Shown here piece by piece: positions 1 to 64,000 of a stretch of 64,000 nt of DNA. Made by a program: the position numbers and the translations under genes. Positions within the stretch are counted from its first letter, which is position 1. Each line of letters opens with the position of its first letter. The stretch spans positions 37,239 through 101,238 of the forward strand of contig CAYNGY010000002.1 of the NCBI GenBank assembly GCA_964397195.1, given 5' to 3'. The notes under the pieces are model-generated. The model saw only the letters and a list, made by a program, of their open reading frames with translations. It did no database searches and was not told the DNA's origin. Source of the stretch: an uncultured Gammaproteobacteria bacterium. Lineage in GTDB: Bacteria; Patescibacteriota; Patescibacteriia; SBBC01; CAIJZX01.

Positions 1-2
1 CC

Positions 3-395
3 CTCCGTAGCCTCTATGCGTCACTGAAAGAAGCGGGCGCGGCGCGCATTATCGCCGTCTTCGGTGCGGCGGGTGGAGGACGCGACCACTGGAAGCGACC
101 GGAGCTCGGGAAAATTGCGAGTGAATTCGCGGCCAGTATTATTCTCACGAGTGAAGACCCGTTTGACGAGAGCCCGGCCGCGATTGCTGATGATATTCGG
201 CAGGGGATAGACAACGGCGTGCCGACGGAGGTGATCGTTGATCGAAAAGCGGCGATTGCGAGCGCCATTCAGATGGCTCAGCCGGGGGACGTGATTGCGC
301 TGACGGGGATGGGCTCGGAGACGACGATGAATGTCGCTGGTGGTCAGAAGGTTGCGTGGAGTGATCGGGCGATTGTTGAATCGCTGGTGGCATGA
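3..395 (+). CDS. Mur ligase family protein, C-terminal domain only (5' truncated by window edge). MurE/MurF-like.
   Basis: Frame-0 ORF running off the left edge and ending at TGA 393-395. The translation ends with ...GDVIALTGMGSETTMNVAGGQKVAWSDRAIVESLVA, typical of the Mur ligase C-terminal domain. Its stop overlaps the def start (ATGA). Confidence 0.55.
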   Translation, partial: LRSLYASLKEAGAARIIAVFGAAGGGRDHWKRPELGKIASEFAASIILTSEDPFDESPAAIADDIRQGIDNGVPTEVIVDRKAAIASAIQMAQPGDVIALTGMGSETTMNVAGGQKVAWSDRAIVESLVA

Positions 396-925
396 GCATC
401 CGACCCGTTTCTCAAATTGGTGACAAGGTTATTCGGGCCAAGGCGAAGCCGGTGGCGGTGCGTGCCGCGCGAACAAAGCGGATCGTCGCCGACTTAGTTT
501 CAACCATGCGGAAGCATAATCTCGTCGGCATGGCCGCGCCACAAATTGGCGAGGGTGCGCGGATCTTTGTCACGGAGCTCCGGAAAACGAAGTTTCGAAA
601 GTCACTGCGCGATATTGATCCATTGCGCGTGTTTATTAATCCGCGCATTATCCGTCGTTCTCAGGCGATGTCAGTGGGAATGGAAGGGTGTGGGAGTGTG
701 GCTGAAGCGGGACTTTTTGGGCCCGTGCGACGTCATGCCTCTGTCACCATCGTGGCTACTGATACTGATGGCAGGCTATTCCGTTTCGTTGCCACTGGTT
801 TCCTCGCTCGCGTCATTCAACACGAATACGATCATTTGAACGGCGTGGTTATCCTTGATCGGTTTACGGATACGCGGCAGGTGCTTGATATGGCTTCCTA
901 CATTCGAAAACCGAAGACGCGATGA
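392..925 (+). CDS. def: peptide deformylase
   Basis: 177-aa ORF with the three deformylase motifs: GMAAPQIG (GxGxAAxQ), EGCGSV (EGCLS-like) and QHEYDHLNG (HExxH metal site). Confidence 0.9.
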   Translation: MSIRPVSQIGDKVIRAKAKPVAVRAARTKRIVADLVSTMRKHNLVGMAAPQIGEGARIFVTELRKTKFRKSLRDIDPLRVFINPRIIRRSQAMSVGMEGCGSVAEAGLFGPVRRHASVTIVATDTDGRLFRFVATGFLARVIQHEYDHLNGVVILDRFTDTRQVLDMASYIRKPKTR

Positions 926-1485
926 AGCGTATGCGCTTGGGCTGGAAAAAACTCCGGGAACGATCCATCCGGATTAACAAATGGCGGTCGATGAAGGAGA
1001 AACGTTTCCGGCTGCCGAATGGTCGGAAGATTGATTTTTATGTTCATGATGGGCAGGACATTGTTTGTACATTGGTGATCGATACGGATGGGCGCGTGGT
1101 GATCGCGAAGCAATTTCGACCCGGTCCGGAAAAAATTATGACTGAAATGCCGGGTGGTGGAGTGGATGAAGGGGAGACGCCGCGCGCGGCTGCGATTCGT
1201 GAGGTGCGCGAAGAAACCGGATATGTGGGGAAGGCGGTGAATCTGGGAACGACGCCGGAAGATGGTTGGTCCGAAAAAAAGCGCCATCATTTTTTGATGA
1301 CCGAGTCTCGTCGGGTGGGGGACTCCACGCCTGATGACAACGAGGCAATCGAGGTGGAAACCGTCTCAATGAAAAAGTTTCTGAAGTTGGTGCATCGCGG
1401 ACATCTTTCGGATTTTGAAACGGCAATTCGGGGGTTGATGTACCTTAGTGTGCTCACCGGGCTACCGAAAAAGAAGGGGAAATAG
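922..1485 (+). CDS. NUDIX hydrolase (ADP-ribose pyrophosphatase-like)
   Basis: Nudix box GGGVDEGETPRAAAIREVREETGY (GX5EX7REUXEEXGU). ATGA overlap with the def stop. Confidence 0.85.
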   Translation: MKRMRLGWKKLRERSIRINKWRSMKEKRFRLPNGRKIDFYVHDGQDIVCTLVIDTDGRVVIAKQFRPGPEKIMTEMPGGGVDEGETPRAAAIREVREETGYVGKAVNLGTTPEDGWSEKKRHHFLMTESRRVGDSTPDDNEAIEVETVSMKKFLKLVHRGHLSDFETAIRGLMYLSVLTGLPKKKGK

Positions 1486-1756
1486 GCTTTTCTCTAATCT
1501 TAGCCAATATTCCGGGACGAGACCGATCTCGGCCCAACCTTTTATTACAGCAAGTGAAACTGAAGAATCGCTGAATTACTCGTTTTTGTGGCTAATATTA
1601 GCCATCTTTTATTGGCCGGTGGTAAATGAATATTTGACTGTGGAGTAGACCGGGACAAGATTGGGGACAAACGAGTGGAAAAGTAGGGCTCGGGCGGGTG
1701 ATTAACCCCATATTTGCGCTAATATTAAGGGATTTGACAATAATTGGGGTTTAGTC

Positions 1757-1785
1757 TTGACCTAGTAAGGCAAAGATGGTACTCT
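1757..1785 (+). promoter_or_regulatory. putative sigma-70 promoter for rpoB-rpoC (TTGACC-N17-TACTCT, TGg extended -10)
   Basis: -35 TTGACC at 1757-1762, 17-nt spacer, -10 TACTCT at 1780-1785 preceded by TGg. It sits about 140 nt upstream of the rpoB ATG. The leader contains hairpin GCCAAct-cctt-TTGGC near 1810-1827. Confidence 0.4.
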
Positions 1786-1928
1786 CGGCAGGCGTATTTT
1801 TACGAAACTAGCCAACTCCTTTTGGCCATACTCTCCGCTCTAAAGCGGATTCAAAACGCCTTCGGGCGTTAGTTCCATCAGCCTCCCTCCCCGTTGAACC
1901 CGACGGAAGGGGTAATTCGTGTCCTCGC

Positions 1929-4900
1929 ATGCCGACTACCGCCTTGCGGACGCAGACGCGTCGCTACTTCACGGATATCGTCGACGCTGCGCCACTCCCG
2001 GATCTCATTGAGATTCAGAAGCGCAGTTACGACTGGTTTTTCCGGGAAGGTCTAAAAGAACTGTTCGAGGAGATCTCTCCGGTCAAGGACTTCATCGGTC
2101 GGGACCTGGAACTCTCATTTCTCGACTATTACCTGGACGAACCGAAGTTCGATGAGGTGACAGCCAAGAATAAGAACGTGACCTACGAAGCGGCATTACG
2201 GGTTCAAGTCCGCTTGGTCAACAAGAAAACTGGCGAAATTAAGGAACAAGAAATTTATCTTGGCGATTTTCCGTTGATGACCGATCGCGGAACGTTCATC
2301 ATTAACGGGATTGAACGCGTCGTCGTTAGCCAGTTGATTCGCTCAGCTGGTGTTTTTTTCACGGTCGAGAATATTCGGGGCCGCCGCTACTACGGGGCGA
2401 AGATTATTCCGAACCGTGGCGCCTGGCTTGAAATTGAAACCGATCCAAACGGTGTTCTGACCGTTAAAATTGATCGCAAACGGAAAGTGCCGATCTCGTC
2501 ATTCCTCCGCGCTTTCGGCTACGGTAGCGACCAGGAAATTTTCGATCTCTTTAAAGACAGCGATACCGGCCCGATTAAATATATCGAAGCGACGGTGGCG
2601 AAAGATGCGGCTAAGGACGAGGCCGAAGGGTTAAAAGAAGTCTACAAGCGTATCCGCCCGGGCGACCTGGCCACGATTGATAACGCTCGTGACTTGATCC
2701 ATAAAATGTTTTTCTCGTTTGATCGCTACGACTTCGGTCGCGTCGGTCGATACAAACTGAATATTCGGTTCGGTTTCGATCAGCCGAATACGAAAGAAAC
2801 CCGCGTCCTCCAGCGAGCGGACGTTGTTTCCATTGTCAAAGAAGTCATCCGGCTCAACAACACTCAGTCGCCGGAAGATGATATCGATCACCTCGGGAAC
2901 CGTCGCGTCCGGGCAATCGGCGAACTCGTCCAGAATAAGTTCCGTGTCGGTCTGGCCCGAATGGAGCGCATCATCAAGGATCGCATGTCGACCCTCGATA
3001 TTAATACCCTGACCCCGAACCAGCTGATTAACGCGCGGCCGGTCATTGGCGCCATCAAGGAGTTCTTTATGAGCTCCCAGTTGTCGCAATTCATGGACCA
3101 GAACAATCCGTTGGCGGAGCTTGAGCACAAACGCCGACTATCAGCGATGGGCCCGGGCGGCTTGTCACGTGAGCGCGCCGGATTTGAAGTTCGTGACGTG
3201 CACCGCACGCACTACGGCCGCATCTGTCCGATTGCGACCCCAGAAGGACCGAACATCGGTCTGGTCGGTCACTTAGCCTCGTATGCTCGGGTCAATGATT
3301 ACGGATTTATTGAAACGCCGTTCCGCAAGGTCGTTCATGATGTTCCGAATGATGGCCAGTCCGCCATTGGCGAAATTGCGCGTGAAGATCTCGGCGGTGT
3401 CGTCAAAGAAGGCGAGACCATCTCAGCCGCCCACGCCAAGCAGTTAAAGACCCTCGAACTCAAAACTATTGCGGTCAAACCGCGAGCGACGAAAGAAGTC
3501 GTCTACCTCGATGCCTTCACCGAAGAGCGTCACTGTACGTCGGCGGCGACGGTGCCAGTTGATGAAAAAGGATACTTCCTCGTCGAAACCGTTGAAGGTC
3601 GGCGTCATGGTGAGCCGACTATCTTCCCGGTCGTAGAAATTGATTTCCTCGATGTATCCGCGAAACAGATTGTTTCGATCGCGACGGCGCTCATTCCGTT
3701 CCTCGAACATGACGACGCGGTTCGCGCGTTGATGGGCACAAACATGCAACGCCAAGCGGTCTGCTGCATTAAGCCACAAGCGCCGATTGTCGGGACGGGT
3801 GTTGAAGAGCGCGCAGCGAAAGACTCCGGACAGGTCGTCCTCGCCCAGAAGGCGGGAACGGTCATGCGGTCGCAAGCAAGCGAAATTCAGATTCAGGAAG
3901 AGGACGGTAACATTCGTATCTACCCGTTGCGAAACTTCTTCCGTTCAAACGCCTCAACCTCGATTAACCAAAAAGCCGCGGTGGTGCCGGGACAGAAAGT
4001 CGCGCAAGGCGACCTCTTGGCCGACGGTGCAGCTACGGAAAACGGCGAACTCGCCCTTGGTCAGAACTTGGTGGTGGCCTTCATTGCTTGGGAGGGCGGT
4101 AACTACGAAGACGCCATCCTGATTTCGGAGCGCGTCGTCCAAGACGATCGTTACACCTCCATCCACATTGAAGATTACGTCATCGATGTCCGCGATACGA
4201 AGCTTGGTGCGGAAGTCGTGACCCGTGACATCCCGAATATTTCCGAGGACAAACTGAAAGACCTTGATGAAGAGGGCGTCGTCCGAATCGGTGCCGAAGT
4301 TTCTTCCGGTGATATCCTCGTCGGGAAAATCACCCCGAAAGGTGAAACAGAGTTGTCGGCGGAAGAAAAGTTACTCCGCGCGATCTTCGGTGAAAAAGCC
4401 AAGGACGTGAAAGACTCGTCGCTGTACCTCGAGCACGGTGAGCACGGCAAGGTTGTTGATATTAAAGTCTTCTCCCGCGAGAAGGGCGATAAATTGCCGG
4501 CCGGCGTGATTAAGCAGATTCAGGTCTCGGTTGCCCAGCTCCGCAAAATCCAAGTTGGTGACAAGATGGCCGGACGTCACGGGAACAAAGGCGTGATCTC
4601 GCGAATCGTGGCGGTTGAAGATATGCCGTATCTCGAAGATGGAACACCGGTTGATATTGTCTTGAACCCGCTCGGTATTGCGTCACGTATGAACCTTGGG
4701 CAGGTGCTCGAAGTTCATCTCGGCATTGCCGCCAAGCGCCTTGGGTTCAAAGTCGCAACACCAGTCCTCGACGGGGTGGCGGAAAAGACGATTAAAGAAC
4801 TACTCGTCGAATCCGGCTTACCGGAAACCGGGAAGATGACGGTTATTAATGGCATGAGCGGCAAGCCGTTTGATATGCCTGTGACCGTTGGGGTGATGTA

Positions 4901-5345
4901 TATCTTGAAACTCAACCACTTGGTGGAAGACAAGATTCACCAGCGCTCGATTGGTCCATACTCACTCGTGACCCAGCAGCCGCTCGGCGGAAAAGCCCAG
5001 TTTGGTGGCCAACGGTTTGGTGAAATGGAAGTTTGGGCCCTTGAAGCGTACGGTGCGGCTCATATTCTCCAGGAAGTTCTGACCATTAAGTCTGATGATG
5101 TCTCCGGACGATCAAAGGCGTACGAGTCAGTCATTAAGGGCGAGCCAATTCGCCGCCTGAATGTTCCGGAATCATTCAACGTTCTCGTTCGTGAATTAAA
5201 GGGATTAGGATTGGAAGTTGAACTGATCGGGGCCGAAGTGGCGCCGGAAGAAGACGATCGTCCACCACGTCCAACGTCTCTCCCCGAGTCGCTGCCTGTC
5301 GAACCGGCGACGGAATCTGATCAAAAGATGATCGCGGAAGCCTAA
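1929..5345 (+). CDS. rpoB: DNA-directed RNA polymerase subunit beta
   Basis: 1138-aa ORF with unmistakable RpoB sequence throughout (e.g. GDKMAGRHGNKGV, NLGQVLEVHLG, GGQRFGEMEVWALEAYGAA). Confidence 0.97.
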   Translation: MPTTALRTQTRRYFTDIVDAAPLPDLIEIQKRSYDWFFREGLKELFEEISPVKDFIGRDLELSFLDYYLDEPKFDEVTAKNKNVTYEAALRVQVRLVNKKTGEIKEQEIYLGDFPLMTDRGTFIINGIERVVVSQLIRSAGVFFTVENIRGRRYYGAKIIPNRGAWLEIETDPNGVLTVKIDRKRKVPISSFLRAFGYGSDQEIFDLFKDSDTGPIKYIEATVAKDAAKDEAEGLKEVYKRIRPGDLATIDNARDLIHKMFFSFDRYDFGRVGRYKLNIRFGFDQPNTKETRVLQRADVVSIVKEVIRLNNTQSPEDDIDHLGNRRVRAIGELVQNKFRVGLARMERIIKDRMSTLDINTLTPNQLINARPVIGAIKEFFMSSQLSQFMDQNNPLAELEHKRRLSAMGPGGLSRERAGFEVRDVHRTHYGRICPIATPEGPNIGLVGHLASYARVNDYGFIETPFRKVVHDVPNDGQSAIGEIAREDLGGVVKEGETISAAHAKQLKTLELKTIAVKPRATKEVVYLDAFTEERHCTSAATVPVDEKGYFLVETVEGRRHGEPTIFPVVEIDFLDVSAKQIVSIATALIPFLEHDDAVRALMGTNMQRQAVCCIKPQAPIVGTGVEERAAKDSGQVVLAQKAGTVMRSQASEIQIQEEDGNIRIYPLRNFFRSNASTSINQKAAVVPGQKVAQGDLLADGAATENGELALGQNLVVAFIAWEGGNYEDAILISERVVQDDRYTSIHIEDYVIDVRDTKLGAEVVTRDIPNISEDKLKDLDEEGVVRIGAEVSSGDILVGKITPKGETELSAEEKLLRAIFGEKAKDVKDSSLYLEHGEHGKVVDIKVFSREKGDKLPAGVIKQIQVSVAQLRKIQVGDKMAGRHGNKGVISRIVAVEDMPYLEDGTPVDIVLNPLGIASRMNLGQVLEVHLGIAAKRLGFKVATPVLDGVAEKTIKELLVESGLPETGKMTVINGMSGKPFDMPVTVGVMYILKLNHLVEDKIHQRSIGPYSLVTQQPLGGKAQFGGQRFGEMEVWALEAYGAAHILQEVLTIKSDDVSGRSKAYESVIKGEPIRRLNVPESFNVLVRELKGLGLEVELIGAEVAPEEDDRPPRPTSLPESLPVEPATESDQKMIAEA

Positions 5346-5349
5346 TCGT

Positions 5350-8300
5350 ATGCCATTCGAAGAACTCCACGCCGTCAATTTCAAAGCGATTAAACTCCGC
5401 GTTGCCTCCCCGGAAGATATTCACCGCTGGTCGTATGGTGAGGTGACCAAACCGGAAACTATTAACTACCGCACGCAAAAACCGGAAAAATCCGGGCTCT
5501 TTGCCGAAGAAATCTTCGGACCGTCAAAGGACTGGGAATGTTTCTGTGGGAAGTACAAGCGCATCCGTTACAAGGGGATTATCTGTGATAAGTGCGGTGT
5601 CGAAGTCACTCGCTCGGTTGTTCGCCGTGAACGCATGGGCCACATCGACCTCTCGGCGCCGGTCTCACATATCTGGTTCCTGCGTGGCGTTCCGTCCAAG
5701 ATCGGCTTAATGCTCGATCTCGGGGTGCAAGATCTTGAAAAAGTCATCTACTTTGCCAATTTCATTATCACCCGAGTTGATGATGGCCTGCGCGAAGAAA
5801 CTCTGCACCAGCTGAATTCAGAATACGAAGCGAAGAAGAAGCAGATTGAGAATGAAGCGCATCAGAAATCGAACACCCTGAAGCAACAGGTTGGTTCAGC
5901 GACAGACGAGCAGAAGACCGCGATTGAACAGGAACTGACGAATGTCGCGACGATTAAGCAGGAACAGCTCGATCGTCTCGATCAAGCGGTCGAAAGCGCG
6001 CGAGGCGAATTGAAGAGCCTAGCGCCGATGCAGATTCTGACTGAGCAGGCGTATCAAGACCTATCCCTCAAGTACGGCCATGTCTTTGAAGCCTCGATTG
6101 GTGCGGAAGCGGTCCGACATCTCCTCGAAAAAATCGATCTCGACACGGTGATTGCCGATCTGGAAGAAGAGATTACCGAAGCGACTGAGGCGAAACAACG
6201 CCGTCTCATTCGCCGTCTGCGCTTGGCCAAGAACCTCAAGCAGAACAATATCCGACCGGAATGGATGATTCTAACCGCGGTGCCGATTATCCCGCCGGAC
6301 TTGCGACCGATGGTCCAACTCGACGGTGGGCGATTTGCGACGTCGGATTTGAATGATCTCTACCGCCGGGTGATCAACCGCAATAATCGCTTAAAGCGGT
6401 TACTCGAATTGAATGCGCCGGAAGTGATTACGCGCAACGAAAAGCGCATGCTCCAAGAGGCGGTTGACGCCTTGATCGACAACGGTGCGCGTCACGGAAA
6501 AACCGTGACGGCTTCGACCGGTCAGAAACGTATGCTGCGTTCGATCGCGGATATGTTGAAAGGGAAGCAGGGTCGGTTCCGGCAAAACTTGCTTGGGAAG
6601 CGCGTCGACTACTCCGGACGTTCCGTAATCGTCATTGGTCCATACTTGAAGCTCGACCAATGTGGTTTACCGAAACGGATGGCTCTCGAGCTTTTCCGAC
6701 CGTTCGTCATCTCACACTTGATTAAGCGAGAACTCGTCCACAACGTCCGCTCAGCCGGCCGATATATCGAAGCCGGTCATGCCGAAGTTTGGGATATTCT
6801 TGAAGAGGTGACGAAGACCGCGACGGTCTTCCTCAACCGCGCTCCAACCCTGCACCGCCTCGGTATCCAGTCGTTCCGACCGATCCTGATTGAAGGAAAG
6901 GCGATTCAGGTTCACCCGTTGGTCTGTACGGCGTTCAACGCAGACTTCGACGGTGACCAAATGGCCGTCCACGTCCCGTTGACGGAACAGGCGAAGTGGG
7001 AATCGGAGAACTTGATGATGTCGACGAAGAACCTGTTGAAACCGGCGACTGGTCAGCCGATCGTGACCCCGAACATGGACATTGTTCTCGGCTGTTACTA
7101 CATGACCCAAATTGGACCCGGCAAGCCGTTCGTCTTTACTGATCCGGAAGAAGCGGTCTTAGCCTATGAAGCCGGACACATCGGCATTCAAACCGCGGTC
7201 AAAGTCCGCATCGGTGATGAAACGCATGAAACGACCGTTGGGCGCGTGCTCTTCAATCGGATTGTGCCGACTGAATTCGGGTATTTGAACGAGAGCATGG
7301 ACAAGAAAGGGCTGGCGGCACTGGTGTCCCGAACGCTGACGGAGCTCGGGTCGGATCGGACCGTTTCCTTCCTCGACGATTTGAAGAACTTCGGGTTCAA
7401 GTACGTCACCCAGTCCGGAATTTCATGGGGGAGCAGTGACCTTGAGGTCCCGGCCATTAAACCAGCGGTTCTGAAAGCGGCAGAAGAAAAGGTCCTCGAG
7501 ATCCAAGCGGCCTACGATAGCGGTCTCTTAACCGATCTGGAACGACGCGCTCGAGTTGTGGCCGTCTGGTCGACCGCAAAAGATGAAATTCAATCAGCAT
7601 CGAAGGAATTGCTCGACCCGCTCGGTCCGGTCTACATGATGATTAACTCCGGCGCTCGTGGTTCATGGGCCCAAACGACCCAGATGATGGGTATGAAGGG
7701 GCTCGTGATTAACCCGGCCGGTCAGGTCATTGAATTGCCCGTCAAGGCAAGCTTCAAAGAAGGATTGAACGTTCTCGAATACTTCGTTTCGACTCACGGT
7801 ACCCGCAAAGGTCTGACTGACACCGCCTTGAAGACCGCGTCAGCCGGGTACCTAACTCGTCGTCTCGTTGATGTTTCGCAGGATATTGTGGTCAACATTG
7901 AAGATTGTGGCGACGATCAAGGCTTCGTCATCACCAAAGACGAGAGCGAGGCCATGGGCGTTGAGATCGCGGATCGCATCGTCGGTCGGACACTCGTCAA
8001 AGACCTCGTTGATCAGAAGGGCAAAGTGCTCTTCACGGCCGGCACGCTCGTCACACCACGTGATGGAAAGGCGATTCGTGCGGCGGATGTCGTCGAAGCA
8101 ACTATTCGTTCCCTCCTGACCTGCCAAGCACCACGCGGCGTCTGCCAGAAGTGCTACGGGTATGATCTCGGGAAAAACGAGCCGGTTCGTCCGGGGACTG
8201 CGGTCGGTATTATCGCCGCGCAATCAATCGGTGAGCCGGGTACCCAGTTGACCATGAAGACGTTCCACATGGGTGGCGCGGCGTCAGCGGCCGACATTAC

Positions 8301-9228
8301 CCAAGGTCTCCCACGTGTTGAAGAGCTCTTCGAAGCGCGTCCGGTGAAAATGCCGGCGATCCTCTCCGATGTAGCCGGTCGGGTGAAAGTTGAGTATGCC
8401 GCCGACCACAAAGTCATTACCATCGAATACCAAGCTTCAGGCCATGATGACTACGATTTCCCGGCTAAGCGCGGGAAGAAGAAGGTTGAGGTCGTTGTAA
8501 CCGACGGCGCAACCGTGAAAGAAGGCGAAGTCCTCTTCACCTTCGGTGAAAAGAAGACAACCGCTGAACGTCCGGGCCTCGTCAAAGTGACCGACGATAC
8601 GGTGACTGTTCACTACGATCATGCCTCGACTCGCAGCATCCCGGTTCCGCCGAACATTCAACTTCGAGTGAAAGATGGCGACCTCGTAGCGCCGGGGACG
8701 GTCCTGACGGAGGGCAGCGTCAACTTGCAGGAACTGTTCGTGCTCCGTGGCCGTGAAGCGGTCCAGAAGTACGTCATTAAAGAAATCCAGTTCATCTATT
8801 CCTCGCAAGGCCAATATCTGAACGACAAGCACATCGAAATCATTGTGCGCCAGATGTTCTCCCGCGCCTATGTCCAATCGGTCGGCAATAGTCAGCTGAT
8901 TGCTGGTGAAGTCGTCGATCGGATTATGGCCGAGAAACTCGGTCGTGACTTGGTGGCGAAGAAGAAGACTGCGCCAGAGATTACACCACTCCTCCTCGGG
9001 GTAACGAAGTCGTCACTGGCGACGGAATCATGGCTCTCGGCAGCTTCGTTCCAAGAAACCGCCCGAGTCTTAATTGATGCGGCGGTGACTGGACGGGTTG
9101 ACTCGCTCCGCGGATTAAAGGAAAACGTGATTATCGGTAAGCTCATTCCGGCCGGAACCGGATTCGAGTCTCGCCAACAAGATACCGTCGTGACGCCGGC
9201 TGACGTCGTCAGCGTCCCAGCGGACTAA
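5350..9228 (+). CDS. rpoC: DNA-directed RNA polymerase subunit beta'
   Basis: 1292-aa ORF. N-terminal zinc motif [23 protein letters not shown], catalytic [12 protein letters not shown], and C-terminal trigger loop/clamp regions. It starts 5 nt after the rpoB stop. Confidence 0.97.
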
Positions 9229-9245
9229 CACCGTTTTCGTTCCAA

Positions 9246-9279
9246 CGCCCCCGCACCATCTGGTGCGGGGGCGTTTGGT
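9246..9279 (+). terminator. rho-independent terminator after rpoC
   Basis: Perfect 12-bp stem CGCCCCCGCACC / GGTGCGGGGGCG (9246-9257 / 9262-9273) with loop ATCT, followed by TTTGG. Confidence 0.7.
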
Positions 9280-9354
9280 CTGTAACCAGGTTCGACGTTC
9301 ATATTGAATGGAATGATGGCTAGCCAGATTTTGGCTGAAATTGGGGAAAAACAC

Positions 9355-9383
9355 TTGTCGAAGGGCGAAAAAAATGGTATACT
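9355..9383 (+). promoter_or_regulatory. putative promoter of ftsK (TTGTCG-N17-TATACT, TGg extended -10), near-leaderless
   Basis: -35 TTGTCG at 9355-9360, 17-nt spacer, -10 TATACT at 9378-9383 preceded by aTGg. The in-frame ATG at 9395 lies only 11 nt downstream and has no SD. Confidence 0.5.
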
Positions 9384-9394
9384 CATTATCACCT

Positions 9395-11680
9395 ATGGCC
9401 GAAAAGCAACCTCGTCGCCGCGCTTCGGGCGCAGCGAATCCTGAACCGGAACATCCACGACGCCAACCAGCGCCACGCGAGGTGGTCCGCCCAGAAACGC
9501 GTCATGCGGTCCTGGTGGTAATTGTGCTGACCTTTGCGGCCGTTTTGTTGCTGTCGGTTTTTGGTTGGGCTGATACGTTCGGTGATCGGATTAGTGATGC
9601 GTTGGGGACTTTAGTTGGTTGGCAGCGATTCTTAGTGCCGTTCTATGGTTTGTGGCTCGGGATCGTTTTGCTCTTCCCCGAACGGTGGCACATTACCGGC
9701 CCGCGCTGGCTTGGATTCACCCTAACCTTATTGGGCTCGCTCGGGTTGATGCACATGGCGGTGCCGCTAGCCGTCGACGGACAACGTGCTATCGAGGGTG
9801 TTGGCGGCGGGTACATCGGATTTTTGGTCAGTCATGTTCCGCGATCCTCTTTGGGGCCGTGGGCCGGGGGTCTAGTCCTGGCGGCGATGCTGATTATCGG
9901 ATTGTTGATTTTGTTCAATGCCACCCTGCAGTCGCTCTATCGGCGCAGTAATTTGTTTAACGGGTTGACCATGTTGATTCGTCGTTTCCGCTGGCAACGC
10001 CGACTAGCGACGATTCAATCAGAAACAGTTCCGGCGCCGGAATTTCAGGCGACGGAAGTCCCGATCGCCCAATCCGAAACTGACGAGCCGAATGCCGGTG
10101 AACCAGCGGAGGCGGTCGACGAGCCGGACATGGTGCCGTTACCAGTTAAGAAAGAGCGTCGTCCAAAACGTCAGATCACGATCCCGATGGACCTCCTTGA
10201 TTTGGCTGACAGTAAGCCGACCAGCGGGAATATCGAACTGAATAAAGATCGGATTAAAAAGACGCTCGAGAACTTCGGCATCTCCGTCGAGATGGACGAG
10301 ATTCATGTCGGTCCGACGGTCACGCAGTATACACTCAAACCGGCGGATGGTGTGCGTCTGGCGCAGATTGCCTCACTGAAGAATGATATGGCGCTGGCCT
10401 TGGCGGCTCATCCGATTCGGATTGAAGCGCCTATCCCCGGGAAGTCGCTCGTCGGGATTGAAGTGCCGAACCAGTCAATTGCCCTCGTGACCTTGCGCGA
10501 CATCCTCGATACGGAAGAATTCCGTCGCCGGAAATCTGATCTCTCGTTCTCACTCGGGAAAGATGTTTCTGGTCAGCCGTGGGTGGCGAATTTGGAACTG
10601 ATGCCACACTTGCTGATCGCCGGTGCCACCGGGTCCGGGAAATCCGTTCAGATTAACGGCCTGATTATTTCGTTGCTGTATAGTAATTCGCCGGATGACC
10701 TCAAGCTGATCCTGGTTGACCCGAAGCGTGTCGAGTTATCACTCTACAATGACATTCCGCACCTGCTGACACCGGTGATTACTGAGACCACTAAAACGAT
10801 TAATGCCTTACGCTGGGTGGTGTCAGAAATGGATCGACGTTATCAAGTCCTCCAGAACGCACGGAAGCGCAACATTGCCGCCTATCGTCAAGATGTGAGC
10901 GATGATATGCCGTACATCTGTGTGGTCATTGATGAATTGGCGGACCTGATGTCGGTAGCCGCCAATGATGTTGAAGGGATGATTGTCCGTCTGGCCCAAA
11001 TGGCTCGGGCGGTCGGTATTCATTTGATCTTAGCGACGCAGCGGCCATCCGTTGATGTCATCACCGGATTGATTAAGGCCAACATTACCGCGCGCGTCGC
11101 CTTTAGTGTGGCCTCACAGATTGATTCGCGAACGATTCTCGATATGGCTGGCGCCGAATCGCTCCTGGGGAAAGGGGACATGCTCTTTATTTCGGCGGAA
11201 CTTTCGAAACCGAAACGGTTGCAAGGCGCGTATGTGTCCGAAGCGGAAGTCGAGCGGGTGACGAGCTACCTGAAGGCGCGGGGCAAACCTGATTACATGG
11301 CTGAAGTGACCGAAAAGCAACCGGGTGCGCCGGGACAGGGGATTGATGATCTCGGTGAAGACGAATTACTTCCGGATGCAAAAGAGGTGATTGTCCAGTC
11401 GGGTCGGGCATCAACGACGTTACTCCAGCGCCGTCTGCGCGTTGGGTATGCTCGGGCGGCACGGATTATGGATCTCTTAGAGAAAGAAGGCTTCATTGGG
11501 CCGGGTGAAGGGGCGAAGCCACGCGAAATCTACGGCCGTTCGACCGAGCACCCACCGTTTGCGCAAGACCCGCGCGATTTGCCGACGGATACCGGCGACG
11601 ATGTGCCGCTAGCGCCGGAAGAAGAAATTGAGGACGAGGAACCAGAAGATCCGGCGACCACCAACTCGAACCCCGCATGA
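9395..11680 (+). CDS. ftsK: DNA translocase FtsK/SpoIIIE
   Basis: N-terminal TM helices, proline/acidic linker, Walker A LIAGATGSGKSV, and C-terminal winged-helix gamma domain (TTLLQRRLRVGYARAARIMDLLEKEGFIGP). The start is chosen at ATG 9395, in frame with the longer track ORF 9341, because of the promoter just upstream. The start is uncertain. Confidence 0.85.
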   Translation: MAEKQPRRRASGAANPEPEHPRRQPAPREVVRPETRHAVLVVIVLTFAAVLLLSVFGWADTFGDRISDALGTLVGWQRFLVPFYGLWLGIVLLFPERWHITGPRWLGFTLTLLGSLGLMHMAVPLAVDGQRAIEGVGGGYIGFLVSHVPRSSLGPWAGGLVLAAMLIIGLLILFNATLQSLYRRSNLFNGLTMLIRRFRWQRRLATIQSETVPAPEFQATEVPIAQSETDEPNAGEPAEAVDEPDMVPLPVKKERRPKRQITIPMDLLDLADSKPTSGNIELNKDRIKKTLENFGISVEMDEIHVGPTVTQYTLKPADGVRLAQIASLKNDMALALAAHPIRIEAPIPGKSLVGIEVPNQSIALVTLRDILDTEEFRRRKSDLSFSLGKDVSGQPWVANLELMPHLLIAGATGSGKSVQINGLIISLLYSNSPDDLKLILVDPKRVELSLYNDIPHLLTPVITETTKTINALRWVVSEMDRRYQVLQNARKRNIAAYRQDVSDDMPYICVVIDELADLMSVAANDVEGMIVRLAQMARAVGIHLILATQRPSVDVITGLIKANITARVAFSVASQIDSRTILDMAGAESLLGKGDMLFISAELSKPKRLQGAYVSEAEVERVTSYLKARGKPDYMAEVTEKQPGAPGQGIDDLGEDELLPDAKEVIVQSGRASTTLLQRRLRVGYARAARIMDLLEKEGFIGPGEGAKPREIYGRSTEHPPFAQDPRDLPTDTGDDVPLAPEEEIEDEEPEDPATTNSNPA

Positions 11681-12348
11681 TGTTCACCAAGCGTCCGCTC
11701 GCGGGCCAGGAAACGCTCGGTGATCGGTTGCGGCAATTGCGTGAAGAGCGACGGGCGACCCTCGAAGAGGCGTCGAAGGCGGTGATTGTGCCGGCCAAAT
11801 ATCTTGATGCGCTTGAACGAAGCGCGTATACCGAACTGCCGGGCCTCGTCTACGCCCGGAACTTTGTGCGGCAATACGCGACGTGGTTGAGCTTGCCGGT
11901 GGAAACGGCGATGGAAAAGTTTGAGCAAGAATTTCAGGTTGTGCACGGTCGGCGTGTCGAATCACCGCGACTTGTGGCGCGAGCTAAAACCGAGTTTCCG
12001 TGGTATCTGCGTCATGGACGCTTCCTGATCGCTTCGGGGATTATCTTGATCGTCCTCACCTATCTTGTGATTCAGGCGGTACGCTTATTGCGTCCGCCGT
12101 TTATGGAGGTACTTCAGCCATCGACCGATATTTCCATTTCGGAAAACTCGATCGTGGTCAGCGGCCGTACTCAGCCCGGCGTTGAGGTCCGGATTAACAA
12201 CCAACAGACGGATGTCGCGGCGGATGGGACGTTCGTCGAAACGGTTGACCTGCAAACCGGGTTGAATACCCTAAAGATAACCGGACAGCGAAAAATTAGT
12301 AAGCCGGCCGTCGTGGAACGACGGGTGTTGGTGGAGGCGAAGGAATAA
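11677..12348 (+). CDS. RodZ-like protein (N-terminal XRE-type HTH, one TM helix, C-terminal beta domain)
   Basis: HTH segment LGDRLRQLREERRATLEEASKAVIVPAKYLDALERSAY resembles the RodZ N-terminus. A single TM helix (FLIASGIILIVLTYLVIQAV) follows. ATGA overlap with the ftsK stop. Confidence 0.5.
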   Translation: MMFTKRPLAGQETLGDRLRQLREERRATLEEASKAVIVPAKYLDALERSAYTELPGLVYARNFVRQYATWLSLPVETAMEKFEQEFQVVHGRRVESPRLVARAKTEFPWYLRHGRFLIASGIILIVLTYLVIQAVRLLRPPFMEVLQPSTDISISENSIVVSGRTQPGVEVRINNQQTDVAADGTFVETVDLQTGLNTLKITGQRKISKPAVVERRVLVEAKE

Positions 12349-12559
12349 CCACGCGGGGGAAGTGGCTGGACAGCCAACCGTTTACTGTATCATGTGAAAC
12401 TGAAAAAACGCTGAAAAATCCCGTTTCTTCGCTACGTTGAGCGGTTTTTTTGTAAAGCAAAAACCCCAGACCAGATGCCACCATCGCTTGCGCGACGATG
12501 GAATTGGTCCAGGGTATTGCCTGTATCTTTTACGATCCCCGGGGGGAGGGACGGTGCGG

Positions 12560-13078
12560 TTACTTGGTTCTGCTCTGGGCGAGGGGCCCAGGAAGGACGA
12601 CGTTCTCGAAGACGATGGATCGGCCGATGACCTTGCCGACAGGGGCACCTGGTCGACGGCAGTAGACGAGATCGTAGGAGTCGTCTGCGTGTCCGTTGAT
12701 GAAGATGCCGAAGCGGTCGCCGGCGTAGTTCATGTACGGCCTGGCCATCGGGTAGAGGACTTCATCGCGAATCGGCGTCTCGTCCATCAGGCGGACGTTC
12801 GGCCAGCGCGCGGCGTACTTCTTCAGGAAGTAGTCGTCGCCCGGCGAGCCGTAGGACGGCACGGTGCCGTCGATGAACGGGGTGATGGTCGCCGGCAGGG
12901 TGCCGTGCTTGAGCTGGTACTCGGTGATCTCCAGTGCGAGCTCGGTGACCGCCAGATTCTGCTGGCTTACCTCGAACTGGTGACGCAGGTTGGCGACCTC
13001 GATGTTCTGACTGCGGAACTGGGTTCCGATCCAGATCAGACCGAGGACCGCGAGAATGTAGAGAGCGACGATCTTCAT
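12560..13078 (-). CDS. hypothetical signal-anchored or secreted protein (172 aa)
   Basis: N-terminal hydrophobic segment MKIVALYILAVLGLIWIG. SD GGAGGA lies 3-4 nt upstream of the ATG. The overlapping plus-strand ORF 12437-13135 is D/E/R/G-rich antisense noise. Confidence 0.6.
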   Translation of the reverse strand: MKIVALYILAVLGLIWIGTQFRSQNIEVANLRHQFEVSQQNLAVTELALEITEYQLKHGTLPATITPFIDGTVPSYGSPGDDYFLKKYAARWPNVRLMDETPIRDEVLYPMARPYMNYAGDRFGIFINGHADDSYDLVYCRRPGAPVGKVIGRSIVFENVVLPGPLAQSRTK

Positions 13079-13179
13079 GATTCCTCCGTACGGGCGGAAG
13101 TGGTCAGGCTTGGTGCGTCTAGCGCGTCGGGGTGACGCGGTAGATCACCGGGGCGATGATGCCGAGGGTGGAGGCGCGC

Positions 13180-13365
13180 CTAGTCCTTCATGAAGTTGTA
13201 CTCCAGGTCGGACGGCGGTTCACCGTACTTCTTCTTCATCGCGGCGATATGCGTTTCACAGGCCATCGCACCGCCAGCGATCCCGACCGCCCGACCTTCG
13301 CCATTCCAGCGCGGGTCGAGCTTGCTGGTGACCCACCAGCTGCCTTCGCGAATTCCGAAGTCCAT
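13180..13365 (-). CDS. hypothetical small protein (61 aa)
   Basis: ORF preceded by SD AGGAGGA 8 nt upstream. High GC3 like its neighbours. Confidence 0.45.
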   Translation of the reverse strand: MDFGIREGSWWVTSKLDPRWNGEGRAVGIAGGAMACETHIAAMKKKYGEPPSDLEYNFMKD

Positions 13366-13393
13366 GTCTGTGTCCTCCTGATGGCGGTCGATT

Positions 13394-14095
13394 CTACTTC
13401 TGGCGGTAGACGAACCAGACCTCGTCCTTCCCGTTGATGGTGAAGACCGCCATCGTGACGTTGTCGATCTGGGTGCCGTGCTCGATGAGCCAGTGGTCCA
13501 GGTCGCCGGCGTTCTGGAAGACCTTCGCTCTGTAGCCTGGCTCCTCGCCCGGCTTGGGTGGAGGCTGGTAGCCCTGTTCCAGGCAAGGCACGATCACGGT
13601 TCGGGCCAGCGTCGCCGGGTCATCGGACTTGGAATTCGTCCGGATGGTAGCCGGTGGCGCGTAGCGGACGCGGTTCACGGGCACGTCGCCGCCGAACTGG
13701 TACTCCTGCAGGCGCTCCCATGATTCTGCGACCGCGCTCAGGGCCTTCCAGGTCGACGTGTAGCGAGTGCCGATGTTGGAAGACTCCTTGGCGTTCAGAC
13801 CCTTCCAGACGACAGCCAGACACGGGTTGGTGGTGTCACTGCCAGCGGCCGGAAACACGAACAGGTTGTAGCGCAGGTCTCTGGTCCCCAGGGCACCGCG
13901 GTAAGGAGCGGGCTGGAGGGTAGCATACCCGTACAGGCGGAAGGCCCGCCGGTGACCGAGCGCGTTGACGACGGTGACGTTGAAGCCCTCGATTCGGGAC
14001 TTGTAGTACCCGTCGATGGCGCCCTGGCTCGGCGTGGTGATGACACCGAGTGCCATGACCACGATCAGCAGGGTGATGCCGATGCTTGATTTCAT
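13394..14095 (-). CDS. hypothetical secreted protein (233 aa) with N-terminal signal peptide
   Basis: Signal-peptide-like N-terminus MKSSIGITLLIVVMALGVITTPSQGA. SD context GGAGGAATCATGAA is identical to that of the 12560-13078 gene. Its start overlaps the stop of the upstream receiver gene (ATGA). Confidence 0.65.
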   Translation of the reverse strand: MKSSIGITLLIVVMALGVITTPSQGAIDGYYKSRIEGFNVTVVNALGHRRAFRLYGYATLQPAPYRGALGTRDLRYNLFVFPAAGSDTTNPCLAVVWKGLNAKESSNIGTRYTSTWKALSAVAESWERLQEYQFGGDVPVNRVRYAPPATIRTNSKSDDPATLARTVIVPCLEQGYQPPPKPGEEPGYRAKVFQNAGDLDHWLIEHGTQIDNVTMAVFTINGKDEVWFVYRQK

Positions 14096-14481
14096 GATTC
14101 CTCCGGGTTGAGGAGCTCCGTCACCTGCGCGATCAGTTCGCGCGGGCTGAAGGGCTTCGCCATGAAGCGGTGGGCGCCGGCCGCGCAGTACGATCGTCCG
14201 TCAACGTCCGAAGGCTCGGGCGTGGTCAGGACGATAACCTTGATATGCCGGAACGCGGCCCAGGCGACCGTTGCGGTGAGTAGCTCGGGTCCGTTGCCGC
14301 GGTTGAGACGCGGGTCGATGATGATGACGTCGGGCGACGTGCGCTTCAGCTCGATCAGCGGGTTACTTGACCGGCTGATGATGACGACTTCGAAGCCTTG
14401 GTGGCGACTCAGTCGGTAGTCGAGCAGATCCGCATGCTTCGGATCATCGTCGATGACGGTGATACGTCGTTTGTTAGTCAT
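14092..14481 (-). CDS. stand-alone response-regulator receiver (CheY-like REC domain)
   Basis: Starting at MTNKRRITVIDDD (ATG at 14481, SD GGAGGG) it has all REC hallmarks: the DDD acid pocket, phospho-acceptor Asp in VIIIDPRL, Thr in VIVLTT and Lys in AKPF. There is no output domain. The track ORF extends to 14571, but the upstream extension lacks an SD. Confidence 0.75.
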   Translation of the reverse strand: MTNKRRITVIDDDPKHADLLDYRLSRHQGFEVVIISRSSNPLIELKRTSPDVIIIDPRLNRGNGPELLTATVAWAAFRHIKVIVLTTPEPSDVDGRSYCAAGAHRFMAKPFSPRELIAQVTELLNPEES

Positions 14482-14911
14482 GCGCCCTCCGTGGCACGTA
14501 GGTGGTAGGAAAGACGAGGCGGCGTCCGGTGTAGTAGAGCAGTGCGACCATGGCGAGCGCCATGATGACACCGAAGAACTGATCGGGTGCCCAACTGCTT
14601 TGCCACTGGTTCCAGGTGCGGATGTTCACGAGCATGACCATCGCGAACCAGAAACAGCCGGTGTGAATGCCGTAGTCGCGTCGGTACATGATGCGAATCA
14701 TCAGCACCGACGTGAGGACGGCGAGAGTCCACGCGCCGTAGATCATGAAGATGCTCGGCGCGCCTTCCACCAGCTCATTGTAGCCCTCGGCGCCGTCGGG
14801 GAACCATTCCCAGAACTGGTTTTGCCAGTTCCAGAGAGCGGCGCCGATGACGGCGAGAGTGAAGGCGGCGAAAAGACGAGCGATGCCGAACGCATACTGC
14901 TTGAGAGTCAC
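14474..14911 (-). CDS. hypothetical integral membrane protein (about 4 TM, 145 aa), GTG start
   Basis: Four hydrophobic helices, W/F-rich. SD GGAGGAG 4 nt upstream of the GTG start. Its 3' end overlaps the receiver gene start by 8 nt, so they are co-transcribed. Confidence 0.6.
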   Translation of the reverse strand: MTLKQYAFGIARLFAAFTLAVIGAALWNWQNQFWEWFPDGAEGYNELVEGAPSIFMIYGAWTLAVLTSVLMIRIMYRRDYGIHTGCFWFAMVMLVNIRTWNQWQSSWAPDQFFGVIMALAMVALLYYTGRRLVFPTTYVPRRAHD

Positions 14912-15094
14912 GGGACTCCTCCGTTTTTTATGACCGGGCGAGGGAGATCACCGGTCGTTGTCAATGGTCGACGCGACCCTCGCTTGAACTCACCAGTCTA
15001 ATGAGCAGAAAAGACTGATGAGTCCAAGTGAAGATCCGGCGGCGGACTCGCGTGTTACTGCGAGTCCGCCGTCAGAGTGCGGGTTGAATATCTT

Positions 15095-15211
15095 CTACCA
15101 CCGACTAGGGTCTTTGACCTTCGTCCAGTCGATGTTCTTCGGACGCGTTCGCCAGACGCCGATAGCGTAGATGGCGAGCATAGCCACCGCGAGAATGTCC
15201 GACCACTTCAT
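15095..15211 (-). CDS. possible small membrane protein (38 aa: MKWSDILAVAMLAIYAIGVWRTRPKNIDWTKVKDPSRW)
   Basis: Short ORF not in the supplied track. Found by eye, it has one hydrophobic helix and a GGAAAGG SD-like sequence about 9 nt upstream. A strong 11-bp hairpin lies downstream at 15041-15070. Confidence 0.3.
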   Translation of the reverse strand: MKWSDILAVAMLAIYAIGVWRTRPKNIDWTKVKDPSRW

Positions 15212-15245
15212 GGGTTGGCCTTTCCGCGGCAAGGGGGGGGTGGTG

Positions 15246-15401
15246 TTACGCGGCCGCTTGGCCGAGTTCCTTCTCGAGGGTAGCGATCCGATAGCGCAGT
15301 TTCTCGCGCTCCCGTTCGCCGCCTTCGCCTTCCCGATCGTTCTCGTTCAACTCCGCGAGGAGTCGGTCGAGATCGGCCTGGATCTCTGTGCGCGTGCGCA
15401 T
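15246..15401 (-). CDS. hypothetical small charged coiled-coil protein (51 aa)
   Basis: Internal ATG of track ORF 15246-15674 has strong SD GAGGAG 6 nt upstream. The product is MRTRTEIQADLDRLLAELNENDREGEGGEREREKLRYRIATLEKELGQAAA. It starts 12 nt after the stop of the upstream membrane-protein gene. Confidence 0.4.
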   Translation of the reverse strand: MRTRTEIQADLDRLLAELNENDREGEGGEREREKLRYRIATLEKELGQAAA

Positions 15402-15412
15402 GTCGTTCTCCT

Positions 15413-15808
15413 CTAGAGTTGCGGCCAGCGGAAGAAACAGTTCAGGAGCAACAGGATGCCGATGATCTTGCCGATCAGCGTGATGACGTAGCGCGCGATC
15501 TCGGTTTCGTGGCCGAGGTCGTACTCGAACGTCCGATGATCGCCCATTTCCTTGTTCAGGGCGGTCGCGATGCGCTTCAGCGACGAGATGGTGTTGCCGC
15601 AGTGCGTGGCCATACTCAGACCGAGCACTGCCGCCACGACGCCGGCCATCCAGCCGAGCGTGTAGTTGTGCCACACGTGGTTGGTGACCCAGGCGACGGG
15701 AACCATCAGGATCGCGATCATGAAGAAGATCGTGAAGATGATGAGTTCGAGGCGGAAGACTTCGTACTGCTTGAGCAGTGAGCGGATGTAGATCTCATCC
15801 TGATCCAT
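15413..15808 (-). CDS. hypothetical membrane protein (about 131 aa from MDQDEIYIRSLL...)
   Basis: Start chosen at the ATG with SD GGAG 6 nt upstream. Two to three TM helices (LELIIFTIFFMIAILMVPVAWV; GWMAGVVAAVLGLSMA; ITLIGKIIGILLLL). Confidence 0.55.
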   Translation of the reverse strand: MDQDEIYIRSLLKQYEVFRLELIIFTIFFMIAILMVPVAWVTNHVWHNYTLGWMAGVVAAVLGLSMATHCGNTISSLKRIATALNKEMGDHRTFEYDLGHETEIARYVITLIGKIIGILLLLNCFFRWPQL

Positions 15809-15893
15809 TTGCACTCCTCGGCGGCTTGAGCCGCGAATGGGTAGTGGCGTGGACAGCGAGTCCGTTTCGAAGATATTCGTGAGAGTTAAGGTG

Positions 15894-15979
15894 CGACTCT
15901 CGTTTGAAGGTTTCAATGGTTGAAACTCTCAAACGAGAGTCCCAGTACCGGCTGTCCTTGTCGGACTTCCGGTACTGGG
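15894..15979 (-). repeat. tandem perfect inverted repeats (nested 13-bp + 7-bp hairpin, then an 11-bp hairpin) between two co-oriented island genes
   Basis: First hairpin: GACTCTCGTTTGA (15894-15906) pairs with TCAAACGAGAGTC (15929-15941), enclosing the inner stem GTTTCAA/TTGAAAC. Second hairpin: CCCAGTACCGG (15941-15951) pairs with CCGGTACTGGG (15969-15979). Neither is followed by a U-tract. Confidence 0.7.
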
Positions 15980-15995
15980 ATGATCTCATCTACAT

Positions 15996-16451
15996 CTAGA
16001 TGAACTCGTACTTCGGGCCGTTGGCGAAGATGGCGCGCGTGTACCAGCGACGACCCTGTTGGTCGAAGTACTGCAGGTCGACACGCTCGACGCCCTCGGA
16101 ACGGTCCGGCAGGTAGCTGAAGTTCAGCTTACCTCGGCAGGCCTTGCCGCCGGTGTCCTGGTGGCACTCGATACGCTGGCCGCTGTCGGGATCGTTGAAC
16201 TCGAGGTAGTCCTTCGAGAACATGCTCATGACCTCGAAGATGCTCCGCGGGAGCTGACCGTTGTTGTTGACTCGGAAGTTCTCGACCTTGTCAGCCATCC
16301 GGTTCATGGTGTTGACCAGGGACTCGTGCCGATGCCCGGCCTGGCTCCGTACGAGCTGCGTCTGAGTCTCCTTGAGCCGACGCAGAAGGTACGTGCTGTA
16401 CATGGCGGCGGCAACACCGAAGATAGCGAGGATGAACACGGAAATGCTCAT
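15996..16451 (-). CDS. hypothetical N-terminally anchored protein (about 151 aa)
   Basis: Start at the second ATG (MSISVFILAIFGVAAAMYSTYLL) with SD GGGAGA. One TM helix followed by a hydrophilic domain. Confidence 0.55.
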   Translation of the reverse strand: MSISVFILAIFGVAAAMYSTYLLRRLKETQTQLVRSQAGHRHESLVNTMNRMADKVENFRVNNNGQLPRSIFEVMSMFSKDYLEFNDPDSGQRIECHQDTGGKACRGKLNFSYLPDRSEGVERVDLQYFDQQGRRWYTRAIFANGPKYEFI

Positions 16452-16662
16452 GAAGTCTCCCATGCTTGACCGGATCTATCCGGGGCGGGTTGGAGTGGCG
16501 AAGACGACGAGTTTATTGTAGATGAGAGTAGAAAGAACAAACTCTATCTCTCGCATAACGTGACCACGTGGTGATCAGGTTGTGCGAGAGGCCCGGAACC
16601 ACTCCTTCCGATCTTGTCGGGAGTTTGGTTCTGGGCCGAACGAAGGTGCTCTCGCGGAATGC

Positions 16663-16911
16663 CTAGTAGGTGCGCGTCTCGGCGCGATTGGTCTCGCGGT
16701 GGAGCGAGACGGCCAGCCAGAGTACGCCGGTTCCGATCACGGTGACGAACAGCGCGGCCGGGAAGAGGCGGGGGTCGGCACTGTAGTCCTTGATGGCCGA
16801 GTAGACGCCGTAGAGGCCGAGCGCCGCGATCGCCGTCCCGAAAACGGACAGGACCGCGGACAGCATGTGACGACCGAACTTCTGGTCAGGCGTGAGGCGG
16901 AGCGTCGACAT
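16663..16911 (-). CDS. hypothetical small membrane protein (82 aa, 2 TM)
   Basis: Two hydrophobic helices. SD AGGTAGGA upstream. The overlapping plus-strand ORF 16582-17064 is D/E/R/G-rich antisense noise. Confidence 0.5.
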   Translation of the reverse strand: MSTLRLTPDQKFGRHMLSAVLSVFGTAIAALGLYGVYSAIKDYSADPRLFPAALFVTVIGTGVLWLAVSLHRETNRAETRTY

Positions 16912-17136
16912 GGATTCCTACCTTTCGGTGAGGGGCGGGTGATACGAAAAAACGCGTTGCGGCGACAAATCCCGGAGCAGGTTTATCACAACAACGCGTT
17001 TTTCACATATCGTGTCCGACGTCTGCTCACGTGGCACGAAGCGGGTATATTTAAAGAACAGTAGATTATACGCTTGGCGGCGAAAAATGTCAAGAGTAAG
17101 GGCGTGGCGACGGATCGTATTTGGCTAATTATAGCC

Positions 17137-17159
17137 AAAAAAACCCAGCCGAAGCTGGG
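17137..17159 (-). terminator. rho-independent terminator for the RNase III-like gene (minus strand)
   Basis: On the minus strand: CCCAGC-ttcg-GCTGGG followed by TTTTTTT (plus-strand 17137-17159 reads AAAAAAACCCAGCcgaaGCTGGG). Confidence 0.7.
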
Positions 17160-17184
17160 GGTAGGGTGGGGTTCTTGGGCCCTG

Positions 17185-17982
17185 CTACTTCCGAATTTCG
17201 GCGAGCAGGCGCGTCAGCGCGAATTCTCGAGCGCGAGACGGATTGGGGGACTTGCCGCGAGTGAGGCATCCGTTCAGCTTGGCCGTGCAGTGGTAGACGG
17301 CGTTCCTCGGACCACCGCGTCGACGATTCTGGATCCGTGGTACCGGGTAGCCGTGTTGACGGGCGTAGATGACGAGTGCGGCCCACGGATTGAGGCGGCG
17401 GCCGTTGACGGTCGTAGGTGTGACCTCCAGCAGATCCTCCGGTCGGTGGTCGTTCCCTTGGTCAGTTGTGACCTCATGGCCGTTCGTGACCGGGATGGTC
17501 GTTGGCAGGGGATGTCTCAGCACGTACGGCAGGTACCGTTCGATGACGTAGGCCTCAGCCGCAGCGACTCCTTGGTGGCGGTCGATGATGGCGAGGACGC
17601 ACTCGAAGGTTGTGCCGAGAGTGTGGTCAGCTTTCCGTGCGTTGCGGCGCGATCCCGTCAGTTGGCGAGCGAGATTCGCGACGCCGATGTGGCCGAGATA
17701 GGTCGCCATGCACCCGTTCGTCGTGACATGGTCAACCCACGTCGGGTCGAGACCATGCGCCGATCCGTTCTTATTGAACCAACGTCGAAGCGCGAGCTCA
17801 ACGATCGAATCGCCGATGAACGAGAGCGCTTTCCGAGTGTCTTCGTAGGGCAGTGGGTGACGTTCGCCCGACTGGCCGGTGATGATGATCCGGATCCAGT
17901 CAGTCGACAGGTCGGGTAGCCCAAGCTGCGTCCTGATGACGCCGAAGAGCGCATTTCGCGTCGATCCATTTGCGGTTCCCAA
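17185..17982 (-). CDS. RNase III-like protein (catalytic-domain-like region, about 60-aa insert, C-terminal dsRBD), TTG start
   Basis: KALSFIGDSIVELALRRWF matches the RNase III signature ERLEFLGDAxLEL. HTLGTTFECVLAIIDRHQG matches ADxFEAxxGAIYLD. The C-terminal segment NPWAALVIYARQHGYPVPRIQNRRRGGPRNAVYHCTAKLNGCLTRGKSPNPSRAREFALTRLLAEI is dsRBD-like. SD AAGGAG lies 7 nt upstream of the TTG start. Confidence 0.6.
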   Translation of the reverse strand: MGTANGSTRNALFGVIRTQLGLPDLSTDWIRIIITGQSGERHPLPYEDTRKALSFIGDSIVELALRRWFNKNGSAHGLDPTWVDHVTTNGCMATYLGHIGVANLARQLTGSRRNARKADHTLGTTFECVLAIIDRHQGVAAAEAYVIERYLPYVLRHPLPTTIPVTNGHEVTTDQGNDHRPEDLLEVTPTTVNGRRLNPWAALVIYARQHGYPVPRIQNRRRGGPRNAVYHCTAKLNGCLTRGKSPNPSRAREFALTRLLAEIRK

Positions 17983-18164
17983 GGTGCACTCCTTGTGTGT
18001 CGGTCCGTGCTACGGGAGTAGAACGGTGCTCCTGCCTCAAGCCTAGGCTCGTTTCGCGGTATCGTCAAGGATACTTTCGGTATGTGGAAAACTGGTATTT
18101 ACGGTTCGGTTATTATTCCCCGGCTCGCGGGCCGGGGCAGGCTAAACCTTAGAAAATCAGGGTC

Positions 18165-18194
18165 TTGACGCTTCGGTTATTATTCGGGTATCAT
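18165..18194 (+). promoter_or_regulatory. putative recA promoter (TTGACG-N18-TATCAT), overlapped by the second copy of a 15-nt direct repeat
   Basis: -35 TTGACG at 18165-18170 and -10 TATCAT at 18189-18194. The repeat TTCGGTTATTATTCS occurs at 18105-18119 and 18172-18186. Confidence 0.45.
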
Positions 18195-18260
18195 ATATAT
18201 ATTAGTCCCGACTGAGCCCGATAGTGGCTAGACGGAGACACTAACCGAAAGGAAAAACAT

Positions 18261-19364
18261 ATGGCCAAAGGCCACAAGGCGTCCGCTTCTTCACCGGCGG
18301 GCAAGGAAAAAAATGATGCCGCGTTAGCCGCGATCGAGCGGATTCGCGAGCGCTTTGGTGAGGGATCGATCATGAAGTTCAGTGAAGCCCGGGCGACTGA
18401 TGTCGATGTCGTCAGTACGGGTTGCTTGTCGTTAGATCTGGCGTTGGGTGTTGGTGGTGTGCCACGCGGACGGATTATTGAAATCTTTGGACCGGAAGCG
18501 TCGGGAAAAACAACACTCGCACAGCATATCGTAGCCGAGGTACAGAAGGCGGGTGGGACGGCGGCCTTCGTTGACGCCGAACATGCGCTTGATCCAAGCT
18601 ATGCCAAGAAAATTGGGGTGAATGTCGATGATCTTTTGATCTCACAGCCAGATTCCGGCGAGCAGGCTCTGGAGATTGTCGAAACCTTGGTGCGATCGAA
18701 CGCCGTGGACGTGGTGGTTGTTGACTCGGTGGCGGCGTTAACGCCAAAAGCGGAAATTGAAGGTGAGATGGGCGACTCACACATGGGTCTGCAAGCGCGG
18801 CTGATGTCGCAGGCGTTACGGAAGCTGACGGCCATTGTGTCCAAAACACGAACGATCATTATCTTCATCAACCAGACGCGCATGAAGATCGGTGTCTTCT
18901 TCGGAAATCCGGAAACCACGACCGGTGGGACGGCCTTGAAGTTCTACTGTTCGGTCCGAATTGAAGTTCGCCGCATTGGTCAGCTGAAACAGGGTGACAA
19001 GATTGTCGGGAACCGGACGAAAGCAAAAGTGGTGAAGAATAAAGTCGCCGCGCCGTTCCGCCAAGCCGAATTCGATATCATGTACAATCAAGGGATCTCG
19101 CTGGTCGGTGACGTGCTTGATACGGGATTGCTCTACGGTGTTTTGCAGAAGTCCGGAAACACCGTCAGCTTTGGAGAAACGAAGTTTGGTGTTGGCCGTG
19201 AGGCGTGCAAGCAGTATTTGCAAGACAACGCCAAGGTGATTAACGAGATTCGAGAGGCGGTCTTGAGGGTAGCTAAGGAGCGCCAGGCCGAAGACGACCT
19301 GTCCGGCCGTGCGCCGAGCGTGCCCGAACCGGAGGCGGCGGCTGAGGCACCGGTGACGGAATAG
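18261..19364 (+). CDS. recA: recombinase RecA
   Basis: Walker [10 protein letters not shown] and a classic RecA core ([23 protein letters not shown]). Confidence 0.96.
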
Positions 19365-19370
19365 TCAGAA

Positions 19371-19402
19371 ACAAAAACGACGGCCAAGCGGCCGTCGTTT
19401 TA
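19371..19402. terminator. bidirectional rho-independent terminator between recA (+) and efp (-)
   Basis: AAAAACGACGGCC-aagc-GGCCGTCGTTTT. A 9-bp GC-rich stem flanked by an A-run and a T-run. Confidence 0.7.
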
Positions 19403-19414
19403 GATTATTCGGCA

Positions 19415-19978
19415 TTACTCGGCCGCTCGTTCTGCGTACTCGCCGGTTTCAGTATTGATACGAATGACCTCGCCCTGTTTGATAAAGGCTGGAACCTTGA
19501 TCGTCACACCGGTTTCCATTTTCGCCTCTTTCAGGACATTCCCGGTGGTGTCACCGCGAACCACGTCGGATGTTTCGACTACCTGCAGATCAACCTTTTT
19601 TGGGAGTTCAACGGTGATGGGTTTGCCCTCGAAGTTTACCAGCTGGTATTCTTGGCCGTCTTTCATGTAGTGCAGCTGTTCTTCACACATGTCTTTGGGC
19701 AAGGTGATTTGTTCGTATGATTCGTTATCCATGAAGTGGACACCAGTTTCGTCGCTGTACAAATAACTCGCTTTAGAACGGGCGACATCCGCTTCTTCGA
19801 TTTTGTCGCCGTGCTTAAATGTTTGCTCGAGAATCCCACCCGTTATCAAGTTCTTGAGCTTGGTACGGCGAACCGGTTTGCGCTGTGCGGTGCGCATGAA
19901 ATCTGACCACAGACAGATATACGGTTGGCCGTTCATTTTGACGAGCGTTCCCACTCGAATATCATTCATGTCCATCAT
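19415..19978 (-). CDS. efp: elongation factor P
   Basis: 187-aa ORF with EF-P architecture (N-terminal KOW-like ...GQPYICLW..., conserved loop ...KNLITGGILEQTFKHGDK...). Confidence 0.9.
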   Translation of the reverse strand: MMDMNDIRVGTLVKMNGQPYICLWSDFMRTAQRKPVRRTKLKNLITGGILEQTFKHGDKIEEADVARSKASYLYSDETGVHFMDNESYEQITLPKDMCEEQLHYMKDGQEYQLVNFEGKPITVELPKKVDLQVVETSDVVRGDTTGNVLKEAKMETGVTIKVPAFIKQGEVIRINTETGEYAERAAE

Positions 19979-19996
19979 ACGCCGAGAGGTGGGGGA

Positions 19997-20230
19997 TTAG
20001 AGAACGACGAACGGCAGAATAGCCATAATTCGGGCGCGTTTGACCGATTGGGTCACAATGCGCTGGTGTTTGAGGCAGGTACCACTCCGACGACGCGGGA
20101 GAATTTTTCCGTAGGCCGATACAAAGCGCTGCATCAGACGAGCATCTTTATAGTCGAGTTCGTCGAGCGCATTTTGACACAGGTAGCAGCTCCGTTCACG
20201 AACGATGACTTGAGGTTTCTGGCGTTGCAT
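19997..20230 (-). CDS. rpsR: 30S ribosomal protein S18
   Basis: 77-aa ORF CYLCQNALDELDYKDARLMQRFVSAYGKILPRRRSGTCLKHQR, which is the S18 signature. Confidence 0.9.
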   Translation of the reverse strand: MQRQKPQVIVRERSCYLCQNALDELDYKDARLMQRFVSAYGKILPRRRSGTCLKHQRIVTQSVKRARIMAILPFVVL

Positions 20231-20232
20231 AC

Positions 20233-20673
20233 TTAGAAGGGGATATCATCAATGTTAATCTCAGCTTCGGTCGGCGTCTCGTCGGCCTTGGCTTCGGCAG
20301 GGGCAGCCGCTTCGGCTGGTGGGGCGCCGGCGCTGCCTTTGGCGTCAAGCAGGATGACGCTCTCAGCGATAATTTCAGTCCGATACTTTTTTTGTCCGCT
20401 TGGGTCATCCCATGAACGGGTTTGCAAGCGTCCTTCGGCATAGACTTTCGAACCTTTGCGGCAATAGGTGCTGACGGTTTGGGCAAGTTGGGCCCATGCG
20501 ACGACGTTGTGAAACTCGGTCGCTTCTCGCATTTCATTCGTTTGCTTGTCTTTCCAGCGGCGGGAGGTGGCAATGGAGAATGAAACGACGGTTTGGCCGG
20601 ATGGTGTGGTACGGCTCTCTGGATCGCGGGTGATGTTCCCGAGAACCATGGCGCGGTTGAGGCTAAATCCCAT
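20233..20673 (-). CDS. ssb: single-stranded DNA-binding protein
   Basis: OB-fold core (NRAMVLGNITRDPE...) and acidic C-terminal tail ending DDIPF. Confidence 0.9.
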   Translation of the reverse strand: MGFSLNRAMVLGNITRDPESRTTPSGQTVVSFSIATSRRWKDKQTNEMREATEFHNVVAWAQLAQTVSTYCRKGSKVYAEGRLQTRSWDDPSGQKKYRTEIIAESVILLDAKGSAGAPPAEAAAPAEAKADETPTEAEINIDDIPF

Positions 20674-20693
20674 AGAGGTGTATCGCTAAGGAA

Positions 20694-21197
20694 TTAAATA
20701 TCGACCTGTTTAGACTCGAAGATTTGTTCGAGTTTCTCATCGAGCTTCTGCTTCTCGACTGGGGCAGATTCTTCCGCTGTTGGTGTACTCACTGGGACCG
20801 GAGACTCGGCGGCTACGGACTCAGCCTGTTCTTTCTCACGGGCCGCTTCGCGCTTGGCCGCAATTTTTTCGCGGAGCGCAATTTCGGCGGCGAGCTCCTC
20901 AGGTGTTTTGACGCGCTTGCTGACAATCTGATGTCGTAAGACGGACTCGTGTAAGCGAAGGGTCGTATCGAGCTTCGCGAGGGATGTCCCTTCAATATCA
21001 AACTCGGTCAGATCGTAATATCCATGGCGGATATGTTTAATTTCGTAGGCGAGCTTTCGCTTGCCCCAAAATTCATGCAGGGTGATATTTGCGCCCTGTT
21101 GCTTCAGGACTTCCTGAAGGGTATTGACGGTTGCCTGGGCCTCTTCCTCGGTTTGGGTGCCGGGGTAGATAGCCAGCAATTCGTAGTGTTCAATCAT
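20694..21197 (-). CDS. rpsF: 30S ribosomal protein S6 (with C-terminal acidic extension)
   Basis: N-terminal MIEHYELLAIYPGTQTEEEAQATVNTLQEVLKQQGANITLHEFWGKRKLAYEI is S6-like. It heads an rpsF-ssb-rpsR operon. Confidence 0.85.
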   Translation of the reverse strand: MIEHYELLAIYPGTQTEEEAQATVNTLQEVLKQQGANITLHEFWGKRKLAYEIKHIRHGYYDLTEFDIEGTSLAKLDTTLRLHESVLRHQIVSKRVKTPEELAAEIALREKIAAKREAAREKEQAESVAAESPVPVSTPTAEESAPVEKQKLDEKLEQIFESKQVDI

Positions 21198-21363
21198 AGA
21201 CGGTAGTGTCAGTCTGGTGATCTAGGAATAAAAAAGCGATGAACGCGCGGATCCCGAAAAAATTGGATTTCGGGAGTCCCGATTCGACGATCGAGACACA
21301 TTGCATCGAGCCGGTCAACCCTATCATACCGATAAAAAACGTGCAAGTTTGGCCGAAAACAGC

Positions 21364-21378
21364 TATACTGCGCCCATG
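21364..21378 (+). promoter_or_regulatory. -10 element TATACT placed 6 nt before the ATG, suggesting a leaderless mRNA for the methyltransferase gene
   Basis: TATACT at 21364-21369, then gcgccc, then ATG at 21376. No SD is possible. Confidence 0.4.
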
Positions 21379-22596
21379 AGTCAACGCTATCTTGTCGCGA
21401 TCGGTCGTGAACCGGAGCTTTCTATCGCCGAGTTGGAATCTCTTTTTCTGCCGCACGGAACCGTCGAAGCCTTAACGCCGGAAGTCGTTTTGGTTCAAAC
21501 AACCCGCGTCCTTGAACCCACGTTTCTTGATCGATTAGGGGGAGCGATCAAGTTGGCGACGGTGGTGGAGGATTTCGTGGGGCGCGATCCATTTGGCGAA
21601 CTGGCGCCTTGGCTGACATCGGCTTCCTTTGCCGAACTGCTCCAGCCAGAGGCTCGCGATATCGGATTTAGTATGTATGGAGCTACGCAGCGAATGAAGT
21701 CGCGGTTTACGGCTCTGACCTTTGAAACCAAGAAGGCCTTGCAGGCCGCGGGACGTCGGGTCCGTATTGTCACCTCACGTGAACCAACACTGTCAGCTGT
21801 GACCGTTCATCGTCAGGGGCTCTTGAAGCATGGTCATGAATTTTTGATTGTTGTGGCGAACGAACGATGTTATGTTGGCCGGACCATTGCCGTCCAAGAC
21901 TATCAATCATATAGTGTCCGTGATTATGGACGTCCAGCGGCTGACCCGCGCCGCGGCATGATCCCGCCGAAACTAGCCCAGATGATGCTCAATATCGCCC
22001 GGGTCACGCCGGAAGATGTTATTGCGGATCCATTTTGTGGGGTCGGAACTATTCTCCAAGAAGCGGCCTTGATGGGGGTGCGCGAACTCCATGGAAGCGA
22101 CATCGATCTGGAAGCAATTAAAGCGGCCCAGGAAAACATGCGCTGGCTGGTTAAGGAGTACCCGCAGTTACACTTGAATGTCGAGATTACCCGTCGCGAT
22201 GCGCGCCAGATGAATGCGCGACCGACGGTGATTGTGACGGAACCTGATCTCGGACGGCCCCTGCGTGGTCATGAGCCGCGGAGTTTTTTACAGCATGAGG
22301 CGCAACGACTGGAGCAATTGTATGCCGAAGCGTTTACAGCTTGGAGCCGCGCCATGCCGGTGGGTGGGCGCGTGGTCATGGTGTGGCCGCAAATGGTGGT
22401 TGGGGATGAAGTAGTCGATATTGATCTCCGACGTCACGTTGACCAATGCGGGTTTGTTCAGCAGTCATTGATCAGTCAGCCGAATGCGACGCAGTTTCGC
22501 GTCCATGATCGTTCCGTCTTGACCTACGCCCGTGAACAGGCAAAAGTTCGCCGGTGTATTCGGTGGTGGGTGAAGATGCGCTCGGTGACGATCTAG
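21376..22596 (+). CDS. SAM-dependent RNA methyltransferase (THUMP/Trm11-RlmL-like, probably guanine-N2)
   Basis: Motif I DPFCGVGTILQEAAL (the DPxCGSGT class of N2-G/N6-A RNA methyltransferases). The N-terminal region looks like a THUMP or ferredoxin-like domain. Start taken at MSQRYLVAIG, not at the longer track ORF start of 21301. Confidence 0.65.
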   Translation: MSQRYLVAIGREPELSIAELESLFLPHGTVEALTPEVVLVQTTRVLEPTFLDRLGGAIKLATVVEDFVGRDPFGELAPWLTSASFAELLQPEARDIGFSMYGATQRMKSRFTALTFETKKALQAAGRRVRIVTSREPTLSAVTVHRQGLLKHGHEFLIVVANERCYVGRTIAVQDYQSYSVRDYGRPAADPRRGMIPPKLAQMMLNIARVTPEDVIADPFCGVGTILQEAALMGVRELHGSDIDLEAIKAAQENMRWLVKEYPQLHLNVEITRRDARQMNARPTVIVTEPDLGRPLRGHEPRSFLQHEAQRLEQLYAEAFTAWSRAMPVGGRVVMVWPQMVVGDEVVDIDLRRHVDQCGFVQQSLISQPNATQFRVHDRSVLTYAREQAKVRRCIRWWVKMRSVTI

Positions 22597-23672
22597 ACGT
22601 TGACGCGGAAAAAGACGACGTCGCCATCTTGCATGACGTACTCTTTGCCTTCAATGCGTAATTGGCCGGAGTCCCGTGATGCGTCCCATGAGCCAGCTTG
22701 CCGTAGAACATCATAGGTCACAATCTCGGCGCGAATAAAGTGTTTTTCAAAATCGGTATGAATGACGGCCGCGGCCTGTGGTGCTTTCGTGCCACTGGTC
22801 ACAGTCCAGGCGCGTGTTTCATCGGCGCCGGTGGTCAAAAAGGTGATCAGGTTGAGGGCTCGATAGGCCATGGTAATTAGCCGGTTGAGGCCAGACTCGG
22901 GTAGGCCAAGGTCGCGCAGATAGGCGGTGGCGTCTTCTGGCCCGAGGTCGACGAGTTCTTGTTCGACTTTGACGGCGACGACGATGGTTCGGTCAGGCGG
23001 CAGGTCGTGTTCGGCAGCGTTGGCCGTGGCCACTTGGTCCTCGCTCACGTTGAGCACATACAATAACGGTTTCAGGGTCAAGAGGCCGAGTGACTTGATA
23101 GTAAATTGCTCGTCGACTGTTAGGGCGAGGTCACGCGCGGCGTGTCCTTCGGCGAGGTGGCGATGGAGGCGTTGGAGTAACTCGAGTTCGACGCCTTGTT
23201 CCTTCGTTAGCCCGGCTTTTTTTGCTCGTTCGAGCGTTTCGACTCGTTTTTCGACGACTGTTAAGTCGGCCATCGCCAACTCGATATCAATGGTGGCGCT
23301 GTCGTTTTTTGGGTCCACTTTCCCAGCAACATGAATAACGTTTGGGTCGTCGAAGGCGCGAACCACCTCGGCGATGGCGTCGACTTCACGGATATTCGCT
23401 AAAAACTTGTTACCGAGCCCCTCACCTTGGTGCGCGCCTTTGACGAGGCCGGCAATGTCGACGAATTCGATCGTTGTTGGGACGGTTTTCGCTGAGGCAT
23501 GCATCTTCGTCAGCGTCTCGAGGCGTGGATCGGGGACAGCGACTACGCCAACGTTTGGGTCAATTGTGGCGAACGGATAATTTGCGACGTCAACCTGTTT
23601 TTTTGTCAGGATTTGGAAAAGAGATGATTTTCCGACGTTCGGCAGGCCAACGATACCAATTTGGAATGACAT
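22593..23672 (-). CDS. ychF: ribosome-binding ATPase YchF (Obg-family GTPase)
   Basis: G1 motif GIVGLPNVGKSSLF, a TGS-like C-terminal region, and an ending ...DGDVVFFRVNV typical of YchF. Confidence 0.9.
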   Translation of the reverse strand: MSFQIGIVGLPNVGKSSLFQILTKKQVDVANYPFATIDPNVGVVAVPDPRLETLTKMHASAKTVPTTIEFVDIAGLVKGAHQGEGLGNKFLANIREVDAIAEVVRAFDDPNVIHVAGKVDPKNDSATIDIELAMADLTVVEKRVETLERAKKAGLTKEQGVELELLQRLHRHLAEGHAARDLALTVDEQFTIKSLGLLTLKPLLYVLNVSEDQVATANAAEHDLPPDRTIVVAVKVEQELVDLGPEDATAYLRDLGLPESGLNRLITMAYRALNLITFLTTGADETRAWTVTSGTKAPQAAAVIHTDFEKHFIRAEIVTYDVLRQAGSWDASRDSGQLRIEGKEYVMQDGDVVFFRVNV

Positions 23673-23919
23673 ATATATAGATTTGGGAGATCAAGTGTGC
23701 CACCACGCATCATCGATGTAGGCGGAAACGTGACAAATCAAGTTCGTGCCTATCCTAGCATGGCTGCTTTTCCACTGTCGATACCTAGACAAACGTTAGG
23801 TCGCGGGTGTAGCGTTATGAGGTCCACTCGACGTTTTTCACGTTTTGGAGGGCCCGATAACGCACCTTGGTTCAAGTGTCCACCGGATTGGCACTTACGT
23901 CATGCGTCAGGGAGACGGT

Positions 23920-24153
23920 ATGGCACGTGTCCATGAACTCTTTGCAGAGTTGCAGACGGAGGTGATCGACGAGGTTGGTCGTCCATTCGCCCAGCAACTT
24001 CTGGATGAAGCGCAGGCGGCGCTGGAGAAGGAACGGTGGAAAGAATTCCACCATCACATCGACCAGCTCGAATCCGAACTCGCCGAACGTGAGATTCCCG
24101 GCAGCTCGACCTGTATCGACATCCTCAACCACTTCGCGGTGGTGGCGGCCTAA
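23920..24153 (+). CDS. hypothetical small acidic helical protein (77 aa)
   Basis: Start at ATG 23920 with SD GGGAGA 5 nt upstream. It is followed by a hairpin and T-run shared with the convergent folD gene. Confidence 0.4.
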   Translation: MARVHELFAELQTEVIDEVGRPFAQQLLDEAQAALEKERWKEFHHHIDQLESELAEREIPGSSTCIDILNHFAVVAA

Positions 24154-24163
24154 CCAGCCGCCT

Positions 24164-24949
24164 CTATTTTTTTGTGACGAGATTTTGGAGTAAGAAGGCG
24201 ATGGTCAGCGGCCCAACTCCACCCGGGACAGGACTGACGGCTCGGATGTCAGTGTAGACACGGGCATCGACATCACCGTGAACGCGACCCTCACGAGTTC
24301 GGATGCCGCCATCAACCACAACTGATTGTGGGGAGAGGTGTTCGGGTCGGAGCATCGGGCCGCGACCGCGGAATGTAATGATGGCCCCGGCGTTTTTACT
24401 GCTGGGAGGGATTCGGCGATGTGCGGTGTCTGTTTGGACACGGAATCGATGCTGTTGAAGCAGACTAACAAAACGTTGGCGAAGCGGTGAGGGGTTCGCG
24501 AGGAGCAGGCATGTTTTTTTTAACGGGCGACCGGCGAGAAGACAGTATTCCATGGCCCGAAGAAATGGCGGCGCGAATGATGAGTCTGCCCGCAGGCCGT
24601 CGATATCTTGGGCTGGTGGGATGGCCTGGATGACCGCCGCGGTTTCGAGGTGAGATGGAAGTGGTAATTGGAGGAGCAGACCTGCATCTGGATGAGCGAC
24701 GGCAAGTTTCCGGATCGTTGCCGTTAAAGTCTTTTGGGCGACCCGGGCGGAGACACGAACCGATTTTGTACGCAGCCCGATGCTGGTGGCGGCTCGCTCT
24801 TTCATGGTGACGTATAACTCTGAGTCTGGTCGATTACCGACGATGATTGTTATCAGGAATGGCTTGTGCGGTCGTAAGACGACTCGCTTTTTGAGTCGAG
24901 CCAGTATCGTATGTGCGGCGTGTCGTCCGTCAATAATGTTCGTTTTCAT
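24164..24949 (-). CDS. folD: bifunctional methylenetetrahydrofolate dehydrogenase/cyclohydrolase (FolD-like, divergent)
   Basis: MKTNIIDGRHAAHTIL... N-terminus and the C-terminal PVPGGVGPLTIAFLLQN signature. Overlaps the glyA stop by 4 nt. Confidence 0.7.
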   Translation of the reverse strand: MKTNIIDGRHAAHTILARLKKRVVLRPHKPFLITIIVGNRPDSELYVTMKERAATSIGLRTKSVRVSARVAQKTLTATIRKLAVAHPDAGLLLQLPLPSHLETAAVIQAIPPAQDIDGLRADSSFAPPFLRAMEYCLLAGRPLKKTCLLLANPSPLRQRFVSLLQQHRFRVQTDTAHRRIPPSSKNAGAIITFRGRGPMLRPEHLSPQSVVVDGGIRTREGRVHGDVDARVYTDIRAVSPVPGGVGPLTIAFLLQNLVTKK

Positions 24950-26181
24950 ACACGGCGATGCGGATAGATCGGGCGTTTTTTGGCCAGAGCCAGCACATCA
25001 GCCCGTAGTTTTTTTGTTTGGAGCGGCGTTGATGCCGTGAGCGCACTGACGATAATGCGGCTGAGGCGTGCTGTGTCGCGGATGGTAAATCCGCGAGTGG
25101 AGATACCGGGCGTACCGAGCCGGAGCCCCGACGGGTCGCGCGGCGGGCGCGGGTCGTTGGCGATGACGTTCTTATTGGCAATGATCCCAACTCGCTCTAA
25201 ACGGCGTTCGGCTTCCAATCCGCTCATCCCCAGTGGCGTGACATCGACGAGTAACAGGTGGGTGTCGGTGCCGCCACTGGAAAGCCGCAGGCCGGCGGCA
25301 ATCAAAACCCGTTCCATGGTTTTGGCATTTGCTAGGACTAGCCGTTGGTATCGGCGGAAGGCCGGGGTAGCGGCCTCGGCGAACGCCTGAGCTTTGGCGG
25401 CAATTTGTTGATCGAGTGGGCCACCTTGGATGCCCGGCATGACGGCTCGGTCGAGAGCGGGGCCAAACTCTTTTTTGGCGAGGATGACCGCGCCACGCGG
25501 CCCGCGAAGTGTTTTGTGCGTAGTGAACGTGACCACGTCGGCGCTCGGGAATGGACTCGGCAGGAGCTTCGCGGCGACTAACCCCGCGGTGTGGGCAATA
25601 TCGGCGAGATGGAGTGCTCCAACCGCGCGGGCGATGCGTCCAATTTTGGCGAAATGAATTTGTCGCGGGTACGATGATGCTCCGGAGACGATGAGTTTTG
25701 GTTTCCACGTCCTTGCCAGACGAGCGATGGCTCGATAATCAATCTGTCCTGTCTCGGTTAGGCCATAGTGTTTGAATCTGTACAGCTGGCCAGAAATATT
25801 TCGAGAAAACCCGTGAGTCAGGTGGCCGCCGGATCGAAGATCCATGGCGAGCACGCGATCGCCGGGCTTGAGGAGGGCGGCGTAGACTGCCAAATTAGCA
25901 ATGGCCCCGGCATGCGGTTGGACATTGGCGTATTCCGCCCGGAAAAGTTTTCGGACACGAGAAATCGCGAGACGTTCAATAGCGTCAATCTGCTCGTTGC
26001 CGCCATAGTAGCGGTTTCCCGGGTATCCCTCGGAGTATTTATTGGTCAGGACGGATCCGGAAATATCGAGTACTGCTTCGGAGGCAATATTTTCCGACGG
26101 AATAAGCGAAATAGTTTCTTGTTGACGACGGAGCTCAGTCGTCAGGATGCGTTTCAGTTGCGGGTCAATTGATGTTGGCAT
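24946..26181 (-). CDS. glyA: serine hydroxymethyltransferase
   Basis: SGGHLTHG and PLP-lysine region TTHKTLRGPRGAVI. Confidence 0.95.
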   Translation of the reverse strand: MPTSIDPQLKRILTTELRRQQETISLIPSENIASEAVLDISGSVLTNKYSEGYPGNRYYGGNEQIDAIERLAISRVRKLFRAEYANVQPHAGAIANLAVYAALLKPGDRVLAMDLRSGGHLTHGFSRNISGQLYRFKHYGLTETGQIDYRAIARLARTWKPKLIVSGASSYPRQIHFAKIGRIARAVGALHLADIAHTAGLVAAKLLPSPFPSADVVTFTTHKTLRGPRGAVILAKKEFGPALDRAVMPGIQGGPLDQQIAAKAQAFAEAATPAFRRYQRLVLANAKTMERVLIAAGLRLSSGGTDTHLLLVDVTPLGMSGLEAERRLERVGIIANKNVIANDPRPPRDPSGLRLGTPGISTRGFTIRDTARLSRIIVSALTASTPLQTKKLRADVLALAKKRPIYPHRRV

Positions 26182-27031
26182 GGGAACGTCGTGAACGGAT
26201 AATCCAGAGACTTGCGGCGAGGATGATGACGATGGCGCTCGTTACCAGCGGCAAGCGCAGACCGAAGAGTATTGGGACACGATCAATTCGAAGTGACTCG
26301 ACGCCCATGCGGAGGAAGGAGTAAAGGATGAAATACATGAGCGCAATGCTACCAGGTTGGAACCATCGAGTGGTCGGGCTTGATGCCTGCGATCGCCGAT
26401 TCCAAACGGTGCGGAGCATAAAGAAAATGACGACACAGCCGATCGACTCATACAGGAAGGTGGGGTGATAAAAGGCGACCTGTTCGTAGCCGGGTAATCG
26501 GTGCGGCGGATCGATAAGTAATTTCCAGGCCATATTCGTTGGTCGGCCGTACAGTTCTTGGTTAAAGAAGTTGCCCCAACGGCCGATGGCTTGTCCAAGC
26601 GGTATGCTCAGGGCGATGAGATCGAGGATGGTCCAGGTGTTCAACTGTTTTCGCCGTGACATGTACCAGGCGACAAGAAGCCCGGCAATCATGGCGCCGT
26701 GAATAGCTAATCCGCCATTCCAGACTTGCAATATGCGCCACGGGTGTTGGGCGTAGAAGGTCCACTCATTCGTGACATGATACAGACGCGCACCAATGAA
26801 TCCGCTGACGATGAGGACGATGAACAGGTCGGTTACCCACGGTGCGGCGAGGTTGGCTTTTCGGCCATATTTCCGAAGTATGCCATAACCGATTAGCGCT
26901 CCGAGGGCCATGAGGATGCCATACCAGTGGATTTGGAAAGGCCCACTGGCCATAAAGACGGACGGCGGTGTCCAGGTCGAGAGAAACATCACCGAAGAGT
27001 ATACCACACCATTCGCCAAGCGTTTTGGCAA
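26165..27031 (-). CDS. lgt: prolipoprotein diacylglyceryl transferase
   Basis: Multi-TM protein with Lgt signature GRWGNFFNQELYG and N-terminal HWYGILMALGALIGY. Its 3' end overlaps the glyA start by 17 nt. Confidence 0.85.
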   Translation of the reverse strand: MPKRLANGVVYSSVMFLSTWTPPSVFMASGPFQIHWYGILMALGALIGYGILRKYGRKANLAAPWVTDLFIVLIVSGFIGARLYHVTNEWTFYAQHPWRILQVWNGGLAIHGAMIAGLLVAWYMSRRKQLNTWTILDLIALSIPLGQAIGRWGNFFNQELYGRPTNMAWKLLIDPPHRLPGYEQVAFYHPTFLYESIGCVVIFFMLRTVWNRRSQASSPTTRWFQPGSIALMYFILYSFLRMGVESLRIDRVPILFGLRLPLVTSAIVIILAASLWIIRSRRSHANIN

Positions 27032-27114
27032 GTGGTACTATACGAACTGTAACCCCGTTCGACTCCATATATAGGAGGGAAGTATCAAATGCCGGGCGGG
27101 CGGAAACTGACACC

Positions 27115-27660
27115 ATGCACGAAGAACGTGAATCCAACGATTTGGAAATCTTGGCCGCCGCTCAGCGCGGTGACCAATCGGCCGTCCGCGCCCTCTATGA
27201 TCGGTATGCAACCTTCGTCTTTCATTGGGTTGCCCGGCGGGTCGATCGCCGTGAAGATGCCGAAGATTTAACCGCGGATATCATGTTACGCATGGTCGAG
27301 GCACTACCGACAGCAAAACCAACTGCTACCTTTAAGGCCTGGCTCTTCGGCATCGGTCGACATGTGCTGGCTGATTTTTGGCGAACGACGTATCGCTTGC
27401 CTGAAGCTGAGCTAATCCCGGAGCTACTCGGTGCCCCTGGCGATGAGCCCGATCCACAGGATGATGGGAGTCTGCGGGCAAAAGCGGAGGAAGTAATTGC
27501 ACAGTTGCCTGACCAGTATCGAGCGGTTCTCGAACACCGTTTTTTTCATCTCCATACCATAGCCGAGACAGCGACGGCGATGGCCACCTCAGAGGGGAAC
27601 GTCAAAGTTCTCCAGTATCGCGCTCTCAAAAAAGCCGCTGAATTAGCTGCACGCGTATGA
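27115..27660 (+). CDS. ECF-type RNA polymerase sigma-70 family factor
   Basis: 181 aa from the ATG at 27115. Region 2 LEILAAAQRGDQSAVRALYDRYATFVFHWVARRV...DLTADIMLRMV, and region 4 LPDQYRAVLEHRFFHLHTIAETATAMATSEGNVKVLQYRALKKA. The stop overlaps the next start (ATGA). Confidence 0.8.
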   Translation: MHEERESNDLEILAAAQRGDQSAVRALYDRYATFVFHWVARRVDRREDAEDLTADIMLRMVEALPTAKPTATFKAWLFGIGRHVLADFWRTTYRLPEAELIPELLGAPGDEPDPQDDGSLRAKAEEVIAQLPDQYRAVLEHRFFHLHTIAETATAMATSEGNVKVLQYRALKKAAELAARV

Positions 27661-30600
27661 GCAACCCACACGACCAGATTAACGATTACCTCGAATACAT
27701 CGCCGGTCGCCGTAAAAAGGCACCGTCTCTATCCGTCGAGGATCAGGATGTTCTGAGGGCGATGCATTTATTGCGCCATGCACGGCCACACACCGATCCC
27801 CGTCCAGAATTTATTTCCACCTTAGGACAGAAAGTTATGAGCCAACAGCCGCGGCCACAGACGTTATCGAAAAAACAAGTAGTTCATGCAGCACCAACGT
27901 GGTCGGTATCTTGGTGGTGGCTACGGTTAGCGCCAGTAATGGCGACGGCGGCGATTGTCTTGGCAATGGTACAGCTCCCGGCCGGGGTCAACGACTTCAA
28001 CTGGACGCTTTTCCGAAAGTCAGTGATTCAGGAAGCATCGGCGGCGACGATTACCTTGGTGGCGGCCGATACGACTGCCACGGGTATTTCGCCGACAACT
28101 GCTTTCGTGGTGACAGGCAAAGATGGGACGTTGACCGAAGAGATGGTCAGGAAGAATCTGGTGTTTTCGCCAACGATTGATGCCGAGATTCAGGCGGCGG
28201 GTGATAATACCTACCGACTCATCCCAAAGACCGCCCTCGATCAGTCGGTGGTGTATGCGGCGACGTATGCTGGACAAGCGAAGGCAACGGATGGGACGCT
28301 TCAGGCCCGAAATTATTCATGGGCCTTCCAAGTCCGCCGTGATTTTATTGTGATCGGGACGTACCCACGCGACGCCGCGACCTATGTTGAGATCACATCC
28401 GGGTTGGATATCACATTCTCGAGCGGAGGTGTCAGCGTTAAGGATTTTGAAAAAGCACTTTCCATAGTGCCGGCCACGCCCCATACGATTGAGATTCACG
28501 GCCGGACGATGTCGATTATACCGAAAAACCCGTTACAGGAGCGCACTATCTATACCGTGACGATTAAGGCCGGGCTCCACCCGGACAAAAGTACGATGTC
28601 GCTAGCTGATGATGTAGTGACGCGGTTCGAGACCGGCACGAAAGACGGGTCGGGAACGACAACAGCGTTTCATTCACGATCTGCATTTGAGACCGTCGCA
28701 CCAGGGGATTCGATTTACTTCTCCGACAGCGCTGTTCCGGGCGACGCGTCAAACGGAACAAAGGACTGGAAAACCAGTTACGAGTTTGCGATTTATTCAT
28801 TCCCGTCGCTCGAGACCTTCAAAAAAGCTATTGAAACGCGGTTAGAACATGCGTTCGGCTGGGCATCGTTCAATGAGATGCCATTAATGACGGTGACAGG
28901 ATTAAGTAAGGTGGCGACCGTGAAGACTGTTTCGCATGACGGCGTGATGAGCTTGCCAAAATCTTTTGCGCCGGGCGCATATGTGGCCGAGACAATGGTT
29001 GGCGGGGTGCGGACGCAAATGCCGTTCATCGTATCGGATATTAGTAACTACACCATGTCCACAGCCACCGATACGGTCGTGTGGGTCCATCACCTTTCCA
29101 CCAAAAAACCGGCGGTCGGCGCAACTATTACCTTGGCCGACAATACCACCGTTAAGACGGATCAAGAAGGATTGGCTCGTTTCCCAACGCCAAGCGCTCT
29201 CGGACAGTCTGGCGCACCAAATATGGTGGTTCGCATCGCCGTTGGAACAACTGAAACGCTCAGCGTTCTTGCGGCTTCAAACTCGGGCTCAATATACTAC
29301 GGCCGGAATTACACCAGCCTTGATAACTACTGGGCGTACCTGACAACCGATCGTAGCCTGTATCGTCCGACTGATACGGTTCACTTTTGGGGGTTACTAC
29401 AACCACGAGACACACGCGCAGCGGTCGAGAAGGTCAGCGCGCGCTTAGTGGTGACGAACTGGGATCGGGGTGGAGCGGAGACGGTGATGAAAGAGGTGCC
29501 CGTGACGTTAACCGCCGACCATACATTTATCGGCGAGATCCCGCTTCGTGAAGCTTCAGTTGGTTGGGGCAAGGAATTGCGGATCTATGTCGGCGAGCAA
29601 TGGGTCATGACCCGCTATCTTGATGTGCAGGTATTTCAGACCCCGGCGTATCAGCTGAGCGTCACATCAGACAAGCCGGCAGTCTTTGATAACGAGGAAG
29701 TGACCTGGACGGTTCGGGCCTCGTTCTTTGATGGTACGCCGGTCCCAAATCTCAAAGTAAAATTGACCACCAACGGTGAATATACACTGACGACAAATGC
29801 TGCCGGTATGGTCTCGAAGAAAGTTCGGTTGACCATGGCACAGGGCGGATCGGCATCAGCGGTTCCCGTGGATGACGCGACGAATAATATTCAGGGGTGG
29901 GGCTATGTGACGGTTTATCCGGCCGCGCGTTCCATTATCGCTACAAGCTCGACGACGGATTCGACGGTTAAAGTATCTGGAACCGTACGGACGGTAAACC
30001 CAACGAAAGTTGATATGGCCGCTAGCAATCCGTTCGCGGCAGTTGTAGGCGATCCGGTGGCGAACGCTACGGTTCACGTGCGCCTGATCAAAACAACCTA
30101 TACGGCGGTGAAAAACGGTCAGGTCTATGATTTCCTGACGAAACAAGTCGTGCCGAAGTATCAATATACTTCGAGTGAAGCCGATAGAGAGGCCTTAGAT
30201 GTGGTGACCGATGGTGACGGAAAGTTCCAATACACATTTACCGCTGAGGATTTGTCGGGCTATCGTGTTGAGTTAACAACTACGGATGAGGCTGGGCGGA
30301 CAGAGTCGCAAACGCTGTTCCCATGGTTTTCTTATCCGAGTGACGCCCCGGCATTTTCCCTGACAACTTTCCAGCCATTGAACACGCCGTGGAAAGTTGG
30401 TGATGCGGTGACGCTTTCGATTGTCGGAACAAAAAAACAGGAAGAGGCGCCGAAGCATCTCGCGTATCTCTACATGCTGAGCCAACGCGGACTGAAAACG
30501 GCCGACGTCAGCGCAAAATCAACGCTCGATCACATTTTTACTGAAGCTGATGTGCCGAATGTGAGCGCTCGCGCCGTTGTGTTCACGGGTACCGGATATA

Positions 30601-32765
30601 GTGAACTGAACGAGCAATTTTTCAACTTTGATTCAAGTACGCGGGCGTTAGCGGTGTCCCTCACGACCGATCAAAAGAGTTATGAACCAGGCGAGACGAT
30701 TACTGCACATGTGAAACTGCGTGATGCGGATGGTGCCGGGGTGGCCGGACGGGTGAATGTTCGTGCGGTCGATGAAGCCATTACGAATCTGCAGTACGAT
30801 TGGGGCAATGACACCCCGCTGACAAGCCTCTACCGAAACGTCTCAAGCGGTGAATACGGGAGCTATGTTAGCCATCAAGCGTTTGGCCGGAATGATGTGA
30901 TGGCCGAAGGTGGGGGTGGTGGCGATCGCATCGACTTTAAAGATGTCGCCCATTACTCCGAAGTACAAACTGATGCGGCTGGAAACGGCACGGTCACGTT
31001 CGTCGCGCCGGATAACATCACGTCATGGCGCATGGTCGCACAGGCTATTAGCCCTGATCGACGGGCTGGTACGGCCACGACCCTCGTGGCAGTCACCCGG
31101 CCAATCTTTGTTCGACCGGATGTCCCGACGGTGATCTTGGCTTCGGATGTCGTTGACGTTCAAGCAAGCGTCTTTGGCTCGGCGGTTACGTCTGGTGATA
31201 CGACCAATATTACCTTTTCCATTGTTGGGCAGACGGGGACGGAGAAAACCGTTCACGGAAAAGTGTTTACCCCTCTGCAGTATCGATTGCCGAAACTCCC
31301 GGTTGGTTCATACCAGGTGCGCATGTCCGCCTCGGCGAAAGGACATGTCGATTCGGTTGTCATGCCATATCGGGTGACGACGACGACCCTGACAACGGCG
31401 GTCACCAGTGTTGCTCTATTGGAGAAAAACGAGACACCGCTGTTGAGCACTTCAGATCGGACCGATATTGGGATTGGTCAGGCGGATCGGATGTTTGCGT
31501 ACGCCGCATTGGATCGTCTGCTCTGGAATTCCCAACTGCGTCTGGATGATGCAGTAGCGTCGAGTATGGCGGCGACGCTCCTCCGCGAACACTTTAAAAA
31601 AGATTACGGTACCTCGGTCTATGACCCGCTCACATTTTTAACGACGAGTGGTGTCGCGCTCTACCCGGTTGGGAGTAACGATCTTGAATATGGCTCGCTC
31701 GCGGCGACTGATACGGCGATGGCGGCATATCGTGGCCAGCTTGTGATATGGTTCCGATCGGCACTCGATAATCCGAAGACGAATACGGAGCAGGCCATCT
31801 ATGCGCTCTACGGGTTGGCACAGCTCCATGAGCCGGTCTTAGATCAAATCCATCAATATCTCGATCTCGAGGGGATTACCGATCAAGAACGTCTAACGTT
31901 AGCCTTGGCGCTTGAGACCTTGGGTGCCCGTGAAGAAGCGCGTCCGATTGCGACGTATCTCTGGGAAACGTATGGGAAGTCGGAGGCACCATACGCGTGG
32001 ATGACATTGGGTCGGAATGAAGAAGAGCGACGGGTTCAAACCGGGCGGTTCGCTATTTTAGCGGCGGGTTTACAACTTGATACTCGGTATGGCCTGTTGC
32101 AGTATATCGAGACCCACCAGCCACAAGACACGACGACCCATCTTGAAATGGCGCTGGTGGCACAACGGTTGCTGCGGGCGGCAGGCACATCGTCGGTATC
32201 GGTCACGTACCAATTGAATGGCGAAACGAAAACAGCGACTTTGGCACGGAATGAATCAATTGGGCTGTCTGTTGATAGTACTGAGGCGAAGACCTTCACG
32301 ATTACGCATCACACGGGTAACGTGGTTGCTGTCACGCATACGACACAGTCATTGAGCGCGGCGAATGCGACGGATCCAAAGCTATCGGTAACGAGACGCT
32401 ATAGCAAGGACGGTAAACCGACGACGTCTTTCACGCGTGGTGAGATTATTCGAGTCGATGTTTCGTGGTCGGCCAAGTCCGGGGCGCCGGGCACCTACTA
32501 CGGTGTGATCGACTCATTGCCTACGGGATTACGACCGTTGTCTAACCAGTATGTGTTCGGCGCGACCTACGACTCGCATCTCGTGTATCCGATGGCGATA
32601 GATTCGCGGCGGGTGCTGATTCGGTCAGGTGAGAAGAGTTTCCATTATTATGTACAGGCGGTATTGAGCGGAAACTATTCGGCCGAACCGGCGATGCTCC
32701 AGGCGCTTGACGCGCCCGGTAGTTATACGGTCAGTCCAGCCAGCCAAGGCATCACCATCAAATAG
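27657..32765 (+). CDS. giant membrane-anchored protein (1702 aa): anti-sigma-like N-terminus, one TM helix, huge ectodomain of beta-sandwich (Ig/MG-like) repeats plus an alpha/alpha-toroid-like region
   Basis: Cytoplasmic N-terminus (about 100 aa) then TM WWWLRLAPVMATAAIVLAMV. Very long T/S/V/G-rich repetitive beta-strand-like sequence. A helical region near 31.4-32.1 kb (YAALDRLLWNSQ..., YALYGLAQLHEPVLDQIHQYLDLEGITDQERLTLALALETLGAREEA) resembles alpha/alpha toroid repeats. It contains almost no Cys, so there is no CxEQ thioester. It is translationally coupled to the ECF sigma gene. Confidence 0.7.
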   Translation: MSNPHDQINDYLEYIAGRRKKAPSLSVEDQDVLRAMHLLRHARPHTDPRPEFISTLGQKVMSQQPRPQTLSKKQVVHAAPTWSVSWWWLRLAPVMATAAIVLAMVQLPAGVNDFNWTLFRKSVIQEASAATITLVAADTTATGISPTTAFVVTGKDGTLTEEMVRKNLVFSPTIDAEIQAAGDNTYRLIPKTALDQSVVYAATYAGQAKATDGTLQARNYSWAFQVRRDFIVIGTYPRDAATYVEITSGLDITFSSGGVSVKDFEKALSIVPATPHTIEIHGRTMSIIPKNPLQERTIYTVTIKAGLHPDKSTMSLADDVVTRFETGTKDGSGTTTAFHSRSAFETVAPGDSIYFSDSAVPGDASNGTKDWKTSYEFAIYSFPSLETFKKAIETRLEHAFGWASFNEMPLMTVTGLSKVATVKTVSHDGVMSLPKSFAPGAYVAETMVGGVRTQMPFIVSDISNYTMSTATDTVVWVHHLSTKKPAVGATITLADNTTVKTDQEGLARFPTPSALGQSGAPNMVVRIAVGTTETLSVLAASNSGSIYYGRNYTSLDNYWAYLTTDRSLYRPTDTVHFWGLLQPRDTRAAVEKVSARLVVTNWDRGGAETVMKEVPVTLTADHTFIGEIPLREASVGWGKELRIYVGEQWVMTRYLDVQVFQTPAYQLSVTSDKPAVFDNEEVTWTVRASFFDGTPVPNLKVKLTTNGEYTLTTNAAGMVSKKVRLTMAQGGSASAVPVDDATNNIQGWGYVTVYPAARSIIATSSTTDSTVKVSGTVRTVNPTKVDMAASNPFAAVVGDPVANATVHVRLIKTTYTAVKNGQVYDFLTKQVVPKYQYTSSEADREALDVVTDGDGKFQYTFTAEDLSGYRVELTTTDEAGRTESQTLFPWFSYPSDAPAFSLTTFQPLNTPWKVGDAVTLSIVGTKKQEEAPKHLAYLYMLSQRGLKTADVSAKSTLDHIFTEADVPNVSARAVVFTGTGYSELNEQFFNFDSSTRALAVSLTTDQKSYEPGETITAHVKLRDADGAGVAGRVNVRAVDEAITNLQYDWGNDTPLTSLYRNVSSGEYGSYVSHQAFGRNDVMAEGGGGGDRIDFKDVAHYSEVQTDAAGNGTVTFVAPDNITSWRMVAQAISPDRRAGTATTLVAVTRPIFVRPDVPTVILASDVVDVQASVFGSAVTSGDTTNITFSIVGQTGTEKTVHGKVFTPLQYRLPKLPVGSYQVRMSASAKGHVDSVVMPYRVTTTTLTTAVTSVALLEKNETPLLSTSDRTDIGIGQADRMFAYAALDRLLWNSQLRLDDAVASSMAATLLREHFKKDYGTSVYDPLTFLTTSGVALYPVGSNDLEYGSLAATDTAMAAYRGQLVIWFRSALDNPKTNTEQAIYALYGLAQLHEPVLDQIHQYLDLEGITDQERLTLALALETLGAREEARPIATYLWETYGKSEAPYAWMTLGRNEEERRVQTGRFAILAAGLQLDTRYGLLQYIETHQPQDTTTHLEMALVAQRLLRAAGTSSVSVTYQLNGETKTATLARNESIGLSVDSTEAKTFTITHHTGNVVAVTHTTQSLSAANATDPKLSVTRRYSKDGKPTTSFTRGEIIRVDVSWSAKSGAPGTYYGVIDSLPTGLRPLSNQYVFGATYDSHLVYPMAIDSRRVLIRSGEKSFHYYVQAVLSGNYSAEPAMLQALDAPGSYTVSPASQGITIK

Positions 32766-32766
32766 T

Positions 32767-33633
32767 ATGCGTCAATTTGCGGTCCTGAGTCTCGGACTGC
32801 TTGGGGCCGCCGCGCTGGTCGTGGCGGCCTGGTGGTTTACGTGGCCGTCCGTCAGCGAGACCCCGCTTCCAACACCGGTGGTGACTGCCGACGTGATGCG
32901 GGACGCTATGGCCGACGCACAGAAATACACGGTCACGCCGCTGGGCGCGGTCCGGGCACTGCTGGTACCCCATCATGCACTCGTGAGTCCGATTATGCTC
33001 GGGACGTTGCAGGGAATTGTGGCCGGGGCGACACCACGTCGGGTTATAATCCTGGGGCCCGATCATCAGGGACACGGCGTCGCTTCAATGACAACGACTA
33101 GTCGTGATTGGTCGACCGTGGCTGGCACGGTTCGATCAAACCGGGCTCTAGCTGAACAATTGATAACGGATGTGGGAGTGATGGAAGACGATGCGCTCGC
33201 GGCTCGAGAGCATGGCGTGTATGCCATGATTCCCTTTATTCATCAACGATGGCCGGCGGCGACGGTGGTCACGGTGGCGCTACAGTATACGACCTCAGAA
33301 TCGGACGTACAGCGCTTGGCGGATTGGATGGCGACGCATCTTGGTGACGGTGATTTAGTGGTGTGTAGCGTCGATTTTTCGCACTACAAGTCATCGTTGG
33401 AAGCTGATGCCGAGGATGTGTTATCGCTCGCGGCGATCACGAACATCGATACCACCGCGGCGTGGTCGGTGCCGGTAGATTCGCCACCAGCCTTAGCGGC
33501 CGTGCTTCGTTTTGCGCACCAGCGTAACCTGTCTTTTCAGTTGGCCACACATACGAATTCAGCGAAATACAGTGGGAACTTGGCCAGCACTTCAACCACG
33601 TCATATATTACGGGGTATTTCTATACACGGTAG
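32767..33633 (+). CDS. Memo-like protein (MEMO1 / AmmeMemoRadiSam system protein B family) with N-terminal signal anchor
   Basis: Start at ATG 32767, 1 nt after the giant gene stop. N-terminal hydrophobic LSLGLLGAAALVVAAWWF. Memo-family motifs LVPHHALV, ILGPDHQGHG, EHGVYAMIPFI and SVDFSHY. Confidence 0.65.
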   Translation: MRQFAVLSLGLLGAAALVVAAWWFTWPSVSETPLPTPVVTADVMRDAMADAQKYTVTPLGAVRALLVPHHALVSPIMLGTLQGIVAGATPRRVIILGPDHQGHGVASMTTTSRDWSTVAGTVRSNRALAEQLITDVGVMEDDALAAREHGVYAMIPFIHQRWPAATVVTVALQYTTSESDVQRLADWMATHLGDGDLVVCSVDFSHYKSSLEADAEDVLSLAAITNIDTTAAWSVPVDSPPALAAVLRFAHQRNLSFQLATHTNSAKYSGNLASTSTTSYITGYFYTR

Positions 33634-33659
33634 CCCGTCGGGCATGGTATACTTTTGGC

Positions 33660-35024
33660 ATGGATACCAGTATTTTTAAGAGCTACGATATTCGTGGAAT
33701 CTACCCCAATCAGTTAAACGAAGCGGATGCGTTTTGTATTGCTCGCGCGTACGCCGCGCTACGTCAACAAGAAGAGCCCGGGAAGCGGTTGACCATTGCG
33801 GTCGGCGGAGATATGCGGGTGTCAACACCAACCTTGAAGGCAGAGGTTATTCGTGGTCTCCAGACCGCTGGGGTTGACGTGGTCGACGTTGGACTGGTTT
33901 CGACGCCGACGTTTTATTTTGCCACAGCCTTTTATGGCTATGATGGCGGTATACAAGTTTCAGCGTCGCATAACCCTAAGGAATATAATGGATTGAAAAT
34001 GGTGCGGACCGCTGGCCGGCCGATCGGAAAAGGGACGGGGATGGATGCGTTACGTGATCTGGCTATGGCAGGCCGTTTCAACACGGCAGAAGTGCCCGGT
34101 ACGGTGACGAAGAATACTCAGGTGATGAGCGACCTCGTTCGCGAACAAACGAAAGATATTCCGTGTGATGAGATTCGACCATTCACGATTGTGGTTGATG
34201 CGGCGAATGCGATGGGGGCGATTGATGTTGAAGCGATGTTCGCGGGGCTACCTTGTCGCCTAATCAAACTCAACTTTACACTTGACGGAACATTTCCGGT
34301 TCATCAGCCGGATCCGCTTGAACCAAAAAATCTTTTGGTGTTACAAGAAGCGGTACGTGAACATCAGGCTGATCTCGGGATTGCGCCAGATGGCGACGGC
34401 GATCGCTATTTCTTTGTTGATGAGCATGGTGATGTGGTGCGACAGGAGATACTGCGAGGCATTATGGCCCAAGAGGCATTACGCGAGCATCCGGGAGCAA
34501 CGGTGTGTTACGACATCCGACCGGGTCGAATTACTCGCGATATGATCGAGGCGGTCGGCGGCCGGGCCGTAGTGGCGCCAGTCGGCCATTCGCTTATTAA
34601 AGCAAAAATGCTGTCCGAAGATGCGGTTTTCGGTGGTGAATCAAGCGGACACTTCTTTTACAAGTTCCCATTCGGTACTTTTGAAGCTCCGACCGCGTTT
34701 GTGCTCAAATTTTTGGTGTGGGTATCGCGACAGCAGAAACCACTGTCGACGGCGGTGGCACCGTATAAAATATATTCGCATTCTGGCGAAATTAACTCAA
34801 CGGTGGCGTCGGTACCGGCAGTCCTTGATCGTATTCGTGCTCAGTATGCAGATGGCGTCCTGACGGAGCTCGATGGGGTCACCATCGAGTACCCAGATTT
34901 CTGGTTTAATGTTCGTGGTTCGAATACGGAGCCGCTCATTCGCCTTAATCTTGAAGCGAAGACCGAGGAACTGATGACCAAAAAACGAGACGAGGTGCTC
35001 GCCTGTATTCGTTCCGACGCCTAG
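33660..35024 (+). CDS. phosphomannomutase/phosphoglucomutase (alpha-D-phosphohexomutase family)
   Basis: N-terminal IFKSYDIRGIYP, active-site Ser loop SASHNPKEYNGLK, and metal-binding loop APDGDGDR. Confidence 0.85.
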   Translation: MDTSIFKSYDIRGIYPNQLNEADAFCIARAYAALRQQEEPGKRLTIAVGGDMRVSTPTLKAEVIRGLQTAGVDVVDVGLVSTPTFYFATAFYGYDGGIQVSASHNPKEYNGLKMVRTAGRPIGKGTGMDALRDLAMAGRFNTAEVPGTVTKNTQVMSDLVREQTKDIPCDEIRPFTIVVDAANAMGAIDVEAMFAGLPCRLIKLNFTLDGTFPVHQPDPLEPKNLLVLQEAVREHQADLGIAPDGDGDRYFFVDEHGDVVRQEILRGIMAQEALREHPGATVCYDIRPGRITRDMIEAVGGRAVVAPVGHSLIKAKMLSEDAVFGGESSGHFFYKFPFGTFEAPTAFVLKFLVWVSRQQKPLSTAVAPYKIYSHSGEINSTVASVPAVLDRIRAQYADGVLTELDGVTIEYPDFWFNVRGSNTEPLIRLNLEAKTEELMTKKRDEVLACIRSDA

Positions 35025-35026
35025 TG

Positions 35027-35878
35027 TTACTTCACGTCGATATGTAATGCGACATTGAGGGCGCTCGCCACGCGGCGGGGGACTTCAATTGGAGCGAAAT
35101 GTCCGGCGTTCGGGAGCCAGCTGAGCCGACAGTCAGGAATAAGTGTGGCTAAGCGCTCGACCTCGCGGACGGGCGTCATTTGATCTCGTCGACCGCCGAG
35201 CAGATTCGTGGGAATGCTAATGCGGCGGGCGAAGCTATAAAAATCGACATCGTAGTAGGATCGAAAGACTTCGACGGCGACACGGTCATTCACGTAGGCG
35301 AGGTTTGATTGTTCGTGCGCCAAGACGCGTCGGGTGACGGCTGGATCGCGAGAGACGGTCATCAGGCGCGTTTTGACGCGGTTGAGCAGCGGGTTACTCA
35401 TCCAGGTTTCGCGGAGCTGTTTGGGGAGTTGGGCGCCGACGCGATAATATGTTTCTCCGAGTCGACTGGTGACGGTGGCGGCACAAAACACCGGTTCGAG
35501 AAGAATAAGCCGGGCGAGCGTGGTTGGTTGCTGGGCGGCATAGTAGAGCGCGAGCGACCCGCCGAATGAGTGCCCGGCCAAAATAACTGGCTTGGCGCTG
35601 AGTTCCGCTAGGTAGGCGTTAAGGAACTTGGTGTAACTGCGAAAGGTATGGGCGCCGAGAAAGGGCTCGGACTGACCCCAGCCGGGAAGGTCGGGCAAGA
35701 CGATTCGAAACCCTTCAATCTGATCGGCAACTTCGAGCAACCCACGATGATCGCCACCGAAGCCGTGCAAAAAAACGAGGGTTTGTTTGCCGTTTCCACA
35801 AACCCATGATCGGACACGACGGCCGTCGATACTCGATTCATCGAGTCGCCACGACGGCGCGGGGCGGTGCGGTGCCAT
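35027..35878 (-). CDS. alpha/beta-fold hydrolase
   Basis: Nucleophile elbow LAGHSFGGSLAL (GxSxG), an oxyanion region (LVFLHGFGGD) and a C-terminal His (PNAGHFAPIE). Start taken at the ATG 4 nt downstream of the trpS stop, not at the longer track ORF start. Confidence 0.75.
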   Translation of the reverse strand: MAPHRPAPSWRLDESSIDGRRVRSWVCGNGKQTLVFLHGFGGDHRGLLEVADQIEGFRIVLPDLPGWGQSEPFLGAHTFRSYTKFLNAYLAELSAKPVILAGHSFGGSLALYYAAQQPTTLARLILLEPVFCAATVTSRLGETYYRVGAQLPKQLRETWMSNPLLNRVKTRLMTVSRDPAVTRRVLAHEQSNLAYVNDRVAVEVFRSYYDVDFYSFARRISIPTNLLGGRRDQMTPVREVERLATLIPDCRLSWLPNAGHFAPIEVPRRVASALNVALHIDVK

Positions 35879-35882
35879 GCGC

Positions 35883-36929
35883 TTAGCGCAAGCCCATTTT
35901 CTGCTGGACTTCGAGGAGTGTTTCTTCCGCGACGACAGATGCACGCTTGGCGCCATCAATCATGATTGCCTCAATATCCTGCGGCTTCTGCGCGAGCATG
36001 GCGCGGCGTTCACGGAACGGCGCGAAGTGCGCGGCAATAATATCGGCGAGGGCCGCCTTAAACTCCGAGAATTTTAATTCGCCTGACTCGGCGATGCCTG
36101 CCCAGTGCTTGGTCTCGGCCGGTTTCCCGAGGGCGAGGAGAATCGTGAACAGGTTCCGAACGCCGTGAAATTGCTTGGCCAGATTTGGATCACCTTGCCA
36201 GTCGACCTCAGTGGCCTTGATGCCGGTGTTGGCGGCGTTCCACGCTTCGCGAATAACGCGTGGCTCCCCGGACGAGACGGCTTTTTGTAGTTTGGCGGTG
36301 ATGACCTCCGGTTCATCGGTCAGGAGAATTCCGCTTGGACCCGACTTCGACATTTTTTCCTCGGGGTTGGTGAGGGACATGATTCGCTTGCCGCTGACTA
36401 GCAGAGGCTGTGGTTCGGGGAATGTTTGGTCGAACGTTCGATTGAACTTCTTGGCGAGGTCTCGTGCGAGTTCAACATGTTGCACCTGATCTTCGCCGAC
36501 CGGGACGCGGTCTGTTTTGTAGGCGAGAATGTCCGCCGCCATCAGGATCGGGTAGTTCATGATCCCGGCGTTCTGAAAATCCTTGTGGGACTCAGACTTT
36601 TCTTTGAACTGGACCATGCGTTGAAGTTCGCCGACGGGGGTGATGGTGTTGAGGAGCCACATCAGTTGACTGTGGGCTGGGACCATTGATTGGACGAACA
36701 GGACCGCTTTTTGCGGATCGAGCCCGGCGGCAAGGTAATCAAGGATGACGCCGCGGACCTGTTCTTGCAGTTGGGCGGCGACGTATGGAGTAGTAATTGC
36801 ATGGAGGTCGGCGACCATGAAAAACGCCTCGTGCTTTTCTTGAAGCTTAATCCATTGGTGCACGGCACCGAGATAATTCCCGAGGTGAAGCTGTCCGGAA
36901 GGGCGGATACCCGAAAGAATGCGTGACAT
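35883..36929 (-). CDS. trpS: tryptophanyl-tRNA synthetase
   Basis: Starts MSRILSGIRPSGQLHLGNYLGAV (HIGH-class motif) and has KMSKSGPSG. The length of about 348 aa is typical. The track ORF start is trimmed to this ATG. Confidence 0.9.
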   Translation of the reverse strand: MSRILSGIRPSGQLHLGNYLGAVHQWIKLQEKHEAFFMVADLHAITTPYVAAQLQEQVRGVILDYLAAGLDPQKAVLFVQSMVPAHSQLMWLLNTITPVGELQRMVQFKEKSESHKDFQNAGIMNYPILMAADILAYKTDRVPVGEDQVQHVELARDLAKKFNRTFDQTFPEPQPLLVSGKRIMSLTNPEEKMSKSGPSGILLTDEPEVITAKLQKAVSSGEPRVIREAWNAANTGIKATEVDWQGDPNLAKQFHGVRNLFTILLALGKPAETKHWAGIAESGELKFSEFKAALADIIAAHFAPFRERRAMLAQKPQDIEAIMIDGAKRASVVAEETLLEVQQKMGLR

Positions 36930-37131
36930 AATGGGCCTAGTGTAGCAGATTCTCAGGTTTTGGCGAGGGGCGTGTCCTTGACGGTGTTGGAGTGGCAGGA
37001 TAGAACTTGCTTCGTCTCTTCCTATATCTGTCTCGGACTTTGGGAGGGCATCATCGACTCGGTGTTTTCTATATGAAAACGCGCCCCGGGATATCCAGTC
37101 CCAGAGCGCGGGGTTGTCGGTGCGATGCGTA

Positions 37132-38073
37132 CTAGGCGCCGAGGCCGCGATCACCGATGATCGACTTCAGGTGCTCAATCATGGCGACGCCGCGACGTTC
37201 CTGCGCCGGGTTCGAGACGCGAACTTTCGTCCGCGGCGGACCGAGCAGGGCGCGGGTGATCTCGGCGAGCTTCCGGCCGTGGATCGGCTGGGGCTCGGCG
37301 TGCTTGACCTCTTGCTCGAGCAGTTGCAGACCGGCCTCCAGCTCGATGGCCCGACCGCGCGGCGCGTCGATGGTCTCGTCGACGGAGACGAAGGTCACAT
37401 AGTCGGCGGTCGATTCCCAGGTGGCTACGAACTCGATCAGGCGGGTGAGTGGCCAGGGCGAGCCCGGTGTCCAGACGATCGTCTCATGCTCGTTCGCGAA
37501 CTCGATCTGATGGACACTGATCACGTTGACGTGCCAGGGATAGTGTCCGTCCTTGTTGAGGATCGCCTCCCAGTTCTGGTACTCGGGATCGTATCGATAG
37601 AGGATTCCCGGCTGGCCGTCGCCGAAGCGCGGCATGCGGATTGCGAAGGGGATCGCCGCGCTGAAGTACTGCGGGTGTGGCTTGAACCCAAGCTGACCCG
37701 AGTTCAGTATCGGCGGATCTTGGTGTGCGTGAAGCTCGCCGTCGGGCGTGATGGCGAGCCAACCCTGACCGAACTGGTAGCGGGTCTGCCAGGTCAGGAA
37801 GGACCAGAGCGTGTACAAAACTGCCGCGGACAGCACGGCGATAACCGTCCAGCCTTCGCGGGTGTACGCCTGCCAGTCGCGCTGTGTGTCCGAGAGCGCG
37901 AGGGACATGAAGACGAACAGGGCGATGCCGAAGAGCAGGCAGATAACCCCGTACATCTCCTTCTTCCAGCGCCGGGTGTTCTGCTCAGCTGCGGTCACAT
38001 ACTTCCGATCGAAGTGGTGATCTTGAAGCTGACGTGCCGCCTGGCGACAGGCCCGACAGTTTTCTTGTGACAT
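37132..38073 (-). CDS. hypothetical membrane protein (about 313 aa) with very high GC3, probably horizontally acquired
   Basis: Start at MSQENCRACRQAARQ with SD GGAGGA 5 nt upstream. Two TM helices (VICLLFGIALFVFMSLAL; WTVIAVLSAAVLYTLWSFL) and a W/Y-rich C-terminal domain. The overlapping plus-strand ORF 37114-38070 is D/R/G-rich antisense noise. Confidence 0.55.
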   Translation of the reverse strand: MSQENCRACRQAARQLQDHHFDRKYVTAAEQNTRRWKKEMYGVICLLFGIALFVFMSLALSDTQRDWQAYTREGWTVIAVLSAAVLYTLWSFLTWQTRYQFGQGWLAITPDGELHAHQDPPILNSGQLGFKPHPQYFSAAIPFAIRMPRFGDGQPGILYRYDPEYQNWEAILNKDGHYPWHVNVISVHQIEFANEHETIVWTPGSPWPLTRLIEFVATWESTADYVTFVSVDETIDAPRGRAIELEAGLQLLEQEVKHAEPQPIHGRKLAEITRALLGPPRTKVRVSNPAQERRGVAMIEHLKSIIGDRGLGA

Positions 38074-38571
38074 GGCATCCTCCAGAACCGAATCAGCCTC
38101 GATCCCGCTCCGCTCCAAATCGTCGGAGTCGCGGATACTGATCCGGCGGATGTGGGTCGATCGACCCAATGTGAAGCTACGACCGTCGGACAACGACGGG
38201 ATGGACTTGCTTTATCAGAAAAGAGGGGATTTGTCAATCCCCGATAGCGCAATTTGGGCTAAGATGCGGCCAAAGGAAAAGTACACATTGGCCCATTCAA
38301 TACTGTAACGTTCGGGAGCGAGAAGTGTAACGTTGGGTGTGGGTGATGTGGGGCCGATGTCCTGCCGGACGGGCATTCCTTTTCTCCTTGATGAGAAAAG
38401 GAACCGAAAAGAATCAAGCGGCCGATAAACTCGGGCCGCAAATTGGCGGCCCTCAAACAGTATCGGCCGCGCAACGGTTTCATCGCTTGGAAGACGGACG
38501 GCCAAAACCAACCACCCCTCCCGTGTCATCCCCGCGTAGTCGGGGAAAGGAGGGGCTGGTGGGAAAACGCG
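38074..38571. other. roughly 500-nt non-coding region dense in nested inverted repeats (possible structured RNA, or regulatory/terminator region)
   Basis: Examples: GGCCGATA-aactc-GGGCCGC-aaattg-GCGGCCC-tcaaacag-TATCGGCC (about 38432-38485). CCCCTCC...CCCCG-cgtagt-CGGGG...GGAGGGG (about 38515-38560) directly downstream of the rnj stop. TTTTCTC-cttgat-GAGAAAA. GGGGATT-tgtca-AATCCCC. Confidence 0.4.
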
Positions 38572-40338
38572 TTACGCTTCGAGGATGACCGGGATGATCA
38601 TCGGCTGGCGTTGGGTTTTCTTGAAAATGAATTTTTCCATCTCGTGGCGCAGTTGATCGCGGAGGTCGCGGTCTTGCGGTTTCAGTTTCGGTTGCCGATC
38701 CTTGAGCGCTTTTTTGGCGACGGCGACCATTTCGCCGATGAACCGTCCTTGTTCTTTCATGTGGGTCAAACCGCGGGAGACAATATCGACTTTGCCGATT
38801 CTCCCGGTGCGGGTGTTGAGCTGGGCGACGACGATGACCATGCCATCACCGGCCAGTTGTTTCCGATCGCGGAGGACGAGGGCATTAACATCACCGATGC
38901 CGAGCCCGTCGACAAAGACGGGGTCAATCGGGTGGCGCGTATTCGTGACGTAGCCTTGGCCATGGTGGAATTCAACCACTTGCCCATCATCAGCGAGGAG
39001 AATTTGCTGGTCTGTGTACCCGATGGACTTAGCATTCTTCTTATTTTCCATCAGGTGCGAGTAGCTCCCTTCAATCGGCATGATGTATTTTGCTCGGACC
39101 ATCTTCATGAAGTCGATCAGGTCGGCTTGCTTAGCGTGGCCGCCGGCGTGAATATCGAGCATCTTATAGTCGATGATTTCCGCGCCTTCGCGGTAGAGCC
39201 CATCTTTCAAGCGCTCAACATTTCGTTCATTGCCCGGCACGATTGAGGATGAGAAGACGATGAGATCGTCTTTTTCAATCCGTACGTTCTTGTCCTCATG
39301 GTTGGCGATGCGCATCAGGGCGGCGTTATCTTCGCCTTGGGCGCCGGTGCAGATGATAATGTATTTATCATTCGGCATCCGTTCGATTTCTTCCCAGGGG
39401 AGAATCGTATTCGGTTTAACGCGAATGTAGCCGAGTTCGCGGCCGATCTCGATATTCGTTTTGAGCGAATAGCCCATCAGGTAGACCTTGCGGTTGTACT
39501 GTTCGGCCATGGTCAGGACTTGCTGCATTCGCGAGATCAGCGAGGAGAACATGCCGAAGATGATCCGACCCTTGGTTTGGGTAAACATCGTCTGGATGTT
39601 CTTTTCAATTTCGCCTTCCGAGAGTTGATGTCCCGGTTGGTTCGAACTGGTCGAGTCGAGCATCAGACACATCACGTTTTGTGAGCCGAGGGCTTTAATA
39701 AACTCGAGGTCGGTGCGGTTCGTAACATGGGCACGCGTGTCGAGTTTGAAGTCGCCGGTATGGACAACTTTTCCTTCGGGCGTTTCGATGACTACGCCGA
39801 ATGAACCGGGGATGTTGTGCGAGAGCGAGAAGAACTGCAGTCGGAAATTTCCGATCCGAATCCGGTCGCGATTTTTGACCTTATTCAGTCGAAACTTTGC
39901 GTCCGGGGCGATTTCTTCGGCGCGCTTTTTGATCATGGCGCAGGTCAGGTCCGACGAAAAGATCGGCGGGTTCCCGAGTCGGGGAATCCAGTGTGGCACG
40001 CCACCGGTGTGGTCCATGTGACCATGGGTAATGACGACGCCTTTGATCTGACGCTCTTTCCCGCGGAGGAAGCCGAGGTCGGGGATGATGTAATCAACGC
40101 CCGGCATGTCGTCCTCAGGGAACTGTAACCCAATATCAATAATCAGGTAGTCTTGCGCATATTTCAGCACATAGCAGTTTCGTCCACCGGTCTCTTCGTT
40201 CCCACCGACGGGGATAATTTGGAGGACGTTCTCTTTCCCGAGCGGCGGGCGTTCGCCCTGGGTCGGTTTCGGTTTCGGACGACGCGTGTAGCGCGGTCCA
40301 TCTGGTCGGCGCATACGCGCCTTAGGCCGTTTGGCCAT
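38572..40338 (-). CDS. rnj: ribonuclease J (metallo-beta-lactamase / beta-CASP RNase)
   Basis: VITHGHMDHTGGVP (HxHxDH), the beta-CASP region, and a length of 588 aa with a basic N-terminal extension. Confidence 0.9.
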   Translation of the reverse strand: MAKRPKARMRRPDGPRYTRRPKPKPTQGERPPLGKENVLQIIPVGGNEETGGRNCYVLKYAQDYLIIDIGLQFPEDDMPGVDYIIPDLGFLRGKERQIKGVVITHGHMDHTGGVPHWIPRLGNPPIFSSDLTCAMIKKRAEEIAPDAKFRLNKVKNRDRIRIGNFRLQFFSLSHNIPGSFGVVIETPEGKVVHTGDFKLDTRAHVTNRTDLEFIKALGSQNVMCLMLDSTSSNQPGHQLSEGEIEKNIQTMFTQTKGRIIFGMFSSLISRMQQVLTMAEQYNRKVYLMGYSLKTNIEIGRELGYIRVKPNTILPWEEIERMPNDKYIIICTGAQGEDNAALMRIANHEDKNVRIEKDDLIVFSSSIVPGNERNVERLKDGLYREGAEIIDYKMLDIHAGGHAKQADLIDFMKMVRAKYIMPIEGSYSHLMENKKNAKSIGYTDQQILLADDGQVVEFHHGQGYVTNTRHPIDPVFVDGLGIGDVNALVLRDRKQLAGDGMVIVVAQLNTRTGRIGKVDIVSRGLTHMKEQGRFIGEMVAVAKKALKDRQPKLKPQDRDLRDQLRHEMEKFIFKKTQRQPMIIPVILEA

Positions 40339-40524
40339 AATTCGTTTCCTTTGTCGTTCCGTTCAGTCGTGGAATCACGTTGCCACAAACGGTACAATGT
40401 GTTGATAGTTGCTTGGATGTGGATCCAACACGAAGGTGAATGAAGTCATTCACACTCAAGGCTCATCAGCCGGGGGCTGAGGAATCTTCAATGCCAATAA
40501 CGATGGTATTCATCCCGCACACGT

Positions 40525-40609
40525 GGTGGGCGAGGAGGGAGTCGAACCCTCATGAGATTGCTCTCGCTGGCTCCTGAAGCCAGTGCGTCTGCCATTCCGC
40601 CACTCGCCC
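40525..40609 (-). tRNA. tRNA-Leu (anticodon CAG)
   Basis: Minus-strand read: GGGCGAGTGGCGGAATGGCAGACGCACTGGCTTCAGGAGCCAGCGAGAGCAATCTCATGAGGGTTCGACTCCCTCCTCGCCCACCA. 7-bp acceptor stem, anticodon loop TTCAGGA (CAG), long variable arm, T-loop GGTTCGACTCC, encoded CCA. Confidence 0.85.
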
Positions 40610-40776
40610 ATCATGTATGTGGGACTTTCGGTCGAGAGCGGGTACTCTCGTGGCTGGTTGTAGTGTTAAGCGTGCGAGATCGTTTTCGTCTCAGGGACGC
40701 GGGTGATCAACCCGACGGCATCACCGCAGGGGTGATAAGGGCTCGAGTATACGCCAGAAACCGTTTGGTGTCAAGA

Positions 40777-42573
40777 CTAGCGCCAGGTCAGGGTGGTTTT
40801 GACGTACCACAGCGGTAGGCTGGTGTAGAGGCTACTCGCACTGACCGTCGGGTCGGTTGGCAGGCCGCGGACCGCACTGCGGTGGACCGCGACTGACAAT
40901 TGCTGAACAAGGAAGATGGCTGGGACCTGGTCGGTGATACTAGCGGCGAATTGACGGTAATCCTCACTTCGGGTGTCGAATGACGTGGTTGAGCGGGCAT
41001 CTCCGAGCTTGGCGTCGACCGTCTTGTCGTAAAAGAGTGCGAGGTTATACCCTGGATCGCGTTGTTGGCTTGAGTGCCAAAACGGGAAGAGATCTCCATC
41101 GGCATCGTAAATTTGGCCGAAGAGAAGCGCATCGTACGTCCGTGGTTTGACGACATCGCGTTGGATTCGGCTCGTATCAATCGTTTTCACTTCAACATTT
41201 GCTCCGAGCTCTTTCCAGGCATTTGTCAGGGTGGTCGCCATGCTGATGTATGTTGGTTCATCCGGGATGGTTAGACTAAAGGCGAGTACCGCCGATCCTT
41301 TTTGTCGGAAGCCTTGGTCGTTCTTTTTCCAGCCTTTCTGTTCGAGCAATGTGACGGCGGCAGCCATGTCGCTGGTCGGAATGGTGCGAGTTGCATCATA
41401 CCCGGGATATTTCGGTAGGATCGGACTGGCGAGCGGGATGGCGTGGTTCGGGAGGGCGGCCTCAATAAGCTTCGGTCGGTCGATAACCATCGCTAGGGCT
41501 TGGCGAACTTCGAGCGCCTTAATCGCCACATTCGTTTTTTGATTAAAGAATACGGCGGTGATTTGGCTAATCGGCGTGGCGGTTCGAACGTCCTTTTTCG
41601 CCACGGCAGCTGATTCGCTCACGGTCGCGTTTCCAAAGACATCAATCGCTTCGGTTTTTAGGGCCTCGATGGCCGATTCACGATCGGGATAGAATTTTGC
41701 GACAACCTTCTGGGCGTACGGAGCCGCAGCGTGATAAAACTTATTGCGGGTGAAGGCGATCGATTTTATTCCGCCGTTCCGATCTTTCGTGACGCTGAGA
41801 AACTTATACGGTCCGTCGGTGATTGGTTTCACGTTTAACTCAGCGAGGGCGATTGTTTGCGGCGTAGCATCGGACCAGGCGTGAAATGGAAGGAGTCCGA
41901 TTTCGAAATAGTAGGGGAACGCGGTCAGTGCTTTTTCGAGGGTGATGACGGCGGTCCGTTCGTCCGGCGTTTCAACCGTTGCGGTTTGGAAGAGCGATCG
42001 GTATGGCGAAGCAAAATTTGGATCCTTAATTGTTTCGATGGTGAAGCGCACGTCATCCGCTGTCAGTGGTTCACCGTCCGACCATTTCAAATCTGGTTTG
42101 AGCTTGACGGTGTAGGTTTTGCGATCATCCGAAGCGGTGATGCTCTCGGCGAGATCGGGTACCGGCTGGAAGGCTCGGTCGATTTGTGCGACGCCGCGGA
42201 AGAGGAGCTTGGTCAGATCGGCGTCGAGTGTATTCGGCTGGGCCAGAACGGGGTTGATAAATTGTGGCGTCCCAACAAAACCAATCGTGATTGTCCCGCC
42301 TTGTTTGGCAACGCGGGAGACGTGAGATGAGCTGAGGGTGACAAAGAAAACGATGGCGCCGATGACGGCGATGGCGCCCGAAAATCGTATCCACAGGCGG
42401 TCAGATTTAGAAAAGAGAGTAGGCAGGGTGCGCCATTGGCGGCCACTCGGTATGCGCGACTGATTGAAGCTCAGGACTAGCTTTTGATCGTCAGCGGCGA
42501 TCGAATCTGTACTCGCATGAAAACCGCCCCGTGATCGCCAACGGCGCAGTGTCTCGCGCAAACGATTCAACAT
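40777..42573 (-). CDS. ABC transporter substrate-binding protein, family 5 (oligopeptide/dipeptide-binding-like)
   Basis: 598 aa with an N-terminal TM/signal anchor (AIAVIGAIVFFVTL). Size and sequence style (...KWSDGEPLTADDVRFT...) match SBP_bac_5 proteins. Confidence 0.75.
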   Translation of the reverse strand: MLNRLRETLRRWRSRGGFHASTDSIAADDQKLVLSFNQSRIPSGRQWRTLPTLFSKSDRLWIRFSGAIAVIGAIVFFVTLSSSHVSRVAKQGGTITIGFVGTPQFINPVLAQPNTLDADLTKLLFRGVAQIDRAFQPVPDLAESITASDDRKTYTVKLKPDLKWSDGEPLTADDVRFTIETIKDPNFASPYRSLFQTATVETPDERTAVITLEKALTAFPYYFEIGLLPFHAWSDATPQTIALAELNVKPITDGPYKFLSVTKDRNGGIKSIAFTRNKFYHAAAPYAQKVVAKFYPDRESAIEALKTEAIDVFGNATVSESAAVAKKDVRTATPISQITAVFFNQKTNVAIKALEVRQALAMVIDRPKLIEAALPNHAIPLASPILPKYPGYDATRTIPTSDMAAAVTLLEQKGWKKNDQGFRQKGSAVLAFSLTIPDEPTYISMATTLTNAWKELGANVEVKTIDTSRIQRDVVKPRTYDALLFGQIYDADGDLFPFWHSSQQRDPGYNLALFYDKTVDAKLGDARSTTSFDTRSEDYRQFAASITDQVPAIFLVQQLSVAVHRSAVRGLPTDPTVSASSLYTSLPLWYVKTTLTWR

Positions 42574-42582
42574 ACCGACGCG

Positions 42583-42816
42583 TTAGCGAACAATGAGGCT
42601 GGCAATGGCCGTCACGAACCACAAAACCACCAAGACGATGGTGGTGATAAAGACGATTCGTTCCGCGCCTCGCCGGGTGCGGTAGGCGTTACTATCGCCA
42701 CCGCCGAAGACAGCCGAGACGCCCGACCCTTTACTCTGGAGGAGTACAAGGACGATAATAAAGACGGAGATGACGTCTTGCGTAATGATGAGACCTTTGG
42801 GAAGCCAGGCGGGCAT
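42583..42816 (-). CDS. secG: preprotein translocase subunit SecG
   Basis: Two TM helices flanking LLQSKGSGVSAVFGGGDS, the SecG LLQxGKGxGLxxxFGGG signature. Confidence 0.7.
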   Translation of the reverse strand: MPAWLPKGLIITQDVISVFIIVLVLLQSKGSGVSAVFGGGDSNAYRTRRGAERIVFITTIVLVVLWFVTAIASLIVR

Positions 42817-42869
42817 AGGAAATTTCTAGCCGGACTACTCTACCATGTTCGGGTCAGCACGTCAATCAT

Positions 42870-44630
42870 TTAGCCGATGTGATTGCGAATGTGGTGGACA
42901 CGTTTTGGTCCAACGACGTGGGCCAGATCGTCATCAGAGGCTTGGCGAATGTTCTGGATGGTACCAAAGGCGTTTCGGAGGGCCTTAATCGTCGTTGGTC
43001 CGACGCCGGGGATGGTATCAAGGATTGAACGAACGGTTTCACGGCGGTGTTTGTGTCTGTAGAAGCTGATCGCAAAGCGATGGGCTTCGTCGCGAATGTT
43101 TTGTAACAAGTGGAGTTCGGCCGAGCCCTTTGTAAAGCGGATCGATGTCCGTTGTCCCGGTACGAAAACTTCCTCGTGTTCTTTTGCTAACGCGGCGACT
43201 GGTACGTGTTCGAGTAGGCCTGGTACGGAGCGAAGGACAACGTTGAGTTGCGGAATGCCGCCATCGAGCAGGAGTAAATCGGGAAGCGGCCAGCCAGATT
43301 CATCGTGCCTGGCAAACCGTCGACGAATGACTTCAGCCAGTCGATGCATGTCATCCGGAATGTTGGTATTGCGAATGGTGAACTTGCGGTAGGCTGATGG
43401 TTTGGCCCGTCCGTCTTCAAAAACGACCATCGATGCCACAGCGTGTCGCCCCTGAAAATTTGAGACGTCGTACATTTCAATCCGGCGCGGTGTGCGGGGT
43501 AGCGATAAGCCGTGGGTGAGTTCTTCGAGCGCGAGCGATATTTTGGCTTGCTCGGCTGATTCTTGGGTCGCCTGTCGTTCATGGGCCTCAAGGGCGTTTT
43601 CGTGGGCAATGGTCAGTAGGCGGCGTTTCACCCCGCGGGTGGCATGGTGGATGTGAATTTGGAGCGCGGTTTCGAGCTGGGCCTCGACCGGCGTTGGGAC
43701 AATCACGGCTGACGGGTGGGCGGTCGATTGGGCGTAGTACTGGCTGATGAAGGCTTGGAGAATTTCCGGATCCGTCGCGTCGATGGTTGTGCGCAGCGGG
43801 TGCTGGTTGCGCTGGACAAGCTTGCCTTGGCGAACCTGTAAGACGGCAATCATGGCGGTGCGCTCGCGTCGAGCTAAACCGAGCACGTCGAATGATTCAC
43901 GACTCGTGGTGACTACCGCCTGATCTGCCAGGACGTGTTCGAGTGCCTGCAGTCGATCGCGATATCGTGCCGCGTTCTCGTAGTCGTGTTTTTTCGCCGC
44001 GATCGCCATCGCGCGCCGTAACTCGCGGAGGACACCGCCGGTGTGGCCTTGGAGAAAATGGACTAACTGCTTGATCACGTGCGCGTAGCGTTCCTGGCTT
44101 CCGGGTCCGGTGTCATGACCGAGACAGCGTCCAAGTTGGGCATCAAAGCAAGGTGTTTCCGGCGGATTCGGACAATTTTTATATGGAAATAACCGCTTCA
44201 GTAGTTTTAGCGTCTGTCGGACGGCAAAACCGGATGGGTACGGTCCGAAGTATTGGCTCCCATCAAGGACGACACGTCGGACGGTGGTGATACTCGGATA
44301 GGCTTCGGCTAAGCCGATGCGAATGTACTGATAAAACTTATCGTCTGTTAAGAGAATATTGTACTTCGGACGGAATTTTTTTATCAGTGTTGATTCGAGG
44401 AGGAGCGCCTCGGTTTCGGTGCGAACGATAATCGTTTCGAGACGGGTAATGAGTTGGACCATCAGCGCTTTGGCTGGGGTTAAGTCGGCGGCCGGACGAA
44501 AATATGAACTGACCCGAGACCGAAGACGTTTTGCTTTCCCGATGTACAGGATTTCGTTATCGGCACCAAAAAAGGTGTAGACACCGGGCTTTTGTGGCAG
44601 GGCTGAGGCGAGTTGAGCGGGAGTGGCCAT
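42870..44630 (-). CDS. uvrC: excinuclease ABC subunit C
   Basis: N-terminal GIY-YIG (PGVYTFFGADNEILYIGKAKRLRSRVSSYF), the UvrC homology region, and C-terminal RNase H-like/HhH (GVGPTTIKALRNAFGTIQNI). Start at ATG 44630, preceded by TGgTATACT 6 nt upstream (leaderless). Confidence 0.9.
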   Translation of the reverse strand: MATPAQLASALPQKPGVYTFFGADNEILYIGKAKRLRSRVSSYFRPAADLTPAKALMVQLITRLETIIVRTETEALLLESTLIKKFRPKYNILLTDDKFYQYIRIGLAEAYPSITTVRRVVLDGSQYFGPYPSGFAVRQTLKLLKRLFPYKNCPNPPETPCFDAQLGRCLGHDTGPGSQERYAHVIKQLVHFLQGHTGGVLRELRRAMAIAAKKHDYENAARYRDRLQALEHVLADQAVVTTSRESFDVLGLARRERTAMIAVLQVRQGKLVQRNQHPLRTTIDATDPEILQAFISQYYAQSTAHPSAVIVPTPVEAQLETALQIHIHHATRGVKRRLLTIAHENALEAHERQATQESAEQAKISLALEELTHGLSLPRTPRRIEMYDVSNFQGRHAVASMVVFEDGRAKPSAYRKFTIRNTNIPDDMHRLAEVIRRRFARHDESGWPLPDLLLLDGGIPQLNVVLRSVPGLLEHVPVAALAKEHEEVFVPGQRTSIRFTKGSAELHLLQNIRDEAHRFAISFYRHKHRRETVRSILDTIPGVGPTTIKALRNAFGTIQNIRQASDDDLAHVVGPKRVHHIRNHIG

Positions 44631-44659
44631 GTGCCGAGTATACCACGACCCAACCGGGC

Positions 44660-44688
44660 TTGACTGGTCTTGACGACGGGTGTACACT
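44660..44688 (+). promoter_or_regulatory. putative uvrA promoter (TTGACT-N17-TACACT), divergent from the uvrC -10 (TATACT on the minus strand at 44637-44642)
   Basis: -35 TTGACT 44660-44665 and -10 TACACT 44683-44688. These are back-to-back with the uvrC leaderless promoter inside a roughly 90-nt divergent region. Confidence 0.5.
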
Positions 44689-44721
44689 GTCCGCGCTTTT
44701 TGCGTCCATAGTTATTTTTTC

Positions 44722-47676
44722 ATGGCTCGCCCCACACCCTCGAAGAAATCGGTATCGGCCGATACGGTTCAAAATGGTTCAGTGATTCGCGTCCGTGGGG
44801 CGCGGGTCCACAACTTAAAGAATATCGATGTTGACATCCCCCGAAATCAACTCGTGGTCTTAACGGGGTTATCGGGGTCGGGCAAATCATCACTGGCGTT
44901 TGATACGATTTATGCTGAAGGACAGCGCCGGTATGTTGAATCTCTGTCGGCATACGCCCGACAGTTCTTGGGTTTGATGGATAAGCCGGATGTCGATCAA
45001 ATTGATGGGCTATCCCCGGCTATTTCGATTGACCAAAAAACGACCTCCCATAACCCACGCTCAACGGTTGGGACGGTGACGGAAGTCTATGACTACTTGC
45101 GACTGCTGTACGCGCGAGTTGGGATTCCACACTGTCCAGTGTGTGGGCGAGTGGTGACGAAGCAAACCATCGATCAGATTATGCACCAAGTGCTAGCCTT
45201 ACCAAAAGGCACCCGGATCGCCATTTTGGCTCCGGTGGTGCGGAACCAAAAAGGAGAGCACAAATCGATTATCCCGGATGTACGGAAAGCCGGATTCGTG
45301 CGGGTGCGGTTCGACGGACGGGTGGTGAGTCTTGAGGAAGCGGAAGACCTGACTGTTGATAAGCAGAAAAAGCATAATGTTGAAATCGTGGTTGATCGAT
45401 TGACGCTCGGCGTCGATGATCAGGAAAAGACGGAAGACAATAAGACGCGTATCTACGACTCGCTCGAAACAGCCTTAGATTTGGGTGAGGGCTTGGTGAT
45501 TGTGAATCGGGATGATACACAGAGCGACATTCTTTTTAGCGAGCACTTTGCCTGTCCGTACGACAACTTGTCGTTCCCGCCCATTGAGCCGCGAACATTC
45601 TCGTTTAATAACCCAAATGGTGCCTGTCCCGATTGTACTGGCCTCGGAACGAAGCTTGAAATTGACCCAGACCTCGTTATTCCGAATAAACGACTGAGCT
45701 TGGCGGAGGGCGCAATTCGGCCGTGGTCGCGGACGAGCTCGAACCAAACCTGGTATTTCCGAATTCTCGAAGCGGTGGCGCAGGAAGAAGGCTTTTCAAT
45801 GAATGTGTCGGTCGAGAAGCTACAACCGGCACAGTTGCAAAAGGTGTTATACGGCACGGGCGACCAAACCTATGACGTCAACAATTCTGGTGGCACCGGG
45901 AAAGTGCGTGAATATTGGACAACCTATGAAGGGGTGATTCCAAACTTGATGCGACGGTATAAGGAGACGGAATCTGAATACATGCGAGCGGAAATTGAGC
46001 GCTACATGCGTGTCTTTCCGTGTCCGACCTGTGAAGGGAAGCGGCTGAAGCCGGAAGCGTTGAGCGTGACCGTCGCCGGGCATCACATCGCGTCCGTTTC
46101 AAATATGAATATCGCTGCGGCCCGGACATTCTTTGACGCCCTGGCTGGGATTGGATCGTATGAGGACGTTAAAAAGTTGACCGATCGGGAAATGAAGATC
46201 GCCGTACAGATTTTGAAAGAAATTCGGGCGCGATTAACTTTTCTTCATAACGTTGGTCTTGATTATCTGACGCTTGACCGGACCGCGTCAACACTGGCTG
46301 GCGGCGAAGCGCAACGTATCCGCTTGGCGACGCAGATCGGATCGTCGCTGGTCGGGGTGGTCTATATTCTTGATGAACCGTCTATTGGTCTCCATCAACG
46401 CGATAACGATAAGCTGATCGAAACATTGCTTCGTCTGCGCGATCTCGGCAATACCGTTTTGGTTGTTGAGCACGATGAGGCGACGATGCGCGCGGCCGAT
46501 ACCCTGATTGATATCGGTCCCGGGGCGGGGGAACACGGTGGGCATGTGGTTTCCATCGGCACACCCGATGCGGTCATGAAAGATCCGAAATCGTTAACCG
46601 GAAAATATCTTTCCGGAAAAATGAGCATTCCAGTCCCAACCACATTCCGAAAAGGCAACGGAAAGTCCATCCAGATTCTCGGCGCGGAAGAGTTCAACCT
46701 GAAAAAGGTAGATGTTGAGATTCCACTCGGAAAGTTCGTCGCGATTACCGGTGTTTCTGGCTCCGGAAAATCGACGCTGATGACCGATATTCTGGCTCGG
46801 GCCTTGAATCAGCATTTCTATAATGCCAAAGATCTTCCGGGTAAACACAAGGATCTCAAAGGCCTCGAACACCTTGATAAGGTGGTCGATATCGATCAAT
46901 CACCTATCGGCCGAACACCGCGCTCTAACCCGGCGACGTATACTGGCGTTTTCACCTCGATCCGCGACCTCTTTACGCAGGTCCCAGAAGCCAAGATGCG
47001 CGGGTATGGCCCGGGCCGGTTCTCATTTAACGTCAAAGGTGGTCGGTGTGAAGCCTGTGAGGGTGACGGGGTGGTGAAGATTGAAATGCAGTTCCTACCT
47101 GATGTATATGTCGAGTGTGAGGAATGCCATGGCCAGCGGTATAACCAACAGGCGCTGGAAATTCGATATAAAGGCAAGAATATCGCCGAAATATTGAATA
47201 TGACGGTCGAAGAGTCGTCACATTTCTTCGAACACATCCCGGCGATTCATCAGAAACTGAAAACACTGACCGAAGTTGGTCTCGGATATATTCATCTTGG
47301 TCAGCCAGCCACGACGCTCTCCGGTGGTGAAGCCCAGCGTGTGAAGTTGGCTACCGAGTTATCGCGACGGGCGACCGGGAAAACGCTTTACATCCTTGAT
47401 GAACCGACCACCGGGCTCCATGTTGATGATGTGAAACGTTTACTCCACGTGATCAATCAACTCGTCGAAAAGGGGAACACGGTCCTCGTGATTGAGCACA
47501 ATCTCGACATTATTAAGTCAGCGGACTGGATCATCGACCTCGGGCCGGAAGGCGGCGACGGAGGCGGGCAGATTGTGGCGACCGGGACGCCGCGTGATGT
47601 GGCGAAGGTGAAGGGGAGTTACACCGGTCAATACTTAGCCTCAATTTTTCAGTCGGCGAAACCAAAAAAGGCCTAG
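44722..47676 (+). CDS. uvrA: excinuclease ABC subunit A
   Basis: Start at MARPTPSKK...[37 protein letters not shown]. Two ABC ATPase modules, zinc-finger Cys clusters ([22 protein letters not shown]...CEECHGQ) and LSGGEAQR signature motifs. Confidence 0.96.
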
Positions 47677-47716
47677 GCTTGCCGACTCCTCGTCCGCAGG
47701 ATAGGATGGACGAGCT

Positions 47717-48679
47717 ATGACTGACGCTTCACCAGATCTCCTCGAGTCCGCGATCCTCCGAACGGTCGCGTATTTTGATGTGTTTTCGTACCCAATAACA
47801 CCCGAGGAAGTATGGCGGTGGTTGTATCGTGAGTCAGGGGCGGCTTGGCAGGTTGATCGTTCGTCGGTTCGGATTGGACTCGACCAGCTCGTGACCGCCC
47901 AGCGGCTCGAACGACAGGATACATGGTATTTTTTCCCGGGCCGGAGCGAGATCGTCGCCATCCGACAGGCGCGGCAAAAGGAAAATGAAAAGAAATGGAA
48001 ACGAGCCAAAAGTACGGCCCGGTTTCTCGAGGTTGTGCCATATCTGAAACTGGTGGCGGTTGTTAATACTCTGGCTATCGATAATGCGCGTCCGGAATCG
48101 GATATCGATTTCCTAATTATTACCCAGCCAGGGCGCATTTGGATTGCGCGTTTGATGGTGACTGGGTTAGTCGAGATGCTCGGGTACCGTCGGCAGGGTG
48201 ACAAAATTTCCAACCGTATTTGTTTGAGTTTTTACGTCACCGATGATGCGATGGAGATGAAGAAGTTCGCCTACGCCGATGATCATCATCTCGCGTTTTG
48301 GACGACGCAGGCAGTGCCGATGATGGATGATGGAACATATCTGAAGTATGCCGATGCTAATCGGGTATGGACCTCCCGTCTGCCGAATGCGTGGACATGG
48401 CCATGGGAATCGCGCCCACTCAAACCCAATAAACTCCTACGCGGAATCAAAAACTTTTATGGCCGAATATTCGGTACGGCGGCGGGCGGATATCTTGAGG
48501 CTTGGGCGCGTGATTTTCAGATGCAGCGGATGGAGAAGAATATCAATAGTCGGGCCAAGGAAGGGACGACGGATGTGATAATTTCCGAAGAAGCATTAAA
48601 GTTTCATGAAGCCGATCGGCGAACGGAATACAATGCGGCCTATGTTGAGCGCTGTCGGCGGCTGGGGATTGCGCCATAA
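47717..48679 (+). CDS. hypothetical protein (320 aa), possible minimal nucleotidyltransferase fold
   Basis: VVNTLAIDNARPESDIDFLIIT resembles the hG[GS]...SD[IV]D[LF] motif of Pol-beta-superfamily NTases, but the Gly/Ser is replaced. The rest is W-rich and unassigned. Confidence 0.45.
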   Translation: MTDASPDLLESAILRTVAYFDVFSYPITPEEVWRWLYRESGAAWQVDRSSVRIGLDQLVTAQRLERQDTWYFFPGRSEIVAIRQARQKENEKKWKRAKSTARFLEVVPYLKLVAVVNTLAIDNARPESDIDFLIITQPGRIWIARLMVTGLVEMLGYRRQGDKISNRICLSFYVTDDAMEMKKFAYADDHHLAFWTTQAVPMMDDGTYLKYADANRVWTSRLPNAWTWPWESRPLKPNKLLRGIKNFYGRIFGTAAGGYLEAWARDFQMQRMEKNINSRAKEGTTDVIISEEALKFHEADRRTEYNAAYVERCRRLGIAP

Positions 48680-48760
48680 GCGCCAACGGTTTTAAGCTGT
48701 CGGTGTGGTGGGGCTAAGAAGGTATGAGCGCGGTATGCCGGGGCGCATCAAGCCCGGTTC

Positions 48761-48794
48761 TTGACGTTTAGCAGTCGACAGGGTAGACTGCTAA
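48761..48794 (+). promoter_or_regulatory. groES promoter overlapped by a CIRCE-like inverted repeat (TTAGCAGTC-N9-GACTGCTAA)
   Basis: -35 TTGACG 48761-48766. Inverted repeat 48768-48776 / 48786-48794 with a 9-nt spacer, versus the CIRCE consensus TTAGCACTC-N9-GAGTGCTAA. A -10-like TAGACT lies inside it. Confidence 0.6.
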
Positions 48795-48868
48795 CGCTCG
48801 TTTCCCCCATGTTTGTGGGGAATGTGCACATATCAATTATTTATTCAGCTAAGGAGAACACGGTTCTT

Positions 48869-50825
<1,957 letters not shown>

Positions 50826-50857
50826 GACTCGACAGCGTTGGGTCCCCCCGACGCGGG

Positions 50858-50898
50858 ACAAAGGACCTCGCCATCATGCGGGGTCCTTTGTTGTTTCC
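50858..50898 (+). terminator. rho-independent terminator after groEL
   Basis: 10-bp stem ACAAAGGACC / GGTCCTTTGT (50858-50867 / 50882-50891) with a 14-nt loop, followed by TGTTTCC. Confidence 0.55.
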
Positions 50899-50943
50899 TC
50901 TAAAGCAAGGTCTGTTAGGCTGCCGTATCGGCCGCTCGGGTAC

Positions 50944-50972
50944 TTGCCAAAAGGGGATTTTTATGGTATATT
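50944..50972 (+). promoter_or_regulatory. putative promoter (TTGCCA-N17-TATATT with TGg) for the 51097-54893 gene pair
   Basis: -35 TTGCCA 50944-50949, 17-nt spacer, aTGgTATATT 50964-50972. The leader is about 120 nt and contains small hairpins. Confidence 0.5.
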
Positions 50973-51096
50973 GTACTCACGAAATGGACATAAAAACGAG
51001 AATCGGTACGTTGAAGTACCTTTTTACTTAGTAACGGAATAGCGACGGCGGCTTCGCCGAATACTTTTTCATTCATTTCAACTCATACACAAACCT

Positions 51097-51429
51097 ATGG
51101 ACGCGCTCCATTTACTCAAGGGTAACATCATCGATCTCCTTGGTTTACAACACCTCCCGGCTGACCGACAGCAGGTTCTCTTGGAACAAATGAGCCAGGT
51201 TTTGCAGGATCGTTTGACGGATCGCCTGATCGAATCTCTGTCCGCCGATCAACGCGATGCCTTCGACCAACTTCTGAATGCGAACCCGCCGGCGGATACG
51301 GTAGATGCCTTTTTTAAACAACACTTGCCGGAGTATATCGATATCGCGATGGACGAAGTCGCGAAGTTTAAGAAAGAACTCGTGAACGAAGTAGCAACGG
51401 TTCGTCAGATCGTCGCTAGCACCTCGTAG
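51097..51429 (+). CDS. hypothetical small helical protein (110 aa)
   Basis: Complete ORF. The next ORF starts 2 nt after its stop, so the two are probably translationally coupled. Confidence 0.5.
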   Translation: MDALHLLKGNIIDLLGLQHLPADRQQVLLEQMSQVLQDRLTDRLIESLSADQRDAFDQLLNANPPADTVDAFFKQHLPEYIDIAMDEVAKFKKELVNEVATVRQIVASTS

Positions 51430-51431
51430 CC

Positions 51432-54400
51432 ATGTCTGAGAAATTTCCACCTGAAGAAGCTGCTGGTCATCGGCCAGTAGAGACGGATGAAGTAAAAAGT
51501 ATTCTTGATGATTTGGCGCGACGTATCGCCCAAAATGAAGATGTGACGGATGCAGAGTTGCGACAGACGCAGAACGTGGTTAATGGACTTACCGGTCGTA
51601 CGGACGAGGATTTTGAGTCTTTTTATACGCAGATTACCGATCGAGCGACGCGTGTTGAACAAGAAGATCGGGCCCGTGAGGCTCGTGATCAGGAAGTCAT
51701 CGAGAAAACTGAGGCGCTGAAGAAAATTATCGCCGAGCACCCGGATGATGTGACGGCAATTCGAGCGTTGGCCGAAGAAATCCGAACGCAGGATGTGATT
51801 GATCATCGTGGTCAGACCGTTCGCGAATTTTTCCGAGACCTGCTGGTTGACCCAGCGCCGTACTATACCGTCGAGGAATTGGGTCCCGATGATGTCACCC
51901 CTCCGACGACGGAAGGAGAACCATCGCCATCCGTTTCGCCAGCCACGACGACTGAACCAGAACTCGAGCCAATCAATGTCGTCCCACCAGTGGAAACCAC
52001 TCTCCCAGAATCAGAGACGCCGGCTGTTGACGCCCCAGCCGCTTGGTCGTTGCCACAGCCGGGCCGACGAGTCGGGAAGGATGGAAAGCCGCTCCGCCGT
52101 TTGACGACCGACCAGCGTGAGAAAGCGGAAGCGGAGTATTCGCGACTACGGACTGAAATTGAACAGAAATGGCCGGATGTTGAATGGAAATATCAGCAGT
52201 TAGACAAGAAACAACGAGAAGACTCAGTCCGATCCGATCCAGAAATGCAGCCGCTTCTGAAGGAATACGTTCGGGCGAAGGAATTGTTAGCTCACCCGGT
52301 CCGTCGCGATCGCCGTGCGCCACAAACGACCGAACCAAAATCGACTGTCCCGTCGGGCGCATCCTCGGCGCCGAGCGAAGCAGAGCCGGTTATTCCGGTG
52401 GTGAGCGAACCAACGGTGGGACCGGTACCCGAAGCACCGGCCTCGGATATTCAGCCGCGAGGCACGATTGCTCCAGAGACAACGGACCATCTTTCGCCGG
52501 CGGATAAAGAAAAAGTAGCGGCGACCACGGCGGCGATGGCGGTCAATACACCGATGGGGCCGTTGCGGACCGAGCTCTCTGGTGTCGCGAAAGCCCTTGG
52601 TGCTGAAGTGCCGGTTGAACCGGAACCGATCGTGCCACCGGTGCAGCCAGCGCCATCAGCGCGGCCCGTGACACCATCACGAACGGTGCGCGACTTTAAT
52701 CCGGAAGCGCCGATGCAGGATGAGCAACCGCTCTATCCGGCGGGGTATACGGGCGAAACGATTCGTCCGACAGAACCGGTAGTGATTGAAGACGCGGCGA
52801 CGCGAGTGAGCGGCACGCCCGAAACGGTGGGTACGCCGGAAGCGCGTGAAGTCGCCGCCATGGAGTTTAATGAAAAATTGATTCAGGCCGAAGAGACCTA
52901 CGCGAAGGCGCTCCGACGCGAGGGACACTGGTGGAATTTTGGGAATAAATCAAAACTCGAGAAAGCAAAGAACGAGTATGATATTCTCGTCGGTGAAGCG
53001 CGGCAAAAAGGCGCTCTAGCGATCGTCGAAAAGTTTAAACAATCGGGTCGTCTCGATAACCCGGTCGTCCAAGATACATGCATCGCTGAGGCGCTGGCAT
53101 TTGAAAAGCAATTTGTGAGCCAAGCCCAAGCGCATTTTCGCGAAGCGATGCGTGGTGATAAGGAACAGAGCGGATTCGAGCAAAAAGTTGAACATTTCCG
53201 GACGTGGTGGCGAGTAAATAGTAAGGCCCGGGCTGTGGTTTCAGCTGGGTTGTTTGGGATCGGTATGGCCGGCGCCCTGACGGGTAACTTCTTTGTGACG
53301 GGTGCTGCGTCCGCATTACGTGGCGCTATTGCGGCGGTTGGTAGTGAAGGGGCGATGCGTGCCGGTGGAAAAGCCATTGGTCGGAAGTGGGGTGCGAGTA
53401 AGGAAATGACCGCTGAGCACATCGGGAAAATTACAGACCTCGGTGAGCTGCGGACGCGTATTTCCGCCCATACCTTTGACACTCTTGAATTTGGTGAAGA
53501 AAAGTTTGGTGTTCGGAAGGTAGGGAAACGTGAAGACCGTACGGGGGCGATGCTCCAAGAGCGATATGGCGAGCTCTTGCGGGCGGAGATGGAGAAAGGG
53601 GTACTGGCCCAAAAAGAAGCCGGGAAAACACCGGATCAGATTATTGACTGGTTCTTATCGTCTACCGTGTCTGACCGTCACGAATTGCATAATGCCTACG
53701 TTCAGCGACTGCATAAGAACAAGTTGTCGTCGCAGATTCGGGTGACCGCTTCGGCTGGGATCGGTTTGCTGGCGGGGATGGCTTCTCATACCGGGGCGGA
53801 GCATCTGTCGAAAACGAAAGCGGCGGATTGGGTCAAGAATTTGTTTCACTTCGGCCATGATGACACACACCGTCAGGTGGTGGCTGGGGCCGGACGGGCA
53901 GGACGATCATTTGTGATGGCGGCGCCGGATACGAGTCATACTGTTAGTGCCGCGGTTGAAGCGCCGGCCCATACGGCGGCGCAAGAGGCGGCCGCACAAA
54001 ACATCGCTAGCATGCTTGAGAAGGCCCAAAAAGGTGACAATGTTTGGGCATTGTCGGAGCGTTTCTTCGGCACGCATGCGCCAGGGCTTACTCCTGAACA
54101 TGCCTCACGTTTTGCGGCATATGCGCAAGAGGCCATTCGCCAACAAGCAAGTGAGCTGGGCATCACTGATCTATCTAAAATCAACATTGATCAAACCATC
54201 GATTATTCCAAAATAGATTGGGGTAAGGTAGATTTTTCCAAGATTGGTGACGCTCATCATTTCCGTTCTCTCCAAGAAGTCTTAGATTCCGTGAAAGGGA
54301 CTTCTGCGCAGACATTGAGGAGCATTGCAGAGAACAATCAAACGATCCAGGAATGGTCGGTAGCACATCCGGGGGAAGCTGTGACCGGCGATCTACTACG

Positions 54401-54893
54401 AACGGTGGCGAAGGGCACAAAAAAGGCGATTGTTGCTGTTGCGTCCGAACCCAGTACGCCGTCGATTGCCGTTGAAGCTACGGGGAGCGTGCCGGGCGAG
54501 GCGATAGATTCGGCGATTGCGCAGAGTGTCGAACGGAGCGTTCAAGCGGCGGAGGTAGCTGCACCGGTAACTCAGGAAGTGGCAAAAACACTGCTGATGC
54601 GGCCAGAGATTTCCTCGGCCTTTGATACCCTTCGAATTCAAATTCTCCCGATTGCGAGCGAGGCTCGATCGACGTTGACGGCTGAGTTATCCAAGATGAG
54701 CCTACAGCAAGCCGAGACGCCGGGCCTGCTTGAAGGCGTGGTGTCGAAAGCCGTGACCGGGGCGCCGGAAAAAACGGCGGCGGTGGTTGAATCTGTTCGG
54801 ACCTTCGCAAAAGCACTTCGAGCCGGTGGCCATCTCGCGAATGAGTCGGTAGCTGCGGGCATAGAATGGACACGCAGTTTTCAGGGTCGGTAG
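51432..54893 (+). CDS. hypothetical large protein (1153 aa): acidic coiled-coil N-terminus, Pro/Thr/Glu-rich low-complexity linker, central Gly/Ala-rich hydrophobic segments, helical C-terminal region
   Basis: Composition seen directly. Long PxxP-rich acidic stretches (about 51.9-52.7 kb). Putative TM segments AVVSAGLFGIGMAGALTGNFFVTGAASALRGAIAAVG and VTASAGIGLLAGMASHTGAE. No recognisable catalytic motif. Confidence 0.6.
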   Translation: MSEKFPPEEAAGHRPVETDEVKSILDDLARRIAQNEDVTDAELRQTQNVVNGLTGRTDEDFESFYTQITDRATRVEQEDRAREARDQEVIEKTEALKKIIAEHPDDVTAIRALAEEIRTQDVIDHRGQTVREFFRDLLVDPAPYYTVEELGPDDVTPPTTEGEPSPSVSPATTTEPELEPINVVPPVETTLPESETPAVDAPAAWSLPQPGRRVGKDGKPLRRLTTDQREKAEAEYSRLRTEIEQKWPDVEWKYQQLDKKQREDSVRSDPEMQPLLKEYVRAKELLAHPVRRDRRAPQTTEPKSTVPSGASSAPSEAEPVIPVVSEPTVGPVPEAPASDIQPRGTIAPETTDHLSPADKEKVAATTAAMAVNTPMGPLRTELSGVAKALGAEVPVEPEPIVPPVQPAPSARPVTPSRTVRDFNPEAPMQDEQPLYPAGYTGETIRPTEPVVIEDAATRVSGTPETVGTPEAREVAAMEFNEKLIQAEETYAKALRREGHWWNFGNKSKLEKAKNEYDILVGEARQKGALAIVEKFKQSGRLDNPVVQDTCIAEALAFEKQFVSQAQAHFREAMRGDKEQSGFEQKVEHFRTWWRVNSKARAVVSAGLFGIGMAGALTGNFFVTGAASALRGAIAAVGSEGAMRAGGKAIGRKWGASKEMTAEHIGKITDLGELRTRISAHTFDTLEFGEEKFGVRKVGKREDRTGAMLQERYGELLRAEMEKGVLAQKEAGKTPDQIIDWFLSSTVSDRHELHNAYVQRLHKNKLSSQIRVTASAGIGLLAGMASHTGAEHLSKTKAADWVKNLFHFGHDDTHRQVVAGAGRAGRSFVMAAPDTSHTVSAAVEAPAHTAAQEAAAQNIASMLEKAQKGDNVWALSERFFGTHAPGLTPEHASRFAAYAQEAIRQQASELGITDLSKINIDQTIDYSKIDWGKVDFSKIGDAHHFRSLQEVLDSVKGTSAQTLRSIAENNQTIQEWSVAHPGEAVTGDLLRTVAKGTKKAIVAVASEPSTPSIAVEATGSVPGEAIDSAIAQSVERSVQAAEVAAPVTQEVAKTLLMRPEISSAFDTLRIQILPIASEARSTLTAELSKMSLQQAETPGLLEGVVSKAVTGAPEKTAAVVESVRTFAKALRAGGHLANESVAAGIEWTRSFQGR

Positions 54894-54899
54894 AGACTT

Positions 54900-54931
54900 G
54901 ATTTTCTTCGGTGGTCGTGGCGTGGTATACT
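54900..54931 (+). promoter_or_regulatory. putative leaderless promoter (cgTGgTATACT) 7 nt upstream of the 54939 ATG
   Basis: TATACT at 54926-54931 preceded by TGg. ATG at 54939. No SD. Confidence 0.4.
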
Positions 54932-54938
54932 GAGGGTC

Positions 54939-55340
54939 ATGACCGATTACCACTTGCCATCGGCGCGGGCGATGATCGGAGGCTGGACCCTCGATCGTTA
55001 CCAGCGGCTCCTTGTACCACAAATCATCGTCAGCCCGCTCCTGCTCGTTTTGGTCTTGTTGCGTTGGCCGAATATCATTCTGGTTGCTGCCGAGCTCGCT
55101 TGGTTTGCCTGGGTTGGGGTTCGGACCGGACAACGACGCGGCGGACGGATTGAGGCTTTGGCGAGCGGCGCCTTGAGTGGCTTCTTTTCTGGGCTCAGCG
55201 TCTCGCTTGGACGATGGCTGATTGACCGCGATGCACGGTGGGGCGCAAATGTGATTGCGGAAACGCTCATCACCGCTGGAGTTGGTGCCTTGATCGCGAC
55301 GGCGCTCTTTCTGACGGTCCGCCGACAACCCCGAACATAA
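54939..55340 (+). CDS. hypothetical integral membrane protein (133 aa, about 4 TM)
   Basis: Four hydrophobic helices and no recognisable family. Confidence 0.55.
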   Translation: MTDYHLPSARAMIGGWTLDRYQRLLVPQIIVSPLLLVLVLLRWPNIILVAAELAWFAWVGVRTGQRRGGRIEALASGALSGFFSGLSVSLGRWLIDRDARWGANVIAETLITAGVGALIATALFLTVRRQPRT

Positions 55341-55378
55341 ATAGATCATCAATTTACTAAACACCAACAGGTAATCCT

Positions 55379-57775
55379 ATGGCCCAACCACGTCCTCGAG
55401 ATCAGCAGTATGTTCTCTGGTTTCATGAACTCCGAAATACCGATGTGAAACTCGTCGGTGGGAAAAACGCCTCACTCGGGGAGATGTATTCGCTGTTGAC
55501 TCCCAAAGGAGTACGGATTCCGAACGGTTTTGCGGTGACGGCGGCGGCGTATTTTCATTTTCTTGACGCGAACGATATTCGTGATCGCATCAAGGACGTG
55601 TTGAGCGATTTGGATACCACGAACATGAAGAATCTCGCCGCGCGTGGGGCGAAGGTTCGTCAACTAATTCTCGACGCCAAGTTTCCGGCCGACTTAGAGC
55701 GTGAGATCATTGAGAATTATCGGAAGCTGGAAAAGGAATTTGCAAAACATGTTGATGTAGCGATTCGCTCGTCGGCCACCGCCGAAGACTTGCCAGACGC
55801 ATCGTTTGCCGGCCAACAAGAAACCTATCTCGATATTCGTGGAGCGGAAGCCGTGCTGTTCTCCGTCAAGAAATGCTTCGCGTCACTCTTTACGAATCGA
55901 GCTATTTCCTACCGACAGGACAAGGGCTTTGATCATTTTACCATCGGTCTTTCGGCGGCGGTACAGAAAATGGTCCGTTCAGACCTAGCCTGCTCGGGGG
56001 TGATGTTCTCGATTGATACGGAGTCTGGGTTCAAGGATACCGTTCTGGTGACCGGCTCGTGGGGACTCGGCGAAAACATCGTCTTAGGCCGCGTAAACCC
56101 CGATGAATTTACGGTTTTTAAACCGACCTTGGCGATGGGGAAATCGGCGATTCTCAACCGAAAACTTGGCGATAAGTTGATTAAGAAGATTTACGCCACC
56201 GGGAAGACATTGACGATTAAAGATATACCGGTCAGTAAAGCTGACCAGCAACGATTCATTTTGACCGATCAGGAAGTTGAACAGCTGGCAAAATGGGCGG
56301 TGATGATCGAACAGCACTACGGGAAAGCGATGGATATGGAGTGGGCGAAAGATGGCCAATCGAATAAACTCTATATTGTTCAGGCGCGGCCAGAAACGGT
56401 GCACTCACAGGCGGCTAAAGATGTGCTAGAAGAATACGTCATTAACACTGCGTCAACACCGGTCTTGGTGAGCGGTTCGGCGGTGGGGAGTAAAATCGGT
56501 TCAGGAAAAGCGCGAATCATTCTTGACGTGAAGGGGATTAGTCAATTCCAAAAAGGCGAAGTCCTCGTGACCGACATGACCGATCCGGACTGGGAGCCGA
56601 TCATGAAAATTGCCTCAGCGATTGTAACAAATCGGGGCGGTCGCACTTGCCACGCGGCGATTATTGCTCGGGAACTTGGCATTCCGGCGATTGTCGGCAC
56701 AAAAAATGCGACGGAGAAAATTACTACCGGTCAAGATATCACCATTGACTGTTCGACCGGGGTTGGGTCGATATATGCCGGGAAAATTCCGTTCACGGTC
56801 AAAACCCATGATCTAAAAAAGCTACCAACGCTGCCGCTGAAGATCATGATGAATGTCGGCAATCCGGAACAAGCCTTCAGTCAGAGTTTTATTCCGAATG
56901 ATGGTGTCGGCTTAGCGCGGGAAGAGTTCATTACTGCCAGCTGGATCGGCGTTCACCCGATGGCCCTCATTAAATACCCGAATCTGAAAGACGCGAAAGC
57001 GAAACGTCAGATTGCATCACTGACCAAAGGCTATGCGACGCCGGCTGATTTCTACGTCGATAAGCTAGCCTCGGGCGTAGCAATGATTGCGGCCGCATTC
57101 TATCCGAAAGACGTCATTCTTCGATTGTCCGATTTCAAGACCAACGAGTATGCGACCCTCGTGGGCGGAAAAGAGTTTGAGCCGATTGAGGACAACCCGA
57201 TGATGGGTTGGCGTGGGGCAGCGCGATACTATTCGGAGGCGTATCGTGAGGCTTTCGCCTTAGAGCTGAAAGCGATGTATAAGGTGCGCGAGACGATGGG
57301 CCTAACTAACCTGAAATTGATGATCCCGATGTGCCGGACAATTGAGGAGGGGAAGAAGGTGCTGAAAATTATGGCTGATAATGGCTTGGTGCAAGGGAAG
57401 AACGGCCTGCAGGTCTATGTGATGGCTGAAGTGCCGGCGAACGTCATTCTCGTTGATGAATTTGCCAAGCTCTTTGATGGGTTCTCGATTGGATCGAATG
57501 ATCTGACGCAATTTACCTTGGCGGCGGACCGCGACTCGGAACTGGTCAGCCATGTCTACGATGAGCACAATGCGGCGGTGAAGATGATGCTCGCTAAAGT
57601 GATTCACGGTGCGAAAGAAGCGGGAAAAAAGATCGGAATCTGTGGCCAGGCGCCATCAGACTATCCTGATATCGCTCTCTTTTTGGCGAAGTTGGGGATT
57701 GACTCGATGTCACTCAACCCGGACACTGTCTTGAAGACCCGGATGATGCTTGGTGAAGAATTACGTAAGAAATAA
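55379..57775 (+). CDS. ppsA: phosphoenolpyruvate synthase (pyruvate, water dikinase)
   Basis: 798 aa. N-terminal ATP-grasp region, phosphohistidine mobile domain GGRTCHAAIIARELGIPAIVG, and a C-terminal PEP-utilising TIM barrel. Confidence 0.9.
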   Translation: MAQPRPRDQQYVLWFHELRNTDVKLVGGKNASLGEMYSLLTPKGVRIPNGFAVTAAAYFHFLDANDIRDRIKDVLSDLDTTNMKNLAARGAKVRQLILDAKFPADLEREIIENYRKLEKEFAKHVDVAIRSSATAEDLPDASFAGQQETYLDIRGAEAVLFSVKKCFASLFTNRAISYRQDKGFDHFTIGLSAAVQKMVRSDLACSGVMFSIDTESGFKDTVLVTGSWGLGENIVLGRVNPDEFTVFKPTLAMGKSAILNRKLGDKLIKKIYATGKTLTIKDIPVSKADQQRFILTDQEVEQLAKWAVMIEQHYGKAMDMEWAKDGQSNKLYIVQARPETVHSQAAKDVLEEYVINTASTPVLVSGSAVGSKIGSGKARIILDVKGISQFQKGEVLVTDMTDPDWEPIMKIASAIVTNRGGRTCHAAIIARELGIPAIVGTKNATEKITTGQDITIDCSTGVGSIYAGKIPFTVKTHDLKKLPTLPLKIMMNVGNPEQAFSQSFIPNDGVGLAREEFITASWIGVHPMALIKYPNLKDAKAKRQIASLTKGYATPADFYVDKLASGVAMIAAAFYPKDVILRLSDFKTNEYATLVGGKEFEPIEDNPMMGWRGAARYYSEAYREAFALELKAMYKVRETMGLTNLKLMIPMCRTIEEGKKVLKIMADNGLVQGKNGLQVYVMAEVPANVILVDEFAKLFDGFSIGSNDLTQFTLAADRDSELVSHVYDEHNAAVKMMLAKVIHGAKEAGKKIGICGQAPSDYPDIALFLAKLGIDSMSLNPDTVLKTRMMLGEELRKK

Positions 57776-57780
57776 GTTCG

Positions 57781-59895
57781 ATGGCCGCCCAGCGACTTTC
57801 ACGGTACGCCGCACTTCTGACGGTGGCCGTGGTCTTGGGCGGGTTGCTGAATCAGTGGTGGCGTCATGACGCGACCGCTGATTTCAGTGGGGCACCAGCG
57901 GCCTTGGCCCAGACGCGGGCGCCGCTCGCCGTCGATACGATTCCGTTTCCACACAGCTTTTTGTACAGCGGGATAAATAGCTCCGGGTGGCCATACGTGG
58001 GGAATCTCGGTACGACCGGTGTCTGCTCGAGTGGTGGCGCGGCCTGTGCGTTTAGCTCAGATTGTACCGGGTATACACAGTCATGTGCCAATCCGAGCTA
58101 TCCGTCACCGCTGGCGAGCCCAATCAATCAGGCGGTGATCGCGGCCGCCTCGCGCTATCAATTTATGTCGGTCCCGCCGACGCCGACGATTGATATCCGG
58201 CCGGATATCTACACCGCAATTCGTCAGGCGAACCCGAATCAGTACTTGCTGGCGTATACTATGGGGAGCACGACCTGGTGTCCGTATGCAGACGCTGGCC
58301 ATTTGAATAGTTACCCGGTTGGATCATATTATCGTGGGTACTGGCTGGCGGCGACTGGCGGCGATCCGAGTTGTGACTACCAGGGCGATCGTCTGCTATG
58401 GGCGCAAGATGGGACAGCGCCCAGTGCTGCGATGGTGAATGTGAATATTGCCAAGCGTCTTGGTGATGAGGTCAATGGCTACACCTACCCGGTGGCGGAC
58501 GCGGTGGCGGAGAATATTTTCACATTCGGCATCGCTAATCAGAAATTCGATGGGGTTTTCGTCGATGTGATGTGCGACAATATCGGTTGGATGGAATCCG
58601 GTGGATTCGCGTTCGATTATGCGCGGGCCGGGTACACCGCCGGGAATGGACACACGGCGCGTGAGAACTTCCTGAGCGGCTGGAAGGCTGGTCATACCGA
58701 GCTAGCACGAAAGCTCCGTGAATTGGCGACCGCCGCCGGTTACCCAGATTTTGCCATTTACGGAAACTGCAACCCGGGGCCGGTAGCGACGTATCCGTAT
58801 CTGAATGGGTGGATGCGGGAAGGATTTCCCTATCAGGATGGCGGAGACTGGTTTACGAATATGTACAGTGAACCGGGCGGGATGTTTATGGAAGCGTATC
58901 GGTATCGTAGCCCGCAACAAAACTTTGTCTTTACGCCGGCCGATCCGTACTGGCAACCGGTGAGTATGAGCAACCAACGGAAGATGCGTTTCGGATTGGG
59001 GACCGCGTCGTTAGCGAATAGCATGTCGGCGTTTCATGAGAGCTCGGGCGGCGCGACGATCTCGCCAAACTACAATTTTTGGTATGACGAATATGGGGTG
59101 AATGTGATTACCGGCCAGGCCGACGCGACCAAGACCGGTTGGCTGGGAATGCCGAAAGGTCCGGCGTATCAGGTGATAAACCCAAATACGAATGCAAATC
59201 TGGTCCCGGTCTCTGGATTTGAAACCGGGATGGATAATTGGTCGTTGTCGGTCAGCGGGTCGGCGGCGGCGACCGTCACCCGCGAGGTCGGGTCGGCGGC
59301 CGATGGCGGCACAGCGGTGCATGTCGCGGCGAGTCAAGTGATGCCATATGATTACTCGGTGAATTTTACGCATAGTAGCGCGTTCACCATAACCGCAAAC
59401 CAGGAATATAGCGTGACCTTCTGGGCGAAGGCGGATCATCAGCGAACGATTACCGTCGCGTTCGATCGACCGGCGGCCGGTGGCTACGCGGCTCGTCATC
59501 AGCCGATTGATACGACGTGGCGGCGATACCAAGTGATGCTTAAGCCACTCGGTTCGCACGCTGATAGTAATATCTGGTTTAGCTTGGGCGCCGAGATCGG
59601 CGATGTCTGGCTCGATGATATTCGGGTACAGCCGGGGTTTACGAGTCTCTACCGCCGGGACTTTGATCACGGGACGGTCCTAGTTAATCCGGGCTTGCAA
59701 ACCCAAACCGTACAACTCGATAAACCGTATTATAAGATTTTGGGTACGATCAATCCGAGTTTGAATGACGGGTCGATGGTGTCACAAGTGACGGTGGCCG
59801 GAACATCGGGGAATGCGGGGATTGGTGATGCGCTCTTTCTGGTTGATATGGATAAAACGCCGCCGAGTAAAATCCAGGATCTTTCCGCTCAGTAG
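57781..59895 (+). CDS. hypothetical secreted protein (704 aa), W/Y/G-rich, possibly carbohydrate-active with a C-terminal beta-sandwich
   Basis: N-terminal signal/TM (LLTVAVVLGGLL). The aromatic-rich composition is typical of glycan-binding or glycan-processing proteins. No catalytic motif was assigned by eye. Confidence 0.55.
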   Translation: MAAQRLSRYAALLTVAVVLGGLLNQWWRHDATADFSGAPAALAQTRAPLAVDTIPFPHSFLYSGINSSGWPYVGNLGTTGVCSSGGAACAFSSDCTGYTQSCANPSYPSPLASPINQAVIAAASRYQFMSVPPTPTIDIRPDIYTAIRQANPNQYLLAYTMGSTTWCPYADAGHLNSYPVGSYYRGYWLAATGGDPSCDYQGDRLLWAQDGTAPSAAMVNVNIAKRLGDEVNGYTYPVADAVAENIFTFGIANQKFDGVFVDVMCDNIGWMESGGFAFDYARAGYTAGNGHTARENFLSGWKAGHTELARKLRELATAAGYPDFAIYGNCNPGPVATYPYLNGWMREGFPYQDGGDWFTNMYSEPGGMFMEAYRYRSPQQNFVFTPADPYWQPVSMSNQRKMRFGLGTASLANSMSAFHESSGGATISPNYNFWYDEYGVNVITGQADATKTGWLGMPKGPAYQVINPNTNANLVPVSGFETGMDNWSLSVSGSAAATVTREVGSAADGGTAVHVAASQVMPYDYSVNFTHSSAFTITANQEYSVTFWAKADHQRTITVAFDRPAAGGYAARHQPIDTTWRRYQVMLKPLGSHADSNIWFSLGAEIGDVWLDDIRVQPGFTSLYRRDFDHGTVLVNPGLQTQTVQLDKPYYKILGTINPSLNDGSMVSQVTVAGTSGNAGIGDALFLVDMDKTPPSKIQDLSAQ

Positions 59896-59897
59896 CG

Positions 59898-59926
59898 TTG
59901 ACGATTTTGTCCAAGTTCGGTATTCT
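59898..59926 (+). promoter_or_regulatory. putative promoter of tRNA-Ser (TTGACG-N17-TATTCT)
   Basis: -35 at 59898-59903 and -10 at 59921-59926. A 7-bp hairpin GCGCTTC-gcaa-GAAGCGC lies in the short leader before the tRNA 5' end. Confidence 0.5.
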
Positions 59927-59959
59927 GTCCGCGCTTCGCAAGAAGCGCTCAAGACGCGT

Positions 59960-60049
59960 GGAGGCGTGCTAGAGTGGTTGAATAGGCGTCCCTGGAAAGG
60001 ACGTATACCTGCAAAGGTATCGAGGGTTCGAATCCTTCCGCCTCCGCCA
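59960..60049 (+). tRNA. tRNA-Ser (anticodon GGA), class II with long variable arm, CCA encoded
   Basis: GGAGGCG acceptor, D-arm CTA/TAG, anticodon stem CGTCC/GGACG with loop CTGGAAA (GGA), variable arm TATACC-tgcaaa-GGTATC, T-arm GAGGG-TTCGAAT-CCTTC, 3' CGCCTCC-G-CCA. The antisense ORF 59949-60188 translates the typical AEAEGFEP artefact. Confidence 0.85.
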
Positions 60050-60167
60050 ACGAGTCACGCGAGTTGGCGAAACGTGTGCCGCATGGCACACGAATGAGTC
60101 CAACGGATTCGAAGGGCGAGCACTTCTGCCAGTGGCAGGAGAGCGCAAGCCCCGGCCCCGTAGGGGC

Positions 60168-60188
60168 GAATCCTTCCGCCTCCGCCAC
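60168..60188 (+). repeat. 21-nt direct repeat of the tRNA-Ser 3' end (CGAATCCTTCCGCCTCCGCCA), i.e. a partial pseudo-tRNA or att-like duplication
   Basis: Identical 21-mer at 60029-60049 (inside the tRNA) and 60168-60188. The upstream part of the second copy has a degenerate T-loop (GGCGAAT rather than TTCGAAT) and no matching 5' acceptor strand. Confidence 0.5.
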
Positions 60189-60391
60189 CGGTCATTGCGC
60201 CCTGCGGACTCCGCGTGAGCGCTGTGTCGCTCCCGCGCCGTCCATAGGGCGTGTGCCTCTTTTCCCCAAAACGGCAAAGCCGTTTCGGGGGCCCCACTGG
60301 AAGAATGCTCGGATGATGGCGACATACGTCTTCGAAAAAAGAACTACATGTCGGGCGATCCGAGTGCCTAAGATGAAGTGCCAGAATACGT

Positions 60392-60958
60392 ATGGATCGA
60401 GAAGTTCATAACTGCGATACTATACAATCAAAACCGCTCTCCTTCTTTTTTCAAAAGGGGTCTAGCGTCCCAGGTAAGAAGGTCTTAGTGCTTGGTGAAT
60501 CTTTGGCAAGAAATGGCTGGATCGAGTCTGGACGGGCATTTTATAATTTGCAAGATACGTTGGTTCCAACGGGAAAACGATTGAATGAGGAGCTCTCGCT
60601 CATTAATGTGCACATTGAAGAATGTGCTTTTACAGAGATTGCTAAATGCTATCTTGGTAATAACCGTAAGAGATTAGCAGTGTGCGGGGCATTGTGCGCC
60701 GGACACCTTCTTGAACAAATACATTACTATAAACCAAAGGTCATTCTATCCCTAGGAGTAATCACGAAGGGTGTTTTGGAGTCAGCCCTTCACGCTACAC
60801 TGCAAATGGGTGAAATAAGCAACGTTAGCCACAGAAATAAAAGATACTCACTCCTGCCATTATTTCACCCATCACCAGCAAATCCATTTGGGCACGCAAA
60901 GAATATTGCTGTTATTAATTACTGCAAGGAGCGACTCCAAAGAATAATTTGGGCGTGA
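60392..60958 (+). CDS. uracil-DNA glycosylase superfamily-like protein (divergent), AT-rich gene
   Basis: VLVLGESLARNGWIESGRAF resembles UDG motif A (GE[AS]xG...G..F). LLPLFHPSPANPFGH resembles motif B (HPSP[LA]N). Codon usage is unlike the rest of the window. The start is uncertain, as the track ORF begins MDREVHN. Confidence 0.45.
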   Translation: MDREVHNCDTIQSKPLSFFFQKGSSVPGKKVLVLGESLARNGWIESGRAFYNLQDTLVPTGKRLNEELSLINVHIEECAFTEIAKCYLGNNRKRLAVCGALCAGHLLEQIHYYKPKVILSLGVITKGVLESALHATLQMGEISNVSHRNKRYSLLPLFHPSPANPFGHAKNIAVINYCKERLQRIIWA

Positions 60959-61225
60959 CCTGCGCCCCCCAAATTAGTCTCTAGAACAATCGTCAGAAAA
61001 GCCTCATACCACTTAGGTAGATAGGGCACCTACCTCATGTAGGTGTGGGATAAAGCAACCTACTATCATAAACAACGAAACTGAATTTTTGCTGAACCCC
61101 GCACCGTACGGTGCGGGGTGAACTAAAACTTCAGCTACCCTTGTGCAAAAAAAGACACCCGGGGCCAATGGCTCCCGGGCGTGGTACGTGGCGAGTGACG
61201 TTTCCGTGGGCGTCACGTGACGGTG

Positions 61226-61618
61226 CTATACCGGGGCGATCCGGTGGTGCTCGTACAGCAGGTCAGCGGTGCGCGTCGGGTCCGGGTGGCGAATAACCCA
61301 GATGGGCGTGCATTCCGCGTCAGGTTGGTGTCTCCACTCCGGCGGCATCGCGGCGAAGGCGAAGTACCGTTCCGTGGCTTGGCATTCGACGAGTCGCCAG
61401 ACGTGGTGTCCGCGTTCCTTGTCCATCCGCAGGATGGGCAGGACCTTACCGAGTCGGTCAGGCCGGTTCTTTGATGAACCTTTCCGAATCGGAGCGGGGT
61501 TGAGGATGATGGTGAGGTACGGTGACTTGGTCAGCTCCACGAGCAGGGAATAGAACTTCCCACTCCGCGGCAGCTTTTTTGGCACCACTTTTTCTTTGGT
61601 GCCGTTCTTGGTTGGCAT
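61226..61618 (-). CDS. hypothetical protein (about 130 aa)
   Basis: Protein-like composition on the minus strand, while the overlapping plus-strand ORFs are R-rich noise. Start chosen at MPTKNG (SD GGTAGGA), though the track ORF extends to 61696. A 12-bp palindrome CGTCACGTGACG lies just past its stop. Confidence 0.4.
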   Translation of the reverse strand: MPTKNGTKEKVVPKKLPRSGKFYSLLVELTKSPYLTIILNPAPIRKGSSKNRPDRLGKVLPILRMDKERGHHVWRLVECQATERYFAFAAMPPEWRHQPDAECTPIWVIRHPDPTRTADLLYEHHRIAPV

Positions 61619-61793
61619 TGATCCTACCCTCATCCGATGAGGGGGTAAGGTGTCCCGGGGGCGAATCCCGGGCGAGGACATGGCCATCGGCAGCACGGAC
61701 TGGCGATGGAATTGCTAGGGTACGCCTCTCTTGCGGTGGGTGTCAAGGCGGACAGAGTGGCGGTTTTTCCCATTTCTGGTAGGGTATAGACGC

Positions 61794-63608
61794 ATGGGTA
61801 CCCCTGTTGAAGACATTAAAGCGCGCCTCGATATTGTTGAGGTGATTAGCGAATATATTACGCTGAAGCCGGCCGGCTTGAGTTTCAAAGCGCGGTGCCC
61901 GTTCCATAACGAGAAGACGCCGTCGTTTATGGTCTCGCGAGATCGCGGATCGTGGCACTGCTTTGGTTGTCATCGCGGCGGCGATGTATTTTCGTTTGTG
62001 CAGGAAATGGAAGGACTCGACTTTCCGGAAGTCTTACGCGTCTTGGCGAAAAAGGCGGGGATTGAACTGAAGCCGGTGAACCCCGAGCTCCATACGCAGC
62101 GAACCCGCGCGATGGATGTCCTTCGGTGGGTGACGAAATATTATCAGGAAGTATTGCGGAAGAGCGCCGAAGCGAAGTCGGCGCGGGACTACCTGCAGAA
62201 GCGCGGTCTTGATGAGGAGACGATGGAAACGTTCGCGCTCGGGTACGCGCCGGATGATTGGGAGACGACCTATGCGGCATTACGCAAAAAGGGATTTTCT
62301 GACGAAGATATTTTTCTGGCGGGGATGACCGTTAAGAAAGAACGCAGCGTCGGATACATTGATCGATTCCGCGGCCGTGTTATGTTTCCGATTCGTGACG
62401 CCCAAGGATCGGTAGTGGGGTTTACCGGACGGATCTTGAACGAAGCGGCCGACGCGAAAGGTCGTGTGCCGGCGAAGTACGTCAATTCACCACAGACAGT
62501 GGTCTATAATAAGAGCGCGGTGCTGTATGGCTACGATCTCGCCAAGTCGTCAATCAAACAACTCGGGTACGCGGTCCTTGTTGAGGGGAATATGGATGTG
62601 ATTGCGTCACACCAGAGCGGGGTGACGAACTGCATTGCTGTTTCCGGGACGGCGCTGACCGAAGATCAGGTGCGGATTTTAAAACGGGTGACCAATCGAC
62701 TCGTCTTTTCTTTTGATCAGGATGCCGCAGGTATCCAAGCCGCCGCGCGAGCGCTCGATCAGGCATTTGCCGCCTCGATGGATATCGCCATCGCTCGTTT
62801 ACCGGACGCCAAAGATCCTGACGAGCTTATTCGCCGCGATCCGGCGGCCTGGCCGGTGGCGATTGCGGCCGCAGCACCGGCGATGGAATTTTTCTTCGCG
62901 ACAGCGACCGACGGAAAAGACCTCGGGGCGGTGACGACGAAAAAGGCGTTGACACGCGAGTTGCTTCCGATTATTTCAAAACTTGGCGATCCGGTTGAAC
63001 AGTCGCATTACCTTGAGAAATTGGCTGATGCGGTTCATGTTCGGGTTGATGAGCTTCGAACCGTGATTGGAAGGAAGCCGATGGATCGTCCGACAGTAGC
63101 AACGACCGCGCCGACCGTGCAAACCGCCCCGACGCCGTCAAAGGTTGATCATATCCGAGCAGTGTCTGAACGCCTGTTGGCGCTGTGTATAGCCGACCCT
63201 CGGCAGTTGGCGGTCGCGGTGGACCGGGTGGATCCGAGCCTACTCTCCGGTCATGACCTCGAGGACTTGTATCGGACCATGTTGATGTGGTATACTCAGG
63301 CCCACTTTGTGACCCGTCAGGAGCTCGATGCTCAGGCGGCTGCGTTGAAAGGGGACGCACAGAATCTCTATGCCCTCCTTTCGTTGCTGGCCGATAAGGA
63401 ATTTTCCCCTGACCACGAGACTCCAATAGCGGAGGAATTCCTCTCTTTGGCGGGCACACTTACGCGACACGCACTCGCTCGACGCCTGCAATCTTTAGAG
63501 GCGGATATTTCCCGCCTCGAGCGGACTGGTCAATCGGCTTCGGCTGAGATGACAGATCTGCTCAATCAAGCGCGAGAACTGACGGATCGACTCCGCAGTG
63601 CCGGGTGA
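61794..63608 (+). CDS. dnaG: DNA primase
   Basis: Start MGTPVEDIKARLDIVEVI. Zinc ribbon CPFHNEKTPSF...CFGCHRGGD, TOPRIM region (VLVEGNMDV...DQDAAG) and a C-terminal helical domain. Confidence 0.9.
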   Translation: MGTPVEDIKARLDIVEVISEYITLKPAGLSFKARCPFHNEKTPSFMVSRDRGSWHCFGCHRGGDVFSFVQEMEGLDFPEVLRVLAKKAGIELKPVNPELHTQRTRAMDVLRWVTKYYQEVLRKSAEAKSARDYLQKRGLDEETMETFALGYAPDDWETTYAALRKKGFSDEDIFLAGMTVKKERSVGYIDRFRGRVMFPIRDAQGSVVGFTGRILNEAADAKGRVPAKYVNSPQTVVYNKSAVLYGYDLAKSSIKQLGYAVLVEGNMDVIASHQSGVTNCIAVSGTALTEDQVRILKRVTNRLVFSFDQDAAGIQAAARALDQAFAASMDIAIARLPDAKDPDELIRRDPAAWPVAIAAAAPAMEFFFATATDGKDLGAVTTKKALTRELLPIISKLGDPVEQSHYLEKLADAVHVRVDELRTVIGRKPMDRPTVATTAPTVQTAPTPSKVDHIRAVSERLLALCIADPRQLAVAVDRVDPSLLSGHDLEDLYRTMLMWYTQAHFVTRQELDAQAAALKGDAQNLYALLSLLADKEFSPDHETPIAEEFLSLAGTLTRHALARRLQSLEADISRLERTGQSASAEMTDLLNQARELTDRLRSAG

Positions 63609-63680
63609 CGCCGCGGCCGACGGAACAACTGGTGACCACTCGTTGTCTCCATCGCTCATCAACGTCATGTTTTTGACATC

Positions 63681-64000
63681 ATGTCGAAGAAGGTTTTAAA
63701 AAAAACGGCGGCGAAGAAATCCGCCAAACGCACGATTCGTCGTGCGCCAGTACGTAAATCAGGAAAGAGTCTCAAGCCGGTGCGGACCGAAAAAGGTCCG
63801 AAGGCTGTTTTTCCAGCCGCCACGCTCCCGGCACTCATTCATAAAGGACGTCAACGCGGATTCCTGACCGAGACGGAGTTGTTGTATGCGTTTCCGGACC
63901 TCGAAGAGTACGTTCACGATTACGAACAGGTTCTTGATCAGTTCGAGCAGAATGGCATTGCGGTTGTTGAGACCGGGGGCTCGATTCTCGATATTCAAAA
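63681..64000 (+). CDS. rpoD: RNA polymerase sigma factor RpoD, N-terminal part (3' truncated by window edge)
   Basis: ORF from ATG 63681 running off the window edge: a basic N-terminus then ...LIHKGRQRGFLTETELLYAFPDLEE...FEQNGIAVVE, the RpoD region 1.1/1.2 pattern. The dnaG-rpoD order matches the conserved operon. Confidence 0.7.
   Translation, partial: MSKKVLKKTAAKKSAKRTIRRAPVRKSGKSLKPVRTEKGPKAVFPAATLPALIHKGRQRGFLTETELLYAFPDLEEYVHDYEQVLDQFEQNGIAVVETGGSILDIQ

Follow-up and report, generated by a model that had tools for sequence, protein, structure and literature searches.

A probable decayed integration hot spot at tRNA-Ser(GGA) in a Patescibacteria genome, with a duplicated tRNA 3' end and a separately acquired uracil-DNA glycosylase-like gene

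The locus lies in a stretch of 64,000 nucleotides (the window) from the Kerfeldbacteria-like Patescibacteria lineage. It includes an intact tRNA-Ser(GGA) gene, a second copy of the 3' end of this tRNA, an AT-rich islet with a uracil-DNA glycosylase (UDG) gene and the dnaG gene. The features, in coordinates of the window, are the following:

59898-59926, plus strand: sigma-70-like promoter match TTGACG-17-TATTCT, 34 nt 5' of tRNA-Ser(GGA) (consensus scan; a pattern only, since such matches are as numerous as expected from shuffles)
59960-60049, plus strand: tRNA-Ser(GGA), intact, CCA encoded (ARAGORN; Rfam RF00005, 52.7 bits)
60029-60049, plus strand: direct-repeat copy 1, the terminal 21 nt of tRNA-Ser(GGA) from T-loop to CCA
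60050-60166, plus strand: spacer of 117 nt, GC-rich, with many hairpins and without an ORF (sequence, fold and trailer test)
60167-60187, plus strand: direct-repeat copy 2, 21/21 exact, attR-like, the probable displaced 3' end of the ancestral tRNA
60188-60263, plus strand: native trailer of the tRNA, closed by a terminator-like hairpin (60234-60253) with a T-run (L116 comparison; terminator scan)
60297-61135, no strand: AT-rich islet, 44.2% GC (composition; no counterpart in L116, L118 and L119)
60392-60958, plus strand: UDG gene, intact, 188 aa, divergent and family-4-like (Pfam PF03167)
61029-61047, plus strand: small hairpin CACCTAC-ctcat-GTAGGTG in the 3' non-coding part of the islet (sequence)
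61081-61134, no strand: long imperfect palindrome at the right edge of the islet, 27-nt arms, 81% complementary, core GCACCGTACGGTGC
61143-61185, minus strand: hairpin CCCGGGAGCC-att-GGCCCCGGG, then a T-run (sequence reading)
61226-61696, minus strand: small native ORF (the L001 gene call of 130 aa corresponds to 61226-61618)
61794-63608, plus strand: dnaG, the right-hand anchor of the variable interval, followed by rpoD (Pfam; synteny in L116, L118, L119 and L007)

The terminal 21 nt of the tRNA, CGAATCCTTCCGCCTCCGCCA, occur exactly twice in 64 kb, at 60029-60049 and 60167-60187, against an expected count of 0.01 for matches with up to three mismatches in the 64-kb window; at the same tolerance, no third copy was found there. 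The copy-to-copy period is 138 bp. An earlier interpretation made from the letters of this stretch alone (the sequence-only reading) had described the exact 3' duplication, which is confirmed, and had placed the second copy at 60168-60188 after a 118-nt spacer; the correct values are 60167-60187 and 117 nt. It had also called for a search of 60050-60190 for another RNA gene, since a full-length RNA gene that included copy 2 would have refuted it. ARAGORN called no second tRNA or tmRNA and the Rfam scan of 59500-61600 gave nothing above noise for one, so a known RNA, a tmRNA or a pseudo-tRNA in 60050-60190 was rejected (ARAGORN and Rfam at E <= 1 empty). An integrated element is recognised by an intact tRNA at one junction and a direct repeat of the tRNA 3' end at the other, and both are found here. 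The duplicated 3' end of tRNA-Ser(GGA) is a genuine att-type scar, for which site-specific recombination is the probable origin.

The sequences that follow the two copies differ in their similarity to the trailer behind the equivalent copy in L116, the closest syntenic relative. The 24 nt 3' of copy 2 are identical in register to L116 positions 8216-8239 at 14 of 24 sites (empirical p ~0.001, in a post hoc comparison run after the similarity had been caught by eye), whereas the 24 nt 3' of copy 1 agree with the same trailer at 5 of 24. This suggests that copy 2 and its trailer are the old tRNA end, and that the inserted 138 bp therefore lie to the left of copy 2. The insertion would be gene-less and consist of the spacer and one repeat copy; its excision would bring CCGGTCATTGCGCC directly next to tRNA-Ser(GGA). 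The spacer codes for nothing and is without a homologue or a second copy, so its foreign origin depends solely on this post hoc trailer test.

The spacer has palindromes GTGTGCC-gcat-GGCACAC (60074-60091) and CTGCC-agt-GGCAG, and the fold of spacer plus copy 2 is more stable than that of shuffled sequence (minimum free energy z = -3.25). The GC content of 59960-60296 is 63.5%. No homologue or second copy of the spacer was found in the window or in any of the 123 fetched loci, and a multi-copy MITE was rejected on this ground; a simple tandem duplication was rejected as well, the 117 nt being unlike the tRNA and its upstream region. A similar layout exists in L116, where the tRNA is followed by a spacer of ~113 nt and a 29-nt repeat with a 143-bp period, and where no UDG gene is present. 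Local alignment gave no significant similarity between the spacers or flanks of the window and L116, and significance was reached only when the trailers were compared in register.

A terminator-like hairpin with a T-run (60234-60263) stands between copy 2 and the AT-rich DNA. The islet differs in composition from the remaining window (55.0% GC), and the lowest-GC 800-nt segment of the window, 60297-61096, has 43.4% GC (mean 54.9%, sd 3.0%; next lowest 47.9%). The opinion that this is the only clearly AT-rich DNA of the window holds at the 800-nt scale and fails at 300-500 nt, where a smaller low-GC patch appears at ~1360-1860 in the intergenic region upstream of rpoB. The borders of the islet are approximate, the left one lying between 60264 and 60297 and the right one within or just after the long hairpin. 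All palindromes and hairpins quoted in the sequence-only reading are present, including CCCCGCACCG-ta-CGGTGCGGGG at 61097-61118. The 14-mer GCACCGTACGGTGC has a single occurrence in the window and occurs twice in the species of the closest UDG homologue, each time directly 3' of a tRNA-Ser end or fragment; when the non-coding flanks of the window and of L002, the closest UDG locus, were compared, this 14-nt palindrome was all that they had in common.

To the right of the islet, no flanking repeat was found (up to three mismatches; local alignment no better than shuffles), and the islet as a whole has no flanking direct repeats, no significant flank similarity and no mobility gene. The hairpin at 61143-61185 probably serves to terminate the small ORF on the minus strand, and native DNA probably resumes there; the consensus scan missed this hairpin because its T-run begins 4 nt past the stem. 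The ORF itself (61226-61696), which has no Pfam or NCBIfam match, is kept upstream of dnaG and shows 31% identity (E = 2e-8) to the ORF in the same position in L116.

The AT-rich segment, an islet with one gene, was acquired horizontally. Among syntenic relatives, the three closest, L116, L118 and L119, keep ppsA, tRNA-Ser(GGA) and dnaG-rpoD and have no UDG gene; because of this absence the islet is not core sequence, the alternative that had been named as capable of overturning the islet interpretation. The comparison with relatives that had been recommended yielded no empty-site allele of the repeat: L116 carries its own 143-bp equivalent, and L118 and L119 are arranged otherwise. The UDG gene has 42.5% GC and a GC3 of 39.7%, against a GC3 of 59-64% in ppsA, the 704-aa gene and dnaG, and all members of the lineage have 50-57% GC. 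Its nearest homologue (72% amino acid identity; 81% nucleotide identity over 261 nt) belongs to L002, a locus and genome with 43.5% GC, where it stands behind a different tRNA-Ser isoacceptor. The protein is 56-60% identical to the copies in L007 and L011, whereas other proteins of the window and these genomes are less similar (YchF 50.5%, SSB 49%, EF-P 39-44%, DnaG 36%). In most loci, the GC of the UDG gene is slightly below that of its host. The acquisition of the UDG gene in the window was an event apart from the 138-bp insertion.

UDG-superfamily motifs had been recognised in this ORF by eye, and the Pfam search bears this out: the intact 188-aa product matches PF03167 above threshold (E = 5.4e-10, 39.9 bits; cut-off 24.3). 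Its motifs are GESLA (motif A), KCYLGNNRK (motif 3) and HPSPANP (motif B). It has 59 homologues of ~187 aa. A metagenome scan with the single protein was empty, and a profile scan was needed there. The AF2 model (pLDDT 93.8) predicts the UDG alpha/beta fold, and by this fold and the Pfam score the protein is a member of the UDG superfamily. The best Foldseek matches of the model are 4zbx, 1l9g and 1ui1, with probability 1.00 to UDG structures; the PDB profile search gave 4zbx (E = 6e-16), and family-4 UDGs were ranked first by both searches.

The family-4 UDGs (UDGa; Thermus 1ui0, Thermotoga 1l9g and Sulfolobus 4zbx) resemble the window protein in fold (Foldseek TM 0.62-0.66) and in motif order. 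Conserved residues are Glu in motif A, Asn-Arg in motif 3 and His in motif B, and three of the four Fe-S cysteines are retained; identity is only 18-22%. Family-4 UDGs have GE(A/G)PG as motif A. In the family of the window protein, this motif reads GES(L/P)A or, over the whole family, GES(L/P)(A/G/P/S), and does not conform to the GE(A/G)PG pattern. The scores against curated family-4 models stay far below their cut-offs (TIGR00758, 37.7 vs 125.3; NF040953, 36.2 vs 250). C8, E36, C86, R92 and H159 are invariant family-wide; N91 and C98 are invariant in the close CPR subfamily, and C98 is at least 90% conserved family-wide. The candidate Fe-S ligands C8, C86 and C98 are conserved, and the second Cys of C-x-x-C is absent from the CPR subfamily, which has an invariant His two residues N-terminal of C8 (H-x-C), in contrast to the C-x-x-C retained in family 4 and in Firmicutes members. 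In the alignment with Thermus UDGa, N91 (motif 3) and H159 (motif B) correspond to the catalytic residues N89 and H155 of that enzyme, the mechanism and residue roles of which have been described (PMC5387724). It is most likely that the protein works in base-excision repair, with a putative uracil-DNA-glycosylase activity. The proposal of an anti-restriction-type gene was not borne out: the family-4 catalytic residues are kept, no phage or defence family was matched in PHROG or PADLOC, and no relative was found on viral contigs. Phage origin and a defence role were rejected on the same grounds.

No integrase remains at the locus, as had been supposed. The Pfam scan of the UDG ORF, four candidate ORFs (60064-60411, 61217-61474, 61226-61696 and 61269-61553), the 704-aa protein and DnaG gave no match to integrase families, and the precomputed Pfam hits around the locus in L001, a contig with the same genes, list no integrase. 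Run SRR12487045 of the source metagenome contains a contig with these genes. Neither the precomputed Pfam hits of called genes in 11 annotated loci (L001 and ten related ones) nor 17 directly scanned ORFs included an integrase or recombinase. Ten candidate ORFs at Firmicutes tRNA-Ser-UDG loci were scanned too, without a recombinase among them; matches there were to CAT, APH, GIY-YIG, an exonuclease, an HTH protein, a rhomboid protease and an S_4TM effector. A related autonomous ICE or IME was not found in any fetched locus.

The tRNA-Ser(GGA)-dnaG interval is a flexible-genome hot spot in the Kerfeldbacteria-like lineage. Between the end of the tRNA and the start of dnaG lie 1745 nt in the window, 931 nt in L116, 1349 nt in L118, 5232 nt in L119 and 3332 nt in L007. 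All five carry different cargo, and in the window, L118 and L007 the GC of this cargo is below that of the flanks. A TfoX_N gene lies within the hot spot of L118, and in L007 the order is tRNA-Ser(GGA), a 160-aa ORF, the UDG gene, four further genes and dnaG-rpoD. In the close UDG subfamily, a same-strand tRNA-Ser with anticodon GGA, TGA or CGA stands upstream of the UDG gene in 13 of 18 assessable loci, including three of the four loci fetched later as a prospective test. Genes of this UDG subfamily are found behind tRNA-Ser genes far more often than expected by chance, and on the UDG tree the three UCN-reading isoacceptors are intermingled.

Partial copies of tRNA-Ser frequently lie near the UDG genes. 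Plus-strand 3' fragments occur ~90-260 nt downstream of tRNA-Ser in L002, L087, L092, L095, L097, L105, L116 and L119, whereas the 18 non-Ser tRNAs of the same loci provide about one weak case of a downstream 3' fragment. The displaced copy in L092 has two compensatory T-stem changes and thus came from a different functional allele, as would be expected of an attL/attR pair. The length of the repeat varies by locus from 14 to 29 nt or more, so a transposase or casposase that duplicates its target site over a fixed length was rejected. In L002 and L087, the UDG gene lies 83 and 20 nt, respectively, after a tRNA-Ser 3' fragment, and in L002 direct repeats of 33 nt (88% identical), which take in a tRNA-3'-like end, lie on both sides of it. 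Several loci also contain 5' fragments of tRNA-Ser that stop at nucleotides 34-36, and in L119, L116 and L002 there are fragments of foreign tRNA-Ser alleles in a nested arrangement. A tRNA nested within a tRNA intron was rejected for L002: its outer 5' and 3' fragments are of different tRNA types and nucleotides 35-41 are missing, so there is no functional outer tRNA. Retro-copies of mature tRNA were rejected because CCA is present in some displaced copies and missing from others without a pattern, and the stable mini-hairpin GCGAAGC was rejected as a junction motif, being widespread in the GC-rich genomes and not junction-specific. In L120, L121 and L122 the UDG gene is linked to tRNA-Ser and no tRNA fragment is present.

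It seems rather probable that two separate events took place at the tRNA-Ser(GGA)-dnaG hot spot, the 138-bp insertion and the separate acquisition of a UDG islet. This explanation is built on the repeat, the conserved trailer of copy 2, the lack of the islet in the closest relatives, its compositional anomaly, the predicted UDG fold and the recurrent linkage to tRNA-Ser. In the first event, a small element would have recombined with at least the terminal 21 nt of tRNA-Ser(GGA), regenerating the tRNA and displacing its original 3' end, trailer and terminator 138 bp downstream; the recombinase may have been lost, or may have acted from elsewhere in the genome. In the second, a Patescibacteria donor of lower GC would have contributed ~840 bp of low-GC DNA, inserted just past the old tRNA terminator, with the gene of the divergent family-4-like UDG as its one intact cargo. 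Simple 3'-end integration leaves the 5' tRNA-Ser fragments ending at nucleotides 34-36 unexplained, and this stands against it.

Such 5' fragments are accounted for if no site-specific recombinase was involved, and DNA taken up from other Patescibacteria was joined through tRNA-Ser as a homology anchor at one end and by illegitimate joining at the other. Repeated events of this kind would leave partial tRNAs on both sides and carry the donor's post-tRNA-Ser DNA, often with a UDG gene, so that the missing integrases everywhere, the nested foreign alleles, the variable repeat lengths and the recurrence of UDG behind isoacceptors GGA, TGA and CGA would be explained too, and the TfoX_N gene in the hot spot of L118 is in line with this explanation. 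However, exchange should replace the stretch behind copy 2, where the native trailer is kept and the islet starts only past the terminator; exact identities of 21-29 nt with sharp edges are more like att cores, and competence or such events lack direct evidence. This explanation is considered rather unlikely. The sequence-only reading had favoured a single decayed island in the 3' end of tRNA-Ser, with the 21-nt repeat as att core and the UDG gene as surviving cargo. The att-type nature of the repeat agrees with it, as do the positions of UDG after tRNA-Ser 3' fragments in L002 and L087 and between direct repeats in L002. Both the scar and the acquired islet stand, but the link between them does not: the islet of the window is not enclosed by the two repeat copies, copy 2 is separated from the AT-rich DNA by the native trailer and terminator-like hairpin, L116 has the repeat without the UDG gene, and no third copy occurs right of the islet. 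A single island is already disfavoured and is now quite improbable.

Two further possibilities concern the repeat and the islet individually, and both are very improbable. Copy 2 might form the 3' terminus of a structured RNA that shares a transcript with tRNA-Ser, such as a processing element or a tRNA mimic, and its identity to the tRNA might be held by selection. The stable fold of spacer and copy 2, the location of a terminator-like site after copy 2 and not after the tRNA, and the match of copy 2 in the window and in L116 to its own tRNA, although the two tRNAs differ, would fit; against these stand the lack of an Rfam or ARAGORN call, the fold of the L116 equivalent (z = -0.47, no better than chance), the lack of detectable similarity between spacers, the wide variation in length and content among loci and the lack of such an element in L120-L122. 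Alternatively, UDG might be an old vertical neighbour of tRNA-Ser(GGA) and dnaG, lost independently in L116, L118 and L119, with low GC as a family trait, as the gene order of L007 and the slightly lowered GC of UDG genes in most loci could suggest. This would require three losses instead of one gain; a GC3 of 40% speaks against a long stay in a lineage at 50-57% GC, the nearest homologue lies behind a different isoacceptor in a 43.5% GC genome, and UDG is conserved above YchF or EF-P between the same genomes. Vertical descent is thus already disfavoured.

Beyond the two events that we prefer for the window, an integrase-less, cassette-like exchange system aimed at tRNA-Ser in Patescibacteria and some gut Firmicutes can be imagined, and is judged unlikely. 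Single genes of ~0.8 kb, above all the new UDG subfamily together with other small genes, would shuttle between the 3' flanks of UCN-reading tRNA-Ser genes, each cassette ending in a tRNA-Ser-3'-like repeat, as in L002 and L011. Movement might be brought about by a recombinase in trans or by an undescribed tRNA-anchored recombination route, and the 138-bp insert and the UDG islet of the window would be two decayed products.

As a single locus, an att-type tRNA scar with a small acquired islet is ordinary. Of somewhat wider relevance is the location of a conserved flexible-genome hot spot in a phylum with poorly known gene exchange and few described mobile elements. A well-conserved, uncharacterised UDG subfamily has also emerged, common in Patescibacteria, gut Clostridia and Bacilli, with an altered motif A and an altered set of Fe-S ligands. 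If the linkage to tRNA-Ser is mechanistic, the mechanism would lie outside those described.

Integron cassette arrays are similar to L002 and L011 in that single-gene units of ~800 bp end in similar repeats (33-61 nt in L002, the best-preserved copy being nearest the tRNA, and 45 nt in L011). They differ in that no IntI, attC-type imperfect palindrome or attI is found, and in that the repeats resemble the tRNA-Ser 3' end; the window has no such array. In the tycheposon islands of Prochlorococcus, successive tRNA-adjacent integrations push older elements inward and leave partial tRNAs (10.1101/2020.12.28.424599). Common to both cases are a streamlined genome, a flexible island at a conserved tRNA-side position, small cargo, scattered partial tRNAs and the inward displacement of older insertions. 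A tyrosine recombinase and replication modules are part of tycheposons, and the Pfam listings of the annotated loci here include neither; the host phylum and cargo differ, and the link to a single isotype (Ser) and a single cargo family is seen only in the present case.

The closest likeness is to attL/attR scars at tRNA 3' ends. Partial tRNA genes have been recognised as attR sites (PMC9897764), and integrase-less remnants between att sites are known as CIMEs, cis-mobilizable elements (PMC5704250), a structure to which the repeat pair of the window without an integrase corresponds (PMC5704250). An intact tRNA, an exact 3'-end repeat shortly downstream and the absence of integration genes are shared, as are the tandem or accreted arrangements in L002 and L011. 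The window departs from these systems in its gene-less inter-repeat segment of 117 nt, in that no parent ICE, IME, prophage or cognate integrase is known in its lineage, and in the 5' tRNA fragments also present among its relatives. Overall, the locus belongs to a known kind of feature, the decayed hot spot of tRNA-associated integration, combined with an unexplained linkage to tRNA-Ser.

The best-supported reading of the tRNA-Ser(GGA) locus consists of two parts, an att-type scar and a separately acquired islet with a gene for a protein resembling uracil-DNA glycosylases (UDGs). The 21-nt repeat would be the scar around a gene-less remnant of 138 bp, and the islet would be a separate cargo of the same hot spot, presumably from a lower-GC donor among Patescibacteria (CPR). 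The features concerned, including those of the closest relative, locus L116, are as follows.

59960-60049, plus strand, tRNA-Ser(GGA), ARAGORN and Rfam agreeing; copy 1 of the repeat is its 3′ end
60234-60263, terminator-like hairpin with a T-run, downstream of copy 2
60392-60958, UDG-like ORF of 188 aa, above the Pfam threshold for the UDG superfamily
L116, 7985-8070, tRNA-Ser(GGA); the spacer after it is about 113 nt long
L116, 8185-8213, distal repeat, the last 29 nt of L116's own tRNA

The last 21 nt of the window tRNA, CGAATCCTTCCGCCTCCGCCA, do recur exactly, but the sequence-only reading placed the second copy one base too high, its true position being 60167-60187. The copies are separated by a spacer of 117 nt (period 138 bp), and a third copy is absent from the 64 kb with up to three mismatches allowed, 0.01 matches being expected by chance. 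All palindromes and hairpins quoted in that reading were found in the sequence. The interpretation of copy 2 as a functional RNA is disfavoured; ARAGORN finds neither a tmRNA nor a second tRNA, and Rfam gives nothing beyond noise in 59500-61600. The spacer folds better than shuffled sequence (z = -3.25), whereas its L116 equivalent does not (z = -0.47), and no homologue or second copy of it occurs anywhere in the data examined.

L116 demonstrates the same layout of tRNA, spacer and repeat without the UDG gene. The tRNAs of the two genomes are not identical, and in each genome the distal copy matches the tRNA found there. In a fixed-register comparison, made post hoc after the similarity had been spotted by eye, the 24 nt after copy 2 (60188-60211) match those after the L116 distal copy at 14 of 24 positions, a level reached by just 0.1% of all L116 positions, whereas the 24 nt 3′ of the tRNAs themselves match at 5 of 24, the chance level. 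This indicates that the ancestral tRNA end is copy 2, with the native trailer downstream of it, so that the DNA between the copies would be the inserted part, as far as a post hoc test suggests. The segment 59960-60296 has 63.5% GC and AT-rich DNA begins only at about 60297; this border, the hairpin after copy 2 and the lack of a repeat copy to the right of the islet place the islet outside the repeat pair, past the old tRNA terminator. The proposal that the islet is cargo bounded by the 21-nt repeat is thus disfavoured, L116 having the repeat layout without UDG, and the islet was probably not delivered by the repeat-making event.

The initial sequence observation as a whole was confirmed. The AT-rich segment beyond the repeat is real: of all 800-nt windows in the sequence, 60297-61096 has the lowest GC (43.4% against a mean of 54.9%, sd 3.0%; the runner-up has 47.9%). 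The second-lowest patch, a shorter one at 1358-1857 (about 1360-1860) with 44% GC over 500 nt, is intergenic, non-coding DNA upstream of rpoB and no islet. The UDG-like ORF in the AT-rich DNA was upheld by its Pfam score. The reported lack of an integrase also held: no integrase family was matched by Pfam in the UDG ORF, four candidate ORFs (60064-61696), the 704-aa protein left of the tRNA and DnaG, or in the precomputed Pfam matches of genes called around the locus on L001, a contig with the same genes.

For the UDG-like protein 59 homologues were found, almost all of them about 187 aa long; where a name is given, it is Patescibacteria, Gracilibacteria, Magasanikbacteria or Clostridia. Species-representative genomes, when scanned, yielded about 68 additional copies at a greater distance (29-40% identity), from MAGs of gut Clostridia and Bacilli. 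Conservation within the family is high, with the common motifs GES(L/P)A.NGW..SG(R/K)AFY, FTE(I/C)(A/C)KC, NRK and HPSPANP; C8, E36, C86, R92 and H159 are invariant throughout, and N91 and C98 inside the close CPR subfamily. A confident AlphaFold2 model from the family alignment (pLDDT 93.8, pTM 0.90) matched best the family-4 UDGs of Sulfolobus (4zbx), Thermotoga (1l9g, 1vk2) and Thermus (1ui0/1ui1), then UdgX, with TM-scores of 0.62-0.66 at 18-22% identity. A profile search of PDB sequences reproduced this ranking (4zbx at E = 6e-16). The protein lies far under the cut-off of the curated family-4 model (37.7 against 125.3 bits), and its motif A departs from that of family 4. Family-4 UDGs carry C-x-x-C, as do Firmicutes members of the family, whereas CPR members have H-x-C instead. 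N91 and H159 align with the family-4 Asn and His, for which water coordination and leaving-group stabilisation have been proposed (PMC5387724). No phage (PHROG) or defence (PADLOC) family matched the protein, and no relatives were found on viral contigs. We read this product as an intact, divergent family-4-like glycosylase that is probably active and may ligate an Fe-S cluster.

The window genome belongs to the Patescibacteria (54.9% GC). The nearest relatives of its DnaG are metagenomic proteins at 74% and 70%, then 56-59% identity, and DnaG of Candidatus Kerfeldbacteria is 53% identical. The frame ppsA, tRNA-Ser(GGA), dnaG, rpoD is shared with L116, L118 and L119 (DnaG identity to the window 74%, 56% and 53%). 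The UDG gene is absent from all three, so the islet is not conserved core sequence. In five genomes, including the distant CPR locus L007, the interval differs each time in length and cargo.

Interval from the tRNA-Ser end to the dnaG start, and its cargo
L116: 931 nt; no cargo
L118: 1349 nt; DUF3850/ASCH and TfoX_N genes
Window: 1745 nt; UDG
L007: 3332 nt; 160-aa ORF, UDG, glyoxalase, YgjP-like, acyltransferase, DUF3850
L119: 5232 nt; ten genes

In the window (44.2/55.0%), L118 (43.3/50.3%) and L007 (39.9/44.9%) the cargo is poorer in GC than its flanks; this and the varying interval indicate a flexible hot spot between tRNA-Ser(GGA) and dnaG. The left side of the tRNA is variable too, since the 704-aa gene is kept in L118 and missing from L116. 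Its product, a secreted-looking CBM_4_9 protein encoded at 57781-59895 (plus strand) between ppsA and the tRNA, is native; the homologue at the same place in L118 is 36% identical and has a weak GHL15 match. The small minus-strand ORF 61226-61696 is also native (31% identity to the L116 ORF at the same position, E = 2e-8). No family could be assigned to it. The window and L116 both keep it immediately 5′ of dnaG, a place taken in L118 by a small minus-strand ORF that is unrelated.

Vertical inheritance of the UDG gene is disfavoured. At 39.7%, the GC3 of the gene is below that of ppsA, dnaG and the 704-aa gene (58.8-63.5%), and since the loci of the three syntenic relatives all have 50-57% GC, a long-resident gene should have drifted towards host composition. 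The nearest homologue (72% at the amino acid level; 81% over 261 nt and 91% over 46 nt at the nucleotide level) lies in a locus of 43.5% GC. Identity between the window and L007 is 56-60% for UDG, 50.5% for YchF, 49% for SSB, 38.6% for EF-P, 35.8% for DnaG and 28.8% for S6; with L011, another UDG locus, it is 57% for UDG and 44% for EF-P. These sequences support horizontal acquisition, a single gain being more parsimonious than three losses.

Among 18 distinct close-subfamily loci (at least 50% identical) with enough upstream sequence, 13 have a same-strand tRNA-Ser within 3.5 kb upstream of UDG.

Upstream tRNA-Ser: locus, anticodon, distance to UDG
Window, GGA, 343 nt
L002, TGA, 232 nt
L005, CGA, 2303 nt
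L007, GGA, 605 nt
L011, CGA, 2548 nt
L087, CGA, 184 nt
L088, CGA, 947 nt
L092, TGA, 833 nt
L095, CGA, 780 nt
L097, CGA, 1092 nt
L120, CGA, 3430 nt
L121, CGA, 1732 nt
L122, TGA, 69 nt

Five loci deviate: L091, where tRNA-Ser is on the other strand, L093, L094 (tRNA-Asp), L099 (tRNA-Trp) and L123. In the prospective test on L120-L123, fetched later, linkage was found in three of four; L120-L122 contain no tRNA fragments despite it. A genome of about 1 Mb has, by our own estimate, about four tRNA-Ser genes, giving a chance linkage of about 1% per locus, but the loci are phylogenetically non-independent; some share neighbours (L011 with L120; L095 with L096 and L097). In a neighbour-joining UDG protein tree (no bootstrap) the three anticodon classes are interspersed; GGA, TGA and CGA differ solely in the wobble base, and anticodon shifts are a possible explanation. 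The genes between tRNA and UDG vary (DNA_alkylation by Pfam, membrane proteins, or none), and a putative HD-domain hydrolase and a dCTP-deaminase-like protein are apparent from sequence. In the Firmicutes branch, the nearest upstream tRNA is a same-strand tRNA-Ser in nine Clostridia/Bacilli loci (L022, L028, L034, L047, L057, L065, L067, L077, L079) against another isotype in seven. Among the genes scanned there, CAT and APH lie between tRNA and UDG, and GIY-YIG and an S_4TM effector just past UDG; all four are of accessory type. No integrase or recombinase family occurs in the precomputed Pfam matches of 11 annotated loci or in 17 ORFs scanned directly. The L002 UDG gene lies between 33-nt direct repeats (88% identical) including a tRNA-Ser-like 3′ end, with a third, weaker copy one gene beyond; in L011 a 225-aa ORF is flanked by repeats much in the same way.

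A BLAST search of all tRNA sequences against 22 CPR loci revealed plus-strand 3′ tRNA-Ser fragments about 90-260 nt past tRNA-Ser in the window, L002, L087, L092, L095, L097, L105, L116 and L119. A single, weak match was on the minus strand, and about one comparable case, a weak one, came from the 18 non-Ser tRNAs. The distal copy of L092 departs from its tRNA in two compensatory T-stem pairs, which points to another functional allele as its source, as for an attL/attR pair. L087, L116, L002 and L119 also contain 5′ tRNA-Ser fragments ending at nucleotides 34-36, in the anticodon loop.

Several loci are more elaborate. In L119 (3558-3886), two nested fragment pairs (outer type A, inner type B) surround a live tRNA-Ser(GGA); the outer pair is joined by a perfect 14-nt inverted repeat, CCCCGCACCAGAGC / GCTCTGGTGCGGGG, and the leader of the tRNA, CCCGCCAGTGGC, is a perfect complement of GCCA plus trailer. 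At 3361-3565 a segment of about 190 nt, with perfect inverted repeats of 20 nt at its ends, CTAGAACTCATTTCAAAACC / GGTTTTGAAATGAGTTCTAG, splits a window-type tRNA-Ser 5′ fragment (GGAGGCGTGC ... TAGAGTGGTGAATAGGCG) and looks like a MITE-type insertion at CTAG. L087 (1225-1840) has tandem tRNA-Ser(CGA) units (nt 1-34, nt 1-73 and full; 100% identical where shared) and an 86-nt repeat, 95% identical, with a hairpin-rich segment of about 66 nt in the T-loop between GGGTTCG and CCCTCTCTC; the UDG start codon is 20 nt past the last 3′ fragment. In L002, a 5′ fragment of a different allele lies upstream of tRNA-Ser(TGA) at 7631-7666 (22/22 identical to the L092 tRNA-Ser(TGA)), and downstream, at 7842-7917, a copy of tRNA nt 42-69 precedes a 29-nt hairpin inserted in the T-loop, after which comes the 3′ end of a further allele. 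Fragment arrays are not confined to tRNA-Ser, as L116 (12221-12490) has four tandem tRNA-Asn 5′ fragments (nt 1-18 and 9-32, twice each; period 147 nt) upstream of an intact tRNA-Asn at 12515-12589. Past rpoD in L007 (13953-14240), a tRNA-Asn missed by ARAGORN has its anticodon loop interrupted by a group I intron (13977-14187; Rfam RF00028, 68.8 bits, E = 2e-15); the syntenic tRNA-Asn is intronless in L116, L118 and L119.

Only two GC-rich hairpins of the 64-kb window combine a GTA or GTAC loop with a perfect stem of 5 bp or more. One, at 60155-60167, abuts copy 2; the other, at 61096-61119, lies where the islet ends on the right. Most of the corresponding hairpins in L002 (including 5781-5804 and 7916-7935), L087 (1259-1275) and L118 (7517-7529 and 8412-8428) are close to tRNA-Ser or to fragments of it. 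The 61096-61119 hairpin contains the 14-mer GCACCGTACGGTGC, which recurs in L002 right after the tRNA-Ser 3′ end and after a 3′ fragment. Such hairpins could be tRNA terminators or recombination sites.

Simple integration at the tRNA 3′ end leaves the 5′ fragments unexplained. The main rival is that imported DNA recombined through the conserved tRNA-Ser sequence as an anchor. This fits better with the 5′ fragments, with foreign alleles in nested positions and with the lack of integrases, and less well with sharp, exact cores and a native trailer left in place. A cassette-exchange system aimed at tRNA-Ser seems improbable. The att-type scar with a separately acquired UDG islet remains the best-supported reading.

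Two aspects are beyond routine: the uncharacterised UDG subfamily, altered in both motif A and Cys pattern, and its strong association with tRNA-Ser in many Patescibacteria and some Firmicutes without a visible recombinase. The window locus itself belongs to a known class, the integration hot spots at tRNA genes, here with a decayed scar and a small islet that was acquired. In the tRNA-seeded islands of Prochlorococcus, successive integrations displace older elements towards the interior, and partial tRNAs remain behind (10.1101/2020.12.28.424599); the overall picture is alike, but the window locus differs in that no recombinase was found. Partial tRNA genes have been recognised as attR sites (PMC9897764). 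A CIME retains its att sites and has lost the integration genes, and the 138-bp remnant with its repeat pair corresponds to this definition (PMC5704250).
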